From Nocardioides sp. (GTDB taxonomy: Bacteria; Actinomycetota; Actinomycetes; Propionibacteriales; Nocardioidaceae): a DNA stretch of 57,509 nt. The notes beneath the pieces were generated by a model. That model was not told where the DNA came from and searched no databases. It saw only the letters and a list, made by a program, of their open reading frames with translations. The DNA is taken from the NCBI GenBank assembly GCA_035710425.1, contig DASTDJ010000196.1, positions 1 through 57,509 of the forward strand. Reading direction: 5' to 3'. Shown here piece by piece: positions 1 through 57,509 of this stretch. Position numbers and translations under genes: made by a program. Position 1 is the first letter of the stretch; the number at the start of each line of letters is the position of its first letter.

Positions 1-3
1 GGA

Positions 4-147
4 CGAGTCGGCGCGTCTTGACCCCGATTTCGGCGCGAGTCGGCGCGTCTTGACCGAACCAACGGGGAGGATGCGCCGACTCGACGGGTTTGTAGGGCGA
101 GGATGCGCCGACTCGACGGGTTTGTACGGCCAGGATGCGCCGACTCG
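4..147. repeat. REP/BIME-like array: five 16-bp units at exact 32-bp spacing, first two inverted relative to last three
   Basis: CGAGTCGGCGCGTCTT at 4 and 36. AGGATGCGCCGACTCG (its reverse complement with 2 mismatches) at 68, 100 and 132. Lies downstream of the stop at 153 and may extend beyond the window edge. Confidence 0.8.
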
Positions 148-152
148 GCCGC

Positions 153-635
153 TTAGCGGGTGAGGTAGTCGCGGCCGACCTTGTTCTCGGCCTTGAGAGC
201 CTTGAGCAGCAGGCCGGAGATGAGGTTCTCGAGCTTGCCGCCGACGAGCGGGATGCCGACCTTGATGGTCAGGTCGATGGTCTCGGTGGTGACGCCGTGC
301 GCCTCGTCGATGCGAGCGGTGCCGGTCATGTCGCCGGGCTTGCCGGGGATGGAGACCGAGATGTCGCCGAGCAGCGGCGTGGACCAGATCTCGCGCTGGA
401 CGATGTTGGTCTCCTCGCCCACGAACCTCTTCGCGAACGACGGTACGCCGGCGGTGCGCTGCCACTGGTCGATGGTCACGTGCATGCCCTCGCCGACCGG
501 CTCGACCACCACGGTCTTGCGGACGACGCCCATGAAGTCGCAGACCTCCTCGCGGAACGCCGGGTCGGCGAGCATCGCGGCCACCGCGTCGGCGGGCGCG
601 TCGTAGGTGAGCTCGTGCCGCAGCCGGGTGCTCAC
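153..635 (-). CDS. DUF2505-like (START/SRPBCC-like) protein, 160 aa
   Basis: GTG start at 635 overlaps the upstream TGA (GTGA). Sequence VSTRLRHELTYDAPADAVAAMLADPAF...KVGIPLVGGKLE. Confidence 0.75.
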   Translation of the reverse strand: MSTRLRHELTYDAPADAVAAMLADPAFREEVCDFMGVVRKTVVVEPVGEGMHVTIDQWQRTAGVPSFAKRFVGEETNIVQREIWSTPLLGDISVSIPGKPGDMTGTARIDEAHGVTTETIDLTIKVGIPLVGGKLENLISGLLLKALKAENKVGRDYLTR

Positions 636-1114
636 TTGTTGTCCTGCAGCCAGGCCCGGCCGACGGTGTGCTCGACCCGGAAGCCCGACTCGATGTTGTC
701 GGCCATCAGCTTCTCGAGCTTGCCACCCACGAGCGGCACCTTCACCTTGACGTCGAGCTCGACGATCTCGACGGTGCCGTCGCCGTCGGGAGCGAGCGTG
801 ATCGTGCCGGAGGCCGCGGTCGGCTTGCCGGGCGCGGTGATCGAGATCGACCCGGAGGTGCGGCTCGACCACTCCTCGGTGATCACCGCCTGGGTGGTGT
901 CACCGGCGATCTTCTTGGCGATCGCCGGCAGGTCCTTCGTGTTCTGCACCTGGTCGTTGATCAGCGTGAACCCGTCGTCCGTCGGCGTCAGCCGTACGTC
1001 GACCGACACGACCTCCTGCGCCTCGGCGACCTGCTCGCGAAAGGCCGGGTCGGACAGCATCGCGAACACCTCGTCGGGGCTCGCGTCGTAGGCGAGCTCG
1101 GTGCGGAAGTCCAT
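632..1114 (-). CDS. DUF2505-like protein, 160 aa (paralog of neighbour)
   Basis: MDFRTELAYDASPDEVFAMLSDPAF...KVKVPLVGGKLE; ATG at 1114. Confidence 0.75.
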   Translation of the reverse strand: MDFRTELAYDASPDEVFAMLSDPAFREQVAEAQEVVSVDVRLTPTDDGFTLINDQVQNTKDLPAIAKKIAGDTTQAVITEEWSSRTSGSISITAPGKPTAASGTITLAPDGDGTVEIVELDVKVKVPLVGGKLEKLMADNIESGFRVEHTVGRAWLQDNK

Positions 1115-1158
1115 GGCGCACATCATGCACCGGCCCGCGGAGAGGTACGTTCCGTCCC

Positions 1159-1950
1159 ATGAGCGAGTCGTTCGTGTCCTTCGGCGAGCAGGGAGCCCAG
1201 CTGACCTACGGCAGCTACCTGCGGCTGCCGCAGCTGCTGGACTCCCAGCACCTGGAGTCCGACCCACCGGCTCACGACGAGCTGCTGTTCATCACGATCC
1301 ACCAGGTCTACGAGCTGTGGTTCAAGCAGCTCCTGCACGAGGTCGGCGCGGCCCGCGACGCGATGACGCGAGGTGAGCTGTGGTGGGCCCAGCACCTGCT
1401 GCAGCGGGTGCACGTGATCGAGCGGGTCCTGGTGCAGCAGATCGACGTGCTCGAGACGATGACGCCGCAGGACTTCCTGGAGTTCCGGCAGCGGCTCGCC
1501 CCGGCCAGCGGGTTCCAGTCGGTGCAGTTCCGGGAGCTGGAGTTCCTCTCAGGCGCCAAGGACCCGGCGTACGTCGAACGCTTCCGCGGGCTGACCGAGG
1601 TCGAGAAGGATCGGCTGCGCCGTCGGCTGGAGGAGCCGACGCTCTGGGACGCGTTCCTGACCGTGCTCGACGCCGCCGGGCTGCCGGCGGACACCGACGA
1701 GGCGGTGTCGGAGTCGATGCGCAGCGTCGCGCACGACCGGTCGAGCCACGCCGCGATCTGGGCGCTGGCCGAGGCGCTGCTGCAGCACGACGAGCTCGCG
1801 GCGAGCTGGCGGGCTCGCCACGTCGTGATGGTGGAGCGGATGATCGGCAGCAAGTCCGGCACCGGCGGCTCGAGCGGCTCGTCGTACCTCCGGGGGCGGC
1901 TGCCGATGCGCTACTACCCGCTGCTCTGGGACCTGCGCAGCGAGCTCTGA
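1159..1950 (+). CDS. kynA: Tryptophan 2,3-dioxygenase
   Basis: Motifs TYGSYL, HDELLFITIHQVYELWFK, ASGFQSVQFRELE, VERMIGSKSGTGGSSG. Confidence 0.92.
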   Translation: MSESFVSFGEQGAQLTYGSYLRLPQLLDSQHLESDPPAHDELLFITIHQVYELWFKQLLHEVGAARDAMTRGELWWAQHLLQRVHVIERVLVQQIDVLETMTPQDFLEFRQRLAPASGFQSVQFRELEFLSGAKDPAYVERFRGLTEVEKDRLRRRLEEPTLWDAFLTVLDAAGLPADTDEAVSESMRSVAHDRSSHAAIWALAEALLQHDELAASWRARHVVMVERMIGSKSGTGGSSGSSYLRGRLPMRYYPLLWDLRSEL

Positions 1951-2004
1951 CCAACGGCCCAGGGCGACTCGCCCGGCGGGCTCGGTCAGGACTACTGTCG
2001 GAGC

Positions 2005-5000
2005 GTGTCAACGACGACGCAGGATGTGGACAAGACCCAGCTCATCGAGAAGGCCACCGTGCTGGCCAAGCACGGACGCGGCACCGGCGGCCCGCCCCAT
2101 GACCAGGTCGACGCCCTCCTCCACGCCTACTACCGGCACGTCGCCCCCGAGGACATCGTCGGCCGCTCCGACGTCGATGTGTACGGCGCCCTCGCGTCGC
2201 ACTACAAGCTGGCGCTCGACCGCCCGCAGGGCACCGCGCAGGTGCGCGCGTTCACGCCCACGCTGGCCGAGCACGGCTGGTCGGCGAGCGGCCACTCCAT
2301 CGTCCAGGTGGTCGTCGACGACATGCCCTTCCTCGTCGACTCGCTGACGATGGAGCTGTCCCGGCAGCTGCGCGGGGTGCACGCGGTGATCCACCCGAAC
2401 TTCGACGTGGTCCGCGACGTCACCGGCGCTCTGCAGACCGTCCACCCGGTCGAGGACGGTGCGAGCCTGCCCGAGGGCGAGGCGGTCCGCGAGTCGTGGA
2501 TGCACGTCGAGATCGACCGGATCCGCGAGGGCGACGACCCCGCGGAGATCGTCGACCACGTCCAGCGGGTGCTCCGCGACGTGCGCGAGGCGGTCGAGGA
2601 CTGGGACAAGATGCAGGCCCAGGTCGCCGCCGTCGTCGCCGGCCTCAAGAGCGACCCGCCGCCGCTCGACCCCGAAGAGGTGCGCCAGGCGGGTGAGCTG
2701 CTGGAGTGGCTCGCCGACGAGCACTACACGTTCCTCGGCTACCGCGAGTACAAGCTCGAGCGCGAGGGCGACGACGACTACCTGCGCGCCATCCCCGGCA
2801 CCGGTCTCGGCATCCTGCGCTCCGACCAGGAGATGTCGGAGTCGTTCGGCCGGCTCCCCGAGCCGGTCAAGGCCAAGGCCCGCGAGAAGACCCTGCTCGT
2901 GCTCGCGAAGGCCAACTCGCGCGCCACCGTGCACCGGCCGGCCTACCTCGACTACGTCGGCGTGAAGACGTTCGACGAGTCGGGCGAGGTCACGGGCGAG
3001 CGCCGGTTCCTCGGCCTGCTGTCCAGCGCGGCCTACACGGAGTCGCTGCTGCGCATCCCGCTGGTGAAGGAGAAGGCGCAGGCGGTCCTCAAGCGCAGCG
3101 GGTTCGACCCCCGCAGCCACGCCGGCAAGGCGCTGATGGACACCCTGGAGACCTACCCCCGCGACGAGCTGCTGCACACGCCGGTCGACGAGCTGGTGCC
3201 GATGGCCGAGGCCGCGATGCACGCGCGGGAGCGCCGCGCCGTACGCATGTTCATCCGCAAGGACACCTACGGCCGCTACGTGTCGGTGCTCGTCTACCTG
3301 CCCCGCGACCGCTACAACACCGGTGTCCGCGAGAAGTTCGCACAGCTGCTCCAGCAGCGGCTCGGGGCGGAGTCGGTCGAGTTCAACGTCAGCATCGGCG
3401 AGTCCACGACCGCGCGGGTCCACTTCGTCGTCCACCTGCCCAAGGGCGAGGCGCTGCCCGACATCGACATCCCCGACCTCGAGCGCCGGCTGGCCGAGGC
3501 CTCCCGCTCGTGGCACGACGACTTCACCGCCGCCGTGATCGCGGAGTACGGCGAGGAGACGGGCGGCACGCTCAGTCGCCGCTACCTCGACTCGTTCCCG
3601 GAGGCCTACAAGGAGGACTTCTCCCCGCGTACGGCGGCCGTCGACCTCGGCCGGCTCGAGGCGATCGAGGGCGACGAGGGCATCGACCACTCCCTCTACC
3701 AGGACCTCGACGCGGCCAGCGGCGAGGCGCGGCTGAAGCTCTTCCGGATCGGCCCGCCGCTGTCGCTCTCGGAGATCCTGCCGACGCTCTCGTCGATGGG
3801 GGTCGAGGTCGTCGACGAGCGGCCCTACGTGCTGGACGGACTGGAGCGTCCCTCGCACATCTACGAGTTCGGGCTGCACTACCAGGGCAGCCTCCCCGAG
3901 CACGGGCGAGAGCTTTTCCAGGACGCGATCCGCGCCGTGTGGGACGGCTACAACGAGATCGACGGGTTCAACGAGCTGGTGCTCGGCGCCCGGCTGACCT
4001 GGCGCCAGGCGACCCTGCTGCGCGCCTACGCGAAGTACCTCAAGCAGGGCAACTCGCCGTTCGCCCTCGACTACATCGAGGACGCCCTCTGCAACAACAC
4101 CGACATCACCCGGCTGCTGGTCCAGCTGTTCGAGGCGAGGTTCGACCCGACCGCGAACACCGCGGGTGACGACCCGGCCCGGGTCCAGCAGCTCACGACG
4201 CTCCAGGAGCGGATCGTGCTCGCCCTCGACGACGTGGCCAGCCTCGACCACGACAGGATCCTGCGGTCCTACCTCACGCTCATCAACGCGACCCTGCGCA
4301 CCAACTACTTCCAGCCGGACGCCGACGGCGGGCCGAAGACCTACATCTCCCTCAAGCTCGAGCCGTCCCAGATCCCGGAGCTGCCGGAGCCGCGGCCCCG
4401 GTTCGAGATCTTCGTCTACTCCCCGCGCGTCGAGGGCGTCCACCTCCGGTTCGGCGCGGTCGCGCGCGGCGGGCTGCGCTGGTCCGACCGCCGCGACGAC
4501 TTCCGCACCGAGATCCTCGGCCTGGTCAAGGCGCAGATGGTGAAGAACACCGTCATCGTGCCGGTGGGAGCGAAGGGCGGCTTCTTCTGCAAGCAGCTGC
4601 CCGACTCCTCCGACCGCGAGGCGTGGATGAACGAGGGCATCGCCTGCTACAAGACGTTCATCTCGGGCCTGCTCGACATCACCGACAACCTGGTCGAGTC
4701 CGCCTCGGTGCCGCCGCGCGACGTGGTCCGGCACGACGGTGACGACACCTACCTGGTGGTGGCGGCCGACAAGGGCACCGCGACGTTCTCCGACATCGCC
4801 AACGGCGTGGCGATCGACTACGGCTTCTGGCTCGGCGACGCGTTCGCCAGCGGCGGCTCGGTCGGTTACGACCACAAGGCGATGGGCATCACCGCCCGCG
4901 GCGCCTGGGTGGCGGTGCAGCGGCACTTCCGCGAGATGGGCCTCGACTGCCAGACCGAGGACTTCACCTGCGTCGGCATCGGCGACATGTCCGGCGACGT

Positions 5001-6870
5001 GTTCGGCAACGGCATGCTGTGCTCCGAGCACACCCGCCTGGTCGCCGCGTTCGACCACCGCGACATCTTCATCGACCCCTCGCCCGACCCGGAGACGTCG
5101 TACGCCGAGCGCCGGCGGCTGTTCGAGCTGCCGCGGTCGAGCTGGCAGGACTACGACGCCTCGCTGATCTCCGAGGGCGGCGGGGTGTTCCCGCGTTCGC
5201 AGAAGTCGATCAAGCTGAACGACCAGATCCGGCGGGCGCTGGGCATCGAGGCGTCGGTGGAGGCGATGACGCCCGCCGAGCTGATGAAGTCAATCCTGCT
5301 CGCGCCGGTCGACCTGCTGTGGAACGGCGGCATCGGCACCTACGTGAAGGCCGCCCACGAGAGCCACGGCGACGCGGGCGACAAGGCCAACGACGCGATC
5401 CGCGTCAACGGCGGCGACGTACGCGCGAAGTGCGTGGGCGAGGGCGGCAACCTCGGGCTCACCCAGGCGGGCCGGATCGAGTACGCCCTCGAGGGCGGCC
5501 GGATCAACACCGACTTCATCGACAACTCCGCCGGAGTCGACACCTCCGACCACGAGGTCAACATCAAGATCCTGCTCGACCGGGTGGTCCGCGACGGCGA
5601 CCTCACCGAGAAGCAGCGCAACCAGGTGCTCGCGACGATGACCGACGAGGTCGCCCACCTCGTGCTCCGCGACAACTACGAGCAGAACCTCTCGTTGGCC
5701 AACGGCGCCGCCAACGCTCCCGGGCTGCTGCACGTGCACGAGTTCTGGATCAAGAAGCTCGAGTCCGACGACACCCTCAACCGCGAGCTCGAGGGGCTGC
5801 CGTCGAGCCGGGTGGTCCGGCAGCGCCTGGAGCGCAACGAGGGCCTGACCGTCCCCGAGCTGTCGGTGCTGATGGCCTGGACCAAGATCGTGCTGGCCGA
5901 CGAGCTGCTCGAGTCGGACCTGCCCGACGACCCCTACCTCGACCTTGACCTGCGGGCCTACTTCCCGACCGAGATCCGCGAGGGCTTCGCCGAGCGGATC
6001 ACCGACCACCCGCTGCGGCGGCAGATCATCGTGACCCAGGTGGTCAACGACCTGGTCAACGGCGCCGGGCTCACGTTCTGGCCGCGGCTGGCGGGGGAGA
6101 CCGGGGCGACCCCGGCCGAGCTGACCCGAGCCAACTTCGTCGCGCGCGAGATCTTCGGCTCGTTGCCGCTGCGTCAGGAGCTCGAGAAGTACGACAACAA
6201 GCTCGACGCCGGCGTCCAGACCCACATGCGCCTCGAGATGCGCACCCTCGTCGAGCGGGCCTCGCGGTGGCTGATCAACAACCGCCGCCCGCCGCTCGAC
6301 AGCCAGGGCACGGTCGACACGTTCGCGGGGCCGGTCCAGGCGGCGATGGGCGCGCTGCCCGACCTGATGACCGGGCGCGAGCTCGCGGCGTACGAACGTC
6401 GCCGCGACGCGCTGATGAAGCGCGACGTGCCGGAGGATCTCGCCGGCCTGGTGGCGACGTTCCCGCCGGCGTACATGCTGCTCAACGTCATCGAGATCGC
6501 GCAGCGCGAGTCGCTGGAGCCCGACGACGTCGCGCGGGTGCACTTCGCGCTCGGCGAGCGGCTCGGGCTGCCGGTCCTGGTGCAGCGGATCCTCGGGCTG
6601 CCGCGTGAGGACCGGTGGCAGACCATGGCACGGGCCGCGCTGCGCGACGACCTCCACTCGGTGCACGCGCAGCTCACCTCGCAGGTGCTCCTCACGACCG
6701 ACCCCGAAAAGCCCGCCCCCGCGCGGATCGCGGAGTGGGAGGAGGAGGACGCGGTCATCGTCGAGCGCGCCACCGAGACGATGGGCGAGATCTGCGCCGA
6801 CGAGGCCGCCGACCTGGCTCGGATGTCGGTGGGCCTCCGCGTCGTCCGCGGGCTGCTGCGGACGGGATGA
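2005..6870 (+). CDS. gdh: Large NAD-specific glutamate dehydrogenase
   Basis: 1621 aa; ARGGLRWSDR, GLVKAQMVKN, AADKGTATFSD, GDMSGDVFGNG, GEGGNLG. Confidence 0.95.
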   Translation: MSTTTQDVDKTQLIEKATVLAKHGRGTGGPPHDQVDALLHAYYRHVAPEDIVGRSDVDVYGALASHYKLALDRPQGTAQVRAFTPTLAEHGWSASGHSIVQVVVDDMPFLVDSLTMELSRQLRGVHAVIHPNFDVVRDVTGALQTVHPVEDGASLPEGEAVRESWMHVEIDRIREGDDPAEIVDHVQRVLRDVREAVEDWDKMQAQVAAVVAGLKSDPPPLDPEEVRQAGELLEWLADEHYTFLGYREYKLEREGDDDYLRAIPGTGLGILRSDQEMSESFGRLPEPVKAKAREKTLLVLAKANSRATVHRPAYLDYVGVKTFDESGEVTGERRFLGLLSSAAYTESLLRIPLVKEKAQAVLKRSGFDPRSHAGKALMDTLETYPRDELLHTPVDELVPMAEAAMHARERRAVRMFIRKDTYGRYVSVLVYLPRDRYNTGVREKFAQLLQQRLGAESVEFNVSIGESTTARVHFVVHLPKGEALPDIDIPDLERRLAEASRSWHDDFTAAVIAEYGEETGGTLSRRYLDSFPEAYKEDFSPRTAAVDLGRLEAIEGDEGIDHSLYQDLDAASGEARLKLFRIGPPLSLSEILPTLSSMGVEVVDERPYVLDGLERPSHIYEFGLHYQGSLPEHGRELFQDAIRAVWDGYNEIDGFNELVLGARLTWRQATLLRAYAKYLKQGNSPFALDYIEDALCNNTDITRLLVQLFEARFDPTANTAGDDPARVQQLTTLQERIVLALDDVASLDHDRILRSYLTLINATLRTNYFQPDADGGPKTYISLKLEPSQIPELPEPRPRFEIFVYSPRVEGVHLRFGAVARGGLRWSDRRDDFRTEILGLVKAQMVKNTVIVPVGAKGGFFCKQLPDSSDREAWMNEGIACYKTFISGLLDITDNLVESASVPPRDVVRHDGDDTYLVVAADKGTATFSDIANGVAIDYGFWLGDAFASGGSVGYDHKAMGITARGAWVAVQRHFREMGLDCQTEDFTCVGIGDMSGDVFGNGMLCSEHTRLVAAFDHRDIFIDPSPDPETSYAERRRLFELPRSSWQDYDASLISEGGGVFPRSQKSIKLNDQIRRALGIEASVEAMTPAELMKSILLAPVDLLWNGGIGTYVKAAHESHGDAGDKANDAIRVNGGDVRAKCVGEGGNLGLTQAGRIEYALEGGRINTDFIDNSAGVDTSDHEVNIKILLDRVVRDGDLTEKQRNQVLATMTDEVAHLVLRDNYEQNLSLANGAANAPGLLHVHEFWIKKLESDDTLNRELEGLPSSRVVRQRLERNEGLTVPELSVLMAWTKIVLADELLESDLPDDPYLDLDLRAYFPTEIREGFAERITDHPLRRQIIVTQVVNDLVNGAGLTFWPRLAGETGATPAELTRANFVAREIFGSLPLRQELEKYDNKLDAGVQTHMRLEMRTLVERASRWLINNRRPPLDSQGTVDTFAGPVQAAMGALPDLMTGRELAAYERRRDALMKRDVPEDLAGLVATFPPAYMLLNVIEIAQRESLEPDDVARVHFALGERLGLPVLVQRILGLPREDRWQTMARAALRDDLHSVHAQLTSQVLLTTDPEKPAPARIAEWEEEDAVIVERATETMGEICADEAADLARMSVGLRVVRGLLRTG

Positions 6871-6879
6871 GGCCGTCGG

Positions 6880-7902
6880 TCACGGCGGGTAGGTGACGAG
6901 CGTGGCGAGGTCGCGCGCGACCGGCCAGGCTCCGTCGGAGGTGTTGGACACCACGGTCCACGACCCGCTGGAGGTCGGGTCGTAGACGGACCTGAAGGAG
7001 ATGCCGGCGTCGTAGCCCTCCAGCTCTACGGCGCTCCCCTCGGGAGAGAGCCAGAACCCGAGACCGTAGCGTCGCTCGCCGGTGGGGAAGTCGCCGGAGG
7101 GGGCGGTCATCCGGGAGACCCATGGCGAGGGCACGATGCGCCCGGCGAACAACGCCTCCCACAGCCGGCGTACGTCCGCCACGGTGGTCGTCAGCCCGCC
7201 GTCCCCGACGCCGAGCACTGGAAGGTGCAACACGTTGGTGCGCAGCCCGGTGCCGCCCAGATAGCCCGTCGCCACCCCGCTGGGCACTTCGTCGGTACGC
7301 ACGAACGCCGTGTCAACCATCTGCGCCGGATCCGTGACCCTCGCTCGGACGAGCTCGGCGTACGGGACACCACCCGCCGCCCGCTCCGCCAGCAGCGCCA
7401 GCACCACGAAGGCACCGTTGTTGTAGGCGAAGCGCTGGCCGGGCCGGAACGCCTGCGGGTGTCCGTCGAGCACCGCCAGGTAGGCCTCGGCCGAGTCGAG
7501 CTGATGCACCGGAACGGACATCACGTAGTCGGCGATCGACTCCATCGCGTCCTCGTCGAGGTAGTCGCCGATGCCCGATCGGTGGGTGAGCAGGTGCCCG
7601 ACGGTGACGGTCTCGTCGATGAGTGGCAGGTCGGTGCCGAGCAACGACCGCGCGGTCGTCTCGAGGGTGAGCATCCCGTCGACGATGAGGGACACGATGA
7701 CGAGAGCGGTGACGCCCTTCGTCGCGCTCGCGACGGCGAACCGGGTCTCGGGCGCGTTCGGGAGCCCGGCTGCTCGGTCCGCCATCCCCCGCGCCACGAC
7801 GACCGTCGTGCCCGCCCCGTCGTCGATTCGGACCACGCCGGAGAAGTCGTACGCCGACAGCAGCTCGTCGAGAGCCGGGGCCAACCCGGGCGCGTTCGTC
7901 AC
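6880..7902 (-). CDS. Serine hydrolase, beta-lactamase/PBP-like family
   Basis: SATK (SxxK), LLTHRSG, YNN (YxN). Confidence 0.85.
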   Translation of the reverse strand: MTNAPGLAPALDELLSAYDFSGVVRIDDGAGTTVVVARGMADRAAGLPNAPETRFAVASATKGVTALVIVSLIVDGMLTLETTARSLLGTDLPLIDETVTVGHLLTHRSGIGDYLDEDAMESIADYVMSVPVHQLDSAEAYLAVLDGHPQAFRPGQRFAYNNGAFVVLALLAERAAGGVPYAELVRARVTDPAQMVDTAFVRTDEVPSGVATGYLGGTGLRTNVLHLPVLGVGDGGLTTTVADVRRLWEALFAGRIVPSPWVSRMTAPSGDFPTGERRYGLGFWLSPEGSAVELEGYDAGISFRSVYDPTSSGSWTVVSNTSDGAWPVARDLATLVTYPP

Positions 7903-7921
7903 CCCAGGATCGTAGGACCCC

Positions 7922-8935
7922 TCAAGGCGACCGGGAGACGCTCCCCAGCGCGGCCAGGGTCAGGTCCGGGAAGTCGGTCATCAGGCCGTCGACCCCGGCG
8001 TCCGCCAGCGCGGCGACCTGCGCGGCCAGGTCGCCGTGGGCGTCCGGGTCGTCGCCCCTGCGCAGGTCGGTGGGCAGGAAGCGGTTCTCGCCGCGCAGCG
8101 TGAACACCGAGACCTCGAGCCCGGCCTCGTGGGCGTCGTCGACGAGCGTCGTGGGTGAGGTGGTGGCGCCGGTGGCGTCGAGCGGGAAGACCAGCGTGGT
8201 GTGCACGCCCACGTGGGCGGCGTACGACGAGATGGTCTGCAGCTCAGGCGGAGCCACCAGGTCGCCGAACGTCCTCGGGTCGCCGAGCGTGAACAGGTCG
8301 GCGGGCCGTTTCAGCGGCTCCTCCAGCAGCTGCATGAGCGGCAGCTCGGAGCGCTCCGCCAGCTGGGTGAGGGCGGTGGGCTCGAAGCACTCCAGCACGA
8401 CGTCGGCGTCCGGGCCGTCGAGGCCGCGGGAGGCGAGGTCCGCGACCACCGCGTCCAGGATCGGCAGGCCGATGCCGTGGAAGTACTGCGGGTGCTTGAT
8501 CTCGATCAACAGCGGCAGCGGGCGGGACCGGCGCACCTCGAGGACCAGGTCGAGGGTCTCGACGAGCGTCGGCACCCGCTCCCTCCCGTCGTACGTCGCG
8601 CTCTCCGGCCGGCAGGTCCGCAACCGCTCGCGTGCCAGGAGCGTGCGGATCTCGTCGAGGGTGAGGTCCTCGCTGAACCAGCCGGTGTCCTGCGACCGGC
8701 CGCTGACCTTCCGGGTGACCCGGCGGTCCGCGAGCTCGGGGTGGTCGGCCACGTCGGTGGTGGCCCGGAGCTGGTGCTCGTGGCGGCAGACGACCAGCCC
8801 GTCCGCCGTGATCACCACGTCGATCTCGAGCGCGTCGGTGCCGAGCTCGACCGCCAGTCGGTAGGCGCCCATGGTGTGCTCCGGCCGGTAGCCGCTCGCG
8901 CCACGGTGGGCGATCACGGCCGGGCGGGCGCTCAT
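7922..8935 (-). CDS. Glycerophosphodiester phosphodiesterase
   Basis: AHRGASGYRPEHT, EID, EIK, TDFP motifs. Confidence 0.9.
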   Translation of the reverse strand: MSARPAVIAHRGASGYRPEHTMGAYRLAVELGTDALEIDVVITADGLVVCRHEHQLRATTDVADHPELADRRVTRKVSGRSQDTGWFSEDLTLDEIRTLLARERLRTCRPESATYDGRERVPTLVETLDLVLEVRRSRPLPLLIEIKHPQYFHGIGLPILDAVVADLASRGLDGPDADVVLECFEPTALTQLAERSELPLMQLLEEPLKRPADLFTLGDPRTFGDLVAPPELQTISSYAAHVGVHTTLVFPLDATGATTSPTTLVDDAHEAGLEVSVFTLRGENRFLPTDLRRGDDPDAHGDLAAQVAALADAGVDGLMTDFPDLTLAALGSVSRSP

Positions 8936-8958
8936 ACCGACATCCTCACGAAAGCGAA

Positions 8959-8990
8959 CCCGACCTCGTCGCAGGCGCGACGAGGCCGGG
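8959..8990 (-). terminator. Intrinsic terminator-like hairpin after the 9014-9529 gene
   Basis: 14-bp stem (1 mismatch) with 4-nt loop, followed on the minus strand by TTCGCTTT. Confidence 0.6.
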
Positions 8991-9013
8991 CTCTTGTCCC
9001 CCGCGAGGGTCTG

Positions 9014-9529
9014 TCAGACCGGGTTCACGCAGATCGCGTAGCCGGTCAGGTCCTGCGGGTCGAGGCCGTTGTGCCGGGCCTCGACCTTCCAGCCGTCGGC
9101 GAACCCGGGCTGGGGGTCGTCGAAGAGGAGCGCGTCCCCGCGGATGACCCGCTGCGGCAGGCTGGAGATGATCGCCGTCTCGACGCTGGTGTTCTCCCAG
9201 AGGCTGCCGCCGGCGGTGACGACCTTGCCAGCTGTGCAGGCGACGTACACGGTCTCCTGGCTGCCGCTGCCGACGGTCACCGTCTCGGTGACGACCTCGT
9301 AGCCCTTCACGCTCGGGGCGTTGAGCTTGGCCTTGACGCCGGCCTTCAGGTCGGCCTCCTTGAGGGAGCCGTTCTTGACGTCCTTGGCGGTGATCGTCTC
9401 GTTCTTGATCTGCTTGCCGGTGATCAGCTTGGCCGCGGTAGCGGTGCCCGCCACCCCGACGACCAGGACCGCAAGGGCCAGGAGCAGGGCGGGTACGGCC
9501 TTGAAACGGCGGGTGGTGGAGCTGGACAT
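9014..9529 (-). CDS. Secreted hypothetical protein, 171 aa
   Basis: GGAGG RBS before ATG 9529; signal peptide; short repeats (ITGKQIKNETITAKDVKNGSL); C-terminal domain with C-x-x-G-K-x4-GG and YAIC. Confidence 0.7.
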   Translation of the reverse strand: MSSSTTRRFKAVPALLLALAVLVVGVAGTATAAKLITGKQIKNETITAKDVKNGSLKEADLKAGVKAKLNAPSVKGYEVVTETVTVGSGSQETVYVACTAGKVVTAGGSLWENTSVETAIISSLPQRVIRGDALLFDDPQPGFADGWKVEARHNGLDPQDLTGYAICVNPV

Positions 9530-9719
9530 TGGGTTCCTCCGAGTGTCGGTGGCCGCGTCGTTGCGGCCTGTGCCAGAACTCTCGCCCGCCGGGCACCCCC
9601 GGGGCATGAGGGACGAACCCCCAAATCCCTGGGGGGTGTGTAGTTGGGGGGTCTGGGGGTGGTCGTGACCCCGCCCAGTCGTCGCCGCCACTGGTGCTCT
9701 GGGCACTAGCCTGACCCGC

Positions 9720-11105
9720 GTGACCGACCTCCCCCTCGGCGTGGCCGAGATCGTGAAGAAGACGCACGCCGGCCGCCTGAAGGCGGTGCCCGCGGTCGAG
9801 GAGGCCCTGGCCCGGATAGCGGAGCGCGACCCCGACCTCAACGCCTTCTCCGTCCTCCGGCGCGAGGCGGCGCTGGCCGACGCGGCCGCCGTTGACAAGG
9901 TCAGGAAGGCCGATCGTGGCCCGCTCCACGGCGTCCCCATCGCGATCAAGGAGGAGCTCGACGTCGAGGGGTGCGTGACCACCTTCGGCGGCGAGGCCAA
10001 CACGACGCCGGCCGCAGCGGACGGCGAGGTGGTGCGCCGCCTGCGGGATGCGGGGGCGGTGGTCGTCGGCAAGACGACGATGCCGGAGTTCGGCGCGTTC
10101 CCCTACACCGAGTCGGCGTCGCGTGGGCTGACCCGCAACCCCTGGGACCGCACCCGCTCTCCCGGCGGCTCCAGCGGTGGTACGGCGGCGGCGGTCGCCG
10201 CCGGGATGGTGCCGGTCGGCATGGGTGGCGACGGTGGCGGGTCGATCCGGATCCCCGCTGCCTGCTGCGGACTGTTCGGTCTCAAGCCCCAGCGCGGGCG
10301 GGTCACCACCGCACCCCATGACCACCTCTGGTGGGCGCTCGGCACGGTGGGTCCGCTCACCCGGAGCGTGCTCGACTCCGCGATGGTCTACGACGTGATC
10401 CGCGGCAACCTCGGCACCGACCGCTATCGGGCAGGTCGGTCGGAGTCGTTCGTCGAGGCGGCCACGACGGAGCCGGGCCGGCTGCGGATCGGCTGGTCCA
10501 CCAGGCCGGTCACCCACGGCATCCGACCGGACCCGATCCACGTGCGCGCGGTCGAGGACACCGCCCGTCTGCTCGGCGACCTCGGGCACGACGTACGCGA
10601 GATCGACCCGCGCTACCCCGACCCCACCGCCGCGTTCGTGCCGCAGTTCTTCGCGGGCATCCGCGCCGAGGCCGACGAGGTCGAGCACTACGACCGGCTC
10701 GAGCGGCGTACCCGCGAGACCTACCGGCTCGGGTCGTGGGTGACTTCCCGCGTGCTGAGAGCCGCGCTGCGCTCGACCGAGCGGGTGTCGGCCAAGGCCA
10801 ACCGGGTGTTCGACGACGTCGACGTGCTGCTCACGCCGGCGATCGCCCACCGCCCGCCACGGGCCGGCATCCTCGACGGCCGCGGCACCGTGGCCTCGGC
10901 CCTGCTCGCGATGCCCGCGATCGCCTACGCCGCGCTGTGGAACGTCGCCGGCAACCCCGCCGCGGCGGTGCCGTGCGGGACGGCCGAGGACGGGCTCCCG
11001 GTCGGCGTGCAGCTGGTCGGCCGCTCCGACGATGAGACCACGCTGCTCAGCCTCGCCGCCCAGATCGAGAAGTCCCGGCCCTGGCCGAAGGTTGCTGAGG
11101 TCTAG
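9720..11105 (+). CDS. Amidase-signature family enzyme
   Basis: [26 protein letters not shown]. Confidence 0.92.
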
Positions 11106-11153
11106 CCAAAAGTCATAAGCGCCCTCTTGGCATTGTGTGATCTGCTCTCCGTC

Positions 11154-12053
11154 GTGCCTGCGATCGAAGCCGTCGACCTGGTCAAGACCTACGACGACCT
11201 CAGGGCCGTCGACGGGGTGAGTCTCGAGGTCGCCGAGGGCGAGTTCGTCGGCATCCTCGGACCCAACGGCGCCGGCAAGACCACGCTGCTGGAGGTGCTC
11301 GAGGGACTGCGTCGCCCCGATTCCGGGACCGCCCGCGTGCTGGGCGAGGAGGTGTGGCCGCGCAACCCCGGGCTGCTGCCCCGGATCGGCGTACAGCTGC
11401 AGGCCTCGTCGTTCTTCGAGCGGCTCACCACCCGCGAGCAGATCCGCACCTTCGCGGCGTTGTACGCCGTGCCCGTCGCCACCGCGGACGAGTGGCTGGA
11501 GCGGGTCGGGCTGGTCGACAAGGCCGACACCCGGGTCGAGGACCTGTCCGGCGGGCAGGCGCAGCGGCTCTCGATCGCGTGCGCGCTGGTGCACGACCCC
11601 GAGGTGCTGTTCCTCGACGAGCCGACCGCGGCCCTCGACCCGCAGGCCCGGCGCAACCTCTGGGACCTGCTCTCGGGGCTCAACGACTCCGGCCGCACCG
11701 TGGTGCTGACGACGCACTACATGGACGAGGCCGAGGTGCTCTGTGACCGGGTCGCGATCATGGACCACGGCCGGATCCTCGAGGTCGGCACCCCGGCGGC
11801 ACTGGTGCGTGGCCTCGACGCCCCCGCCCGGATCACTGTCGCGCCCGGCACGCTCGGCATCGACGACGCCCGCGAGATCGTCGGCGTCGACGAGGCGAAC
11901 GAGTCCGTCGACGGCGTCGTCCTCACCACGCGGGCCCCCGCCAAGGTGGTCGCCCGGCTGGCCGAGCAGGACCAGCTCGACGGCGTCCGCGTGGCCACCG
12001 GCACGCTCGAGGACGTCTTCCTCGCCCTCACCGGCCGGGAGTACCGCGCATGA
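11154..12053 (+). CDS. ABC-2 exporter ATP-binding protein
   Basis: GPNGAGKT, LSGGQ, LFLDEPT, TTH. Start placed at GTG 11154 (uncertain). Confidence 0.9.
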   Translation: MPAIEAVDLVKTYDDLRAVDGVSLEVAEGEFVGILGPNGAGKTTLLEVLEGLRRPDSGTARVLGEEVWPRNPGLLPRIGVQLQASSFFERLTTREQIRTFAALYAVPVATADEWLERVGLVDKADTRVEDLSGGQAQRLSIACALVHDPEVLFLDEPTAALDPQARRNLWDLLSGLNDSGRTVVLTTHYMDEAEVLCDRVAIMDHGRILEVGTPAALVRGLDAPARITVAPGTLGIDDAREIVGVDEANESVDGVVLTTRAPAKVVARLAEQDQLDGVRVATGTLEDVFLALTGREYRA

Positions 12054-13111
12054 CCACCTACTGGGCGCTGAGTGCCGCGATCATGCGCGGCTTCCTCCGC
12101 GACAAGGCCGCCGTGTTCTTCGCGATCGTCTTCCCGCTGATGTTCCTGGTGTTGTTCGGCGGGATCTTCTCCGACCAGGACCAGTCCAAGGTCGACCTGA
12201 TCGAGGTCGGGGACGTCGCCCTCGTCCAGGGCTTGCCCGAGCCGGCGAAGGAGGCCTTCGACGAGACCTTCGAGGTGAGTCACTCCGACGACCTCGACGC
12301 TGCTCTCGACGAGGTGCGCAAGGGCGACGCCGACGTCGCCGTCGAGCAGCGCGGCGACACGCTGATCGCGCACTACACCCAGACCGAGCAGGTGAAGGCG
12401 GCGATCACGCAGGGCACCCTGCGCGCGTTCGTCGACGGCTCCAACGTCGCCGCCAGCGGCCAGCCTCCCAAGTACGACTTCAAGGCCGAGCGGGTCGAGG
12501 ACGACTCGCTGTCGACGATCCAGTTCTTCACACCGGGCCTGCTCGGCTGGGCGATCGCGATGAGCGCCAGCTTCGGTGCCGCGGCGACCCTGCAGGGCTG
12601 GCGGCAGTCCAAGCTGCTGCGCAGGCTCCAGCTCTCGCCTGCGTCCACCCGCACCATCGTAGGCGCGCGGGTGTCGGTCACGGTGGCGATCGCGCTGGGC
12701 CAGATGGCGATCTTCCTCGGCCTCGGGGCCGTGGCGTTCGGGCTCACCCTGACCGGGTCGTGGTGGATGGCGGTCCCGCTGGTGGTGGTGGGCACCCTCT
12801 GCTTCATGGCCATCGGCCTGCTCGCCGGCTCGATCGCCAAGACCGCCGAGGGGGCGGTCAACATGGCCAACTTCTTCGTGCTGCCGATGGCGTTCCTGAG
12901 CGGCTCGTTCTTCCCTCTCGACTCCGCGCCATCGTGGCTGCAGAACGTGTCGACCGTGCTCCCGCTCAAGCACCTCAACGAGGGGATGCTCGACGTCATG
13001 GTGCGCGGCGAACCACCCTCCGCCGCGCTCGTGCCGATCGCCATCCTGGCCGGCTTCGCACTGGTCGTGACGCTGCTCGCCGCCAGGCTGTTCCGGTGGG
13101 AGACGACCTAG
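12050..13111 (+). CDS. ABC-2 type permease
   Basis: ATGA overlap with the ATPase; 6 hydrophobic segments; FLSGSFFP motif. Confidence 0.88.
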   Translation: MTTYWALSAAIMRGFLRDKAAVFFAIVFPLMFLVLFGGIFSDQDQSKVDLIEVGDVALVQGLPEPAKEAFDETFEVSHSDDLDAALDEVRKGDADVAVEQRGDTLIAHYTQTEQVKAAITQGTLRAFVDGSNVAASGQPPKYDFKAERVEDDSLSTIQFFTPGLLGWAIAMSASFGAAATLQGWRQSKLLRRLQLSPASTRTIVGARVSVTVAIALGQMAIFLGLGAVAFGLTLTGSWWMAVPLVVVGTLCFMAIGLLAGSIAKTAEGAVNMANFFVLPMAFLSGSFFPLDSAPSWLQNVSTVLPLKHLNEGMLDVMVRGEPPSAALVPIAILAGFALVVTLLAARLFRWETT

Positions 13112-13178
13112 GCGCCCGTGACTTGGCCCCGGGCGCCCCGCGTGCGACCCTCGGAGCAGAGCCACGACCCTGTGGCTT

Positions 13179-13220
13179 CCGGACGAGGGGTGTCGTACCC
13201 GGTCGACGACAAGACGGCGC
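13179..13220 (+). ncRNA. Guanidine-III (ykkC-III) riboswitch
   Basis: CCGGACGAGG-GGTGTCGT-ACCCGG-TCGACGACAAG-ACGGCGC. P1 CCGG/CCGG and pseudoknot GTGTCGT/ACGGCGC, immediately before the GGAGG RBS of an SMR gene. Confidence 0.9.
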
Positions 13221-13235
13221 TGTTCGGAGGCTGTC

Positions 13236-13553
13236 ATGTCGTGGCTCGTGCTCGTTCTCTCCGGTGTCCTGGAGGCCGTGTGGGCGACCGCCCTCGGCCG
13301 CTCCGAGGGGCTCAGCCGCCCGGTGCCGGCGGCGGTGTTCTTCGTCGCGCTGTCCCTGAGCATGGGCGGCCTCGGCTACGCGATGCGCGACCTCCCGATC
13401 GGCACGGCGTACGCCGTGTGGGTCGGCGTCGGCGCGGTGCTCACCGTGGTCTGGGCGATGGCGACCGGCGGTGAGCCGGTCTCGGCGGTGCGGTTGGCGC
13501 TGCTCGCCGGCATCGTCGGCTGCGTGATCGGGCTGAAGGTCGTCCACAGCTAG
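13236..13553 (+). CDS. gdx: SMR family guanidinium exporter (Gdx/SugE)
   Basis: 105 aa, 4 TM, E13 in GVLEAVWA, LPIGTAYAVWVG; lies behind the riboswitch. Confidence 0.88.
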   Translation: MSWLVLVLSGVLEAVWATALGRSEGLSRPVPAAVFFVALSLSMGGLGYAMRDLPIGTAYAVWVGVGAVLTVVWAMATGGEPVSAVRLALLAGIVGCVIGLKVVHS

Positions 13554-13593
13554 TGCCGCGACCCTAGGCTCTCCTCGACCTGTGGAGGCCACC

Positions 13594-13777
13594 ATGGACG
13601 AGACGCTGACCCTGGCGTTCGTCGTCGACCATCCGGACGCAAGTCGGTCCGGACTCAGGCAGGGCCGACCCCGTGCGGGCGACGTTCGCGACCTCGACCG
13701 TCGGAGACGCGGTGGTCTCCACTGTCGTGGGGATGCCGACGCTCTTCGAGGCCCTGCGCACCGCCCCTGCCGGATGA
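13594..13777 (+). pseudogene. Possible frameshifted gene remnant
   Basis: GGAGG-ATG start (MDETLTLAFVVDH). Codon-like signal continues in the +1 frame (ADPVRATFATSTVGDAVV...) to TGA 13777. Confidence 0.3.
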
Positions 13778-13873
13778 CGCGGCTGAACCGGAGGTCGCCG
13801 GGATCGGTCACTTACCTCCCGTGGAGCCATGTCTGTCACTAGGCTCGTCCCGATCCAGCGAGAGGGGTGGCCC

Positions 13874-15844
13874 GTGCACGCGGTCGAGATCAGCACGATC
13901 CTGGTCGAGCTGGCAGTCATCATCGTCCTGGCCCGCACCATGGGCTGGCTGTTCACCAAGGTGGGCCAACCCGCGGTGGTCGGTGAGATCACCGCCGGCA
14001 TCCTGCTGGGTCCCAGCATCCTCGGCATGGAGCTCAGCAACGAGCTCTTCCCGATCGACACGCGCCCGTACCTCGGGGTGCTGGCCAGCCTCGGTCTGGT
14101 GCTCTTCATGTTCGTGGTCGGCCTCGAGCTGGACACGTCGCTGATCAAGGGCAACGGACGGGTCGCCGGATCCGTCTCGATCGCCTCGATCCTGCTGCCG
14201 TTCACCCTCGGCTTCGGGCTCTCCGCGATCCTCCAGGACGAGCACCAGCAGGGTGACGACTTCTTACCGTTCGCGCTGTTCATAGGCGCAGCCATGTCCG
14301 TGACAGCCTTCCCGGTGCTGGCGAGGATCCTCACCGACCGCAAGATGCATCGCACCGAGACCGGCGGCATCGCCCTGGCGTGCGCCGCGACCGACGACAT
14401 CCTGGCCTGGACCCTGCTCGCCGTGGTGATCGCGATCGGCGGCGGTCAGGGCGAGGAGAACCAGTGGCTGGTCTTCCTCGCCGTCCCCTTCGCGCTGGTC
14501 GCGCTGCTGGTGATCCGGCCCCAGCTCACCCGCCTCACCACGGCGTACGAGAAGGCGGGCCGGTTGACCCCGGGCATCATGAGCGTGGTCCTCGTCGGGC
14601 TGCTGCTGTTCGCCGCGGTGACCGAGCTGCTCCACGTCCACTACATCTTCGGCGCGTTCCTGTTCGGGGCGATTCTCCCCCACGAGGGTGCGGCGGCGAT
14701 GCGCCACGAGATCCTGATCCGGCTCGAGCAGATCTCGGTCCTGCTCCTGCTCCCGGTCTTCTTCCTGCTGTCCGGCCTCAACGTCAACCTCCGGGGGTTG
14801 TCGGGCGAGAACCTCGTGCAGCTGGCGATGATCCTGGCGGTGGCGATCGGTGGAAAGTACATCGGTGCCTACCTGGGTGCCCGCTCCGCCGGCGTACCCC
14901 ACTGGCAGTCGAACTCGCTCGGCATCCTGATGAACACCCGCGGCCTGACCGAGCTGGTCATCCTCAACGTCGGTCGGGACCTGGGGCTGATCGGTGACAC
15001 GCTCTTCACGATGATGGTGGTGATGGCTCTGGTCACCACCCTGATGACCGGTCCACTGCTCACCCGCGCCTATCCGAAGCGACGGGTCGAGCGCGACATC
15101 GCCGACGCCGAACGCGCGGCGCTCGGCGACACGGCGACCACCAGAGTGCTCGTCGTGGCCAGGCCCGAGACGGACAGCTCTGCCCTGGTCGAGGTCGCGT
15201 TCGGGCTGCTGGGGGCCACGCAGCCCGCGGAGGTCGTCGTCGCCGCCCTGGAGCCGCAGAAGGAGCGGCTCGAGCTGGGCGGCGGGCTCACCGACGAGCT
15301 CGCCGAGATGGCGGAGACCATGGAGCGTCAGCAGGTGCTGGTCAAGGCCGGCGAGGACGTCGGCATCCCTGTGCGGATCATGGCCAACCCGAGCAACGAC
15401 CTGACCGGAGACCTGGTGGTGCTCGCCGGTGCGGTCGCTCCGCAGTACCTCGTCGTCTGGGCGGACGATCCCACGGCACCGGAGGTGATCGGAGCCACCG
15501 ACTCGCCGGTCGTCCAGGTCGAGCCGGGCACCGTGATCGCCGGCTCCATCGCCGTCGACTGGCGGCCGGACAACGACGGCGACGCCGCGGTCGTGGTCGC
15601 CTGCCGGCTGGCCGGACGCACCGGGGCTGCTCTGGAGCTGCGCTCCGAGTCCGACAACCGGCGCTTCCAGGGCATGCGCGAGGCGCTGGCTGCGCGCGGC
15701 GTGGATCTCTCCGAGGCCGGCGAGGGTGCGCTCGTGGTCAGCAGCGCCGACGGCCAGGGACACCTCCGGGTGCGCGCGCAGCTCGACGCCACCCCGGTCG
15801 AGTGGGCGACCGCGGACCTCGGCACCGTCACGTTGGTCGAGTAG
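13874..15844 (+). CDS. CPA2 cation:proton antiporter with C-terminal soluble domain
   Basis: GQPAVVGEI, FVVGLE, SVTAFPVLARIL, TDD, LMNTRGLTELV. Start at GTG 13874 after AGAGGGG. Confidence 0.88.
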   Translation: MHAVEISTILVELAVIIVLARTMGWLFTKVGQPAVVGEITAGILLGPSILGMELSNELFPIDTRPYLGVLASLGLVLFMFVVGLELDTSLIKGNGRVAGSVSIASILLPFTLGFGLSAILQDEHQQGDDFLPFALFIGAAMSVTAFPVLARILTDRKMHRTETGGIALACAATDDILAWTLLAVVIAIGGGQGEENQWLVFLAVPFALVALLVIRPQLTRLTTAYEKAGRLTPGIMSVVLVGLLLFAAVTELLHVHYIFGAFLFGAILPHEGAAAMRHEILIRLEQISVLLLLPVFFLLSGLNVNLRGLSGENLVQLAMILAVAIGGKYIGAYLGARSAGVPHWQSNSLGILMNTRGLTELVILNVGRDLGLIGDTLFTMMVVMALVTTLMTGPLLTRAYPKRRVERDIADAERAALGDTATTRVLVVARPETDSSALVEVAFGLLGATQPAEVVVAALEPQKERLELGGGLTDELAEMAETMERQQVLVKAGEDVGIPVRIMANPSNDLTGDLVVLAGAVAPQYLVVWADDPTAPEVIGATDSPVVQVEPGTVIAGSIAVDWRPDNDGDAAVVVACRLAGRTGAALELRSESDNRRFQGMREALAARGVDLSEAGEGALVVSSADGQGHLRVRAQLDATPVEWATADLGTVTLVE

Positions 15845-15900
15845 CCCGCCGCTCGCGACCTCGTCCCTCGCTCGCTGCACCACCGGCCGGCAGCGGCGGG
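15835..15900. repeat. REP-like / long stem-loop between convergent genes
   Basis: GGTCGAGTAG, then CCCGCCGCT (15845-15853) pairing with AGCGGCGGG (15892-15900). Interior resembles the reverse complement of the 21881 element. Confidence 0.5.
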
Positions 15901-15919
15901 TTCGTTCCTCACCCGCCGC

Positions 15920-17221
15920 CTACTGGCCGGCGTGGGTGTTGAACGCCAGAGTGCGGTGGCCGATCCGGACCCGCGTGCCCTGGGTGAGCACGTGCTCGCC
16001 GCCCGAGGGCAGCCGGTGCCAGTCAGCCGTCTTGGGCGGGTTGACGAAGGTGCCGTTGGTCGACTGGTTGTCGATCAGCACGGGGTCCCAGCCGCGTAGC
16101 TCGATCCGGGCGTGCACCCGCGAGATCTGGTTGGACTGGTCCTGGACCGGGATGCCGCGCACGGCCTCGCTGCGCACCCGCTCGTCGGACGCGGGGTCGC
16201 GCCCGAGCAGGTAGTCGGAGTCGAGCTGGAAGACCGACCCGTCGTCGAGCACGATCACACCGAGTGGCGGCCGGGTGCCGTTCACCAGCACCGGGGTCTG
16301 CTGGACCATGTTGATGCCGCACACGGCGCAGAACAGCTGGCGCGGGTCGTTGAAGTGGCGGTTCTTGCAGTAGACCCCGCGCACCTCCTCCACCTGCACG
16401 GCCGGGTCGGCGACCTGGGAGACGTCCTTGACCTCCGAGACGATCGGCAGCGGCTGCGGTGCGTCCTCCTGGACGTCGCTCAGCAGGATCGAGTCGAAGT
16501 GGCCCGTGTCGTCCTCCGGCATCGCCGGCGTGGGGCGATCGGGCACGGGTGCGGGGGCCGCGGCCACCGGCTCCGGGGCCGGCGGGGGCGGGGCAGGGGT
16601 CGGGGCCGGGGGCGGCGGAGGCGGTGGGGCAGCCTGCACGGGCTCGGCCGGCGTGGGCGGTACGGCCGCGTGCTTGGCCTCCGGCTGCGGTGGCGCTTCG
16701 ACGGCCATCACCGGTACGTCGTGCGCGTGCGCGCCGGAGATCGCGAACCCGCCGGCGGGCACCACGCCGTCGGTCAGCCGGTAGAGACCGCCGGAGACAC
16801 TTGCGGACGGGTCGACGCTGGCCTCGAGCTGGTGGATCGGCCACGGCACCAGCCGCTCCACCCACGCGAGCGAGTCGGCGCCCGAGATGCGTTCACCGTT
16901 GACCATCACCGAGGCCGTGTCGCCCTGCAGGAAGACCGCCAGGCCGGTGTCGTGCGGAGCCATCGCCACGAACGACGGGTGGTCCTCGGTCGACGTGGAG
17001 AGCTGCAGCGCGAAGCCGCGTACCAGCTGTCGACCCTGTCCTCCGTTGGCGGCGACCAGCTCGGCCTGCTCGAGGAGCGGGTGGACCCGCGCCGGGTCCT
17101 GCGAGCCGACGAGAAGGACGACGCGACCACGGCGGGCCAGCGTGCCGGCACCCGGTCCCGGGGTGAGGTCGGCACCGTCCCAGGCGTCCGCGGAGTCGAC
17201 GGGATGGATGTGCGGGTCCAT
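15920..17221 (-). CDS. Zn-ribbon + FHA domain protein, 433 aa
   Basis: ATG 17221 overlaps the upstream TGA. Pro-rich linker; CKNRH...CAVCG; FHA motifs LGR, SRVH, STNGTFVN. Confidence 0.85.
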   Translation of the reverse strand: MDPHIHPVDSADAWDGADLTPGPGAGTLARRGRVVLLVGSQDPARVHPLLEQAELVAANGGQGRQLVRGFALQLSTSTEDHPSFVAMAPHDTGLAVFLQGDTASVMVNGERISGADSLAWVERLVPWPIHQLEASVDPSASVSGGLYRLTDGVVPAGGFAISGAHAHDVPVMAVEAPPQPEAKHAAVPPTPAEPVQAAPPPPPPPAPTPAPPPPAPEPVAAAPAPVPDRPTPAMPEDDTGHFDSILLSDVQEDAPQPLPIVSEVKDVSQVADPAVQVEEVRGVYCKNRHFNDPRQLFCAVCGINMVQQTPVLVNGTRPPLGVIVLDDGSVFQLDSDYLLGRDPASDERVRSEAVRGIPVQDQSNQISRVHARIELRGWDPVLIDNQSTNGTFVNPPKTADWHRLPSGGEHVLTQGTRVRIGHRTLAFNTHAGQ

Positions 17222-17646
17222 CAGATGATCCTTCCACCGAAGAAGCGCCAACGGATGAGCGGCACCCGCATCGGCCCGTTGACCCAGAGCCAGATCACGA
17301 CCCAGATCACCATGAAGTCGATCACGAAGGTGGAGAACGGCACCTCTCCGTCGATGCCGGGGATCGCCTCGAGCTCCAGCAGCAACCAGACCAGGGCTCC
17401 CTCGTTGACGCAGGTGATGAAGCCGAACAGCGTCGGCCAGTCCTTCTCCCACCGGAACTGCTGGATCAGGTGGTAGATGATCTCCCAGATCACGCCGAGC
17501 ACGGCCACCGTGGCCAGGATGATGTACGTCGTCTTGTAGTCCGGGTCGTTCGGCAGGATCGGCGTGATCAGCAGCGTGATCAGCGCGCCCCAGGTGGCCA
17601 GCATGAAGATGCGGGTCTGGATCCGCCCGTTCAGTGTGGGGAGCAT
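17221..17646 (-). CDS. Small integral membrane hypothetical protein, 141 aa
   Basis: About 4 hydrophobic segments; GAAGG RBS; coupled to the downstream FHA gene. Confidence 0.8.
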   Translation of the reverse strand: MLPTLNGRIQTRIFMLATWGALITLLITPILPNDPDYKTTYIILATVAVLGVIWEIIYHLIQQFRWEKDWPTLFGFITCVNEGALVWLLLELEAIPGIDGEVPFSTFVIDFMVIWVVIWLWVNGPMRVPLIRWRFFGGRII

Positions 17647-17655
17647 GGTGCCTTC

Positions 17656-19239
17656 CTAGATCTGACTTCCCGCGACCCACTTGAACCAGTGGTTCGTGGA
17701 TCTGAACGGTCCGATGCGCTTGCCGAACCCATGCTTGGCCAGGTCGGCCTGGATCTCCTGAGCGGCGACCTGCAGGCCGAGGAAGGTGTCGACACCCGGG
17801 AAGTAGCCGCCCAGCGTGGTGGAGCCGGAGGCGTACATGATGCCGTCGCCCGAGCGGGTGCCGCGGAGCTCGAAGTTGCGCTCGACGTCGAGCCGGCCGA
17901 CCGGGTTGCGCCCGGCGCCGCCGTGCTCGAGCAGGTCCTTGAGCAGCCGGTGCTCGGCGATGTCGGCCTCGAGGCCGGTGCAGTCGATCACGAAGTCGAC
18001 CTCGACCGGGACGATGCCCTGCGGGGTGCGGACGTGGTTGACGATCCGATCGCCGCGCGGCTCCATCTTGTCGACGGTGCCGATCATCAGCTGGTACCAG
18101 CCCTGCTGCCGCCCGGTCTTCATCTGCTTCTGCCAGTAGCGGCGGTACGGCGTGTTGGTGCCACCCATCCGCTTGTAGAGCGCGGCCCGCTCCTCGCCCT
18201 CGAGCTTGCGCATCTGCCGCTTGAGCTGGCCGCCCCACACCGACTTCGGGTAGTTGAACCCCTGGTAGGCCCAGCCGTCGGCGCCCCGGCGCCGCATGAA
18301 CCAGCTGGGTGGGTTCTCGCCGTTGCCGTCGTTGGGGCCGTTGATGAAGGTGCGGAAGAGATGCACGATCTGGGTCTGCGCCCCGTGCAGCAGTCGGTCG
18401 TCCATCAGCCGTTGCAGCACCCGCGACGCCACGATGCCGCCGCCGCGCACCAGGACCGTGCTGGGCGTCGTCATCAGCCGCTCGTACACGTGCTCGTGCG
18501 CCTCGTAGGCGTTGACGATGTGGTGGTAGTCCTTGTTCTCCGTGCGGTAGGCCTGCAGCTCGGGGAGGAACTTCAGCCCGGGATAGCCGACGGCGACGTG
18601 CACGAAGCGGGAGCGGAACGCGACCCGCTTGGTCCCGGTGACGCCCTCGGGAGGCGTGAGGATGCTGAAGTAGCCGCCGCCGTACCGCCGGCGGATGATG
18701 CGGACCAGGCCCTTGGCCAGCATCTCGTTGTAGCGGATCCGGCTGGCCTCGCGCTCCATGCCGCGGAACGCCCGTCCGGCGTGGGGGGTGTAGTAGTCGT
18801 TGAAGATCGGCTCGGTGAACAGCTGCCACCAGATCTTGGGGTTCTTGAACCCCTCGACGAAACCGTAGGAAGGGAAGCCCCAGATGTTGTCGGGCCGCGA
18901 GGCCGAGTCGGACCGCAGCCGCTCGCCACGGGGGATCTGGGAGACCCGGGTGAGGTACTCGTAGGTCTGCCACGGATGGTCGAGCGCTGAGAGCACCCTG
19001 ATCTGCTCGGGCGGGACACCGCCGATCCGGAGGTAGTCGACCGTCACGAAGCTGCCGATGCCGCCGCCCACGGAGACGAACGGGACGTCAATGATCGGGA
19101 TCCCGGCGGCCGCGACCATCTCGTCGGTCCAGAAATCGGTGCCGAGCAGCTGCTCGTTGAGGTCACCCGCGACCGGCTGTGCCGGGAGGTAGTTCTCCGC
19201 ATCCGGCTGCGGGATGACGGTGGCGTGCATCGGATCCAT
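17656..19239 (-). CDS. FAD/NAD(P)-dependent oxidoreductase (two-Rossmann, class B monooxygenase-like), 527 aa
   Basis: VSVGGGIGS, RLRSDS, HVAVGY, VLVRGGGIVA, DFVIDCTG, YASG; GGAAGG RBS before ATG 19239. Confidence 0.7.
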   Translation of the reverse strand: MDPMHATVIPQPDAENYLPAQPVAGDLNEQLLGTDFWTDEMVAAAGIPIIDVPFVSVGGGIGSFVTVDYLRIGGVPPEQIRVLSALDHPWQTYEYLTRVSQIPRGERLRSDSASRPDNIWGFPSYGFVEGFKNPKIWWQLFTEPIFNDYYTPHAGRAFRGMEREASRIRYNEMLAKGLVRIIRRRYGGGYFSILTPPEGVTGTKRVAFRSRFVHVAVGYPGLKFLPELQAYRTENKDYHHIVNAYEAHEHVYERLMTTPSTVLVRGGGIVASRVLQRLMDDRLLHGAQTQIVHLFRTFINGPNDGNGENPPSWFMRRRGADGWAYQGFNYPKSVWGGQLKRQMRKLEGEERAALYKRMGGTNTPYRRYWQKQMKTGRQQGWYQLMIGTVDKMEPRGDRIVNHVRTPQGIVPVEVDFVIDCTGLEADIAEHRLLKDLLEHGGAGRNPVGRLDVERNFELRGTRSGDGIMYASGSTTLGGYFPGVDTFLGLQVAAQEIQADLAKHGFGKRIGPFRSTNHWFKWVAGSQI

Positions 19240-19320
19240 GGGAGCCTTCCCTTCCGTAGCCGGGCTGCCCGGCACGCTACACCGGGAACGGCCTCCCCGG
19301 CGCTCTCTTCACGAGGATGC

Positions 19321-19352
19321 TGACGGGAACCGATTCGGTTCGGTTCCCGTCA
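19321..19352. promoter_or_regulatory. Palindromic bidirectional ECF-sigma-like promoter (GGAAC-N17-CGTCA on both strands)
   Basis: TGACGGGAACCGA-N6-TCGGTTCCCGTCA, a perfect 13-bp inverted repeat between divergent genes. Confidence 0.6.
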
Positions 19353-19397
19353 TCTCGTGGCATGCTGAGCGACGTCCATCCGAGTCGAGGAGGGCCC

Positions 19398-20195
19398 GTG
19401 CAAGGGATCGCCGACTACCAGTTCATCCGCGCGTTGGGTGAGTCCAACTACGGGACCAACTACCTCGCCACCCCGCCGGCTCGCCTGGGCATCGCCGACT
19501 CCCAGGTCGTCGTGAAGGTGATCGCCGGACCCACCTCCGATGACGCGTTCCGTCGCGCCACCCGCGAGCTGAAGCACTTCAGCGTGGCCGACTCCGACCG
19601 GCTGGTGAAGGTCTTCGACGCGGGTCGCCACGGCGGCGCCTTCTACTACGCGATGGAGTACCTCCCGCTCGGCTCGCTCGAGAGCCCGGCCGAGACGCTG
19701 GCCCCCGACCACGCCGTCCGCGCGGTGCGCGACGCCGCCCTGGCCGCGCACGCGCTGCACGAGCGCGGCATCGCCCACCGCGACATCAAGCCCGCCAACA
19801 TCCTGCTCGCCGACGACGGCGGTCGCCTCTCCGACCTCGGCCTATCGCAGCTGCTCACGCCCGGGATCGTGGTCACCGGGCTCGGCCAGATCGGGCTGGA
19901 GTTCACCGACCCGCAGATCATGGTCGGCGCCGCCGCTTCGCGGGCCAGCGACATCTGGTCCCTCGGTGCCTGCCTGCACTACGCGATGACCGGCGTCGGG
20001 GTCTACGGCGACCTGAAGTCCACGGAGCCCTTGATGCTGGTGCGCACCATCCTGGCCTCGACGCCGGCGGTCAACCCCGGCCTGCCGCCGGACGCCGGCC
20101 AGCTGATCGCCGCCTGCCTCGACCCCGAGCTCTCCGCCCGCCCGCGCACCGCCGCTGAGGTGGCCGACCGGATCGGCTCGCTGGTCACCGTGTGA
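19398..20195 (+). CDS. Stand-alone Hanks-type Ser/Thr protein kinase (atypical motifs), 265 aa
   Basis: GAGGAGG RBS before GTG 19398; VVVK, HRDIKPANILL, DLG, DIWSLG; no TM segment. Confidence 0.85.
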   Translation: MQGIADYQFIRALGESNYGTNYLATPPARLGIADSQVVVKVIAGPTSDDAFRRATRELKHFSVADSDRLVKVFDAGRHGGAFYYAMEYLPLGSLESPAETLAPDHAVRAVRDAALAAHALHERGIAHRDIKPANILLADDGGRLSDLGLSQLLTPGIVVTGLGQIGLEFTDPQIMVGAAASRASDIWSLGACLHYAMTGVGVYGDLKSTEPLMLVRTILASTPAVNPGLPPDAGQLIAACLDPELSARPRTAAEVADRIGSLVTV

Positions 20196-20225
20196 GCCGG
20201 GCGGTGGCGGGCCTGCGAATTCCGC

Positions 20226-20252
20226 GGAACCTCGCTCGTGGCCTGACCGTCT
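20226..20252 (+). promoter_or_regulatory. ECF-sigma-like promoter GGAAC-N17-CGTCT
   Basis: Same -35/-10 pattern and spacing as the 19321 element, 59 nt upstream of ATG 20311. Confidence 0.55.
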
Positions 20253-20310
20253 GACGTTACGATCAAGCGCCCTTGGATCCGCAGGGGCGACACCGGACTT
20301 GTGAGGACCC

Positions 20311-21870
20311 ATGGAGCTGCACGAAAACCTCTACGCCCTTGGCCTGCGCCTCGGCCGTGAGGTCTTCGACGACCCCGACAGCTTCCGCGGTGCGCTGGAC
20401 GACTTCCTCGACGAGGACTCCGCCACCACGGGCGACATCAACCTGCTCGTCGACGCGGTGCGTCTGGGCGCGTTCGCGTCGATGACCTCGATGATCGGCA
20501 GTGGTGCGCAGGTGACCGCCGCTGTCGAGGAGGCCGGCAGCCGGCTGGCGCGTGACCGCGGCAGCGCGGACGTGGCGGGCGCCCAGTGGGCGTGCGCGGT
20601 CCTCGGGTTCGCCATCGGCAAGGTCAGCGACGCCGAGGTGCGTCGCTACCGCACCCAGCACGCGACCCCCCAGCCGCCGTCGCAACCGCTGCCGCCGACC
20701 CAGTTCCCGGGCCAGCAGCCTCCGCAGGGCGTGCCTCCGACGCAGCGTCCCGGCGCACCGGTGCCGGGCGGGCAGCCCACCGCCACCGGACCCCTGCCCA
20801 CCGCCCAGCCCCTCTACGGCGGCCAGCCGGGCTCCGGCGGCGTCCCGTCGCCTCCGGTCAACGTGCCGCCGCCCTCGTCCTGGCCCCCCGCGCCGGCCCA
20901 TCAGCAGCCCCGCAAGCGCAAGACCTGGCCGATCCTGGTCGCCGTCGTCGCCGTGCTCGCGATCGTCGGCGGCGGCGCGTTCGCGGTGATCGCCCTCCAG
21001 GGCGACGACGACGACAACGGCGGCGGCGGAGGTGGCGGCGGCAAGCAGGAGACGGAGCAGGCCGTCGACCTCGAGTCCGTGACCGAGCGCTACAGCGACC
21101 TCGCCGGCAACGTCGGCGCGGGCCTCGACGAGTGCGAGGGGGTCGAGGCGAGCGACGGCACCAGCGAGGAGCTGGAGTGCGGCTTCGCCAACGGCACGCT
21201 CGCGCTGACGACGTACGAGTCGATGGAGGACCTCACGGCCAGCCGCGAGGCCAACACCGGCACCGACGCCGGCACCCGCTACAGCGAGACCGACCAGGGC
21301 GTCATCTACGGCATCAACAACGGGTCCGCCGTCTCCGAGGCCGAGGTCGCCTCGATCTACTGGGACAGCAACGAGGGCCTGCAGTCCGGCAAGTTCACCG
21401 CGTCGTCCGACACCGTCACCATCGACCAGCTGGTCGAGACCCTGAACGGCGTCGAGCCCGTGGTTGCCTGGCCGACCGAACCCGAGGACGAGGGCATGCT
21501 CGAGCTCGCCGCGGAGTTCGTGAACGTCGAGGAGTGCGACCGGATCGACACGATCCAGGCCGGCGAGCTCGAGGAGAGCATCTGCAGCGCCCCCGACGGC
21601 ATCACCGTGTTCATGGGGGTGTTCGAGACCATGAGCGACTTCAAGGAGTACCGGCGCGACGCGCTGCAGCAGGGCAGCGACCAGGGCAACCCGCTGCGCA
21701 ACTGGAACTTCGACGGCAACACCCGCGAGGGCGCGGCGGCGGAGTACCTCAACTCCTCCGACGATGCCGTCCGCTACTGGGACAAGCCCGAGTGCCGGTG
21801 CTACATGGAGGCCAGCCTCACCGGCAGCAGCGACCTCCAGAAGCTCGAGGACTGGTGGGTCAACGCCTGA
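20311..21870 (+). CDS. Single-pass membrane protein: N-terminal helical domain, Pro-rich linker, duplicated Cys-containing extracellular domain
   Basis: 519 aa; RKRK followed by TM WPILVAVVAVLAIVGGGAFAVIAL; acidic extracellular region. Confidence 0.8.
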   Translation: MELHENLYALGLRLGREVFDDPDSFRGALDDFLDEDSATTGDINLLVDAVRLGAFASMTSMIGSGAQVTAAVEEAGSRLARDRGSADVAGAQWACAVLGFAIGKVSDAEVRRYRTQHATPQPPSQPLPPTQFPGQQPPQGVPPTQRPGAPVPGGQPTATGPLPTAQPLYGGQPGSGGVPSPPVNVPPPSSWPPAPAHQQPRKRKTWPILVAVVAVLAIVGGGAFAVIALQGDDDDNGGGGGGGGKQETEQAVDLESVTERYSDLAGNVGAGLDECEGVEASDGTSEELECGFANGTLALTTYESMEDLTASREANTGTDAGTRYSETDQGVIYGINNGSAVSEAEVASIYWDSNEGLQSGKFTASSDTVTIDQLVETLNGVEPVVAWPTEPEDEGMLELAAEFVNVEECDRIDTIQAGELEESICSAPDGITVFMGVFETMSDFKEYRRDALQQGSDQGNPLRNWNFDGNTREGAAAEYLNSSDDAVRYWDKPECRCYMEASLTGSSDLQKLEDWWVNA

Positions 21871-21880
21871 CCGGATCGTT

Positions 21881-21925
21881 GGGCGAGTAGCGCGAGCGGG
21901 GAACGAGCGAGCGCATATCGAGACC
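21881..21925. repeat. GTAG-type REP-like element between convergent genes
   Basis: GGGCGAGTAGCGCGAGCGGGGAACGAGCGAGCGCATATCGAGACC. Confidence 0.55.
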
Positions 21926-22740
21926 TAGACGGTTGCCGGCGTGCGTCCCGGGAGGTCGGTGCGGGTGAGGATCGCCAGCGTGGTGTCGTCGCCGCCCACC
22001 TGAGCCGGCTCGACGAGCCAGCCCGGGAGCTGCTCGGCCACCCAACCCAGCCCGTGCTGACGGCCGAACCGCACCAGCTCCTCGCCGGTCTGCTGCCACC
22101 AGCCGGAGGCGTCGACGCGCGACGACCCGAAGCCGTCGGTGCACTGGAACGCCAGTACGACGTCGCCCTGCAGGGTGTCGATCGCGCCGGCCCGCAGTGA
22201 CTTGAGCGGGTTGGGCTGGCACAGCGAGGCGGTGGTGACGCCGTCGGCGTCGGGGTCCTCGGGGAGCGGGCGGGACGCGCGGCCGGCGCCGTCGACCACG
22301 ACCGTGTCGCCGTCGCCGATCTGGAACAAAGTGAGCGAGTCGCCGACCGCGGCCATCGCCAGGATCGTGGTGCCGTAGGGCCGCAGCTGGTCACGCGGGG
22401 CGCCGCCCTGGAAGGGGTTCTCGGCCGCGTGCCGACGCACGCCGGCGGTCCACGCCTCCACGGCGTTGGCGGCGATCTCGAGCACCGTGCGCTGGGCGGT
22501 CGCAGCGTCGGCAAGGTCCGCCAGCCGCGCGACCAGGGCGTCGACCGCGCTGTCGACGGCGATCCGGGCGCCGACGTCGCTGCGGAAGTGCTCGTGGTGA
22601 CCGTGGCCGTCGGCGACCGCGACCACAGCGGTGTCGCCCTCGACCCAGGTGCGGACGGCGTCCTGGATGGGTCGCCCGTCACGCACGTGCACCGAGCCGA
22701 TCTGGGTGCCGGACAGGGGAGTCCAACCCCCCTGGCTCAT
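21925..22740 (-). CDS. PP2C-family protein phosphatase (TerY-P type)
   Basis: GSVH...PIQDA, AVADGHG, QIGDG, CTDG, GDDTT; ATGA-coupled to the vWA gene. Confidence 0.88.
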   Translation of the reverse strand: MSQGGWTPLSGTQIGSVHVRDGRPIQDAVRTWVEGDTAVVAVADGHGHHEHFRSDVGARIAVDSAVDALVARLADLADAATAQRTVLEIAANAVEAWTAGVRRHAAENPFQGGAPRDQLRPYGTTILAMAAVGDSLTLFQIGDGDTVVVDGAGRASRPLPEDPDADGVTTASLCQPNPLKSLRAGAIDTLQGDVVLAFQCTDGFGSSRVDASGWWQQTGEELVRFGRQHGLGWVAEQLPGWLVEPAQVGGDDTTLAILTRTDLPGRTPATV

Positions 22741-23435
22741 CCGAGCGTGCTCCAGATCGGGTCGCCGACGGGGGAAGGCGGAACGTTGGTGACGTTGGCG
22801 TCGCCGATGACGGGTCGGGAGGCCACGCGGCTGGCGGCCTTGGAGGCCCAGACGATGTATTCCACGAGCTGCTCGGGGTTGTCGGCGCGTAGCAGCGGCA
22901 CGTCCTCGTTGCCGATGAAGCGCCGCATCGAGTGCATGTCGGCGTCGCGGCCCACCCCGAGTGCCAGTCGTACGGCGGCGGCGCCCCATTTCTCGTTGAG
23001 CAGCTCCTGGAGGCCCTCGGCGAACGTCGTCCCGCTGCTGTGGGTCGGGCGGCCGTCGGAGACCAGGATGATCGCCGGCGGGTAGGCGCTCGGCAGCCGC
23101 TCCATCTCACGCATCGCGCCGGCCAGCGTGACCAGCGCGCTGCCGAGCTCGGTGAAGCCCTTCGGCACCGCCTCGAGCCGCTGCCAGTGCACGTCCTCCA
23201 CGGACGTCGGCTCCTCGATGATCCACTGCGGCTCGTTGGCGAACGCCAGCACCCGGATCAGCAGCTCCGCGTGGGGGTTGGCCCGGGCCTCGTCGCGCAG
23301 GTGCGGCAGCACCTCCGTGATGGCGTTGTTGAGCGCCTGGATCCGGCCGCCTCGCAGCATCGAACCGGAGACGTCGAGGACGAAGATGAAGTGGAGTGGC
23401 TTGCGCGCCAGGGCTCCACCCAGGCGGTCGCTCAT
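22737..23435 (-). CDS. terY: TerY-like vWA domain protein
   Basis: MIDAS DVSGS, GFTELG, ILVSDG; GAGGTGG RBS before ATG 23435. Confidence 0.82.
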   Translation of the reverse strand: MSDRLGGALARKPLHFIFVLDVSGSMLRGGRIQALNNAITEVLPHLRDEARANPHAELLIRVLAFANEPQWIIEEPTSVEDVHWQRLEAVPKGFTELGSALVTLAGAMREMERLPSAYPPAIILVSDGRPTHSSGTTFAEGLQELLNEKWGAAAVRLALGVGRDADMHSMRRFIGNEDVPLLRADNPEQLVEYIVWASKAASRVASRPVIGDANVTNVPPSPVGDPIWSTLG

Positions 23436-23562
23436 TTCCACCTCGCTTCGCGTTGCGGTCTGGCTTGAAGTTATACCCTGACACCACTTCGGTCCGATGT
23501 CTCGGGATCCGGATCGTCATGGTGGTAGTCCAAGCTCGCGTCCCTGGAGGTCGGCGTCCTCG

Positions 23563-24864
23563 ATGGTATTGGCCAACGGAACCGAGGTTGATCTCGGCGC
23601 GCTGGGGCGCGCTCGAGTGGTCTCGTTGATCGGCCAGGGCGGGCAGGGCTACGTCTACGAGGTGGAGCGTCCGTTGGGCGAGCCGCTCGCGCTGAAGTGG
23701 TACAAGAAGGAGAGCGCGAGCGTCGAGCAGCACGACGAGATGCAGCAGCTCGTCGAGTTCGGCTCCCCGCACGCCCGGTTCCTGTGGCCGATGAGCATGG
23801 CGCGGGTGACGGGCGAGCCGGGGTTCGGCTACGTCATGCAGCTGCGCGACCCGCGGTTCCTCGAGCTCAGCTACCTGCTCTCCAACTCCGACCGCGACGG
23901 CAACCCGCTCGACGTCTCCTTCGCCTCGACGATCGAGCTCTGCCGCCAGCTGAGCTTCAGCTTCCTGCGGTTGCACGCCCGCGGCCTCTGCTATCGCGAC
24001 ATCTCCTTCGGCAACGTGTTCTTCGACCCCTCCAACGGCAACGTGCTGATCTGCGACAACGACAACGTCGGTGTCGACAACGGTCGCGGCCGGGTCCTCG
24101 GCACGCCGTACTTCATGGCGCCGGAGGTGGTGAAGGACACGACGTTCCGCACCATGCCCAACACCGACACCGACCGGCACTCGCTGGCCGTGCTGCTGTT
24201 CTGCTCACTCTTCCTGGGCCACCCGCTCGAGGGTCAGCGCACCGACGCCGGTCTGCGCGACGCCCAGTGGCTGCTCACCCACTTCGGCACCGACCCGGTG
24301 TTCTGCATGCATCCCGAGAACGAGTCCAACCGACCCGGTGACATCGTCCAGCAGTACTGGCGCATCTACCCGCGGTTCCTGCGCGACCTGTTCATCCAGG
24401 CCTTCGTGACCGGCATCGACCGGCCCGGCGCCCGGGTCACCGAGGGCCAGTGGATCAAGGCGATGGACCGGCTCCGCGACGGCATGGTCTCGTGCAGCAC
24501 CTGCAGCACCACCAACTTCTGGGACCCGGCCGACCCCAACACCACCTGCCGGTCGTGCGCGTCCCCGCTCGCACCGCCGTTCCTGCTGCAGGTCGGCCGA
24601 CGCAACCTCGCGGTCAGCTCGCTCGCCACGCTGCGCTCTGACCACCTGGCCTCCGGCGTCGACGAGCCGACCACGCTCGGCCGGACCCGGCAGCACCCGC
24701 AGGCCCCGGAGCGCTGGGGGCTGCACAACACCTCGGAGTTCCCCTGGCAGGTCGCCTACCCGGGGGGCCACCACCACGTGCTCGAGCCCAACCAGACCAT
24801 CGAGATGGTCGACGGCGCCCGGATCCAGATCCAGTCGGCGACCGTCGTCGTACGCCGCCCCTGA
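23563..24864 (+). CDS. TerY-P-type Ser/Thr kinase with Zn-ribbon and FHA-like tail
   Basis: GQGGQG, ALK, YRDISFGN, DND, GTPYFMAPE; CSTC...CRSC. Start at 23563 or 23497. Confidence 0.85.
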   Translation: MVLANGTEVDLGALGRARVVSLIGQGGQGYVYEVERPLGEPLALKWYKKESASVEQHDEMQQLVEFGSPHARFLWPMSMARVTGEPGFGYVMQLRDPRFLELSYLLSNSDRDGNPLDVSFASTIELCRQLSFSFLRLHARGLCYRDISFGNVFFDPSNGNVLICDNDNVGVDNGRGRVLGTPYFMAPEVVKDTTFRTMPNTDTDRHSLAVLLFCSLFLGHPLEGQRTDAGLRDAQWLLTHFGTDPVFCMHPENESNRPGDIVQQYWRIYPRFLRDLFIQAFVTGIDRPGARVTEGQWIKAMDRLRDGMVSCSTCSTTNFWDPADPNTTCRSCASPLAPPFLLQVGRRNLAVSSLATLRSDHLASGVDEPTTLGRTRQHPQAPERWGLHNTSEFPWQVAYPGGHHHVLEPNQTIEMVDGARIQIQSATVVVRRP

Positions 24865-24915
24865 CGTCCGGCGAACCGGGGAATCCCCGCCGCTACCGCT
24901 AGGTAGGCTGCGCGC

Positions 24916-26604
24916 ATGCAGTCGCTGCTGATCGAGGTGGACGGACGAGCCCTGCGGTTCGACGCACCCCGCCTCCTCCGCATCGGCCGGTCGATCGAGG
25001 CCGACGTGGTCCTCGCCGCCGGCTCGGTGTCGCGACAGCACGCAGAGCTGCGGCCGGTCGAGACCGGCTGGGTGCTGGTCGACTCGGGCAGCCAGTACGG
25101 CACCTACGTCGACGGGCGACGGGTCACCGAGCACATGATCAGCGGCCCGGTCACCGTGCAGTGCGGTCCTCCGGCGGCGGGATCCACCCTGCGGATCACC
25201 CCCGACCCGGTCGCCTCCGCCCCGGCGCCCGCACCCGTGCAGGCACCGATGCCGGTGCCCGTGCCCGCATCTCCGTCCGGACCGATCCCGAGCGCGCCGC
25301 CGTCCCCCACCGACCGGCCCCAGGGACAGACCCCGCCGGGCGGCGGGTACGACGAGACGTTCGTCCTCGCGGCCCAGCCGCCCGGGCCTCCTGGCATGGG
25401 CCCGCCGCGCAGCGGACCCGACCTGCTGGTCGTGGCCGAGGGGCGGGAGTTCCGGTTCCGGCACCCCGCCCACCTGACCATCGGCCGCCGTCCGGAGTCC
25501 GATGTCGTCGTCACCGACCCGGTCTGCTCGCGGATGCACGGCCAGGTCACGGCGACGCCGGGCGGCTGGACCTACCTGAACAGCTCGCAGGAGGGCACCT
25601 TCCTCAACGGCCGCCGGGTCGAGCAGTTCCCGTTCAACGAGAGCGTGAGGTTCCGGCTCGGCCATCCCGTCGCCGGTCCCGAGCTCGCCCTCGTCCCGAT
25701 CCTGTCCGCCGCCGAGGAGGAGCGGCGGTTCGCGCGCAAGCGCCGCAACCGGACCCTCGTGCGCGTGGGCGCCGGGGTGGCGGCGTTGATCCTGATCGGC
25801 GGCACGATCACCGCGGCGGTGCTGCTCAGCGGCAGCGATGACGACGACCCGAGCGGTGGCGGCAGCGGCGGCGATTCCGGCAGCTCCTCCGACACCATGG
25901 AGGTGCTCACCGACGAGGAGCTCGACACCGCCAAGGCGGCGACCGTGCGCCTCTCGGCCGAGACGACCGACCTGTCCGGAGCGCCGGTGGAGTACTCCGG
26001 GTCCGGCTCGATCATCGACGAGCAGGGGCTGATCCTCACCAACGCGCACGTGGCCGCGCCCCAGGCCGAGGGCCTCGCGGAGCAGTACGGCGAGGAGGAC
26101 CAGATCAACGACCCCGAGTACCTCCTGGTCGCCCTCACCCAGGGCGGCGACGACCGGCCGGCCGATCCCGAGTACCGCGCTCGAGTCGTGGAGGCCGACG
26201 GACACCTCGATGCCGCGGTGATCGAGATCTACGCCGACGAGGACGGCAACGAGCTCGACGACGAGCTCGACCTCCCGACGCTGCCGATCGGCGACTCCGA
26301 CGAGGTCCGGACCGGTGACGACGTCACGGTGCTGGGCTTCCCCGGCATCTCCCAGTCCGGCGCGGTCACGGTGACGAAGGGCGTCGTGTCGACGTTCATC
26401 CCCTCGGAGGAGTACGGCCCGCGCTCGGAGATCGACACCGACACCCGGATCGCGCCGGGCAACTCCGGCGGGTCGGCGATCAACAACGATGCCGAGATCA
26501 TCGGCATCCCCTCCGCCTTCTTCAGCGAGGGCACGCCGATCGTGAGCGGGCGGATCCGGCCGATCAACCTGGTGACCGACCTGATCAGCTCTGCGGGTGG
26601 ATGA
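24916..26604 (+). CDS. FHA-FHA-TM-trypsin-like serine protease
   Basis: Two FHA domains (GR...SRxH...GT), one TM, protease triad TNAHV / LDAA / GNSGG; no PDZ. Confidence 0.88.
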   Translation: MQSLLIEVDGRALRFDAPRLLRIGRSIEADVVLAAGSVSRQHAELRPVETGWVLVDSGSQYGTYVDGRRVTEHMISGPVTVQCGPPAAGSTLRITPDPVASAPAPAPVQAPMPVPVPASPSGPIPSAPPSPTDRPQGQTPPGGGYDETFVLAAQPPGPPGMGPPRSGPDLLVVAEGREFRFRHPAHLTIGRRPESDVVVTDPVCSRMHGQVTATPGGWTYLNSSQEGTFLNGRRVEQFPFNESVRFRLGHPVAGPELALVPILSAAEEERRFARKRRNRTLVRVGAGVAALILIGGTITAAVLLSGSDDDDPSGGGSGGDSGSSSDTMEVLTDEELDTAKAATVRLSAETTDLSGAPVEYSGSGSIIDEQGLILTNAHVAAPQAEGLAEQYGEEDQINDPEYLLVALTQGGDDRPADPEYRARVVEADGHLDAAVIEIYADEDGNELDDELDLPTLPIGDSDEVRTGDDVTVLGFPGISQSGAVTVTKGVVSTFIPSEEYGPRSEIDTDTRIAPGNSGGSAINNDAEIIGIPSAFFSEGTPIVSGRIRPINLVTDLISSAGG

Positions 26605-27535
26605 CGTGGCCGGACTGCTCTTCCAGACCCCCCGCGCCCGCCTGAACCGGCTGCTCGGGTCCGCCTCCCCGAGCCCGCTCGAGGGGCGCACCACGCTGGT
26701 CACGGGCGCGTCCTCCGGCATCGGCGAGGCCACGGCGCGGGCCGTCGCCGCGAAGGGCTCGACCGTGCTGCTCGTCGCCCGCCGCGCCGACGAGCTGGAG
26801 CGACTCCGGAGCGAGATCGTGGCCGCCGGCGGCCGGGCCGCGGCGTACCCCTGCGACCTCGCGGACGGCGAAGCGGTCGACTCGCTGGTCAAGCAGGCCT
26901 TGCAGGACCACGGCGCCGTCGACTACCTCGTCAACAACGCCGGCCGCTCGATCCGGCGCTCCCTGCACCTGAGCTACGACCGCTTCCACGACTTCGAGCG
27001 CACCATGGCGATCAACTACTTCGCGCCGGTGCGGCTGACCATGGGGCTGCTGCCAGCGATGCGGGAGCAGCGCTTCGGCCACGTCGTCAACATCGTCACG
27101 TGGGGGGTGCAGATGAAAGCGCCCAAGTTCGCCGCCTACATCGCGTCCAAGACCGCCCTCGACACCTGGTCGCGGATCGCCGGCCGGGAGACGTACGGCG
27201 ACAACGTCACGTTCACCAACATGCGCTTCGGCCTGGTCCGCACCGGCATGGTGGTCCCGACCGGTTCCATCGAGGACCGGCGGGCGCTGAGCGCCGAGCA
27301 GGCGGCCGCGCGCGTGGTGCGGGCCCTCGAGGACCGCCCGCTCGTGGTCAGCAACCTCGCGGCGCACGCCGGCGAGATGCTCAGCCTGCTCGCCCCGCGG
27401 CTCAGCGACGCGCTGATGCACCGCTACGACCGCGCGGTGCCGGACTCGCGAGCCGCCCGCGGGGAGTCAGAGCAGGGCGACGAAGGCGATCACGCCGACC
27501 AGGACCACCAGGCCCCGGAGCAGGGTCGGCGGTAG
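26597..27535 (+). CDS. SDR oxidoreductase (fatty acyl-CoA reductase-like)
   Basis: TGASSGIG, NNAGRSIRRS...DRFHDFERTM, YIASK. Confidence 0.85.
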   Translation: MDDVAGLLFQTPRARLNRLLGSASPSPLEGRTTLVTGASSGIGEATARAVAAKGSTVLLVARRADELERLRSEIVAAGGRAAAYPCDLADGEAVDSLVKQALQDHGAVDYLVNNAGRSIRRSLHLSYDRFHDFERTMAINYFAPVRLTMGLLPAMREQRFGHVVNIVTWGVQMKAPKFAAYIASKTALDTWSRIAGRETYGDNVTFTNMRFGLVRTGMVVPTGSIEDRRALSAEQAAARVVRALEDRPLVVSNLAAHAGEMLSLLAPRLSDALMHRYDRAVPDSRAARGESEQGDEGDHADQDHQAPEQGRR

Positions 27536-28228
27536 CCGGCGGCCGATCCGCGCGCCGACGTACCCCCCGACGACCGAGCCGGCGGCCAGCAGACCCACGG
27601 CCTTCCAGTCGATCTCGGCGGCGACCACGAAGATCACCGTCGCGACCACGTTGGCCGCCACGACCGCCAGGGTCTTCAGCGCGTTGATGATCCGGAACTC
27701 CACGTCGACGCCCAGGCCGAGCACCGCCAGCATCATGACGCCCGAGCCGGCCCCGAAGTAGCCGCCGTAGACGCCGGTCAGGGTGGCGAAGAACGTGGTC
27801 ACCGGTGACATCCGGGTGCGCTGCTCGACCTCGAGTCCCTGGTGGTTGCGCCGCAGCCAGCGGTTGAGCCGGGGGGACACCCCGACCAGCAGGCAGGTGA
27901 ACAAGATCAGCCAGGGCACGATCGCCTCGAACACGCCGGGCGGCAGGGCCAGGAGCAGCGCGGCTCCGGCCACCGAGCCCACCGCGCAGGTGGCGATCAC
28001 GGCCGCGGACAGCCGTGGGTGCTCCCGCAGCTCCTCCCGGTAGCCGAACGACCCGCTCAGCCCGCCCGGCGTCATGCCCACGGTGTTGGACGCATTGGCG
28101 ACGACAGGCGGCAGTCCGACGGCGACCAGCACTGGGAAGCTCAGCAGCGAGGCGACCCCCACCGTCGAGGTCATGATGCCGGCGCCGAACCCGGCGAGGA
28201 GCACGAAGAGGGTCTCCAAGCCGGTCAT
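27467..28228 (-). CDS. TSUP (TauE/SafE) family transporter
   Basis: GLPPVVANASN, YGGYFGAGSG; about 8 TM. Confidence 0.85.
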   Translation of the reverse strand: MTGLETLFVLLAGFGAGIMTSTVGVASLLSFPVLVAVGLPPVVANASNTVGMTPGGLSGSFGYREELREHPRLSAAVIATCAVGSVAGAALLLALPPGVFEAIVPWLILFTCLLVGVSPRLNRWLRRNHQGLEVEQRTRMSPVTTFFATLTGVYGGYFGAGSGVMMLAVLGLGVDVEFRIINALKTLAVVAANVVATVIFVVAAEIDWKAVGLLAAGSVVGGYVGARIGRRLPPTLLRGLVVLVGVIAFVALL

Positions 28229-28329
28229 CGACACCAGTCTAGGGACAGCGCCCCCGCCCACATTCATGCGCGCAAGGGCACGTGATCCCGGCCACTCACG
28301 GGTACCGATGCGCCGGCTGAGGAGGAGCT

Positions 28330-29658
28330 ATGGGACCGGAATGGGTCGCAATCATCGCGCTGGTGGCGCTGTTCGCCGTGGGAACCATGCTGCCGATCAA
28401 CATGGGCGCGCTGGCTTACGTCGCCGCGTGGCTCGTCGGCATGTACTCGCTGGACATGACCGAGAAGGAGATCCTCGCGGGGGTGAGCGGTGACCTGATC
28501 CTGACGATCATCGGGGTCACCTATCTCTTCGCGATCGCCCGCGACAACGGCACGGTCGACCTGATCGTGCGCACCGCGGTGCGCGGCGTCGGCGGCCGGG
28601 TGGTCCTGATCCCCTGGGTGATGTTCGGCGTGACCGCCGTGCTCACCGGCGTGGGTGCGGTCAGTCCCGCTGCGTGCGCGATCATCGGCCCGATCGCCCT
28701 GGGCTTCGCCGGGCGCTACGGCATCAGCCCGCTGATGATGGGCATGCTCGTCGTCCACGGGGCCCAGGCGGGCGGCTTCTCGCCGATCAGCATCTACGGC
28801 TCGATCACCAACTCGGTGATGAGCGACGCGGGCCTCCCCAACAGCGAGATCACGATCTTCCTGGCCAGCCTGGTCGTCAACGCCATCCTGGCGGTCATCC
28901 TGTTCGTGGTGCTCGGCGGTCGGAAGCTGGTCGGCCTGCGCATCGACCCCGACGACCCCGGCCTCGCCGAGAACAGCGACGGGCGCAACCGCGGCGGTGC
29001 CGACGTCCCCGCCAGCGGCTTCGGAACCTCCACGACGACCACCACCACCGCGACACGCGGCGTGCAGCTGCAACAGATCCTCACCCTTGTGGCGTTCCTC
29101 GGCGTCGCCACCGTGGCCCTGGCCTTCGACAAGAACATCGGCTTCGTCGCGATCACCGCGGCGGTCGTGCTCGCCATCATGTCGGGGAACCAGCACAAGG
29201 ACGCCGTCAAGCAGATCGCGTGGCCGACCGTGCTCCTGGTCGCCGGCGTCAGCACCTACGCGACCATCCTGGAGGAGGCCGGTTCCCCCGAGTTCGTCGG
29301 CGACTGGGCCGCGGGGCTCGGTGTCGCGGCGGTCGGCGCGCTGGTCCTCTGCTACGTCGGCGGCGTGGTGTCGGCGTTCGCGTCCTCGACCGCCCTGCTG
29401 CCGGTGATCATCCCGATCGGCCTGCCGCTGATCGCCGACGGAGGCATCAGCGCCGGCCTGTTCGTGGCGGCCCTCGCTGTCAGCTCGACCATCGTCGACG
29501 TGAGCCCGTTCTCCACCAACGGCGCCCTGATGCTCGCCAACAAGCCGGACACGATCGACGAGCAGGTCTTCTACAAGCAGATCCTGACCTACAGCGTGAT
29601 CGTGGTGCTCGTCGGTCCGCTGCTCGTCTGGGCGGCCCTGGTGCTGCCGGGCTGGTAG
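28330..29658 (+). CDS. Dicarboxylate/anion permease (MatC/SLC13-like)
   Basis: INMGALA, GVTYLFAIA, GFSPISIYG, DVSPFSTNGA; many TMs. Confidence 0.8.
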   Translation: MGPEWVAIIALVALFAVGTMLPINMGALAYVAAWLVGMYSLDMTEKEILAGVSGDLILTIIGVTYLFAIARDNGTVDLIVRTAVRGVGGRVVLIPWVMFGVTAVLTGVGAVSPAACAIIGPIALGFAGRYGISPLMMGMLVVHGAQAGGFSPISIYGSITNSVMSDAGLPNSEITIFLASLVVNAILAVILFVVLGGRKLVGLRIDPDDPGLAENSDGRNRGGADVPASGFGTSTTTTTTATRGVQLQQILTLVAFLGVATVALAFDKNIGFVAITAAVVLAIMSGNQHKDAVKQIAWPTVLLVAGVSTYATILEEAGSPEFVGDWAAGLGVAAVGALVLCYVGGVVSAFASSTALLPVIIPIGLPLIADGGISAGLFVAALAVSSTIVDVSPFSTNGALMLANKPDTIDEQVFYKQILTYSVIVVLVGPLLVWAALVLPGW

Positions 29659-29667
29659 CGAGGTCGG

Positions 29668-31059
29668 TCAGTAGGCCCCAGCGTGCCGCAGCACGGCGCG
29701 CAGGGTGCGGGCGACGATCTGTGCGTCGAGGCTGAGCGACCAGTTGTCGACGTACAGCAGGTCGAGCCGGACCGCCTCCTCCCACGCCAGGTCGGAGCGG
29801 CCGGACACCTGCCACAGGCCGGTGACACCGGGCTTCACCGCGAACCTGCGGTGCACGTCGGGCTCGTAGAGCGCCGTCTCCGCGGGGAGCGGAGGCCGGG
29901 GCCCGACCAGCGCCATCTGCCCGAGCACGACGTGGATGAGCTGCGGCACCTCGTCGATGGAGTAGCGGCGGAGCAGCCGACCGAGCCGGGTGACCCGCGG
30001 GTCCTGGCGCATCTTGAACAGGACGCCGTCGGACTCGTTGAGGGCGTCGAGCTCCGTCAACCGCGCCTCTGCGTCGACGTGCATGGTGCGGAACTTCAGC
30101 ATCGTGAACGGCCGCCCGGAGTGGCCCACCCGCGTCTGCTTGAACATGGCCGGCCCGTTCGAGTCCAGCCTGATGGCGAGCGCCACTACGAGGAGCACCG
30201 GCGCGAGGAGCAGCAGCGCGATCAAGGCGCTGGTGCGCTCCCATGCCTCCTTGACCAGGCGGCGCCCACCGGTCAGCTGAGGGGCGCGCACGTGCATGAG
30301 CGGGATACCACCGGCCGTGGCCACCGCGGCCCTGGCGCGGACGACGTCGACCAGCCCGGGGGCGACGTACAGCTGGGTGCCCGTGGGCTCCAGCTCCCAA
30401 CCGAGCCGGCGCAACGACGCCGGGTCGAGCTCGGAGCACGGTACGGCGATCACCGCGGCCGCCTCGTGGTGCCTGACGGCGTCGCCGACCTCGGCGATGT
30501 CGGCCACCACGATCTCGAGCCCGTGGTCCGAGGTGCGGTTCCACTCGCGGACCAGCCGCTCGGCGTCGGACCGACGCCCGGTCACGACCACGTGGCAGGG
30601 CCGGGTGCTGCGTCGTACCCGGTGCCAGCGGTGCCAGGCCCGGACGCCCAGCCGCGGGGCGAGCGAGATCGCCACTGTCACGCCGAACATCACCAGGAAG
30701 TTCGGGGAGTACAGGTCGAGGTTCCACCAGGCAGCGGTCCCGACCGCGACGACGGTCAGCACCAGCCCGGCCTCGATCACCCGGTGGACCTCCTCGGTCC
30801 ACGGGCGCAGCAGCCGGGGCTCGTAGGCCCGCATCAGGCTGAGGCAGCAGAGCCAGCACCCCGCGACCGCGAGCAGCAGGATCGGCTGCGCCTCCACCAG
30901 GTTGGACTGGACGGCCAGCGTGCCGATGACGGCTGCGAGGACGTCCACGAAGAGCAGGACGCGGGTGCGGACGCTCCGAAGCCGCAACGGCGCTGCGCCG
31001 AGCCCGGCCGCCTGCGCAACAGCAGTGGCCGGCTGGGGCTCTCCGATCACCGCAGCCAT
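29668..31059 (-). CDS. Priming polyprenyl glycosylphosphotransferase (bacterial sugar transferase)
   Basis: KFRTM, DPRVT, SIDEVPQ, VGPRP, KPGVTGLWQVSGRS; N-terminal TMs. Confidence 0.92.
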   Translation of the reverse strand: MAAVIGEPQPATAVAQAAGLGAAPLRLRSVRTRVLLFVDVLAAVIGTLAVQSNLVEAQPILLLAVAGCWLCCLSLMRAYEPRLLRPWTEEVHRVIEAGLVLTVVAVGTAAWWNLDLYSPNFLVMFGVTVAISLAPRLGVRAWHRWHRVRRSTRPCHVVVTGRRSDAERLVREWNRTSDHGLEIVVADIAEVGDAVRHHEAAAVIAVPCSELDPASLRRLGWELEPTGTQLYVAPGLVDVVRARAAVATAGGIPLMHVRAPQLTGGRRLVKEAWERTSALIALLLLAPVLLVVALAIRLDSNGPAMFKQTRVGHSGRPFTMLKFRTMHVDAEARLTELDALNESDGVLFKMRQDPRVTRLGRLLRRYSIDEVPQLIHVVLGQMALVGPRPPLPAETALYEPDVHRRFAVKPGVTGLWQVSGRSDLAWEEAVRLDLLYVDNWSLSLDAQIVARTLRAVLRHAGAY

Positions 31060-31589
31060 GCCAACCGCCTCGTTCGACGTTCCGGACGGCCCGCGGGGAC
31101 GAGCGCGTCGATCAGCTCACCGACCCGCTCCGTCAGGCCACCCGACTCGCGCTGGGTCGCCGTACGACCGGTGGCCAGGGTGTTCCTGACGGCCGCGTCG
31201 AGCTCGATGCGGCTGTTCACGGCGGTGCACATCCCGGCCGCCGCGATCCGCTTGACGAACCGCTGCTGGTGCTGGTCGACGTGCTCGCGCAGCGAGGGGT
31301 CGCGAGCGACCACCACAGGGAAGTGACCGTGGGTCCGGCTCTCCATGATCAGCCCCGGGCCGCCGTGGGTGACCACGACGTCCGCGCGACGGAGCAGCCG
31401 GTCGAGCTCGTCGGCACCGAGGAGCGGCTTGCCGCTCAGCTCGGTCGGAAGGGGAGTGGAGCCGTGCTGGACGAACCACTCCACGTCCGAGGACACCGCC
31501 GCCTGGCGCACCCAACGCACCAGCCGGTCGAACCGGTGGCAGTCGGTGCCGAGCAGTACGGCGACAACTGGACGGGCAGGTGCGGGCAT
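31047..31589 (-). CDS. PssE/Alg13-like glycosyltransferase subunit (GT28 C-terminal)
   Basis: LGTD.HRFDRL, THGGPG, EHVDQHQ. Confidence 0.85.
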   Translation of the reverse strand: MPAPARPVVAVLLGTDCHRFDRLVRWVRQAAVSSDVEWFVQHGSTPLPTELSGKPLLGADELDRLLRRADVVVTHGGPGLIMESRTHGHFPVVVARDPSLREHVDQHQQRFVKRIAAAGMCTAVNSRIELDAAVRNTLATGRTATQRESGGLTERVGELIDALVPAGRPERRTRRLAWLR

Positions 31590-32038
31590 CACCACACCTG
31601 CCCGACGAGAAGGGAGGCCGGATACAGGCGCTGCTGCTCGGGCCACTGGACCAGGAACAGGTCACTGAACGGCCGGCAGAGCCGCCCGGTCAGGGTCCGG
31701 CTGTCCACGCGGTCGAAGACCTCGAGGTAGACCGAGGCCGAGCCGAAGGGGCGGTGCAGCCAGAAGAACGGGACCGCGACCCCGGCGCCGGTGCTGACGA
31801 TCACGTCGGGCCGGAAGGACCGCATCGTGCGCCAGGCCAGCGCGGTGTTGCGCGCCAGGTTCTTGACGTTGCGGGTCGTCGGGTGGTGTGCCCACACGAC
31901 GTTCTCGCCCTCGAGCTTGCTGGTCGCGTCGAGCGTCTCGAACGTCACCCAGGTGCGTTCGTGCTGCTCCCACCAAGGGCGCAGGGCGATCAGCTGCGTC
32001 AGGTGTCCACCTGATGAACTGACCATTAACACTCGCAC
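31589..32038 (-). CDS. PssD/Cps14F/Alg14-like glycosyltransferase subunit
   Basis: SSGGHL, STGAGVAVP, TLTG, LVQW. Confidence 0.88.
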   Translation of the reverse strand: MRVLMVSSSGGHLTQLIALRPWWEQHERTWVTFETLDATSKLEGENVVWAHHPTTRNVKNLARNTALAWRTMRSFRPDVIVSTGAGVAVPFFWLHRPFGSASVYLEVFDRVDSRTLTGRLCRPFSDLFLVQWPEQQRLYPASLLVGQVW

Positions 32039-32107
32039 TGCGACCCCCTCGGCTCATCGCTCCCGAGAGCGCTTCGTCAAGGTAGACGCGGGCAGCGAGG
32101 GGTCGCA

Positions 32108-32123
32108 TACCCCAATTCGGTCA
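32108..32123. promoter_or_regulatory. 16-bp palindromic box TACCCCAATTCGGTCA
   Basis: One of at least 6 related boxes in the locus promoters; upstream of the pssD-like operon. Confidence 0.5.
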
Positions 32124-32822
32124 AACGGCCCTGGAGTTGGGCGATTGGGGCGGCGGACGCCATCCGGCCTGGTGGGCGACGCCCACTGCGGCGAGCTGGG
32201 AGCCGACCTCGAGCTTCGCCAGGATCGACTTCACCTGGGTCCGCACGGTGGCCTCCGACACCACGCTCTCCGTGGCGATGTCGCGGACCTGGTGGCCGAG
32301 CATCAGGTGCCCGAGCACTTCCTGCTCCCGATGGGTGAGCCGTTCGAGGCGGCTGCGGAGCTCGTGGGCCGTCACCCGGTGGCTGTGCCACTCCTGGATG
32401 AGCTCCTCACGCTCCTCGGGTTTGACGACGGGCAGGCCGTTGTTGATCCGGCGGACCGACGCGAGGATGTCGTTGAGGCGTGTCGTCTTCGGGAGCACCG
32501 TCCGGGCGCCGTAGCGCAGGCACTCTCCCCACTGCACCTTGTCGGTGTTGCCGGTCACCACGATGACCGCGACACCGGCCCGGGAGAGCGGCTCGATCAG
32601 CTGGACGCCGTTGCCGTGGGCGCCGAGGTCCAGGTCGAGCAGCACGATCCGGGGCCGCACCCGCAGCACCTGGGGCAGCAGGGTGATCACCGAGCGGGTG
32701 TTGCCGGCGAGCGGGATCCGACGGACCTCGTTGCCCTCCATGCTCAACGCGATCTCCAGGGACTCCGCGAACAGCAGGTGGTCCTCCACGAGCGCGATCC
32801 GGCAACCGCCGCGGCCGGTCAT
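32121..32822 (-). CDS. NarL/LuxR-family response regulator
   Basis: VEDH, LLDLD, VTG, LPK receiver; LTHREQEVL...TVRTQVKSILAKL HTH. Confidence 0.92.
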   Translation of the reverse strand: MTGRGGCRIALVEDHLLFAESLEIALSMEGNEVRRIPLAGNTRSVITLLPQVLRVRPRIVLLDLDLGAHGNGVQLIEPLSRAGVAVIVVTGNTDKVQWGECLRYGARTVLPKTTRLNDILASVRRINNGLPVVKPEEREELIQEWHSHRVTAHELRSRLERLTHREQEVLGHLMLGHQVRDIATESVVSEATVRTQVKSILAKLEVGSQLAAVGVAHQAGWRPPPQSPNSRAV

Positions 32823-34375
32823 CAGGCCGGTTCCCGGGCAGGGAGCTGGAGCACGAACGACGCGCCGGAGCGGCGCTCGTGGTCGACGTCCAGCTCGAGC
32901 CGGCCGCCGTTCTGGGCGACGATCTTGCGGGCGATGTAGAGACCGAGCCCCTGGCCCGCCGACCCGTGCCGGCGTACGCCGCGGTCGAAGATCTGGTCCT
33001 GCATCGCCCGAGGGATGCCGGGACCGTTGTCCCGCACCCGCAGCAGGGTGCAGTCGCCCCGGCGCTCCGCCGAGAGCATGGCGGTGCTGCCGGGGGCATG
33101 CCGTGCGGTGTTGCTCAGCAGCACCTGCAGGACCTCGGTGAGGTCATGCTTGCGGGTCCAGGCGTAGGTGCCGGACGGGTGCCACTCGACCGACAGGCCG
33201 AGATAGCGGTACGCCGTCACCAGCGGCACGATCACCGGGTCGAGCTCGACGACCTCGGGATCCGCCGGCTCGTTGGTCAGCAGGTGCTCGAGCCGGTCGA
33301 GCTCGGCGCCGAGCAGCTCGGTGAGCCGACGCTGGTGGGCGGGGCTGAGCTCGGCGTTGAGCCCGAGCAGGATCCGCGACGCGGAGCTGATGCCGGCGAC
33401 GCTGCCGCGCACCTCGTGCAGCCGCTCCTCGTCACTGCGCACCACGTCCTCAGCCGACTGTGCGCGTTCGGCGAGCTCCTCCAGCTCGTGGTCGTGCTCG
33501 CGCAGCGCGTCGAGCAGCAGCTCGGTCGCGGTGATCGCGAGGAGCACGAACGCGGCCATCACGACGCCGTTCGCGATCACGTCCGCGCGGCCGTCGCCGT
33601 TCACGCCGTTGAGGTTGGCGGTGTGACCGAGCACCAGGCCGACCGTCGCCACGGCCATCTCGCGCCGGGCCCACCGGGGCAGGCTGTCCATCCGGAGGAC
33701 GGAAGCGGCGGCCAGGCCGCCCACGAGCAGGGTGACCAGCCACCCCGTCCACATCGGTGCGTGCGGCACACCGGTCCACGACTCGAAGTCGTTGACGGTG
33801 TAGAAGAACCGGATGGCGCCCAGGCCGAGGCCGACGCCGGTGCCCAGCAGCAACGGGCTGACCCGGCGGCGGAACTCGTACCCACGGGCCCCGAATGCCA
33901 GCATCACCAGGAACGGCACCGCCATCAGGCTGTCCAGCAGCGTGTACGGCGTGCTCAGCTCGTCGACCGTCGTGGAGTCCAGTCGCACCAGCGAGAACGG
34001 CAGCTGCTGGATCGAGATCGCCAGCAGCGCGGCACCGATCCAGGCGGTGCCGCGGTTGAACGTGATCCACCAGTGGCAGCACAGCACGCAGCCGGCGGCC
34101 AGGCTCAGCAGCGTGGTGCTCAGCTGGAGGATCGCGACGGACGTCTCGACCGGCCACTCCGAGTCCGAGACCATGGTGAGTCCGAACAAGTGGGGCAGCA
34201 GCACCAGCAGGGAGATGGGCAGGGCCCAGTACCACCGCCTGGTTCGTTTGATCGAACCGTCGCGATGGGGATAAGAGGACCAGCGGTTGCCGCCGACAGA
34301 AGGTCCGGCCCCACTCGGTCGCTGTTTCGTCCCCCGGAACTGCCGCGAAGCCGCTGGGGGAAAGGTCCCCAGCAT
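32822..34375 (-). CDS. Membrane sensor histidine kinase
   Basis: Multiple TMs; HEVRG H-box, LLSN, DNGPGI, GQGLGL. Start uncertain. Confidence 0.88.
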   Translation of the reverse strand: MLGTFPPAASRQFRGTKQRPSGAGPSVGGNRWSSYPHRDGSIKRTRRWYWALPISLLVLLPHLFGLTMVSDSEWPVETSVAILQLSTTLLSLAAGCVLCCHWWITFNRGTAWIGAALLAISIQQLPFSLVRLDSTTVDELSTPYTLLDSLMAVPFLVMLAFGARGYEFRRRVSPLLLGTGVGLGLGAIRFFYTVNDFESWTGVPHAPMWTGWLVTLLVGGLAAASVLRMDSLPRWARREMAVATVGLVLGHTANLNGVNGDGRADVIANGVVMAAFVLLAITATELLLDALREHDHELEELAERAQSAEDVVRSDEERLHEVRGSVAGISSASRILLGLNAELSPAHQRRLTELLGAELDRLEHLLTNEPADPEVVELDPVIVPLVTAYRYLGLSVEWHPSGTYAWTRKHDLTEVLQVLLSNTARHAPGSTAMLSAERRGDCTLLRVRDNGPGIPRAMQDQIFDRGVRRHGSAGQGLGLYIARKIVAQNGGRLELDVDHERRSGASFVLQLPAREPA

Positions 34376-34427
34376 GGTCGCAACCTAGTTCGGGGTTCGA
34401 GGTCCTGTCGCCTCTACGCCCGGTCCA

Positions 34428-34443
34428 TACCGAATTTTGGGTA
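34428..34443. promoter_or_regulatory. 16-bp palindromic box TACCGAATTTTGGGTA
   Basis: In the divergent region between the HK and wzc-like genes. Confidence 0.5.
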
Positions 34444-34620
34444 GATGTCTAGACAGGCCCGAGACCCACCAGTCGCGCTCGGGCGGGGCCCGGGCCCCGG
34501 TCGGGGGAGCCGGTCGGGGTGGTCCCGAACGACGCCGGCGCGACTGGTGGGCGAAGGTGGTGCAGTAGTCCCCCGCACTCCCTCGGTCCCAACAGTCCCA
34601 AGGCGGGTCTTTACCGAGCA

Positions 34621-34636
34621 TCCCCAATGTTGGGGG
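34621..34636. promoter_or_regulatory. 16-bp palindromic box TCCCCAATGTTGGGGG
   Basis: About 100 nt upstream of the 34734 start. Confidence 0.5.
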
Positions 34637-34733
34637 CCTTTCCTCCAGGGGCCCCGATTCGCCCCCTCGCCTGCTCCACGATGGCGTTCTGCAGCCGGGC
34701 CGTAAGAGGGCCTGGCCGAGGAGGCGAACATCG

Positions 34734-36155
34734 GTGAACGTGGGATGGCGGGGGAGCCGTAGGCCGTTCCGGGCAGCACCTCGTGTGCTCGTGCTGACCC
34801 TGGTTCTGGGGTTGCTCGGCGCCGGGGCAGGTGCCGTGTGGGGAGAGCTCAGGGGTCGGATGCACCAGGCCACTGCGGTGATCCTGCTCAACCCGACCGA
34901 GGGCAACCCGTTCGCGCCGGACAGCACGGCCGGCGTGAACCTGGTCGACCTCGAGACCGAGGCCCAGCTGGTTCTCTCCGACGAGGTCGCCCGGCTGGTC
35001 GCGGACCGGCGAGGCGACGGCGGGACACCTGCGAGCGAGCTGACCGGCGTGGACGCCGAGGTGCCTCCGAACACGCAGCTGATCGAGATCACCGTGGAGA
35101 ACAAGAACGGTGAAGAAGCCCTGGATCGCGCGCAGGCCTTCGCCGAGGTCTACCTGGAGTACCGCCAGTCGCGGAGCGAGACAGCGGCCTTCGACCGCGG
35201 CGCCGCCGTCAAGGAGCAGATCCGGCTCCAGTCCGACGAGCTGCAGGCGCAGGTGCAGGAGCTGGACAGCGCACCCGAGGGTTCCCCGAAGGCGCTCCTC
35301 CTGCAGCAACAGATCATCGAGCTGACCGATCACCTGGGGCAGCTGCGTTCCGAGGCCGCGGACCTCGACGCCGCTCCGGTCGACCCCGGTCAGGTCGTCA
35401 CTCCGGCGTACGTCAAGGACAGCGGCCCGCTGGGCACCGGTCTGGTGGCGGCGCTCCTGGGTGCGATCGTCGGCGCGGGCCTGGGACTCGCCTGGGGACT
35501 GAGCAGGGTCCGGCTCGCCGGCTGGGTCCGCGGCCCCGACGACCTCGACCCCGTCGACGTACCGGTGCTGGCCGCCCTGGGTTCTCGGGATCCCACGCCC
35601 GAGGACCTGGGGCGGCTTCGAGCCGGACTTCTCTCGCTCGACGTACGGCGTCCGCTGGTCGTCGTGGTCACCGGCCTCGCCGGGGGGACCTGCAGTCCGC
35701 TGCCGCTGGCCAGCAGCCTGGCCCGAGCCAACCACGAGGCGGTGCTGGTCCACACGGGCACGCCCGACGAGGAGGCGGTGAAGGTGGGGCTGGCCGACCT
35801 GCTGCGCGGCCAGATCGATGCCGACGAAGCGCTCGAGCCGGCCATCCAGCACCTCGCAGTGCTCGGTCCGGGCACGGGGACCGACGACCTCGACGACCTG
35901 GTGATGACGCCCGAGATGGCCGACCTCGTGGAAAACCTCGGCAAGCGGGGCGACCTGGTCATCCTCGACGCGCCGGACGCGACCAGCGCGCGCACCCTGG
36001 GTCTGACCCAGTTCGCCGACGTGGTTCTGCTGGAGGTGCCCCGCGGTCGGGCCACCCTCGACCAGGTCGAGCACGCGCTCACGCAGCTCGGTCGGCCGGA
36101 GCAACGCAGCCTGGCGCTGGTCGTCACCGCGGCTCCGGGAAGGCGCAGCTCATGA
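34734..36155 (+). CDS. Polysaccharide co-polymerase (Wzz/Wzc-like) with degenerate BY-kinase domain
   Basis: TM-coiled-coil-TM, then a P-loop-like domain retaining DLVILDAP but lacking GKS/T. Confidence 0.75.
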   Translation: MNVGWRGSRRPFRAAPRVLVLTLVLGLLGAGAGAVWGELRGRMHQATAVILLNPTEGNPFAPDSTAGVNLVDLETEAQLVLSDEVARLVADRRGDGGTPASELTGVDAEVPPNTQLIEITVENKNGEEALDRAQAFAEVYLEYRQSRSETAAFDRGAAVKEQIRLQSDELQAQVQELDSAPEGSPKALLLQQQIIELTDHLGQLRSEAADLDAAPVDPGQVVTPAYVKDSGPLGTGLVAALLGAIVGAGLGLAWGLSRVRLAGWVRGPDDLDPVDVPVLAALGSRDPTPEDLGRLRAGLLSLDVRRPLVVVVTGLAGGTCSPLPLASSLARANHEAVLVHTGTPDEEAVKVGLADLLRGQIDADEALEPAIQHLAVLGPGTGTDDLDDLVMTPEMADLVENLGKRGDLVILDAPDATSARTLGLTQFADVVLLEVPRGRATLDQVEHALTQLGRPEQRSLALVVTAAPGRRSS

Positions 36156-38587
36156 GCGCAGGCGAGGTCGAGCGTCAGCTGGACCGGGTCGCCCGTGGTG
36201 GCGCGCTCGGCATGATCGGCGCGGTCGTGTCCGGTGGCGCCGGGTTCGGCATGGTCGTCGCGGTCGCACGCGGCTACGACACCGCGGACGCCGGTCTCTT
36301 CTTCAGCGCGACCGCTGTGTTCCTGGTGCTGGTGGCGGTCGCCACGCTCGGCACGGAAGCGGGCTTCGCCCGGTTCCTCATGCGCTACGAGGCCCAGGGT
36401 CGTTCGCACTCGGTACGGCGTGCCGTTGAAGCGGGGTGCCTCCCCGCGCTCGGTGCGTCGCTGCTGCTGGCCGGGCTGGGTGGCGCCTTCGCCGGCCCGG
36501 TCGCGGACGCCCTGGGTCTCGGCTCCACCGGGGCCGACCTGCTCGTGGTCCTGTTCCTGGCGCTGCCGTTCGCGGTGGCCACCGACCTCGCCCTGTCGGT
36601 GCTCCGGGCCTTCTCCCGATTCCGCAGCACGGTCGTGGTCGACCGGATCCTGCGCGCCGGCCTGCAGCTGGTCGCCGCGATGGCCGTCGTGGCGGTCGAC
36701 GGATCGCTCGTCCTGCTGACCCTCTGTTGGGCCGCGACGTACATCCTCGCCGCGGTGCTGTCGGTGCCCCTGGCCTTCGGCTTCCTGGTCCGCCGCCACT
36801 CCGTGCGGACGGCCGAGCCGTCCGCGTCGGCGGCCCACGACGGCCCGGTGGCCGGCGAGTTCTGGTCCTTCACGGCGTACCGCGGCGTGGCCAGGGTGGC
36901 CCAGATCGCCATCCAGAAGGCCGACATCGTGATCGTCGCTGCCGTCATCTCCCCCTCGGCAGCGGCGCTGTACACCGTGGCGACCCGGTTCGTCACCGTG
37001 GGCCAGGTGGTCACCCAGGCGCTCCAGCAGGTGATGCAGCCGAGGTTCACCGCGATCCTGCTCCGCAAGGACCGGGCGCTGCTCCACGACGTGCACCGCA
37101 CGGTCACCGCCTGGAACATCCTCACGGTCTGGCCGGTCTACGCCACGGTCGCCGCAGCGCCTGCGGCGTACCTGGCGATCTTCGGATCGGGCTACGTCGA
37201 GAAGGACACGTGGCAGATCGTGATCGTGATGGGCATCGCGATGCTGTTCGCGGTGGCCACCGGTCCGATCGACACGCTGCTGCTGATGTCCGGCCGGAGC
37301 CGGATCAGCCTGGCCAACGCGGTGAGCGCACTGGCCGTCGACATCGCTCTGTGCCTGGCGCTGCTGCCCGTGATGGGCGTCGTCGGTGCCGCGATCGCCT
37401 GGGCCTGCGCCGTGGCGCTCCGCTGCACGCTGGCGGTGCTGCAGGTGCGCAGCGACCTGGGTGTCCCGTTCGGTGGGAAGGAACCCGCGATCGCGGCCGC
37501 GATCTCGATCGGATGCTTCGCCATCCCGTCCCTGGCCTGGACGGCGCTCGGTGCCGACGGGCTCGGGCTCTGGGCGGCACTCTTCCTGCTCGGCCTGGCG
37601 GGGTACGCCGTCCTGCTCTGGCGGCTGCGCGAGGTGCTGCGCGTCGACGTGCTGGTCTCCGCCGTGTTCCGCTCGAGCGGCGGCATGAGCGGCGGCCGAC
37701 GCGTGAGCAGCACGCTGCGCAAGCGCCTCCCGAGCCCCGTGGTGAGCGCGGTACGCTCGATCGCCACCGGGTGGGGAATGCTCACCGCCCGGTTCCGGAT
37801 GGAGCCCGCGTTCCTGGTGGCCGGCGCACAGCGCAGCGGCACCACCACGCTGTTCCGTCTGCTCGCCGACCACCCGAACCTGGTTCGCCCGACCCTGGAC
37901 AAGGGCACGGGCTACTTCGACGACAACCACTACCGGGGCCGGCGCTGGTACCGCGCCCACTTCCCGCTGCGGGCCCTGGCTCGATGGCGGACGCGCGGGC
38001 CGGTGCAGACCTTCGAGTGCAGCGGCTACTACATGTTCCACCCGCTCGCGCCCGGACGGATCGCGGCGGAGCTGCCGAACGCCCGGGTCGTGGTGATGCT
38101 GCGCAACCCCGTGGACCGCGCGGTCTCGGCGTACGGCCACGAACGGCGTCGCGGGTTCGAATCGGCAGGCTTCGTCGACGCCCTGGCCCGCGAGCCGGAG
38201 CGGCTGGCCGACGAGGTGGATCGGCTCACCCGCGACGAGCACTACCGCAGCTTCGCCCACCGGCACCACGCCTACCTGCGGCGCGGTGAGTACGCCGGCC
38301 AGGTGGCGGCCCTGATCGAGGCCGTCGGCCGCGACCGCGTCTACGTGATGGACGCCGACGCGTTCTTCGCCGACCCGGAGGCGGAGTTCGTGGCCCTGCA
38401 GCGCTGGCTCGGGCTGCCGATGTGGGCGCCCGACCACGTCGACAAGTGGAACGCGGGCTCGCCGGAGCCGATGCCGGCCCAGTGGCGCGCCCGCCTCGAC
38501 GAGTACTTCGCTCCCCATGACCGTCAGCTCGAGGCGCTGTTGGGGCGTCCGCCGCACTGGCGCAGAACCCGTACGGAGGCAACATGA
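36152..38587 (+). CDS. Wzx-like flippase fused to PAPS-dependent sulfotransferase
   Basis: About 510 aa multi-TM flippase, then AGAQRSGTTTL (5'-PSB) and LRNPVDRAVSAY (3'-PB) in one frame. Confidence 0.8.
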   Translation: MSAGEVERQLDRVARGGALGMIGAVVSGGAGFGMVVAVARGYDTADAGLFFSATAVFLVLVAVATLGTEAGFARFLMRYEAQGRSHSVRRAVEAGCLPALGASLLLAGLGGAFAGPVADALGLGSTGADLLVVLFLALPFAVATDLALSVLRAFSRFRSTVVVDRILRAGLQLVAAMAVVAVDGSLVLLTLCWAATYILAAVLSVPLAFGFLVRRHSVRTAEPSASAAHDGPVAGEFWSFTAYRGVARVAQIAIQKADIVIVAAVISPSAAALYTVATRFVTVGQVVTQALQQVMQPRFTAILLRKDRALLHDVHRTVTAWNILTVWPVYATVAAAPAAYLAIFGSGYVEKDTWQIVIVMGIAMLFAVATGPIDTLLLMSGRSRISLANAVSALAVDIALCLALLPVMGVVGAAIAWACAVALRCTLAVLQVRSDLGVPFGGKEPAIAAAISIGCFAIPSLAWTALGADGLGLWAALFLLGLAGYAVLLWRLREVLRVDVLVSAVFRSSGGMSGGRRVSSTLRKRLPSPVVSAVRSIATGWGMLTARFRMEPAFLVAGAQRSGTTTLFRLLADHPNLVRPTLDKGTGYFDDNHYRGRRWYRAHFPLRALARWRTRGPVQTFECSGYYMFHPLAPGRIAAELPNARVVVMLRNPVDRAVSAYGHERRRGFESAGFVDALAREPERLADEVDRLTRDEHYRSFAHRHHAYLRRGEYAGQVAALIEAVGRDRVYVMDADAFFADPEAEFVALQRWLGLPMWAPDHVDKWNAGSPEPMPAQWRARLDEYFAPHDRQLEALLGRPPHWRRTRTEAT

Positions 38588-39861
38588 ACGTCCGCTCCAA
38601 GATCGCCCGCGCCGGGAACAACGTCCGGCAGACCGCGACCCGTTCCTGGCGCGCGCTGCCCATCCCGGCGGCGACGCGGCACCGACTGGCGGCGCCGCTC
38701 GTCTGGCGCCGGGGCCTGGACCAGGTGCCCATCGAGCGCATCCTCCTGGGCGGGCAGAACGGACACACCGCGGAGGAGTACGCCGCCTGGTCCGGTGACC
38801 TCACCTGGGGATCGCGGCGGGTCGTGGACGGCCCGCACGCCGAGCTGCTCCGCCGGTCGGCGGACGGCGACCTGACGGACGAGGAGATCCTGGACTCGGA
38901 CTACGGCGCGATGGCGCGGGCCTGCATCGCGGGGAGCGGGCACTACTTCGGGGCCGTGGACGACGCCGGCATCGTACGCGTCGCCCGGGACTTCCTGGAT
39001 CACGACGACGACGGCGCGGCCGCGGTCCGGAAGCCGGCGCAGAGCGCGCCGGAGACTCCGGTGCTGCTCGCCCCGGTTCGGGGGTCGGGGTGCTTCCAGG
39101 TCGTCGACGGACACCACCGCGTGGCGGCGCGCGGCGTGACCGGCGACGACCTGGTCCCCGCCCGGATCCGCCGGACCTCGGTGACCACCCCGCTGCAGGA
39201 CCTGCTGGACCGGATGTCGTGGATCGGCGGTCAGCGCGAGCTCTACCAGCCCGTCAGCGCGCCCGAGCTCGAGGACTCCTGGACCACCGTGCGCCGCTGC
39301 CGGGACCGGCTCGACTCCATGGACAAGCTGCTCGCCGACATCGGCGTCGTACGCTCCGGGTCGACGTACCTCGACGTCGCGAGCTGCTACGGGTGGTTCG
39401 TCGCCGAGATGACCCGGCTCGGCTTCGACGCCACCGGCCTCGAGCGCGACCCGCTGGCCCGCGAGCTCGGGCCGGCCATCTACGACACGCTCGATCCGCA
39501 GCAGATCCTGACGGGTGACGCGGTGGAGTTCCTCAGCGGAGACGCCGGCCCCTGGGACGTGGTCTCCTGCTTCAGCCTGCTGCACCACTTCGTGCTCGGC
39601 CGCGGTTCGGTCGACGAGGTCGAGCTGTTCCGGCTGCTCGACCGGGCGACCGGCCGGGTGCTCTTCATCGACACCGGCCAGGGTCACGAGGCGTGGTTCC
39701 GCAAGTCACTGGCGGGCTGGGACGCCGACTACGTGCGCGAGTTCCTCGAGCGGCACGGCACGTTCGACGAGGTGATCGACCTCGGCCCCGACCAGGACGA
39801 CGTGCCGCCGTACGAGGAGAACTACGGGCGGCACCTGTTCGCCTGCGTGCGCCACGGGTGA
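38584..39861 (+). CDS. ParB/Srx-like domain + class I SAM methyltransferase (WbdD-like)
   Basis: FQVVDGHHR; YLDVASCYGWF; DVVSCFSLLHH. Confidence 0.72.
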   Translation: MNVRSKIARAGNNVRQTATRSWRALPIPAATRHRLAAPLVWRRGLDQVPIERILLGGQNGHTAEEYAAWSGDLTWGSRRVVDGPHAELLRRSADGDLTDEEILDSDYGAMARACIAGSGHYFGAVDDAGIVRVARDFLDHDDDGAAAVRKPAQSAPETPVLLAPVRGSGCFQVVDGHHRVAARGVTGDDLVPARIRRTSVTTPLQDLLDRMSWIGGQRELYQPVSAPELEDSWTTVRRCRDRLDSMDKLLADIGVVRSGSTYLDVASCYGWFVAEMTRLGFDATGLERDPLARELGPAIYDTLDPQQILTGDAVEFLSGDAGPWDVVSCFSLLHHFVLGRGSVDEVELFRLLDRATGRVLFIDTGQGHEAWFRKSLAGWDADYVREFLERHGTFDEVIDLGPDQDDVPPYEENYGRHLFACVRHG

Positions 39862-39921
39862 GTTCTCGCCGTTCGGACCTCGGCGGTTGATGCTGCGCAC
39901 GCGGCGCTCAGCAGCCTTCGG

Positions 39922-41106
39922 CTACCGCCCCAGCCAGGCGGTGAGCGTCTCCAGCACCTGGTCGCCCCGTGGAGCGATGTCGTTGCCGCGCGGGCCCTCG
40001 GCCAGCGGCAGGTAGCGGCCGGCGACCGCGAGCAGGTAGAGCGCGCCGAGCGCGTGGGAGGGCGAACCAGGCGTCTCCGGGGTCGCGCCGGCCGCGGCCA
40101 ACCCGGCCCGGATGGTCTCGTCCGAGGTGCCGCGGCGCCGGGTGAGCGCGTTGACGAGGTAGTGGCAGCGGTCCAGGCCGATCGGGACGTCGGTCTCGAA
40201 CCGCTCCCAGTCCCACAGCAGGACCCGCTGGCCCGAGCGTGCCATGTTCCACGGCGTCCAGTCCCCGTGCCACGAGCCGGTCCGCCACTCGAGGTCGCCG
40301 GCGGTCGCGCACAGCCGGTCGATGCAGCCCAGCATCATCCCGCGCCGCCGGCGATCGTTCAGGGACTCGGCGGTCGCGTGCTGGCGCGCCATCCACCGCA
40401 GGCCGGCCACCTGGTGGAACCCGCCACCGAACGCGTCGGCGAGCTCGGTCATCGCAGCGGTGGGTGCCCGGGCGTGCCCGCGCGGCGACTGGACGACGGT
40501 GTCCAGCGGGGAGAGGAGCAGCAGGTCCATGCCCTCCCAGGTGCCGTGGTGGAGCACCTTCGGGGGCTGCAGCCGGCGCCAGCCGCGGCGGTTCAACAGG
40601 GACAGCGCCACCGCCTCCGCTCCCACGTCGGCGCGGGCCTGGTCGGAGTCGCCCAGCTTGGCGAACGCCACCGTTCGACCGTCGGCACCGAACACCTGTA
40701 GCACCGGCTTGCGGTTCACGCGCTCGGTCCCGATGCCGACGCTGAACACCACGCGAGTGCCGAGCAGCTCGTCGAGGTGCGCGGCCAGCGATCCCCCGCG
40801 GGAGCCGCGCACGACGACCCGGTCGGGGAACGCGGACACACCCCGGCCCTGGGCCAGGGCGGCGACCGCCAGCCGTTGGACCGTGTCGGAGTACGTCGCG
40901 TCGGCGCTGAACCGGCGTACGGCGCCCGCCGCGGCGCGGGCGGGTGCGGCCGGCACCAGCAGCTTGGGGGCCCGTCGGTGCGGCAGCACGACGTACTCGG
41001 CCGAGGCGGCGGGGTCGCGTCGGCGACTCCGTACCACCTTGACCTCGGCGCCCGGGTGGAGAGCGCGCATGGTCGTGACCAGTGCTCGGGTCGGGTCCTC
41101 AACCAT
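39922..41106 (-). CDS. APH/choline-kinase-fold phosphotransferase
   Basis: AFAK, HGDWTPWN, LWDWE. Confidence 0.78.
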   Translation of the reverse strand: MVEDPTRALVTTMRALHPGAEVKVVRSRRRDPAASAEYVVLPHRRAPKLLVPAAPARAAAGAVRRFSADATYSDTVQRLAVAALAQGRGVSAFPDRVVVRGSRGGSLAAHLDELLGTRVVFSVGIGTERVNRKPVLQVFGADGRTVAFAKLGDSDQARADVGAEAVALSLLNRRGWRRLQPPKVLHHGTWEGMDLLLLSPLDTVVQSPRGHARAPTAAMTELADAFGGGFHQVAGLRWMARQHATAESLNDRRRRGMMLGCIDRLCATAGDLEWRTGSWHGDWTPWNMARSGQRVLLWDWERFETDVPIGLDRCHYLVNALTRRRGTSDETIRAGLAAAGATPETPGSPSHALGALYLLAVAGRYLPLAEGPRGNDIAPRGDQVLETLTAWLGR

Positions 41107-41127
41107 GCGCGCCGCCTCTCCCTCCGG

Positions 41128-42519
41128 CTAGCCGCCCTGCGGCAGCAGCGGTCCGTTCGCCTGCGCGTCACGCCAGGCGTCCAGCTTGGCGTCGGTGCCC
41201 AGGTCCCACGGAGCAGCGCTGTTCAGAGTCGTGTTGAAATAGGCGAACGCCACTCCGCCGCGATTCTCCATCTCCTTGTGCGTGCGCCGGATCCAGTCTG
41301 GGTCAACCTCGGCCGCCTTGTCAGTGAATCCGGTTTCTGCGAGTCCCCAGACCAGGCCCTGCTGCTTCGCCCAGGGCTCGATCTTGGAGAAGTACGACCC
41401 GTCGAGGTCGGTTGCCTGGTTGCTTCCGTCCTGGCCCAGCCGGTTGTAGATGTCGAAGCCGGCGACGTCGACCTTCACGCCTTCCGGCCAGATGTTCGCG
41501 AGGCTGTACTGGTCCTCACCGTAGAACTGGTGCCAGCCGGTGACGATCACGGTGAAGGCCACGTTGTCCGCGTTGCGCATGATCGGACCCAGCCGCTCCT
41601 GCATCCGGGTCCAGTCACCCATCGGACCGTCGGTCTCGGGCTCGTGGTGGAACGCGACCCACACCGGGCCGTCGAGCGCGTCCAGCTGCTGGGCCAGGTC
41701 GCGGGCCCATGCGTCTCCCTCGCCGGAGGCCATCTCGGCCCATGAGTGCGGCAGCTTGAAGCTGATCCAGGGCAGCCGGCCCTCCGCCAGGTCGGTTCTT
41801 GCGGTGCGGACGGCGGAGTCGACCTTGTCGCTGGTCCAGAAGGTGCGCCGCACCCCGAGCCGACGGCCCATGTCGTCCTCGAACTCGGAGGGGTCGGAGT
41901 TGGACCCGTAGGTCTGGCCCAGGTAGGCGCCGCACCCAGGGATGCCGCGGGCCGAGTAGGCGCAGCCGTTGCTGAGCTTGCCGTCCACGGGGTCGGGCTC
42001 GGGCTCCTCCGTGGGAGGCACCGTGGGCTCGGGGTCTTCGCTGGGAGGCTCGGAGGGTTCAGGGTCCTCGGAGGGAGGCTCGGAGGGCTCAGGTCCTTCG
42101 GTCGGCGGCAGCGTGGGTTGTGTCGGGTCCCCGCCGCCGTTGTCCCGCGTGCTCCAACGCACCCGGTCGAGCCTCAGGCCCTCGCCGGGGGCGAGGCCGT
42201 CCGTCTGCAGCCGGACCTCGAACTCGGGATCGCTGTGCTCCGAGGCCACCAGCATGCTGACCGTGTTCCACCTCGATTCCAGGGTCGCGTTCTCGCGCTT
42301 CTCCTGGACCACGTTGTCGTCGTGGAGTTCACGCACCACGACGGTCACCTCGATCCCGGGAGAGGTGGTCAGGATGCGCGCTCGCATCTCGTGTTCGGTC
42401 GTCGCCGCAGCCTCGGGGGCTGAGCGGTTCTGCGTAGCGATGGAGGCGGCGGTGGTCACGGTCAGACCAACAGCGGCCACGGCCACTGCGGTCACGAGTC
42501 CTCGGACGGGTTTTTTCAC
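41128..42519 (-). CDS. Secreted GH26-like glycoside hydrolase
   Basis: Signal peptide, PEPSEPP repeat linker, FHHEPE, GFDIY, LAETG. Confidence 0.68.
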   Translation of the reverse strand: MKKPVRGLVTAVAVAAVGLTVTTAASIATQNRSAPEAAATTEHEMRARILTTSPGIEVTVVVRELHDDNVVQEKRENATLESRWNTVSMLVASEHSDPEFEVRLQTDGLAPGEGLRLDRVRWSTRDNGGGDPTQPTLPPTEGPEPSEPPSEDPEPSEPPSEDPEPTVPPTEEPEPDPVDGKLSNGCAYSARGIPGCGAYLGQTYGSNSDPSEFEDDMGRRLGVRRTFWTSDKVDSAVRTARTDLAEGRLPWISFKLPHSWAEMASGEGDAWARDLAQQLDALDGPVWVAFHHEPETDGPMGDWTRMQERLGPIMRNADNVAFTVIVTGWHQFYGEDQYSLANIWPEGVKVDVAGFDIYNRLGQDGSNQATDLDGSYFSKIEPWAKQQGLVWGLAETGFTDKAAEVDPDWIRRTHKEMENRGGVAFAYFNTTLNSAAPWDLGTDAKLDAWRDAQANGPLLPQGG

Positions 42520-42637
42520 AGACGGTCACCTTGCGGGGTCGGGGCACCGCGCCTAGCCCCATCAAGGCGGTGTGCCGTTGCTCCCCCAACCGCGGCGCTG
42601 ACACTAGTGCAACCGAGGAGTGCGAAGTCCGATATCT

Positions 42638-42653
42638 TCCCCAACTTGGGGGA
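42638..42653. promoter_or_regulatory. 16-bp palindromic box TCCCCAACTTGGGGGA
   Basis: Upstream of the GH26-like/kinase unit. Confidence 0.55.
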
Positions 42654-42690
42654 TGTGCCCGGTATTCGATCGTCGAGACGTCGGGTCCGG

Positions 42691-44724
42691 TCATGCCTTC
42701 CGCCCCCGGAGCCGGGGCCGGCCGGTGCCGTCCCGGCTGAGGTTGACCAGCACGAGCCCGACCAGCAGGCCGACCCCGAATCCGCCGGCGGTGCCGACGA
42801 CGAGGGCGGGTGGCTTGGGCACCGCGGCCTCGCGCCGTACGACGCCGCCGATCTCGGGACGCGAGAAGCGGAGCCGGGTGATCGAGTCGGACAGGTCCCG
42901 CCGAGCCAGACGTGCCGAGGCGTCGAACCCGGGCAGCGAGCGCAGCTCGTTGCCCAGCCGGACGAGCAGGTGGTCGCGGCGCTGGTCCAGGTACTGGCGG
43001 CGGACCTGCAGGTAGGACCTGGCCAAGGAGTTCGCCACCTTGTCGGCGTCCTCGGCGGACGAGGTCACGATCTCGATCTCGAGGACGTGGGTGTTGGTCA
43101 CCGCGCTCACCCCGATCATGGAGCGGATGTCTCCCTGGTCGATGCCGGTGTCGGTCGCGACCTTCGAGAGGGCGCTCCGCGAGAGCAGCAGCGCCACCTC
43201 CGTGTCCAAGGTGATGTCGTCGGTGCGACGGCGGATCGTGTTGGCCTCTTGCTCGCCGGTATCGAGGTAGACGGGGGCGGGGGTCACCGCCACGGAGACC
43301 TCGGCGGCGTAAGCCGATCCCGCCGTTCCGGCGACGAGCAGCGTCCCCGCGACCGCGCCGGCCACTGACAGAGCCGCGACGGTAGGTGCCCCGCGTCGCA
43401 GATCTCGGGTCAGGGCCGACACGGTCGCTGTCCGGGTGGTTCCGATGCGCTCCCTGGCCACCAGCCCGATTGCGATCATCACGATCATGAGGGGGAGGCC
43501 GAGGGTGTCGTAGATCGGCAGCTGGATCAGGAAGATGCCCACGACGAACGTGCAGACCGCCTCGCTGGTCGTGCGGCACCGCACACTTCGGATCAACGCC
43601 AGCACCACGAAGATGAGGAAGAAGGCCAGGCCCAGCCAGCCCTGCGAGAACAGCACCAGCCACAGGTGGCCCTGCGTCCCGAGGGGCGGTACGCCGCAGG
43701 CGGGGCAGTCGGGCGTGGCGCCCCCGGCGATGGACTCGAAGCTTCCCTGCACGTCACGGGTGCTGCCGAAGCCGACGAGCGGCGAGCCCTGGCTCACCGA
43801 CGACACGGTCTCGGTGAGCAACGCGCCGCGCCGGTCGTTGCTGTGCTGGTGCTCGACGCGCTCCCGGGCCAGGTCGCCCAGCGGGCTCACCCAGATCACC
43901 ATGGCCGCGACCGCGGCGAGCACCAGCGCGGTGGCGGCCTGGGACGGACTGCGCCGGAGCACCAGGAGCGTCAGCGCTCCGGCCGCGGCCAGCGCGATCG
44001 CCATCCAGAGACCGCGGTTGAGCGAGAAGGCGATCGGCACGGCGGCCACGCCGACGACCGCGAGCGCCACGAGCCGCAGCTTGGCCGAGCGCCAGACGGC
44101 GGCCACCAGGAACACCAGCGTGAGGGCGATGCAGCTGCCCCAGGTGTTGGTGTAGGGGAACGGCGCCTTGGGCCGGGCGCTCGGGTTGCCGAGCACCTCC
44201 TGCACGTCGGCTGTCTCCGGATGCACGATGGAGGCGACGAAGCCGTTGCTCCGGATCGATCCCGGGAGCACGTACTCGATCGCCGAGCGGAACTCGAGCT
44301 CGGGGGCGAGCACGCCGAGCAGCCCGCCGGCAGTGGCGATCACGAAGAGGCCGGCCACCAGGAGGAACACCGTGCTGTCCGGTACGGCGATCCGGTCGAG
44401 GTTGGCCACCCACAGCAGGACGATGGTGCACGCGACGTACCAGGCGAGCCGGAAGCCGAAGACCATCAGCCGGCCGCCGCCCCCGCCGGGCACGGCACTG
44501 GGGGCGTCCACCCAGAGCAGCACGACACCGAGCAGGACCCAGGCAAGGAACAGCAGCCACCAGCCGAAGCCGCCGGGGAGGTGGATCGTCCGGCGGCGCA
44601 GCAGCTGAGCGGCCATCGGCACAGCCAGCGCGAGCGGCGCCAGCTCCGACAGACCGAGGACCCACCAGAGCGGGAAACCGAGCACCAGTGCCGCCAACGG
44701 CCAGGCGTTTCGGGGCACCCGCAC
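42691..44724 (-). CDS. O-antigen polymerase/ligase-like (Wzy) fused to Wzz-like domain
   Basis: About 12 TM with RPKAPFPYTN, SLNRG, SPLVGFG, then TM-loop-TM. Start placed at GTG 44724 (uncertain). Confidence 0.72.
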   Translation of the reverse strand: MRVPRNAWPLAALVLGFPLWWVLGLSELAPLALAVPMAAQLLRRRTIHLPGGFGWWLLFLAWVLLGVVLLWVDAPSAVPGGGGGRLMVFGFRLAWYVACTIVLLWVANLDRIAVPDSTVFLLVAGLFVIATAGGLLGVLAPELEFRSAIEYVLPGSIRSNGFVASIVHPETADVQEVLGNPSARPKAPFPYTNTWGSCIALTLVFLVAAVWRSAKLRLVALAVVGVAAVPIAFSLNRGLWMAIALAAAGALTLLVLRRSPSQAATALVLAAVAAMVIWVSPLGDLARERVEHQHSNDRRGALLTETVSSVSQGSPLVGFGSTRDVQGSFESIAGGATPDCPACGVPPLGTQGHLWLVLFSQGWLGLAFFLIFVVLALIRSVRCRTTSEAVCTFVVGIFLIQLPIYDTLGLPLMIVMIAIGLVARERIGTTRTATVSALTRDLRRGAPTVAALSVAGAVAGTLLVAGTAGSAYAAEVSVAVTPAPVYLDTGEQEANTIRRRTDDITLDTEVALLLSRSALSKVATDTGIDQGDIRSMIGVSAVTNTHVLEIEIVTSSAEDADKVANSLARSYLQVRRQYLDQRRDHLLVRLGNELRSLPGFDASARLARRDLSDSITRLRFSRPEIGGVVRREAAVPKPPALVVGTAGGFGVGLLVGLVLVNLSRDGTGRPRLRGRKA

Positions 44725-44752
44725 AGTCCACAACCCCAAACGGACTATGCCC

Positions 44753-44768
44753 TCACCGATATGGGGGA
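44753..44768. promoter_or_regulatory. 16-bp palindromic box TCACCGATATGGGGGA
   Basis: In the divergent wzy / PKD gene region; weaker copy at 44732-44747. Confidence 0.5.
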
Positions 44769-44839
44769 TGTTCGCACCGGGCCGCCGCCCTACCGTCGCT
44801 CCAATCTCAAAGGTCCGTCGAGCCCAGGCAGGTGCCCTC

Positions 44840-47680
44840 GTGCGCAACACCCGCAAGTCCGTCTTGATCCTCTTGGGGACCGTCTTGGCGTTGCTGCTTC
44901 CGATGGCACCCGGCACCGGTGCGCCCGATCAGCCTGCCGGCCAGCTGGTGCAAGAGGTGGCCGCCGCCGGGACGCCGCACGTGCTCAACGGTGAGGTCTA
45001 CTCCGTGGTCCAGGTCGGCACCACGATGGTGCTCGGCGGGACGTTCACCTCCGCTCGCAACGACAACAGCCAGACCAGCCTGCCGCGGTCCCGGCTGCTG
45101 GCGTTCAACGCCAACACCGGCCAGATCAGCACCACGTTCCTGCCGAACCCCAACGGCACCGTCCGCGTCGTGCTCCCTGCGGGCGACGGCCAGACGGTGT
45201 ACGTCGCCGGCAGCTTCACCAGCATCGGCGGGGTCGCGCGCGACAGCCTGGCGCGGGTCCGGATCTCCGACGGCTCCGTGGTCAACGAGTTCAACGCCGG
45301 CAACATCACCGGCACCGTCCGCGACCTTCGGCTCAGCAACGGCCGACTTTGGCTCGCCGGTGCGTTCACCCACGTCGGCGGCCGCGCCCAGGCGGGCATC
45401 ACGACGGTGAACCCCACGACGGGCGGCACCCAGACCTACATGGCCCAGCAGATCGCGGGCAACCACGGTGGCGGGGTCACCCAGCCGCTGAAGATCGACA
45501 TCTCGCCCAACGGCAGCCGCCTGGTGGCCGTGGGCAACTTCGACACCGTCGGCGGCCTGCAACGGCACCAGTTCCTGATGCTGGACATCTCCGGGGCCTC
45601 CGCGCAGGTGGCGAACTTCCGGACCACCTTCTTCCACACGCCGTGCTCGGCGAGCTTCGACACCTACATGCGCGACATCGACTTCTCACCGGACGGCAGC
45701 TTCTTCGTGATCTCCACGACCGGCGCCTACGGCGGCAGCGAGGGCGCCTGCGACACGGCCTCGCGGTTCGAGACCAACCAGACGGGCAACGACATCGCAC
45801 CCTCGTGGGTCGACTACACCGGTGGCGACACGTCGTACGCCGTGGAGATCACGAGCTCCGCGGTCTACATCGGCGGCCACCAGCGGTGGTGGAACAACCC
45901 GTTCCGCGGCGACGCCGCCGGGCAGGGTGCGGTGTCCCGCGAGGGCATCGCCGCGCTCGACCCGGTGAACGGGCTGCCGCTCTCCTGGGACCCGACGCGC
46001 ACCAAGGGCGTCGGCGTCTTCGACTTCCTCGACACGCCGCAGGGCCTGTGGGTCGCGTCCGACACCGACCGGATCGGCAACTTCCAGCTGAAGAGCCGGA
46101 TCGCGCGGATGCTGCCGGGCGGTACCTCCTTCCCGGCCGTGAAGACCACGGTGCTGCCGAACGACGTCTACACCGCCGCGACCGGCGGCGCGCTGAGCCG
46201 CCGTCGCTACGAGGGCAGCGTGGGCGCACCACAGTCGCCTCCCAACGGAGGCATCAACTGGGACGGCGTCCGCGGCGCGTTCATGATCAACGGCCAGCTC
46301 TACCTGGCCAACAGCGACGGCTCGTTCAACCGGCGCACGTTCAACGGCACCACCTACGGGGCGCCCGTCGCTGTGGACACCGCCGACGAGATCGTGGTGC
46401 TCACCGACTGGCGCAACGACATCCAGAACGCCACCGGGATGTTCTTCGACCGCGGCCGGATCTACTTCACCCGCGCCGGTTCGAACCAGCTGTTCTACCG
46501 CTACTTCTCACCCGAGAGCGACGTGGTCGGCGCGAAGCGGTTCGTGGCCTCGAACAACGTCGCCGGCATCGACTTCGCCCAGGTGCGCGGCATGTTCGTC
46601 ACCGACTCCCATCTCTACTGGGCGCAGCCCGACGGCAACCTGCGGCGGATCTCCTGGCAGCAGACGCCGCAGGCCGCGGTGCCGATCGCGAACAGCGCGA
46701 CCGTGGTCTCCGGACCGGGGACCGACGGCGTCAACTGGTCCGGCGCCCGCGCCCACTGGCTCTTCCAGAACGCCAACGGGGGCGGGGCGGTGGCGATCAA
46801 CCAGCCGCCGGTGGCGGCGTTCACGTTCTCCTGCAACCAGCTCACCTGCAGCTTCAACGCGAGCTCGTCCTCGGACGACAACGGGATCAGCTCGTACAGC
46901 TGGGACTTCGGAGACGGCGGCACCGACTCAGGAGCCCAGGTGCAGCACATCTACGGCTCCGCAGGTCCTCGCACCGTCACGCTCACCGTGACGGACGGGG
47001 CCGGTCTCACCGACGCGGAGAGCAAGCAGGTCAGTCCCTCGCTCGCCGGGGTGGCGTTCATCGGCGCGAACAGCGGCAACGCCAACTCGACGACGCACCA
47101 GGTCCAGATCCCGGCGGGCACCCAGGCGGGCGACGCCCTGGTCCTGTTCGTCACCAGCAACTCCACAGCGACCTCGGTCGGCAACCCCGCGGGGTGGACG
47201 ACCCTGGAGAACCTGGACGGCAACAACTTCCGAGGCCGGGTGTGGACCCGCACCGCCACCGCAGGCGACGCCGGCGGCACGGTGACGGTGACCACCAGCG
47301 GCGTCACCAAGGCAGCGATCTCGATCGCGGCATACCGAGCGGCGGGGGCCCCGGGCGGGGCCGTCGTACAGGCACATGCCGGCGTGCTCCACGAGACCAA
47401 CGGCACGAGCTTCGTGTCACCGACCAACACACTCAGCGACTCAGCCGGGTGGGTCGTGTCCTACTGGGCGAGCAAAGCGTCAGTACCGGTCAGCTGGACG
47501 GCACCCGCCGGACAGGTGACCCGGTCGACCTCGTCCGGGTCCGGCGGCGGGGCGATCGTCTCGCTGCTCACCGACGGCGGAGGGCCCGGTACGCCGGGCC
47601 AGGTCGGCGGCCTCGTGGCGCTGACCAACGTCCAGGTGTCCCGGGTCGTGTCGGTGACGCTCGTCGTCGGGCCGGGGTGA
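44840..47680 (+). CDS. Secreted beta-propeller + PKD domain protein
   Basis: Signal peptide from GTG 44840; propeller blades (YVAGSFTSIGG etc.); PKD YSWDFGDG; beta-rich C-terminal module. Confidence 0.8.
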   Translation: MRNTRKSVLILLGTVLALLLPMAPGTGAPDQPAGQLVQEVAAAGTPHVLNGEVYSVVQVGTTMVLGGTFTSARNDNSQTSLPRSRLLAFNANTGQISTTFLPNPNGTVRVVLPAGDGQTVYVAGSFTSIGGVARDSLARVRISDGSVVNEFNAGNITGTVRDLRLSNGRLWLAGAFTHVGGRAQAGITTVNPTTGGTQTYMAQQIAGNHGGGVTQPLKIDISPNGSRLVAVGNFDTVGGLQRHQFLMLDISGASAQVANFRTTFFHTPCSASFDTYMRDIDFSPDGSFFVISTTGAYGGSEGACDTASRFETNQTGNDIAPSWVDYTGGDTSYAVEITSSAVYIGGHQRWWNNPFRGDAAGQGAVSREGIAALDPVNGLPLSWDPTRTKGVGVFDFLDTPQGLWVASDTDRIGNFQLKSRIARMLPGGTSFPAVKTTVLPNDVYTAATGGALSRRRYEGSVGAPQSPPNGGINWDGVRGAFMINGQLYLANSDGSFNRRTFNGTTYGAPVAVDTADEIVVLTDWRNDIQNATGMFFDRGRIYFTRAGSNQLFYRYFSPESDVVGAKRFVASNNVAGIDFAQVRGMFVTDSHLYWAQPDGNLRRISWQQTPQAAVPIANSATVVSGPGTDGVNWSGARAHWLFQNANGGGAVAINQPPVAAFTFSCNQLTCSFNASSSSDDNGISSYSWDFGDGGTDSGAQVQHIYGSAGPRTVTLTVTDGAGLTDAESKQVSPSLAGVAFIGANSGNANSTTHQVQIPAGTQAGDALVLFVTSNSTATSVGNPAGWTTLENLDGNNFRGRVWTRTATAGDAGGTVTVTTSGVTKAAISIAAYRAAGAPGGAVVQAHAGVLHETNGTSFVSPTNTLSDSAGWVVSYWASKASVPVSWTAPAGQVTRSTSSGSGGGAIVSLLTDGGGPGTPGQVGGLVALTNVQVSRVVSVTLVVGPG

Positions 47681-47682
47681 CG

Positions 47683-48501
47683 ATGACCCCCGGACGGGGT
47701 CTCTGGATGGTGCTGGTCATGGGGGGCCTCGCAACGGCCTGCGCCGCCTCTGGACGGACATACGTAGCGGACGAACCCCCGGAGCCGTCGTCCACGAACC
47801 TTGTCGAGCTCGACTTCGAGGATCGCGCCGCGCCCGTCGGCGAGATCGTCCCCACGGTCCAGAACACGGGGACCGGCCGGCTGTACACCGAGGTCGTGAC
47901 GCACGCCGGTGGCCGCGTCCTCCGCGCCGAGGGGAGTGGTGCGGGATATGCACTCCGCTTCCCGGGGCTCGAGGGCGGTCTCGACCCGCCCTCGGCGATG
48001 CTGCTCGTGCGGAGCCGTGACGCGGAGGACTTCCTGAGCCCCGGCTTGGAGGACTTCGCGTTCGGGGCCGACGTGCTCCTCGACGAGGAGTCGGAGGACG
48101 CGCCCACCGACAACGGCAACAACGTGGTGCAGCGCGGGCTCTACGAGGACGCCGTGCAGTACAAGCTCCAGGTCGACCACGGCTCGGTGTCCTGCCGGAT
48201 CGCCGGGTCGGACGGCGCCGCTGTCGTGACCGCTCCCGCCGTGGTGCCGGGGGAGTGGTACCGCGTCTCCTGCGAGCGCAGCAACGGCGACGTGCTGCTC
48301 ACCTGGGAGGCACTGGGGGGCTCGGATGAGGACAAGGGGACGACCGTGCGGCGCTCGACCATCGGCGACGTGACGTTCTCAGCAGGGACACCGTTCGTGG
48401 TGGGCGGAAAGCTCGACGCAAGGGGCCAGGTCACGGTGGATTCCACGGATCAGTTCAACGGAGTGATCGACAATGTGTGGTTCACACTCCAGGACTCGTG
48501 A
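47683..48501 (+). CDS. Putative lipoprotein with LamG/ConA-like jelly-roll
   Basis: Lipobox-like LATAC; NVVQRG, GEWYRVSC, FVVGG, FNGVIDNV. Confidence 0.7.
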   Translation: MTPGRGLWMVLVMGGLATACAASGRTYVADEPPEPSSTNLVELDFEDRAAPVGEIVPTVQNTGTGRLYTEVVTHAGGRVLRAEGSGAGYALRFPGLEGGLDPPSAMLLVRSRDAEDFLSPGLEDFAFGADVLLDEESEDAPTDNGNNVVQRGLYEDAVQYKLQVDHGSVSCRIAGSDGAAVVTAPAVVPGEWYRVSCERSNGDVLLTWEALGGSDEDKGTTVRRSTIGDVTFSAGTPFVVGGKLDARGQVTVDSTDQFNGVIDNVWFTLQDS

Positions 48502-49244
48502 TGAGCGTCTTGACTCCGGGTGTCCGACCTATGGCTGAGGTTCGAGTCCTGCGCGGCCCGAACCCGATCCGTGTTGTGGTGGTGGCGCACCACGCGCTCG
48601 TCGGCGACGCCGTCCGGATGGCACTGTCCAGCCGGGGGATCGTCGCCACCGGCGCATCGCTGGGCCGGGGCAGCCAACGCGAGCTGGTCGCGCTCGCCCG
48701 GGTCGTCGACAGCGTCCGGCCGGCGCTCGGCCTGGTGCTCTGCGACGTCGATGACCCCGTCCAGCTGCGCGAGACGGTCCTGCTGGCCCGGCACGTGCCG
48801 GTCCGCTGGCTCCTGCTGACCAGCTCGCAGGACGACAGCCGGTGGGGCGCGGCCGTCGAGGCCGGCGTCCACAGCGTGGTGCCGATGTCGGAGGGCATCG
48901 ACGTGGTCGCCCACACCGTTCGCGTGATCGCCCGGGGCCGTGAGGGCCTGACCCCGGACACCCGGGCGCGGGTGCTCCAGGCCTGGCGGCGTGCGGGCCG
49001 GGAGCACCGACAGCTCGTGGAGCGGTTCGGTGGGCTGACGCCGCGGGAGATGAAGGTGCTGAGCCTGCTGGCCGACGGGCTGACGGTGAAGCAGATCGCC
49101 GATCGCTCGGAGGTCGCCGAAGGCACCGTCCGCAGCCAGGTCAAGTCGGTGCTGCGCAAGCTCGGCGTCAACTCACAGCTCGCCGCGGTGGCCGCGCACC
49201 GGCGGGTGGTCACCCAGGGAGCGCCGTTCCGCCAGCGGCCCTGA
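48501..49244 (+). CDS. NarL/LuxR-family regulator with atypical receiver
   Basis: LTPREMKVL...TVRSQVKSVLRKL HTH; receiver lacks the acidic pair and conserved Lys. Confidence 0.85.
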   Translation: MSVLTPGVRPMAEVRVLRGPNPIRVVVVAHHALVGDAVRMALSSRGIVATGASLGRGSQRELVALARVVDSVRPALGLVLCDVDDPVQLRETVLLARHVPVRWLLLTSSQDDSRWGAAVEAGVHSVVPMSEGIDVVAHTVRVIARGREGLTPDTRARVLQAWRRAGREHRQLVERFGGLTPREMKVLSLLADGLTVKQIADRSEVAEGTVRSQVKSVLRKLGVNSQLAAVAAHRRVVTQGAPFRQRP

Positions 49245-49260
49245 GCGACCGGAAGCGCGG

Positions 49261-50181
49261 TTAGCTGGCCTTCTTGCGAGCCGTCTTCTTCGCCGCGGTC
49301 TTCTTGGTGGTGCTCTTCGCAGTGCCCTTCTTCGGGGCGGCCTTCTTGGTCGGGCTCTTCTTCGCGGCGGACTTCTTGGCCGGCTTCGGCTTCTCGTCGG
49401 CGTCCTCGCCGCGCGCCGTCTTGGCCGCGTCGACGGACCGCTGCAGCGCGGCCAGCAGGTCGACGACCTCGCCCGAGGACTTGGTGGACGTGGGGGTGCG
49501 CTTCACCTCGCCGCCCTCGATCTTCGCCTTCACGAGCGCCTCGACGGCGCCGGCGTAGTCGTCCTCGAACTCGCTGGGGTCGAAGTCGCCGGCGAGGGTC
49601 TCGACGAGCATGTTGGCCATCGTGACCTCGGCGTCCTTGACCTCGCCTGCATCGATGTTGAAGTCGGGCTCGCGGACCTCGTCGGGCCACATCATCGTCT
49701 GCAGCACGATCACGTCGTCGCGCACCCGCAGGACGGCCACGCTGGTCCGGTTGCGCAGGGCGACGGTGACGACCGCCATCCGGTCGGCGTCGAGCAGCGC
49801 CTGGCGCAGCAGCGCGTAGGGCTTGGCCCCGGTCTTCTCGGGCTCGAGGTAGTAGGACTTCTCGAACAGCATCGGGTCGATCTGCTCGCGAGGCACGAAC
49901 TTCTCGACGGCGATCTCCCGCGACGACGCAGACGGCAGCTCGGCCATGTCTTCGTCGGAGAGGATCACCATCTCGCCGTCCTCGGTCTCGTAGCCCTTGG
50001 CGATGTCGGCGTACGCGACTTCCTCGCCGTCGATCGAGCACACCCGTTGGTACTTGATCCGGCCGCCGTCCTTGGCGTGGACCTGACGGAAGGACACGTC
50101 GTGGCTCTCGGTCGCGGAGTAGAGCTTGACCGGCACGCTGACCAGCCCGAACGACACCGCACCCTTCCAGATAGCACGCAT
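49261..50181 (-). CDS. ku: NHEJ protein Ku
   Basis: MRAIWKGAVSFGLVSVPVKLY, KGYE, YYLEP; Lys/Ala-rich tail. Confidence 0.95.
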   Translation of the reverse strand: MRAIWKGAVSFGLVSVPVKLYSATESHDVSFRQVHAKDGGRIKYQRVCSIDGEEVAYADIAKGYETEDGEMVILSDEDMAELPSASSREIAVEKFVPREQIDPMLFEKSYYLEPEKTGAKPYALLRQALLDADRMAVVTVALRNRTSVAVLRVRDDVIVLQTMMWPDEVREPDFNIDAGEVKDAEVTMANMLVETLAGDFDPSEFEDDYAGAVEALVKAKIEGGEVKRTPTSTKSSGEVVDLLAALQRSVDAAKTARGEDADEKPKPAKKSAAKKSPTKKAAPKKGTAKSTTKKTAAKKTARKKAS

Positions 50182-50229
50182 AGGGAGAGGGTAGCGGGCG
50201 CCGATACCCACCTCCCGCTGCGCGAACTG

Positions 50230-50245
50230 TGCCCAATTTCGGTCA
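50230..50245. promoter_or_regulatory. 16-bp palindromic box TGCCCAATTTCGGTCA
   Basis: In the divergent region between ku and the large PKD gene. Confidence 0.5.
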
Positions 50246-50324
50246 TGCCTCACTCCGTGCGCCTTGACACGATCGCGTTGCCCTCGGAACCGGGGGAACG
50301 TGAGTGCGGGGAGGGTGAAAGCGC

Positions 50325-53300
50325 ATGTCTCCAGCAACGGCGCAACGGCAAGGACGGTTGGTCCCAGCCTTGCTCAGGGTCGCCTCGAGCCTCCCCCTCG
50401 TAGCCGCCCTTCTAGCCGCCCCCGCACTCACGGCCTCGGCCGACGCCGCTCCCGGTGAGATCGGGTTCGTGGGCGCCGCCAGCACGGCCGGCAACCGGAC
50501 CTCGCACACCGTGCGGATCCCGGCCGAGGTGAACGCGGGTGACGTACTGCTGCTGACCCTCACCACGAACTCGACGGACAGCACGATCGGCGCGGCGCCC
50601 GCAGGCTGGGCCGAGATCGAGTCCCGTGACGGCAACGCCATCCGCGGCCGGTTGTGGACCAAGGTCGCGACCGCGGCGGACTCGAACGCGAACGTCACCG
50701 TCACCACCAGCGCCTTTGCGAAGTCCGCGATCAGCGTGGCTGCCTACCGCAGCACCGGCGCCACCCCCACCATCACCGCGTCCGAGGTAGGGGGATCCAA
50801 TACCTCCGGCACCAGCCACCCATCGCCCCATGCAGACGTGGCTGGTGCCGGATCCTGGCTCATCAACGTGTGGTCGGAGAAGTCCTCGCTCGAGACGGCC
50901 TGGACGCTTCCGCCTGAGGTCACCCAGCGCACCACGTCGGCCACGACCGGCAGCGGCAAGATCAGCGCCGTCATCGGCGACTCGAACGCCCCGGTCGCCA
51001 TCGGTGCACCCAACTCCCGTACGGCGACCACCAGCATCGCGGTCTCTCGCACCGTCATGTTCTCCGTCGTGCTGAGCCCCGGAGAGGTCGTCAACGCGCC
51101 TCCGGAGGCGGCCTTCACCGCGGACTGTGACGAGCTCACCTGCCAGTTCGACGCGGGCGACTCCTCCGACCCCGAGGGCGCCGGCCTGACCTACTCCTGG
51201 AACTTCGGCGACGGCGCGACCGGCACCGGTGAGACCACGGAGCACGAGTACGCCACGAGCGGACCGCGCACCGTCACGTTGACGGTCAGCGACGGCCAGT
51301 CGACCGACCAGACGACCCGCCAGGTCGACCCGCAAGAGGCCGTCTCGCCCGGCGCGATCAGCTTCGTCGGCTCCGCGACCACGGCCGGGAACCGACCCAG
51401 CCACTCGGTGACGATCCCGAGCTCGGTGCAGCCGGGCGACCGCTTGCTGCTGTTCCTCACCACCAACTCGACGACCAGCACGATCAACGACAGCCTCGAC
51501 GGCTGGACCCTGCTGCAGTCGCGCGACGGCAACGGCGTCCGCGGCCGGGTCTGGACCCGCGCCGCCACCGCGATCGACGCCGGGCGCGTCGTCAACATCA
51601 CCGGCAGCGCCTACGCGAAGTCGGTGCTGAGCGTCGCGGCCTACCGGAGCACCGGCCCCGCGCTGGTGTCCGCGTCCGCGATCCGCGGCGTCGACACCTC
51701 GGCGTCGAGTCACACCACACCTGCGTCCACCGCCGACCACGCCAACTCCTGGCTGGTCAACTACTGGAGCGAGAAGTCCTCCACCCCCGTGACCTGGACC
51801 CTGCCCAACGGCTCGCTCGCGCGGACCCAGGGCGAGTCCACCGGCACCGGCAAGGTCAGCGGCATCCTCGGCGACTCCGACGGCGGCATTCCGCTGGGAG
51901 CCGTCGCCGGACGCACCGCGACGACCAGCGCTGCCGTCACCCGGTCGGTACTGTTCACCGTCGTCCTCGACCCGGGCGTCGACCAGACCGAGACCAACGA
52001 GCCGCCGGAGGCTGAGTTCACCACCGGCTGCGCGGGCATGACGTGCGAGTTCGACGCGAGCCTCTCGTTCGACCTCGACGACGACGACGTGCTCACCTAC
52101 CAGTGGAACTTCGGTGACGGCCAGACCGGCACCGGCGTGAACCCCGAGCACACCTACGCCACCGCCGGCTCCCGCACGGTGACCCTGACGGTCGACGACG
52201 GTCACGGGCACACCGACACGGCGACCGGCACCGCCACCCCCAGCGCCCCGAACCCACCGCTCAACCACCCGGGCCTGGTGCCGGACGCGCCGCGCACCAA
52301 CCAGCCCACGATCACCGACGGTGAGATCTGGGACATCGAGGTGGTCGGCAACATCGCCTACGTGGCCGGCACGTTCCCCTCGATCCGGCAGCCCAACAAC
52401 GGCGCGATCATCGCCCAGCCCACCCTGGCGGCGTACAACTGGAGCACCGGGCAGGTCCTCACCACCTTCCGGCCGACCTTCACGAACGGCGGAGTGGTCG
52501 CGGTCGAGGCCTCGCCGGATGGGTCCAAGCTCTACATCGCCGGCGACTTCGGCACCGTCAACGGGATGAACAAGAAGGCGATCGCCCGGATCAACCCCAC
52601 CACCGGTGCGCCCATCGACACGTTCACGGCCAACACCAACGGCAAGGTCAACGAGCTGGCGGTCACCAACTCGACCGTGTACGCCGGTGGCCGGTTCACC
52701 CTGGTCAACAACGTGCCACGCGGCGCCCTCGCGGCGCTGGACGGCACCACCGGTGCGGTGCAGGCCGACTGGGTCAACAACATCACCGGCGGCATCGGCA
52801 CCAACGGCGAGCTGGCCGTGCAGCGGCTCAAGCTGACCCGCGACGAGGGCCGGCTGCTGGTCGTGCACACCGGACGCCAGGTCAACGGCCAGAACCGGTA
52901 CGGCGTGGCGATCATCAACACCCGCACCAAGAAGCTGACGCCGTTCAAGACCACGCTGTGGGAGGACAACCTGCAGTTCGTCGGCGGCATCCAGCGCCTC
53001 TACGCCGGCGACATCTCACCGGACGGGTCGCGCTTCGTCGTGGCCAGTGGCTCGGGCGGTGACCGCCCGCCGATCAACGACACGGTGATCGTCTTCAACC
53101 TCAACAACGACAGCAACGCGCAGCCCGTGTGGATCTCCCGGCACTTCGACTCGGTGTACTCGGCCACCTGGACCGAGGCGGGCATCTACATCGGTGGCCA
53201 CTTCCAGTGGGCCGAGGACATCAGCGCACCGGTTCCGTGGCCGGGCCTGGACGACGTCGGGTACGGCACCGGACAGGGACTCTCGGCGTACGCCCTCGGC

Positions 53301-55826
53301 GACGTCGTGGTGAAGCGGTTCCACCTCGCCGCGCTCGACCCCGCTGACGGTCACGCGCTCGAGTGGTTCGCGCCGTCGAACTCCTACGAGGGCGACAAGC
53401 ACATCGAGGCGACGCCGCGAGGCATCTTCGTCGGCGGTGACGGCAACACCAAGGGTGGCTTCAACGTCGGCCGGATCGCGTTCTTCGACTTCCAGAGCGT
53501 CCCGGCGAACAACACCACCCAGACCGTGATCACCGACCCGATCGAGGGCCGGATCCGGCCGGTCGACGAGCAGTTCGAGATCACCGGTACGGCGACCGCG
53601 CCCAGCGGCGTCAACCGGGTCGAGCTCGAGATCATGGACCGCAACTCGGGTCGCTACCTCGCCGACGACCTCACCACGTGGGGGAGCACGACGGTCAACA
53701 CGTTCAACGCCACGCTCGACGCGGGCACCGGGCCGAACCGCACCTGGCGACTCCCGGTCACCATCTCCGGCAACCGGGAGCTGCAGGTGCGGGCCCGCGC
53801 GGTCGCGAGCAACGGCACCGCCGACAACACGAAGGCGGCCAAGAAGTTCGAGACGTTCGGCATCTCCGACGTCCCGCCCGACACCAGCATCACCGGCCCC
53901 GGCAGCCCGGTGAACTCGCTGACGTTCACGATCACCGGCAGTGCGAGCGACGACGTCGGCGTGAACGGGGTCAGCTTCACCATGCGCGACACCCAGGGCC
54001 GCTACCTGCAGGAGGACGGCACCGTCTCCGGCACCTACAACACCTTCCAGGTGGAGCCCGACGTCGTCGGCGCCCTCAGCACGACCTGGTCCTACGAGAT
54101 CACCGTGCCGTTCGAGGACGAGTGGTGGGCCCAGGCCAGGTCGACCGACACCTCCGGCCAGTCCTCCCTCGACACCGACGACCGGCGCTGGATCGTCACC
54201 GAGAACGGTCAGCCGCCGACGGTGTCGATCTCCCAGCCGACGGTGATGGTGCCGCCCACCGCGGCGCAACCGATCACGGTCGCGCCGGGCAGCCCGATGA
54301 CGTTCGCCGGCACGGCGAACGACGACGAGTCGCTCCGCGAGGTCTCGATCACGCTGCGCAACAACACGACTGGTGAGCGGCTCGCCTCCGACGGCACGTG
54401 GGGACGCGACGTGATCGCGGGCAGCTACCGCGTCTCGCCGCCGAACCTGAACCAGCCCAGCTTCAACTGGTCCTACACGACGCCGTTCAACCTGACACCA
54501 GGTCAGTACTCCTTCACCGTCTCGGCCGAGGACCACATCGGGTTGGGCACGTCGTCCAACAACCAGGGCCGGCTCACGATCAACGTCGTGATCCCAGGGG
54601 ACACCCCGCCGGATGCTCGGATCACGCCGACCGGCACGATCACGGGCCTGCAGTCGCTGCACCTCGACCTTGCGGGAACGGCCACCGACGACAAGGGCGT
54701 GGCGCAGGTGAAGCTGACCATCGAGGAGGACGACAGCAGTCGCTACCTCACGCCCAGCGGCCAGCTCACGGGGCTGCTCACGACCATCGATGCCGTGATG
54801 GCCAACCCGGGCGGTACCAGTACCGGCTGGACGTACTCGGTGGACCTGCCGATCCAGGGTGACTGGCGGATCACCGTGTCCGCGGTCGACACCGCGGGAC
54901 AGGTGGATCCGTCGACCTCCGGCGGGACCTCGCGGTACCCGATCTATCCGGGTGACCAGCCACCGGTGCTCAACGAGGGTCTGCTGAACCCGATCGAGGG
55001 GACGGAGTTCCCCGACGGCAAGATCTTCGTGAGCGGCCGGGCCGAGGACGACCAGGCCATGGAGCGGGTCGAAGTGGGCATCGTGAACGCGGCGGGCCAG
55101 TACATGAGCTCGTCGGGCACGTTCACCAGCACCAACGCGAGCTGGCGCACGGCGTTCCTCAACAGCCCGGGCACGCCGGGGTCGAACTTCTCCTACACGA
55201 CACCGGTGATCCCGGCCGGCGCCTACACGGTGCGGGTGCGGGCGATCGACCAGCACGACTTCGTGAGCGTGATCTACGAGCGGCACGCGACGGTGACCCA
55301 ACCGCCGAACAACCCGCCCGTGGCCAGCTTCACCACCTCGTGCGTCGAGAACCTCTGCACCTTCGACGCCCGCGGGTCGACCGACGAGAACGCGCCGACG
55401 CTGACGTACTCGTGGAACTTCGGCAACGGCAGTGGCTCCGGCCCGGTCCCGACCCGTAGGTACACGAGCGCGAACACCTACACGGTGACGCTGACCGCGC
55501 GGGACGAGTGGGGCGCCACGGCGACCGCCACCACGACGGTGACCATCGTGGAGCCGGCGGGCAACCAGCCGCCGAACGCGGTGATCAACGCGCCGGCGTG
55601 CTCCAACCTGTCGTGCAACTTCTCGGGGGTCGGGTCCAACGACCCGAATACCGGAGACACGATCAGCTACCGCTGGAACTGGGGCGATGGAACGGCCGAC
55701 AGCACGTCGACATCCCCGTCGCACACGTTCCCCGCAGCCGGCACCTACACGGTGACGCTGACGGTCACGGACGGCTGGGGCAAGGCGACCGTGGTCACCA
55801 GGAGTGTGACGGTCCCCAACCCATAG
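50325..55826 (+). CDS. Large secreted multi-PKD / beta-propeller / Ig-like protein, 1833 aa
   Basis: Signal peptide; 4 PKD-like units (WNFGDG x2, WNFGNG, WNWGDG); propeller; about 5 Ig-like repeats (GTAxDD); no C-terminal anchor. Confidence 0.85.
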   Translation: MSPATAQRQGRLVPALLRVASSLPLVAALLAAPALTASADAAPGEIGFVGAASTAGNRTSHTVRIPAEVNAGDVLLLTLTTNSTDSTIGAAPAGWAEIESRDGNAIRGRLWTKVATAADSNANVTVTTSAFAKSAISVAAYRSTGATPTITASEVGGSNTSGTSHPSPHADVAGAGSWLINVWSEKSSLETAWTLPPEVTQRTTSATTGSGKISAVIGDSNAPVAIGAPNSRTATTSIAVSRTVMFSVVLSPGEVVNAPPEAAFTADCDELTCQFDAGDSSDPEGAGLTYSWNFGDGATGTGETTEHEYATSGPRTVTLTVSDGQSTDQTTRQVDPQEAVSPGAISFVGSATTAGNRPSHSVTIPSSVQPGDRLLLFLTTNSTTSTINDSLDGWTLLQSRDGNGVRGRVWTRAATAIDAGRVVNITGSAYAKSVLSVAAYRSTGPALVSASAIRGVDTSASSHTTPASTADHANSWLVNYWSEKSSTPVTWTLPNGSLARTQGESTGTGKVSGILGDSDGGIPLGAVAGRTATTSAAVTRSVLFTVVLDPGVDQTETNEPPEAEFTTGCAGMTCEFDASLSFDLDDDDVLTYQWNFGDGQTGTGVNPEHTYATAGSRTVTLTVDDGHGHTDTATGTATPSAPNPPLNHPGLVPDAPRTNQPTITDGEIWDIEVVGNIAYVAGTFPSIRQPNNGAIIAQPTLAAYNWSTGQVLTTFRPTFTNGGVVAVEASPDGSKLYIAGDFGTVNGMNKKAIARINPTTGAPIDTFTANTNGKVNELAVTNSTVYAGGRFTLVNNVPRGALAALDGTTGAVQADWVNNITGGIGTNGELAVQRLKLTRDEGRLLVVHTGRQVNGQNRYGVAIINTRTKKLTPFKTTLWEDNLQFVGGIQRLYAGDISPDGSRFVVASGSGGDRPPINDTVIVFNLNNDSNAQPVWISRHFDSVYSATWTEAGIYIGGHFQWAEDISAPVPWPGLDDVGYGTGQGLSAYALGDVVVKRFHLAALDPADGHALEWFAPSNSYEGDKHIEATPRGIFVGGDGNTKGGFNVGRIAFFDFQSVPANNTTQTVITDPIEGRIRPVDEQFEITGTATAPSGVNRVELEIMDRNSGRYLADDLTTWGSTTVNTFNATLDAGTGPNRTWRLPVTISGNRELQVRARAVASNGTADNTKAAKKFETFGISDVPPDTSITGPGSPVNSLTFTITGSASDDVGVNGVSFTMRDTQGRYLQEDGTVSGTYNTFQVEPDVVGALSTTWSYEITVPFEDEWWAQARSTDTSGQSSLDTDDRRWIVTENGQPPTVSISQPTVMVPPTAAQPITVAPGSPMTFAGTANDDESLREVSITLRNNTTGERLASDGTWGRDVIAGSYRVSPPNLNQPSFNWSYTTPFNLTPGQYSFTVSAEDHIGLGTSSNNQGRLTINVVIPGDTPPDARITPTGTITGLQSLHLDLAGTATDDKGVAQVKLTIEEDDSSRYLTPSGQLTGLLTTIDAVMANPGGTSTGWTYSVDLPIQGDWRITVSAVDTAGQVDPSTSGGTSRYPIYPGDQPPVLNEGLLNPIEGTEFPDGKIFVSGRAEDDQAMERVEVGIVNAAGQYMSSSGTFTSTNASWRTAFLNSPGTPGSNFSYTTPVIPAGAYTVRVRAIDQHDFVSVIYERHATVTQPPNNPPVASFTTSCVENLCTFDARGSTDENAPTLTYSWNFGNGSGSGPVPTRRYTSANTYTVTLTARDEWGATATATTTVTIVEPAGNQPPNAVINAPACSNLSCNFSGVGSNDPNTGDTISYRWNWGDGTADSTSTSPSHTFPAAGTYTVTLTVTDGWGKATVVTRSVTVPNP

Positions 55827-55848
55827 CGGAAGGTGAACGGCGCGGTCG

Positions 55849-56481
55849 TCAGGCCGCGTCGTTCTCCACGGGCTCGGCCCAGACGATGATGTTGCTGTCG
55901 TAGTCACCGTCGTGGTAGTCGGTGCACGTGACGAGCACCAAGCGACCGGTCTGACCGCTGCCCTGGCTGAAGAGGGTCTTGGCGCTGTCGGCGACCTGCT
56001 CCTTGCTGAGCTTGAAGACGCCGGTCGTGCGGTAGTCGACGAGCTTGCCCTCGTCGCGGATTCGGACGAGGGCTCCGACGTCGATCTTGGGCAGGTCGTT
56101 CATCACGCCGCCGCCGGTGCTCACCGTGTGACCGGTGACGACGGTCTGACCCTTGCCGCTGCCGGGCTCGGCGCTACCGTCCCACCAGCCGACGACCTCG
56201 GTGTCGGCAGGCGGGGTGAGCACGCCGTCTGACGCCAGCTCGATCGGCTCGAGCGGTGCCTTGATCTTGATCGACGGCACCAGGATCTCGTCGGGGCCCT
56301 CGGTGGGGGTGTCGGGGAGGTCCTCCTCGACCGACGGCGCCTCCTGGGTATCGGTCCCGGTGACCTTGCGGATCGGGTTGTCGTCGGCGGGGATCACGGC
56401 CCAGAAGACCAGGGCGAGGCCGACGACGGCCAGTCCCACGACGATCCAGGTGCGGCGGTCGCGCGGTAGGCGCAGGTTCAT
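55849..56481 (-). CDS. Class F sortase
   Basis: N-terminal TM, VGWW, VVTGH, LVLVTC, NIIV. Confidence 0.85.
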   Translation of the reverse strand: MNLRLPRDRRTWIVVGLAVVGLALVFWAVIPADDNPIRKVTGTDTQEAPSVEEDLPDTPTEGPDEILVPSIKIKAPLEPIELASDGVLTPPADTEVVGWWDGSAEPGSGKGQTVVTGHTVSTGGGVMNDLPKIDVGALVRIRDEGKLVDYRTTGVFKLSKEQVADSAKTLFSQGSGQTGRLVLVTCTDYHDGDYDSNIIVWAEPVENDAA

Positions 56482-56551
56482 GCTGGCAGTTCCTCCCGGC
56501 AGCCGGGCCTGACCCGGGTGCCGTCGATCGAAAGGCGTCCTTCAAAGGCTA

Positions 56552-56588
56552 CGACCGGCAACAATCGCGGCGCGATTGTTGCCGGTCG
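56552..56588. terminator. Perfect 18-bp inverted repeat between substrate and sortase genes
   Basis: CGACCGGCAACAATCGCG-G-CGCGATTGTTGCCGGTCG. Confidence 0.6.
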
Positions 56589-56604
56589 CGGCGTTGATCA
56601 AGGG

Positions 56605-57509
56605 TCAGCGACCGAGCAGCCGCCGGTATCCGGCGAGGCCGGCAGCGCCGCCCAGCATCAGCAGACCGCCGACGAGGGCGATGTTGTTGACACCGCCGCC
56701 GCCGTTGGCACCGGCGTCGACCGTGGTCGGCACGTCGGGACCGTCAGGACCGTCGGGGCCATCCGGGCCGTCGGGGCCATCAGGACCATCGGGACCGTCA
56801 GGACCATCCGGGCCATCGGGACCGTCAGGACCGTCGACGCGAGCGTTCGGGCCACAGCTCACCGTCGCGATCTCGGCGGAGACCAGTGAGAAGCCACCGA
56901 ACTGGCGGGCGGCCGGAAGCACCTGCAGGTCCAGCGCGGTGACGGTGACCTTCTTGCCGCCATCGGTGGTGCTCTGCTTGTTCAGCGTGGCGTCGAGGAC
57001 GTTGTCCTCGAGAGGGCCGAGCTGGTCGGCGATGTCGGCCACCAGGGTACTGACGATGTTGTCCTGCAGCGCCTTGATCGCGGGAGCGAGAGGCCCGAGC
57101 AACCCGTTGAGGGTGGTGTTCAGGTCGGTCCGGACCGCGTCGAGGGCGACGTTGACAACCTCGTCGAGGTCGGTGACGACCTTGGTGTTCGGGGTCGGGC
57201 TGGCCGGGAAGTTGACGATGTCGATGTTGTTGTTGCCCGGCAGACCCAGCGTCAGCTTGCTGTCCGCGATGTTGGCGGTGCCTTCAGCGGACTGCGGGTC
57301 GGCCACGCAACGGGACTGCACAGCGCCGAGAGTGCCGGTGATGCCGACGTTGCTGAGCGGGGCGAGGGCATCGGTGACGGCAGCGGTCAGCGGTCCGACC
57401 AGCTGGTCAGCGATCGGCTGCAGGAGCGGCGAGAGTGCACCGAGCGCCGACTCGGGGTTGATCAGCTGCACGCCGGTGAGGTCGAGATTGGCGATGTTGA
57501 CGCCGACCG
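56605..57509 (-). CDS. Sortase substrate surface protein (5' end outside window)
   Basis: Frame open to the window edge; (GPD)11, VPTTVDAG, TM, YRRLLGR tail. Confidence 0.82.
   Translation of the reverse strand, partial: VGVNIANLDLTGVQLINPESALGALSPLLQPIADQLVGPLTAAVTDALAPLSNVGITGTLGAVQSRCVADPQSAEGTANIADSKLTLGLPGNNNIDIVNFPASPTPNTKVVTDLDEVVNVALDAVRTDLNTTLNGLLGPLAPAIKALQDNIVSTLVADIADQLGPLEDNVLDATLNKQSTTDGGKKVTVTALDLQVLPAARQFGGFSLVSAEIATVSCGPNARVDGPDGPDGPDGPDGPDGPDGPDGPDGPDGPDGPDVPTTVDAGANGGGGVNNIALVGGLLMLGGAAGLAGYRRLLGR
56734..56832 (-). repeat. 11 x 9-bp coding repeat (Gly-Pro-Asp)
   Basis: 99 nt with synonymous third-position variation between units. Confidence 0.9.

Follow-up and report, generated by a model that had tools for sequence, protein, structure and literature searches.

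A perfect palindrome as a candidate two-way ECF sigma factor promoter in a kinase/flavoprotein spacer of Nocardioides

The gene cluster and the palindrome

The window considered here, that is, the whole stretch of 57,509 nucleotides of Nocardioides sp. DNA that was analyzed, harbors a kinase/phosphatase cluster whose genes are arranged as follows:

15920..17221, minus strand: FHA-domain protein (PF00498)
17221..17646, minus strand: hydrophobic protein, 141 aa
17656..19239, minus strand: flavoprotein-like protein, 527 aa (the family name is a lead only)
19398..20195, plus strand: Ser/Thr kinase, 265 aa, kinase domain only (PF00069), with the ribosome-binding site GAGGAGG before its start
20311..21870, plus strand: Pro-rich protein with a hydrophobic segment, 519 aa
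21925-22740, minus strand: PP2C gene (PF13672)
22737-23441, minus strand: vWA gene (PF13519)
23560-24864, plus strand: kinase 2 (start from ortholog alignments)
24916-26604, plus strand: FHA-trypsin-like protease

The spacer between the kinase and the flavoprotein-like gene parts a minus-strand operon, encoding the 527-aa, 141-aa, and FHA-domain proteins, from the plus-strand kinase and 519-aa genes. Judged by ribosome-binding sites and ortholog alignments, the most likely start codons are GTG 19398 for the kinase and ATG 23560 for kinase 2. Searches with the 527-aa protein gave no match in Pfam, NCBIfam, or the PDB sequences, and its flavoprotein label, a lead only, comes from its language-model (Atlas) neighbors, which are lysine/ornithine N-monooxygenases (score 0.97). 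Profile searches with the 519-aa Pro-rich protein likewise returned no family match, and a metagenome scan with the kinase as query gave a best match of 49% identity and no close relatives.

Relatives of the 527-aa protein are encoded in 349 stretches, of which the best 80 were taken, and the named relatives, at 74-80% identity, belong mostly to Nocardioides. Altogether 83 related loci were examined, and 51 of them share the divergent kinase/flavoprotein arrangement. The closer loci keep the gene order of the cluster, whereas L087-L117 have it rearranged; despite these order changes, the kinase and the flavoprotein-TM-FHA trio have a Na+/H+ antiporter gene (13874-15844 in the window) linked to them at most loci, L087-L117 among them. 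Two local peculiarities may be recorded here, namely a tandem pair of 519-aa gene paralogs in L048 (4849-8010) and an extra stretch of approximately 1.7 kb between the 519-aa gene and PP2C in L038 and L039 (about 4600-6400).

The feature on which this study centers is a perfect inverted repeat in the kinase/flavoprotein spacer, composed of TGACGGGAACCGA (19321-19333), 6 nt, and TCGGTTCCCGTCA (19340-19352). A preliminary description of this DNA had pointed out that the repeat reads GGAAC-N17-CGTCA on both strands, with a third copy, GGAAC-N17-CGTCT, before the gene at 20311 and a weaker site at 23505-23530; the letters bear out each of these readings, and the GGAAC-N17-CGTC matches lie at 19326-19351 (plus), 19347-19322 (minus), and 20226-20251 (plus), the third being 900 bp from the palindrome. 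The elements, with start sites predicted for the first three candidates, are:

19321..19352: perfect inverted repeat, 13-bp arms, 6-nt center, with an imperfect outer extension to about 19310/19359
19326..19354, plus strand: candidate ECF promoter toward the kinase; -35 GGAAC(CG) at 19326-19330, -10 CGTC at 19348-19351 (CGTCATC); predicted start 19359-19361
19319..19347, minus strand: candidate ECF promoter toward the flavoprotein-like operon; -35 at 19347-19343, -10 at 19325-19322 (CGTCAGC); predicted start 19314-19312
20226..20254, plus strand: third ECF site, GGAACC-N16-CGTCTGA, ahead of the 519-aa gene; predicted start 20259-20261
23505..23530, plus strand: weak site, GGATC-N17-AGTC

In a perfect inverted repeat a match on one strand entails a match on the other; the two half-sites of the palindrome therefore do not add up to two pieces of evidence, and the chance level has to be judged for the repeat as a whole. 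Within the window there are nine matches to GGAAC-N16-18-CGTC where 3.8 are expected, a count reached in 2 of 100 shuffles. When artificial repeats with 13-bp arms were built from the non-coding DNA of the genome, 51 of 363,964 held the motif; as 64 perfect repeats of the genome have an arm of at least 13, about 0.01 motif-bearing repeats are expected for this motif alone, before allowing for other sigma motifs. The palindrome is not an artefact of assembly, since contigs from the sequencing runs X2, X7, X8, and X12 cover it and agree with the window at every base, showing no variants; of these runs, X12 may be near the source. The contigs of X9 and X11 ended short of the palindrome, and X10 gave none. 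An origin from REP elements finds no support, as the TGACCCGTCA...TGACGGGTCA repeats of the genome have the opposite arm order and 7 nt in common with the palindrome. Separately, the genome contains REP-like intergenic palindrome families, CTGACCCGTCA...TGACGGGTCAG and CTCGCACCTCAACCACC...GGTGGTTGAGGTGCG, on many contigs (e.g., C38:31089, C207:15498, and C324:3938).

ECF sigma factors and the local promoter consensus

The window itself contains no sigma gene, as the preliminary description had stated, its only PF08281 match (49008-49163) being a LuxR/GerE regulator. Elsewhere in the genome, contig C167 carries a SigM gene (14772-15455; NF007225 at 276.5 bits, cut-off 190) in a neighborhood of the ECF27 type, with an anti-sigma-position gene, trxB, and trxA, as given for this group in the supplement of PMC7826278. 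Members of the SigE family are also present, with at least five of the eight ECFs tested in the genome passing TIGR02983.

Genome-wide counts single out the spacer of 17 in GGAAC-N17-CGTC: 14 of its 86 matches are non-coding, compared with 3-12 at the remaining spacers in the range 12-22, and 12 of its matches have an ATG 7-10 nt downstream, compared with 0-7 at those spacers, counts that rest on crude in-house gene calls. The targets are mostly lipoprotein-like genes, and GGAAC-N17-CGTC is likely to be a real ECF promoter type in this genome and in the genus. Leaderless, mostly lipoprotein-like genes begin 7-9 nt past GGAAC-N17-CGTCnnA on contigs C23, C47, C76, C148, C171, C242, C267, and C294, and it is this spacing from which the starts of the two half-sites were predicted; a parallel set of GCAAC-N17/18-CGTC sites lies ahead of several SigE-family sigma genes. 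A leaderless start of the kinase at ATG 19362 finds no support, as this codon lies 10 nt past CGTC, where the others lie 7-9, and is out of frame in L039.

The sigM locus provides the sharpest view of the motif. SigM was found in 35 of the 41 genomes searched, and GGAAC-N17-CGTC stands at the sigM 3' end, upstream of the next gene, in 27 of the 30 loci returned, including all 22 from the genus, with the three misses all in one other family. All 27 sites have a spacing of 17, and all have a C after GGAAC and an A three bases past CGTC, neither of which had been searched for; in the window's genome this A occupies a third codon position and therefore points to constraint at the DNA level. The terminal A also recurs in 12 of the 19 upstream matches of the genome versus 4 of the 67 others, and because the C and the A are invariant in the sigM-linked sites and the A is enriched upstream, the local consensus can be written GGAACC-N16-CGTCnnA. 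The copy at the sigM end (G000:C167:14814-14839, minus strand, and likewise in L204-L233) lies upstream of the anti-sigma-position gene; this promoter-like site is likely to serve as a SigM-driven negative feedback promoter.

Measured against this consensus, the three sites of the window are not equivalent. GGAACC(G) as the -35 and CGTC at a 17-nt spacing are present at all three, and the third site matches the full local consensus (CGTCTGA), whereas both half-sites of the palindrome lack the terminal A of CGTCnnA and have C instead (CGTCATC and CGTCAGC). When a scoring matrix built from the sigM-linked sites was used to rank the 86 spacer-17 matches of the genome, the third site came 8th, the plus half-site 12th (12.5 bits), and the minus half-site 19th (9.9 bits). 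The sites upstream of the SigE-family genes themselves have the A in 1 of 5 cases, and one of them reads CGTCA. Since the half-sites of the palindrome are without the terminal A, a sigma factor reading it would more likely be a SigE-family (ECF39) paralog than SigM. For the palindrome, the likeness to a SigM-type motif drawn in the preliminary description holds for the -35, which matches that of M. abscessus, and for the presence of SigM in the genome, but not for the A found in 27 of 27 sigM-linked sites.

Conservation of the palindrome and of the neighboring boxes

The usual actinobacterial -10 element is TAnnnT, which was seen at 91% of the start sites of S. clavuligerus (PMC6614810). Boxes of the sigma-A type occur in the window at the following positions:

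19358..19366, plus strand: extended -10 for the kinase, TGG-CATGCT; predicted start about 19373
19274..19279, minus strand: -10 for the flavoprotein-like operon, TAGCGT; predicted start about 19267
20258..20263, plus strand: -10 TACGAT, overlapping the start region of the third ECF site; predicted start about 20270
23468..23479, both strands: symmetric back-to-back -10 pair AAGTTA/TACCCT, vWA (minus) and kinase 2 (plus)

Comparison across 50 distinct kinase/flavoprotein spacers (the 51 loci plus the window, less two duplicates) places TGnCAT[GC][CA]T ahead of the kinase in 45 of 50 (shuffle mean 0.24) and an exact TAGCGT ahead of the flavoprotein gene in 37 of 50 spacers (shuffle mean 1.5), the distance from TAGCGT to that gene being 35-55 nt in most cases. 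The palindrome contains the -35 region of the sigma-A-type promoter of the kinase. Six orthologs have the kinase start codon 6 nt past the -10 box, the distance that a leaderless start would have. Ahead of the 519-aa gene, 20 of the 54 related gene starts have TA[CG]GAT no more than 80 nt away, and the pattern A...TATA...T is shared by 41 of the 45 distinct spacers that separate vWA and kinase 2 (shuffle mean 0.19), in forms such as AGGCTA/TAGATT and AGGCTA/TACATT, among others, which makes 23468-23479 a good candidate for a conserved bidirectional sigma-A promoter of the cluster. In three 93%-identical relatives (L046, L047, and L048) the kinase/flavoprotein spacer has shrunk to 88-89 nt and contains ACGCTA-C-TACGAT, with opposite -10 boxes one base apart. 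Candidate regulator sites of other kinds appear in orthologous spacers (L032-L086) and not in the window: TG[GA]CA-N1-3-TG[AC]CA over the kinase -10 (20 of 50), GAATC (31 of 50), and a GCTAC direct repeat (21 of 50).

The ECF sites are distributed far more narrowly. The palindrome is present in 3 of the 50 orthologous spacers, namely those of the window and of L038 and L039 (96% protein identity), and is absent from the three 93%-identical relatives and from all the remaining spacers, one of which has a single unrelated match to the motif. The third site is found at 2 of 54 related gene starts, that of L038, where the spacer is much changed, and, as a separate copy, that of the more distant L049; it has been lost from L039 together with that spacer. 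The weak site at 23505-23530 was rejected as a promoter, as it occurs in 1 of 45 orthologous spacers (the window only) and chance would give a 120-nt spacer about 0.55 matches with two mismatches. Conservation in orthologous intergenic regions, which the preliminary description had named as a check, thus does not extend beyond a few loci for any of its sites. That description had taken the whole island, 23505 included, for one SigM-type regulon, a view in whose favor stand three good matches within 1 kb and the presence of SigM in the genome. However, what is conserved at all three spacers is sigma-A-type boxes rather than ECF sites, the palindrome is confined to 3 of 50, and 23505 is at chance level, so that a single ECF regulon is not supported, and we consider it highly improbable.

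Wider scans gave the same picture. The two-way pattern GACGGGAAC-N12-GTTCCCGTC occurs in 3 of 401 genus genomes, all of the same clade; among the 400 genus genomes other than the window's, the pattern is in G416 and G235, which have the 30-mers of L038 and L039 and are counted once here. Intergenic DNA of 400 other genomes of the class held no exact two-way pattern, and the one match there lies inside a long ORF; these genus and class scans covered the exact offset of the two promoters, and other offsets were scanned in the window's genome (G000) alone. Since it is confined to the window's genome and two close relatives, the palindrome is likely to be a recent addition, and it is likely an extra switch added to conserved, probably housekeeping-type promoters rather than the master control of the cluster.

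Within the three-genome clade, variable columns number 0 of 20 in the core of the palindrome, 3 of 12 in its center, and 30 of 136 outside it (some of these being alignment-end gaps). The third positions of the flavoprotein gene, of which 94 of 527 vary (about 18%, three-way), give a probability of about 0.02 for 0 of 20, and the difference between core and center has a Fisher p of 0.044. Core constraint is nevertheless suggestive only, because there are three sequences, the bins were set post hoc, and two other 22-nt blocks of the same spacer are equally invariant. The changes seen in the arms across the three sequences are one-sided, with no compensatory changes, and would fit a sequence read by protein rather than a stem; the transcripts predicted from the sigma-A starts would be without the repeat, because the palindrome lies upstream of both.

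These data bear on three further readings of the palindrome. It could be devoid of promoter activity and have been left behind neutrally by a template switch or an inverted duplication, which we consider unlikely: it is limited to one clade, continues on its outer sides as an imperfect repeat into the flanking ancestral promoter, belongs to a genome with 64 perfect repeats of such arm length, and has half-sites without the terminal A, but motif and spacing are exact and the core shows 0 of 20 changes despite about 18% neutral three-way divergence. Somewhat less probable still is an operator for a dimeric regulator, lying over the kinase sigma-A -35 and approximately 40 bp upstream of the flavoprotein -10 and controlling both. 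Its position between two conserved sigma-A-type boxes, its conserved arms and variable center, and the other conserved candidate sites that orthologs hold here (TG[GA]CA-N1-3-TG[AC]CA and GAATC, as above) would suit such an operator, whereas an operator has no need of arms that spell the local ECF -35 and -10 at the exact spacing (about 1e-4 per random repeat), no second full copy is found among the 36 GACGGGAAC and 4 GGAAC-N12-GTTCC matches listed, and the crude gene list places no dedicated regulator gene beside the cluster. GGAAC-N12-GTTCC was also considered as a separate operator family and rejected, its 4 copies in the genome being no more than the 0-5 found at other spacings.

The third reading would have a single orientation, most likely that toward the kinase, work as an ECF promoter, with the other as its passive mirror image. 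The plus site outscores the minus site (12.5 vs 9.9 bits), both plus-strand ECF sites overlap sigma-A boxes alike, and a mirror match follows automatically from the symmetry. On the other hand, the reverse -35 (GTTCC) within the plus spacer is unchanged in all three genomes, whereas a GGTTCC that the C227 site has in its spacer is altered in the apparent G235 counterpart of that site (orthology judged by eye), and we regard a one-way promoter as improbable.

A proposed mechanism and its relation to known systems

The interpretation we favor, tentatively and at somewhat below even confidence, is a recently gained two-way ECF sigma promoter laid over an older, likely sigma-A pair that serves the kinase and the flavoprotein-like operon. 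During normal growth, sigma-A transcription would run outward from about 19373 (plus) and 19267 (minus). Once a stress ECF sigma factor is free, its holoenzyme would settle on the 30-bp palindrome in either orientation, starting at about 19360 (plus) or 19313 (minus), and, because both orientations use the same base pairs, it would do so in one orientation at a time. Occupancy by the ECF holoenzyme on the plus strand would also block access to the sigma-A promoter, which lies about 13 bp further downstream, and the third site may act as a SigM-type input to the 519-aa gene in part of the clade. The perfect symmetry suggests that a short inverted duplication probably turned one promoter into two. 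A bolder version, in which a single 30-bp palindrome with nested -35 elements is read both ways by the same alternative sigma, each arriving polymerase picks either the kinase or the flavoprotein-FHA operon, and the whole was born recently by inverted duplication, is possible and more doubtful. Its switch-like outcome is not assured, because competition in the bidirectional promoters of E. coli is marked only at raised activity (PMC12825309).

If active, the palindrome would be a ready-made 30-bp bidirectional part and an example of two operons being drawn into a stress regulon by a single inversion. Because its distribution is narrow, little can be learned from it about the cluster's conserved function, and the more lasting results are the GGAACC-N16-CGTCnnA consensus, the promoter-like site inside the sigM end, and the conserved symmetric element of the sigma-A type in the vWA/kinase-2 spacer. 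Our search of the open-access literature, with subscription papers and bioRxiv supplements outside its scope, turned up no palindromic or superimposed pair of ECF promoters. The phyR/nepR loci of Alphaproteobacteria have closely spaced divergent EcfG promoters. Overlap of these two promoters finds no confirmation in the available portion of PMC7083833.

Among individual systems, the palindrome can be likened to the targets of mycobacterial SigM (ECF27), whose regulon in M. abscessus has the -35 GGAACCG (PMC13491425), a sequence matched on both strands of the palindrome, and the SigM of this genome shares the ECF27 gene context. It differs from them in that the sigM-linked sites of the Nocardioides type end in CGTCnnA and the half-sites do not, and in that the mycobacterial targets are ESX-4 substrates, whereas here they would be a kinase/phosphatase cluster. 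The sigma-E system of S. coelicolor (ECF39) offers a second parallel: GGAAC-N17-CGTC sites occur among its targets, as do lipoprotein genes (PMC6767563), and its sites overlap HrdB promoters, at which sigma-E can also repress (PMC10771440). The resemblance lies in the AAC and -10 TC core and in the overlap with an HrdB-type promoter, both plus-strand ECF sites of the window overlapping sigma-A-type boxes; the examples given for sigma-E, however, have mostly CGTCT or CGTCC as their -10, where the palindrome has CGTCA, and include no palindromic two-way site.

Bidirectional promoters as such are already known in bacteria, and a palindrome with nested ECF -35 elements would be at best a new variant of narrow range. 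The sigma-70 promoters of this kind described by Warman et al. share -10 elements and have starts 7-29 bp apart (bioRxiv 10.1101/2020.01.31.928960). The AAGTTA/TACCCT element at 23468-23479 fits this class by sequence, whereas the palindrome, though it would operate in a similar way, departs from its geometry, with -10 elements that do not overlap and predicted starts about 46-49 bp apart; it nests each -35 in the opposite spacer, and its sigma would be an ECF factor rather than sigma-70. If active, it would represent a minimal natural two-way promoter for an alternative sigma factor, with a geometry outside the described class of shared -10 elements.
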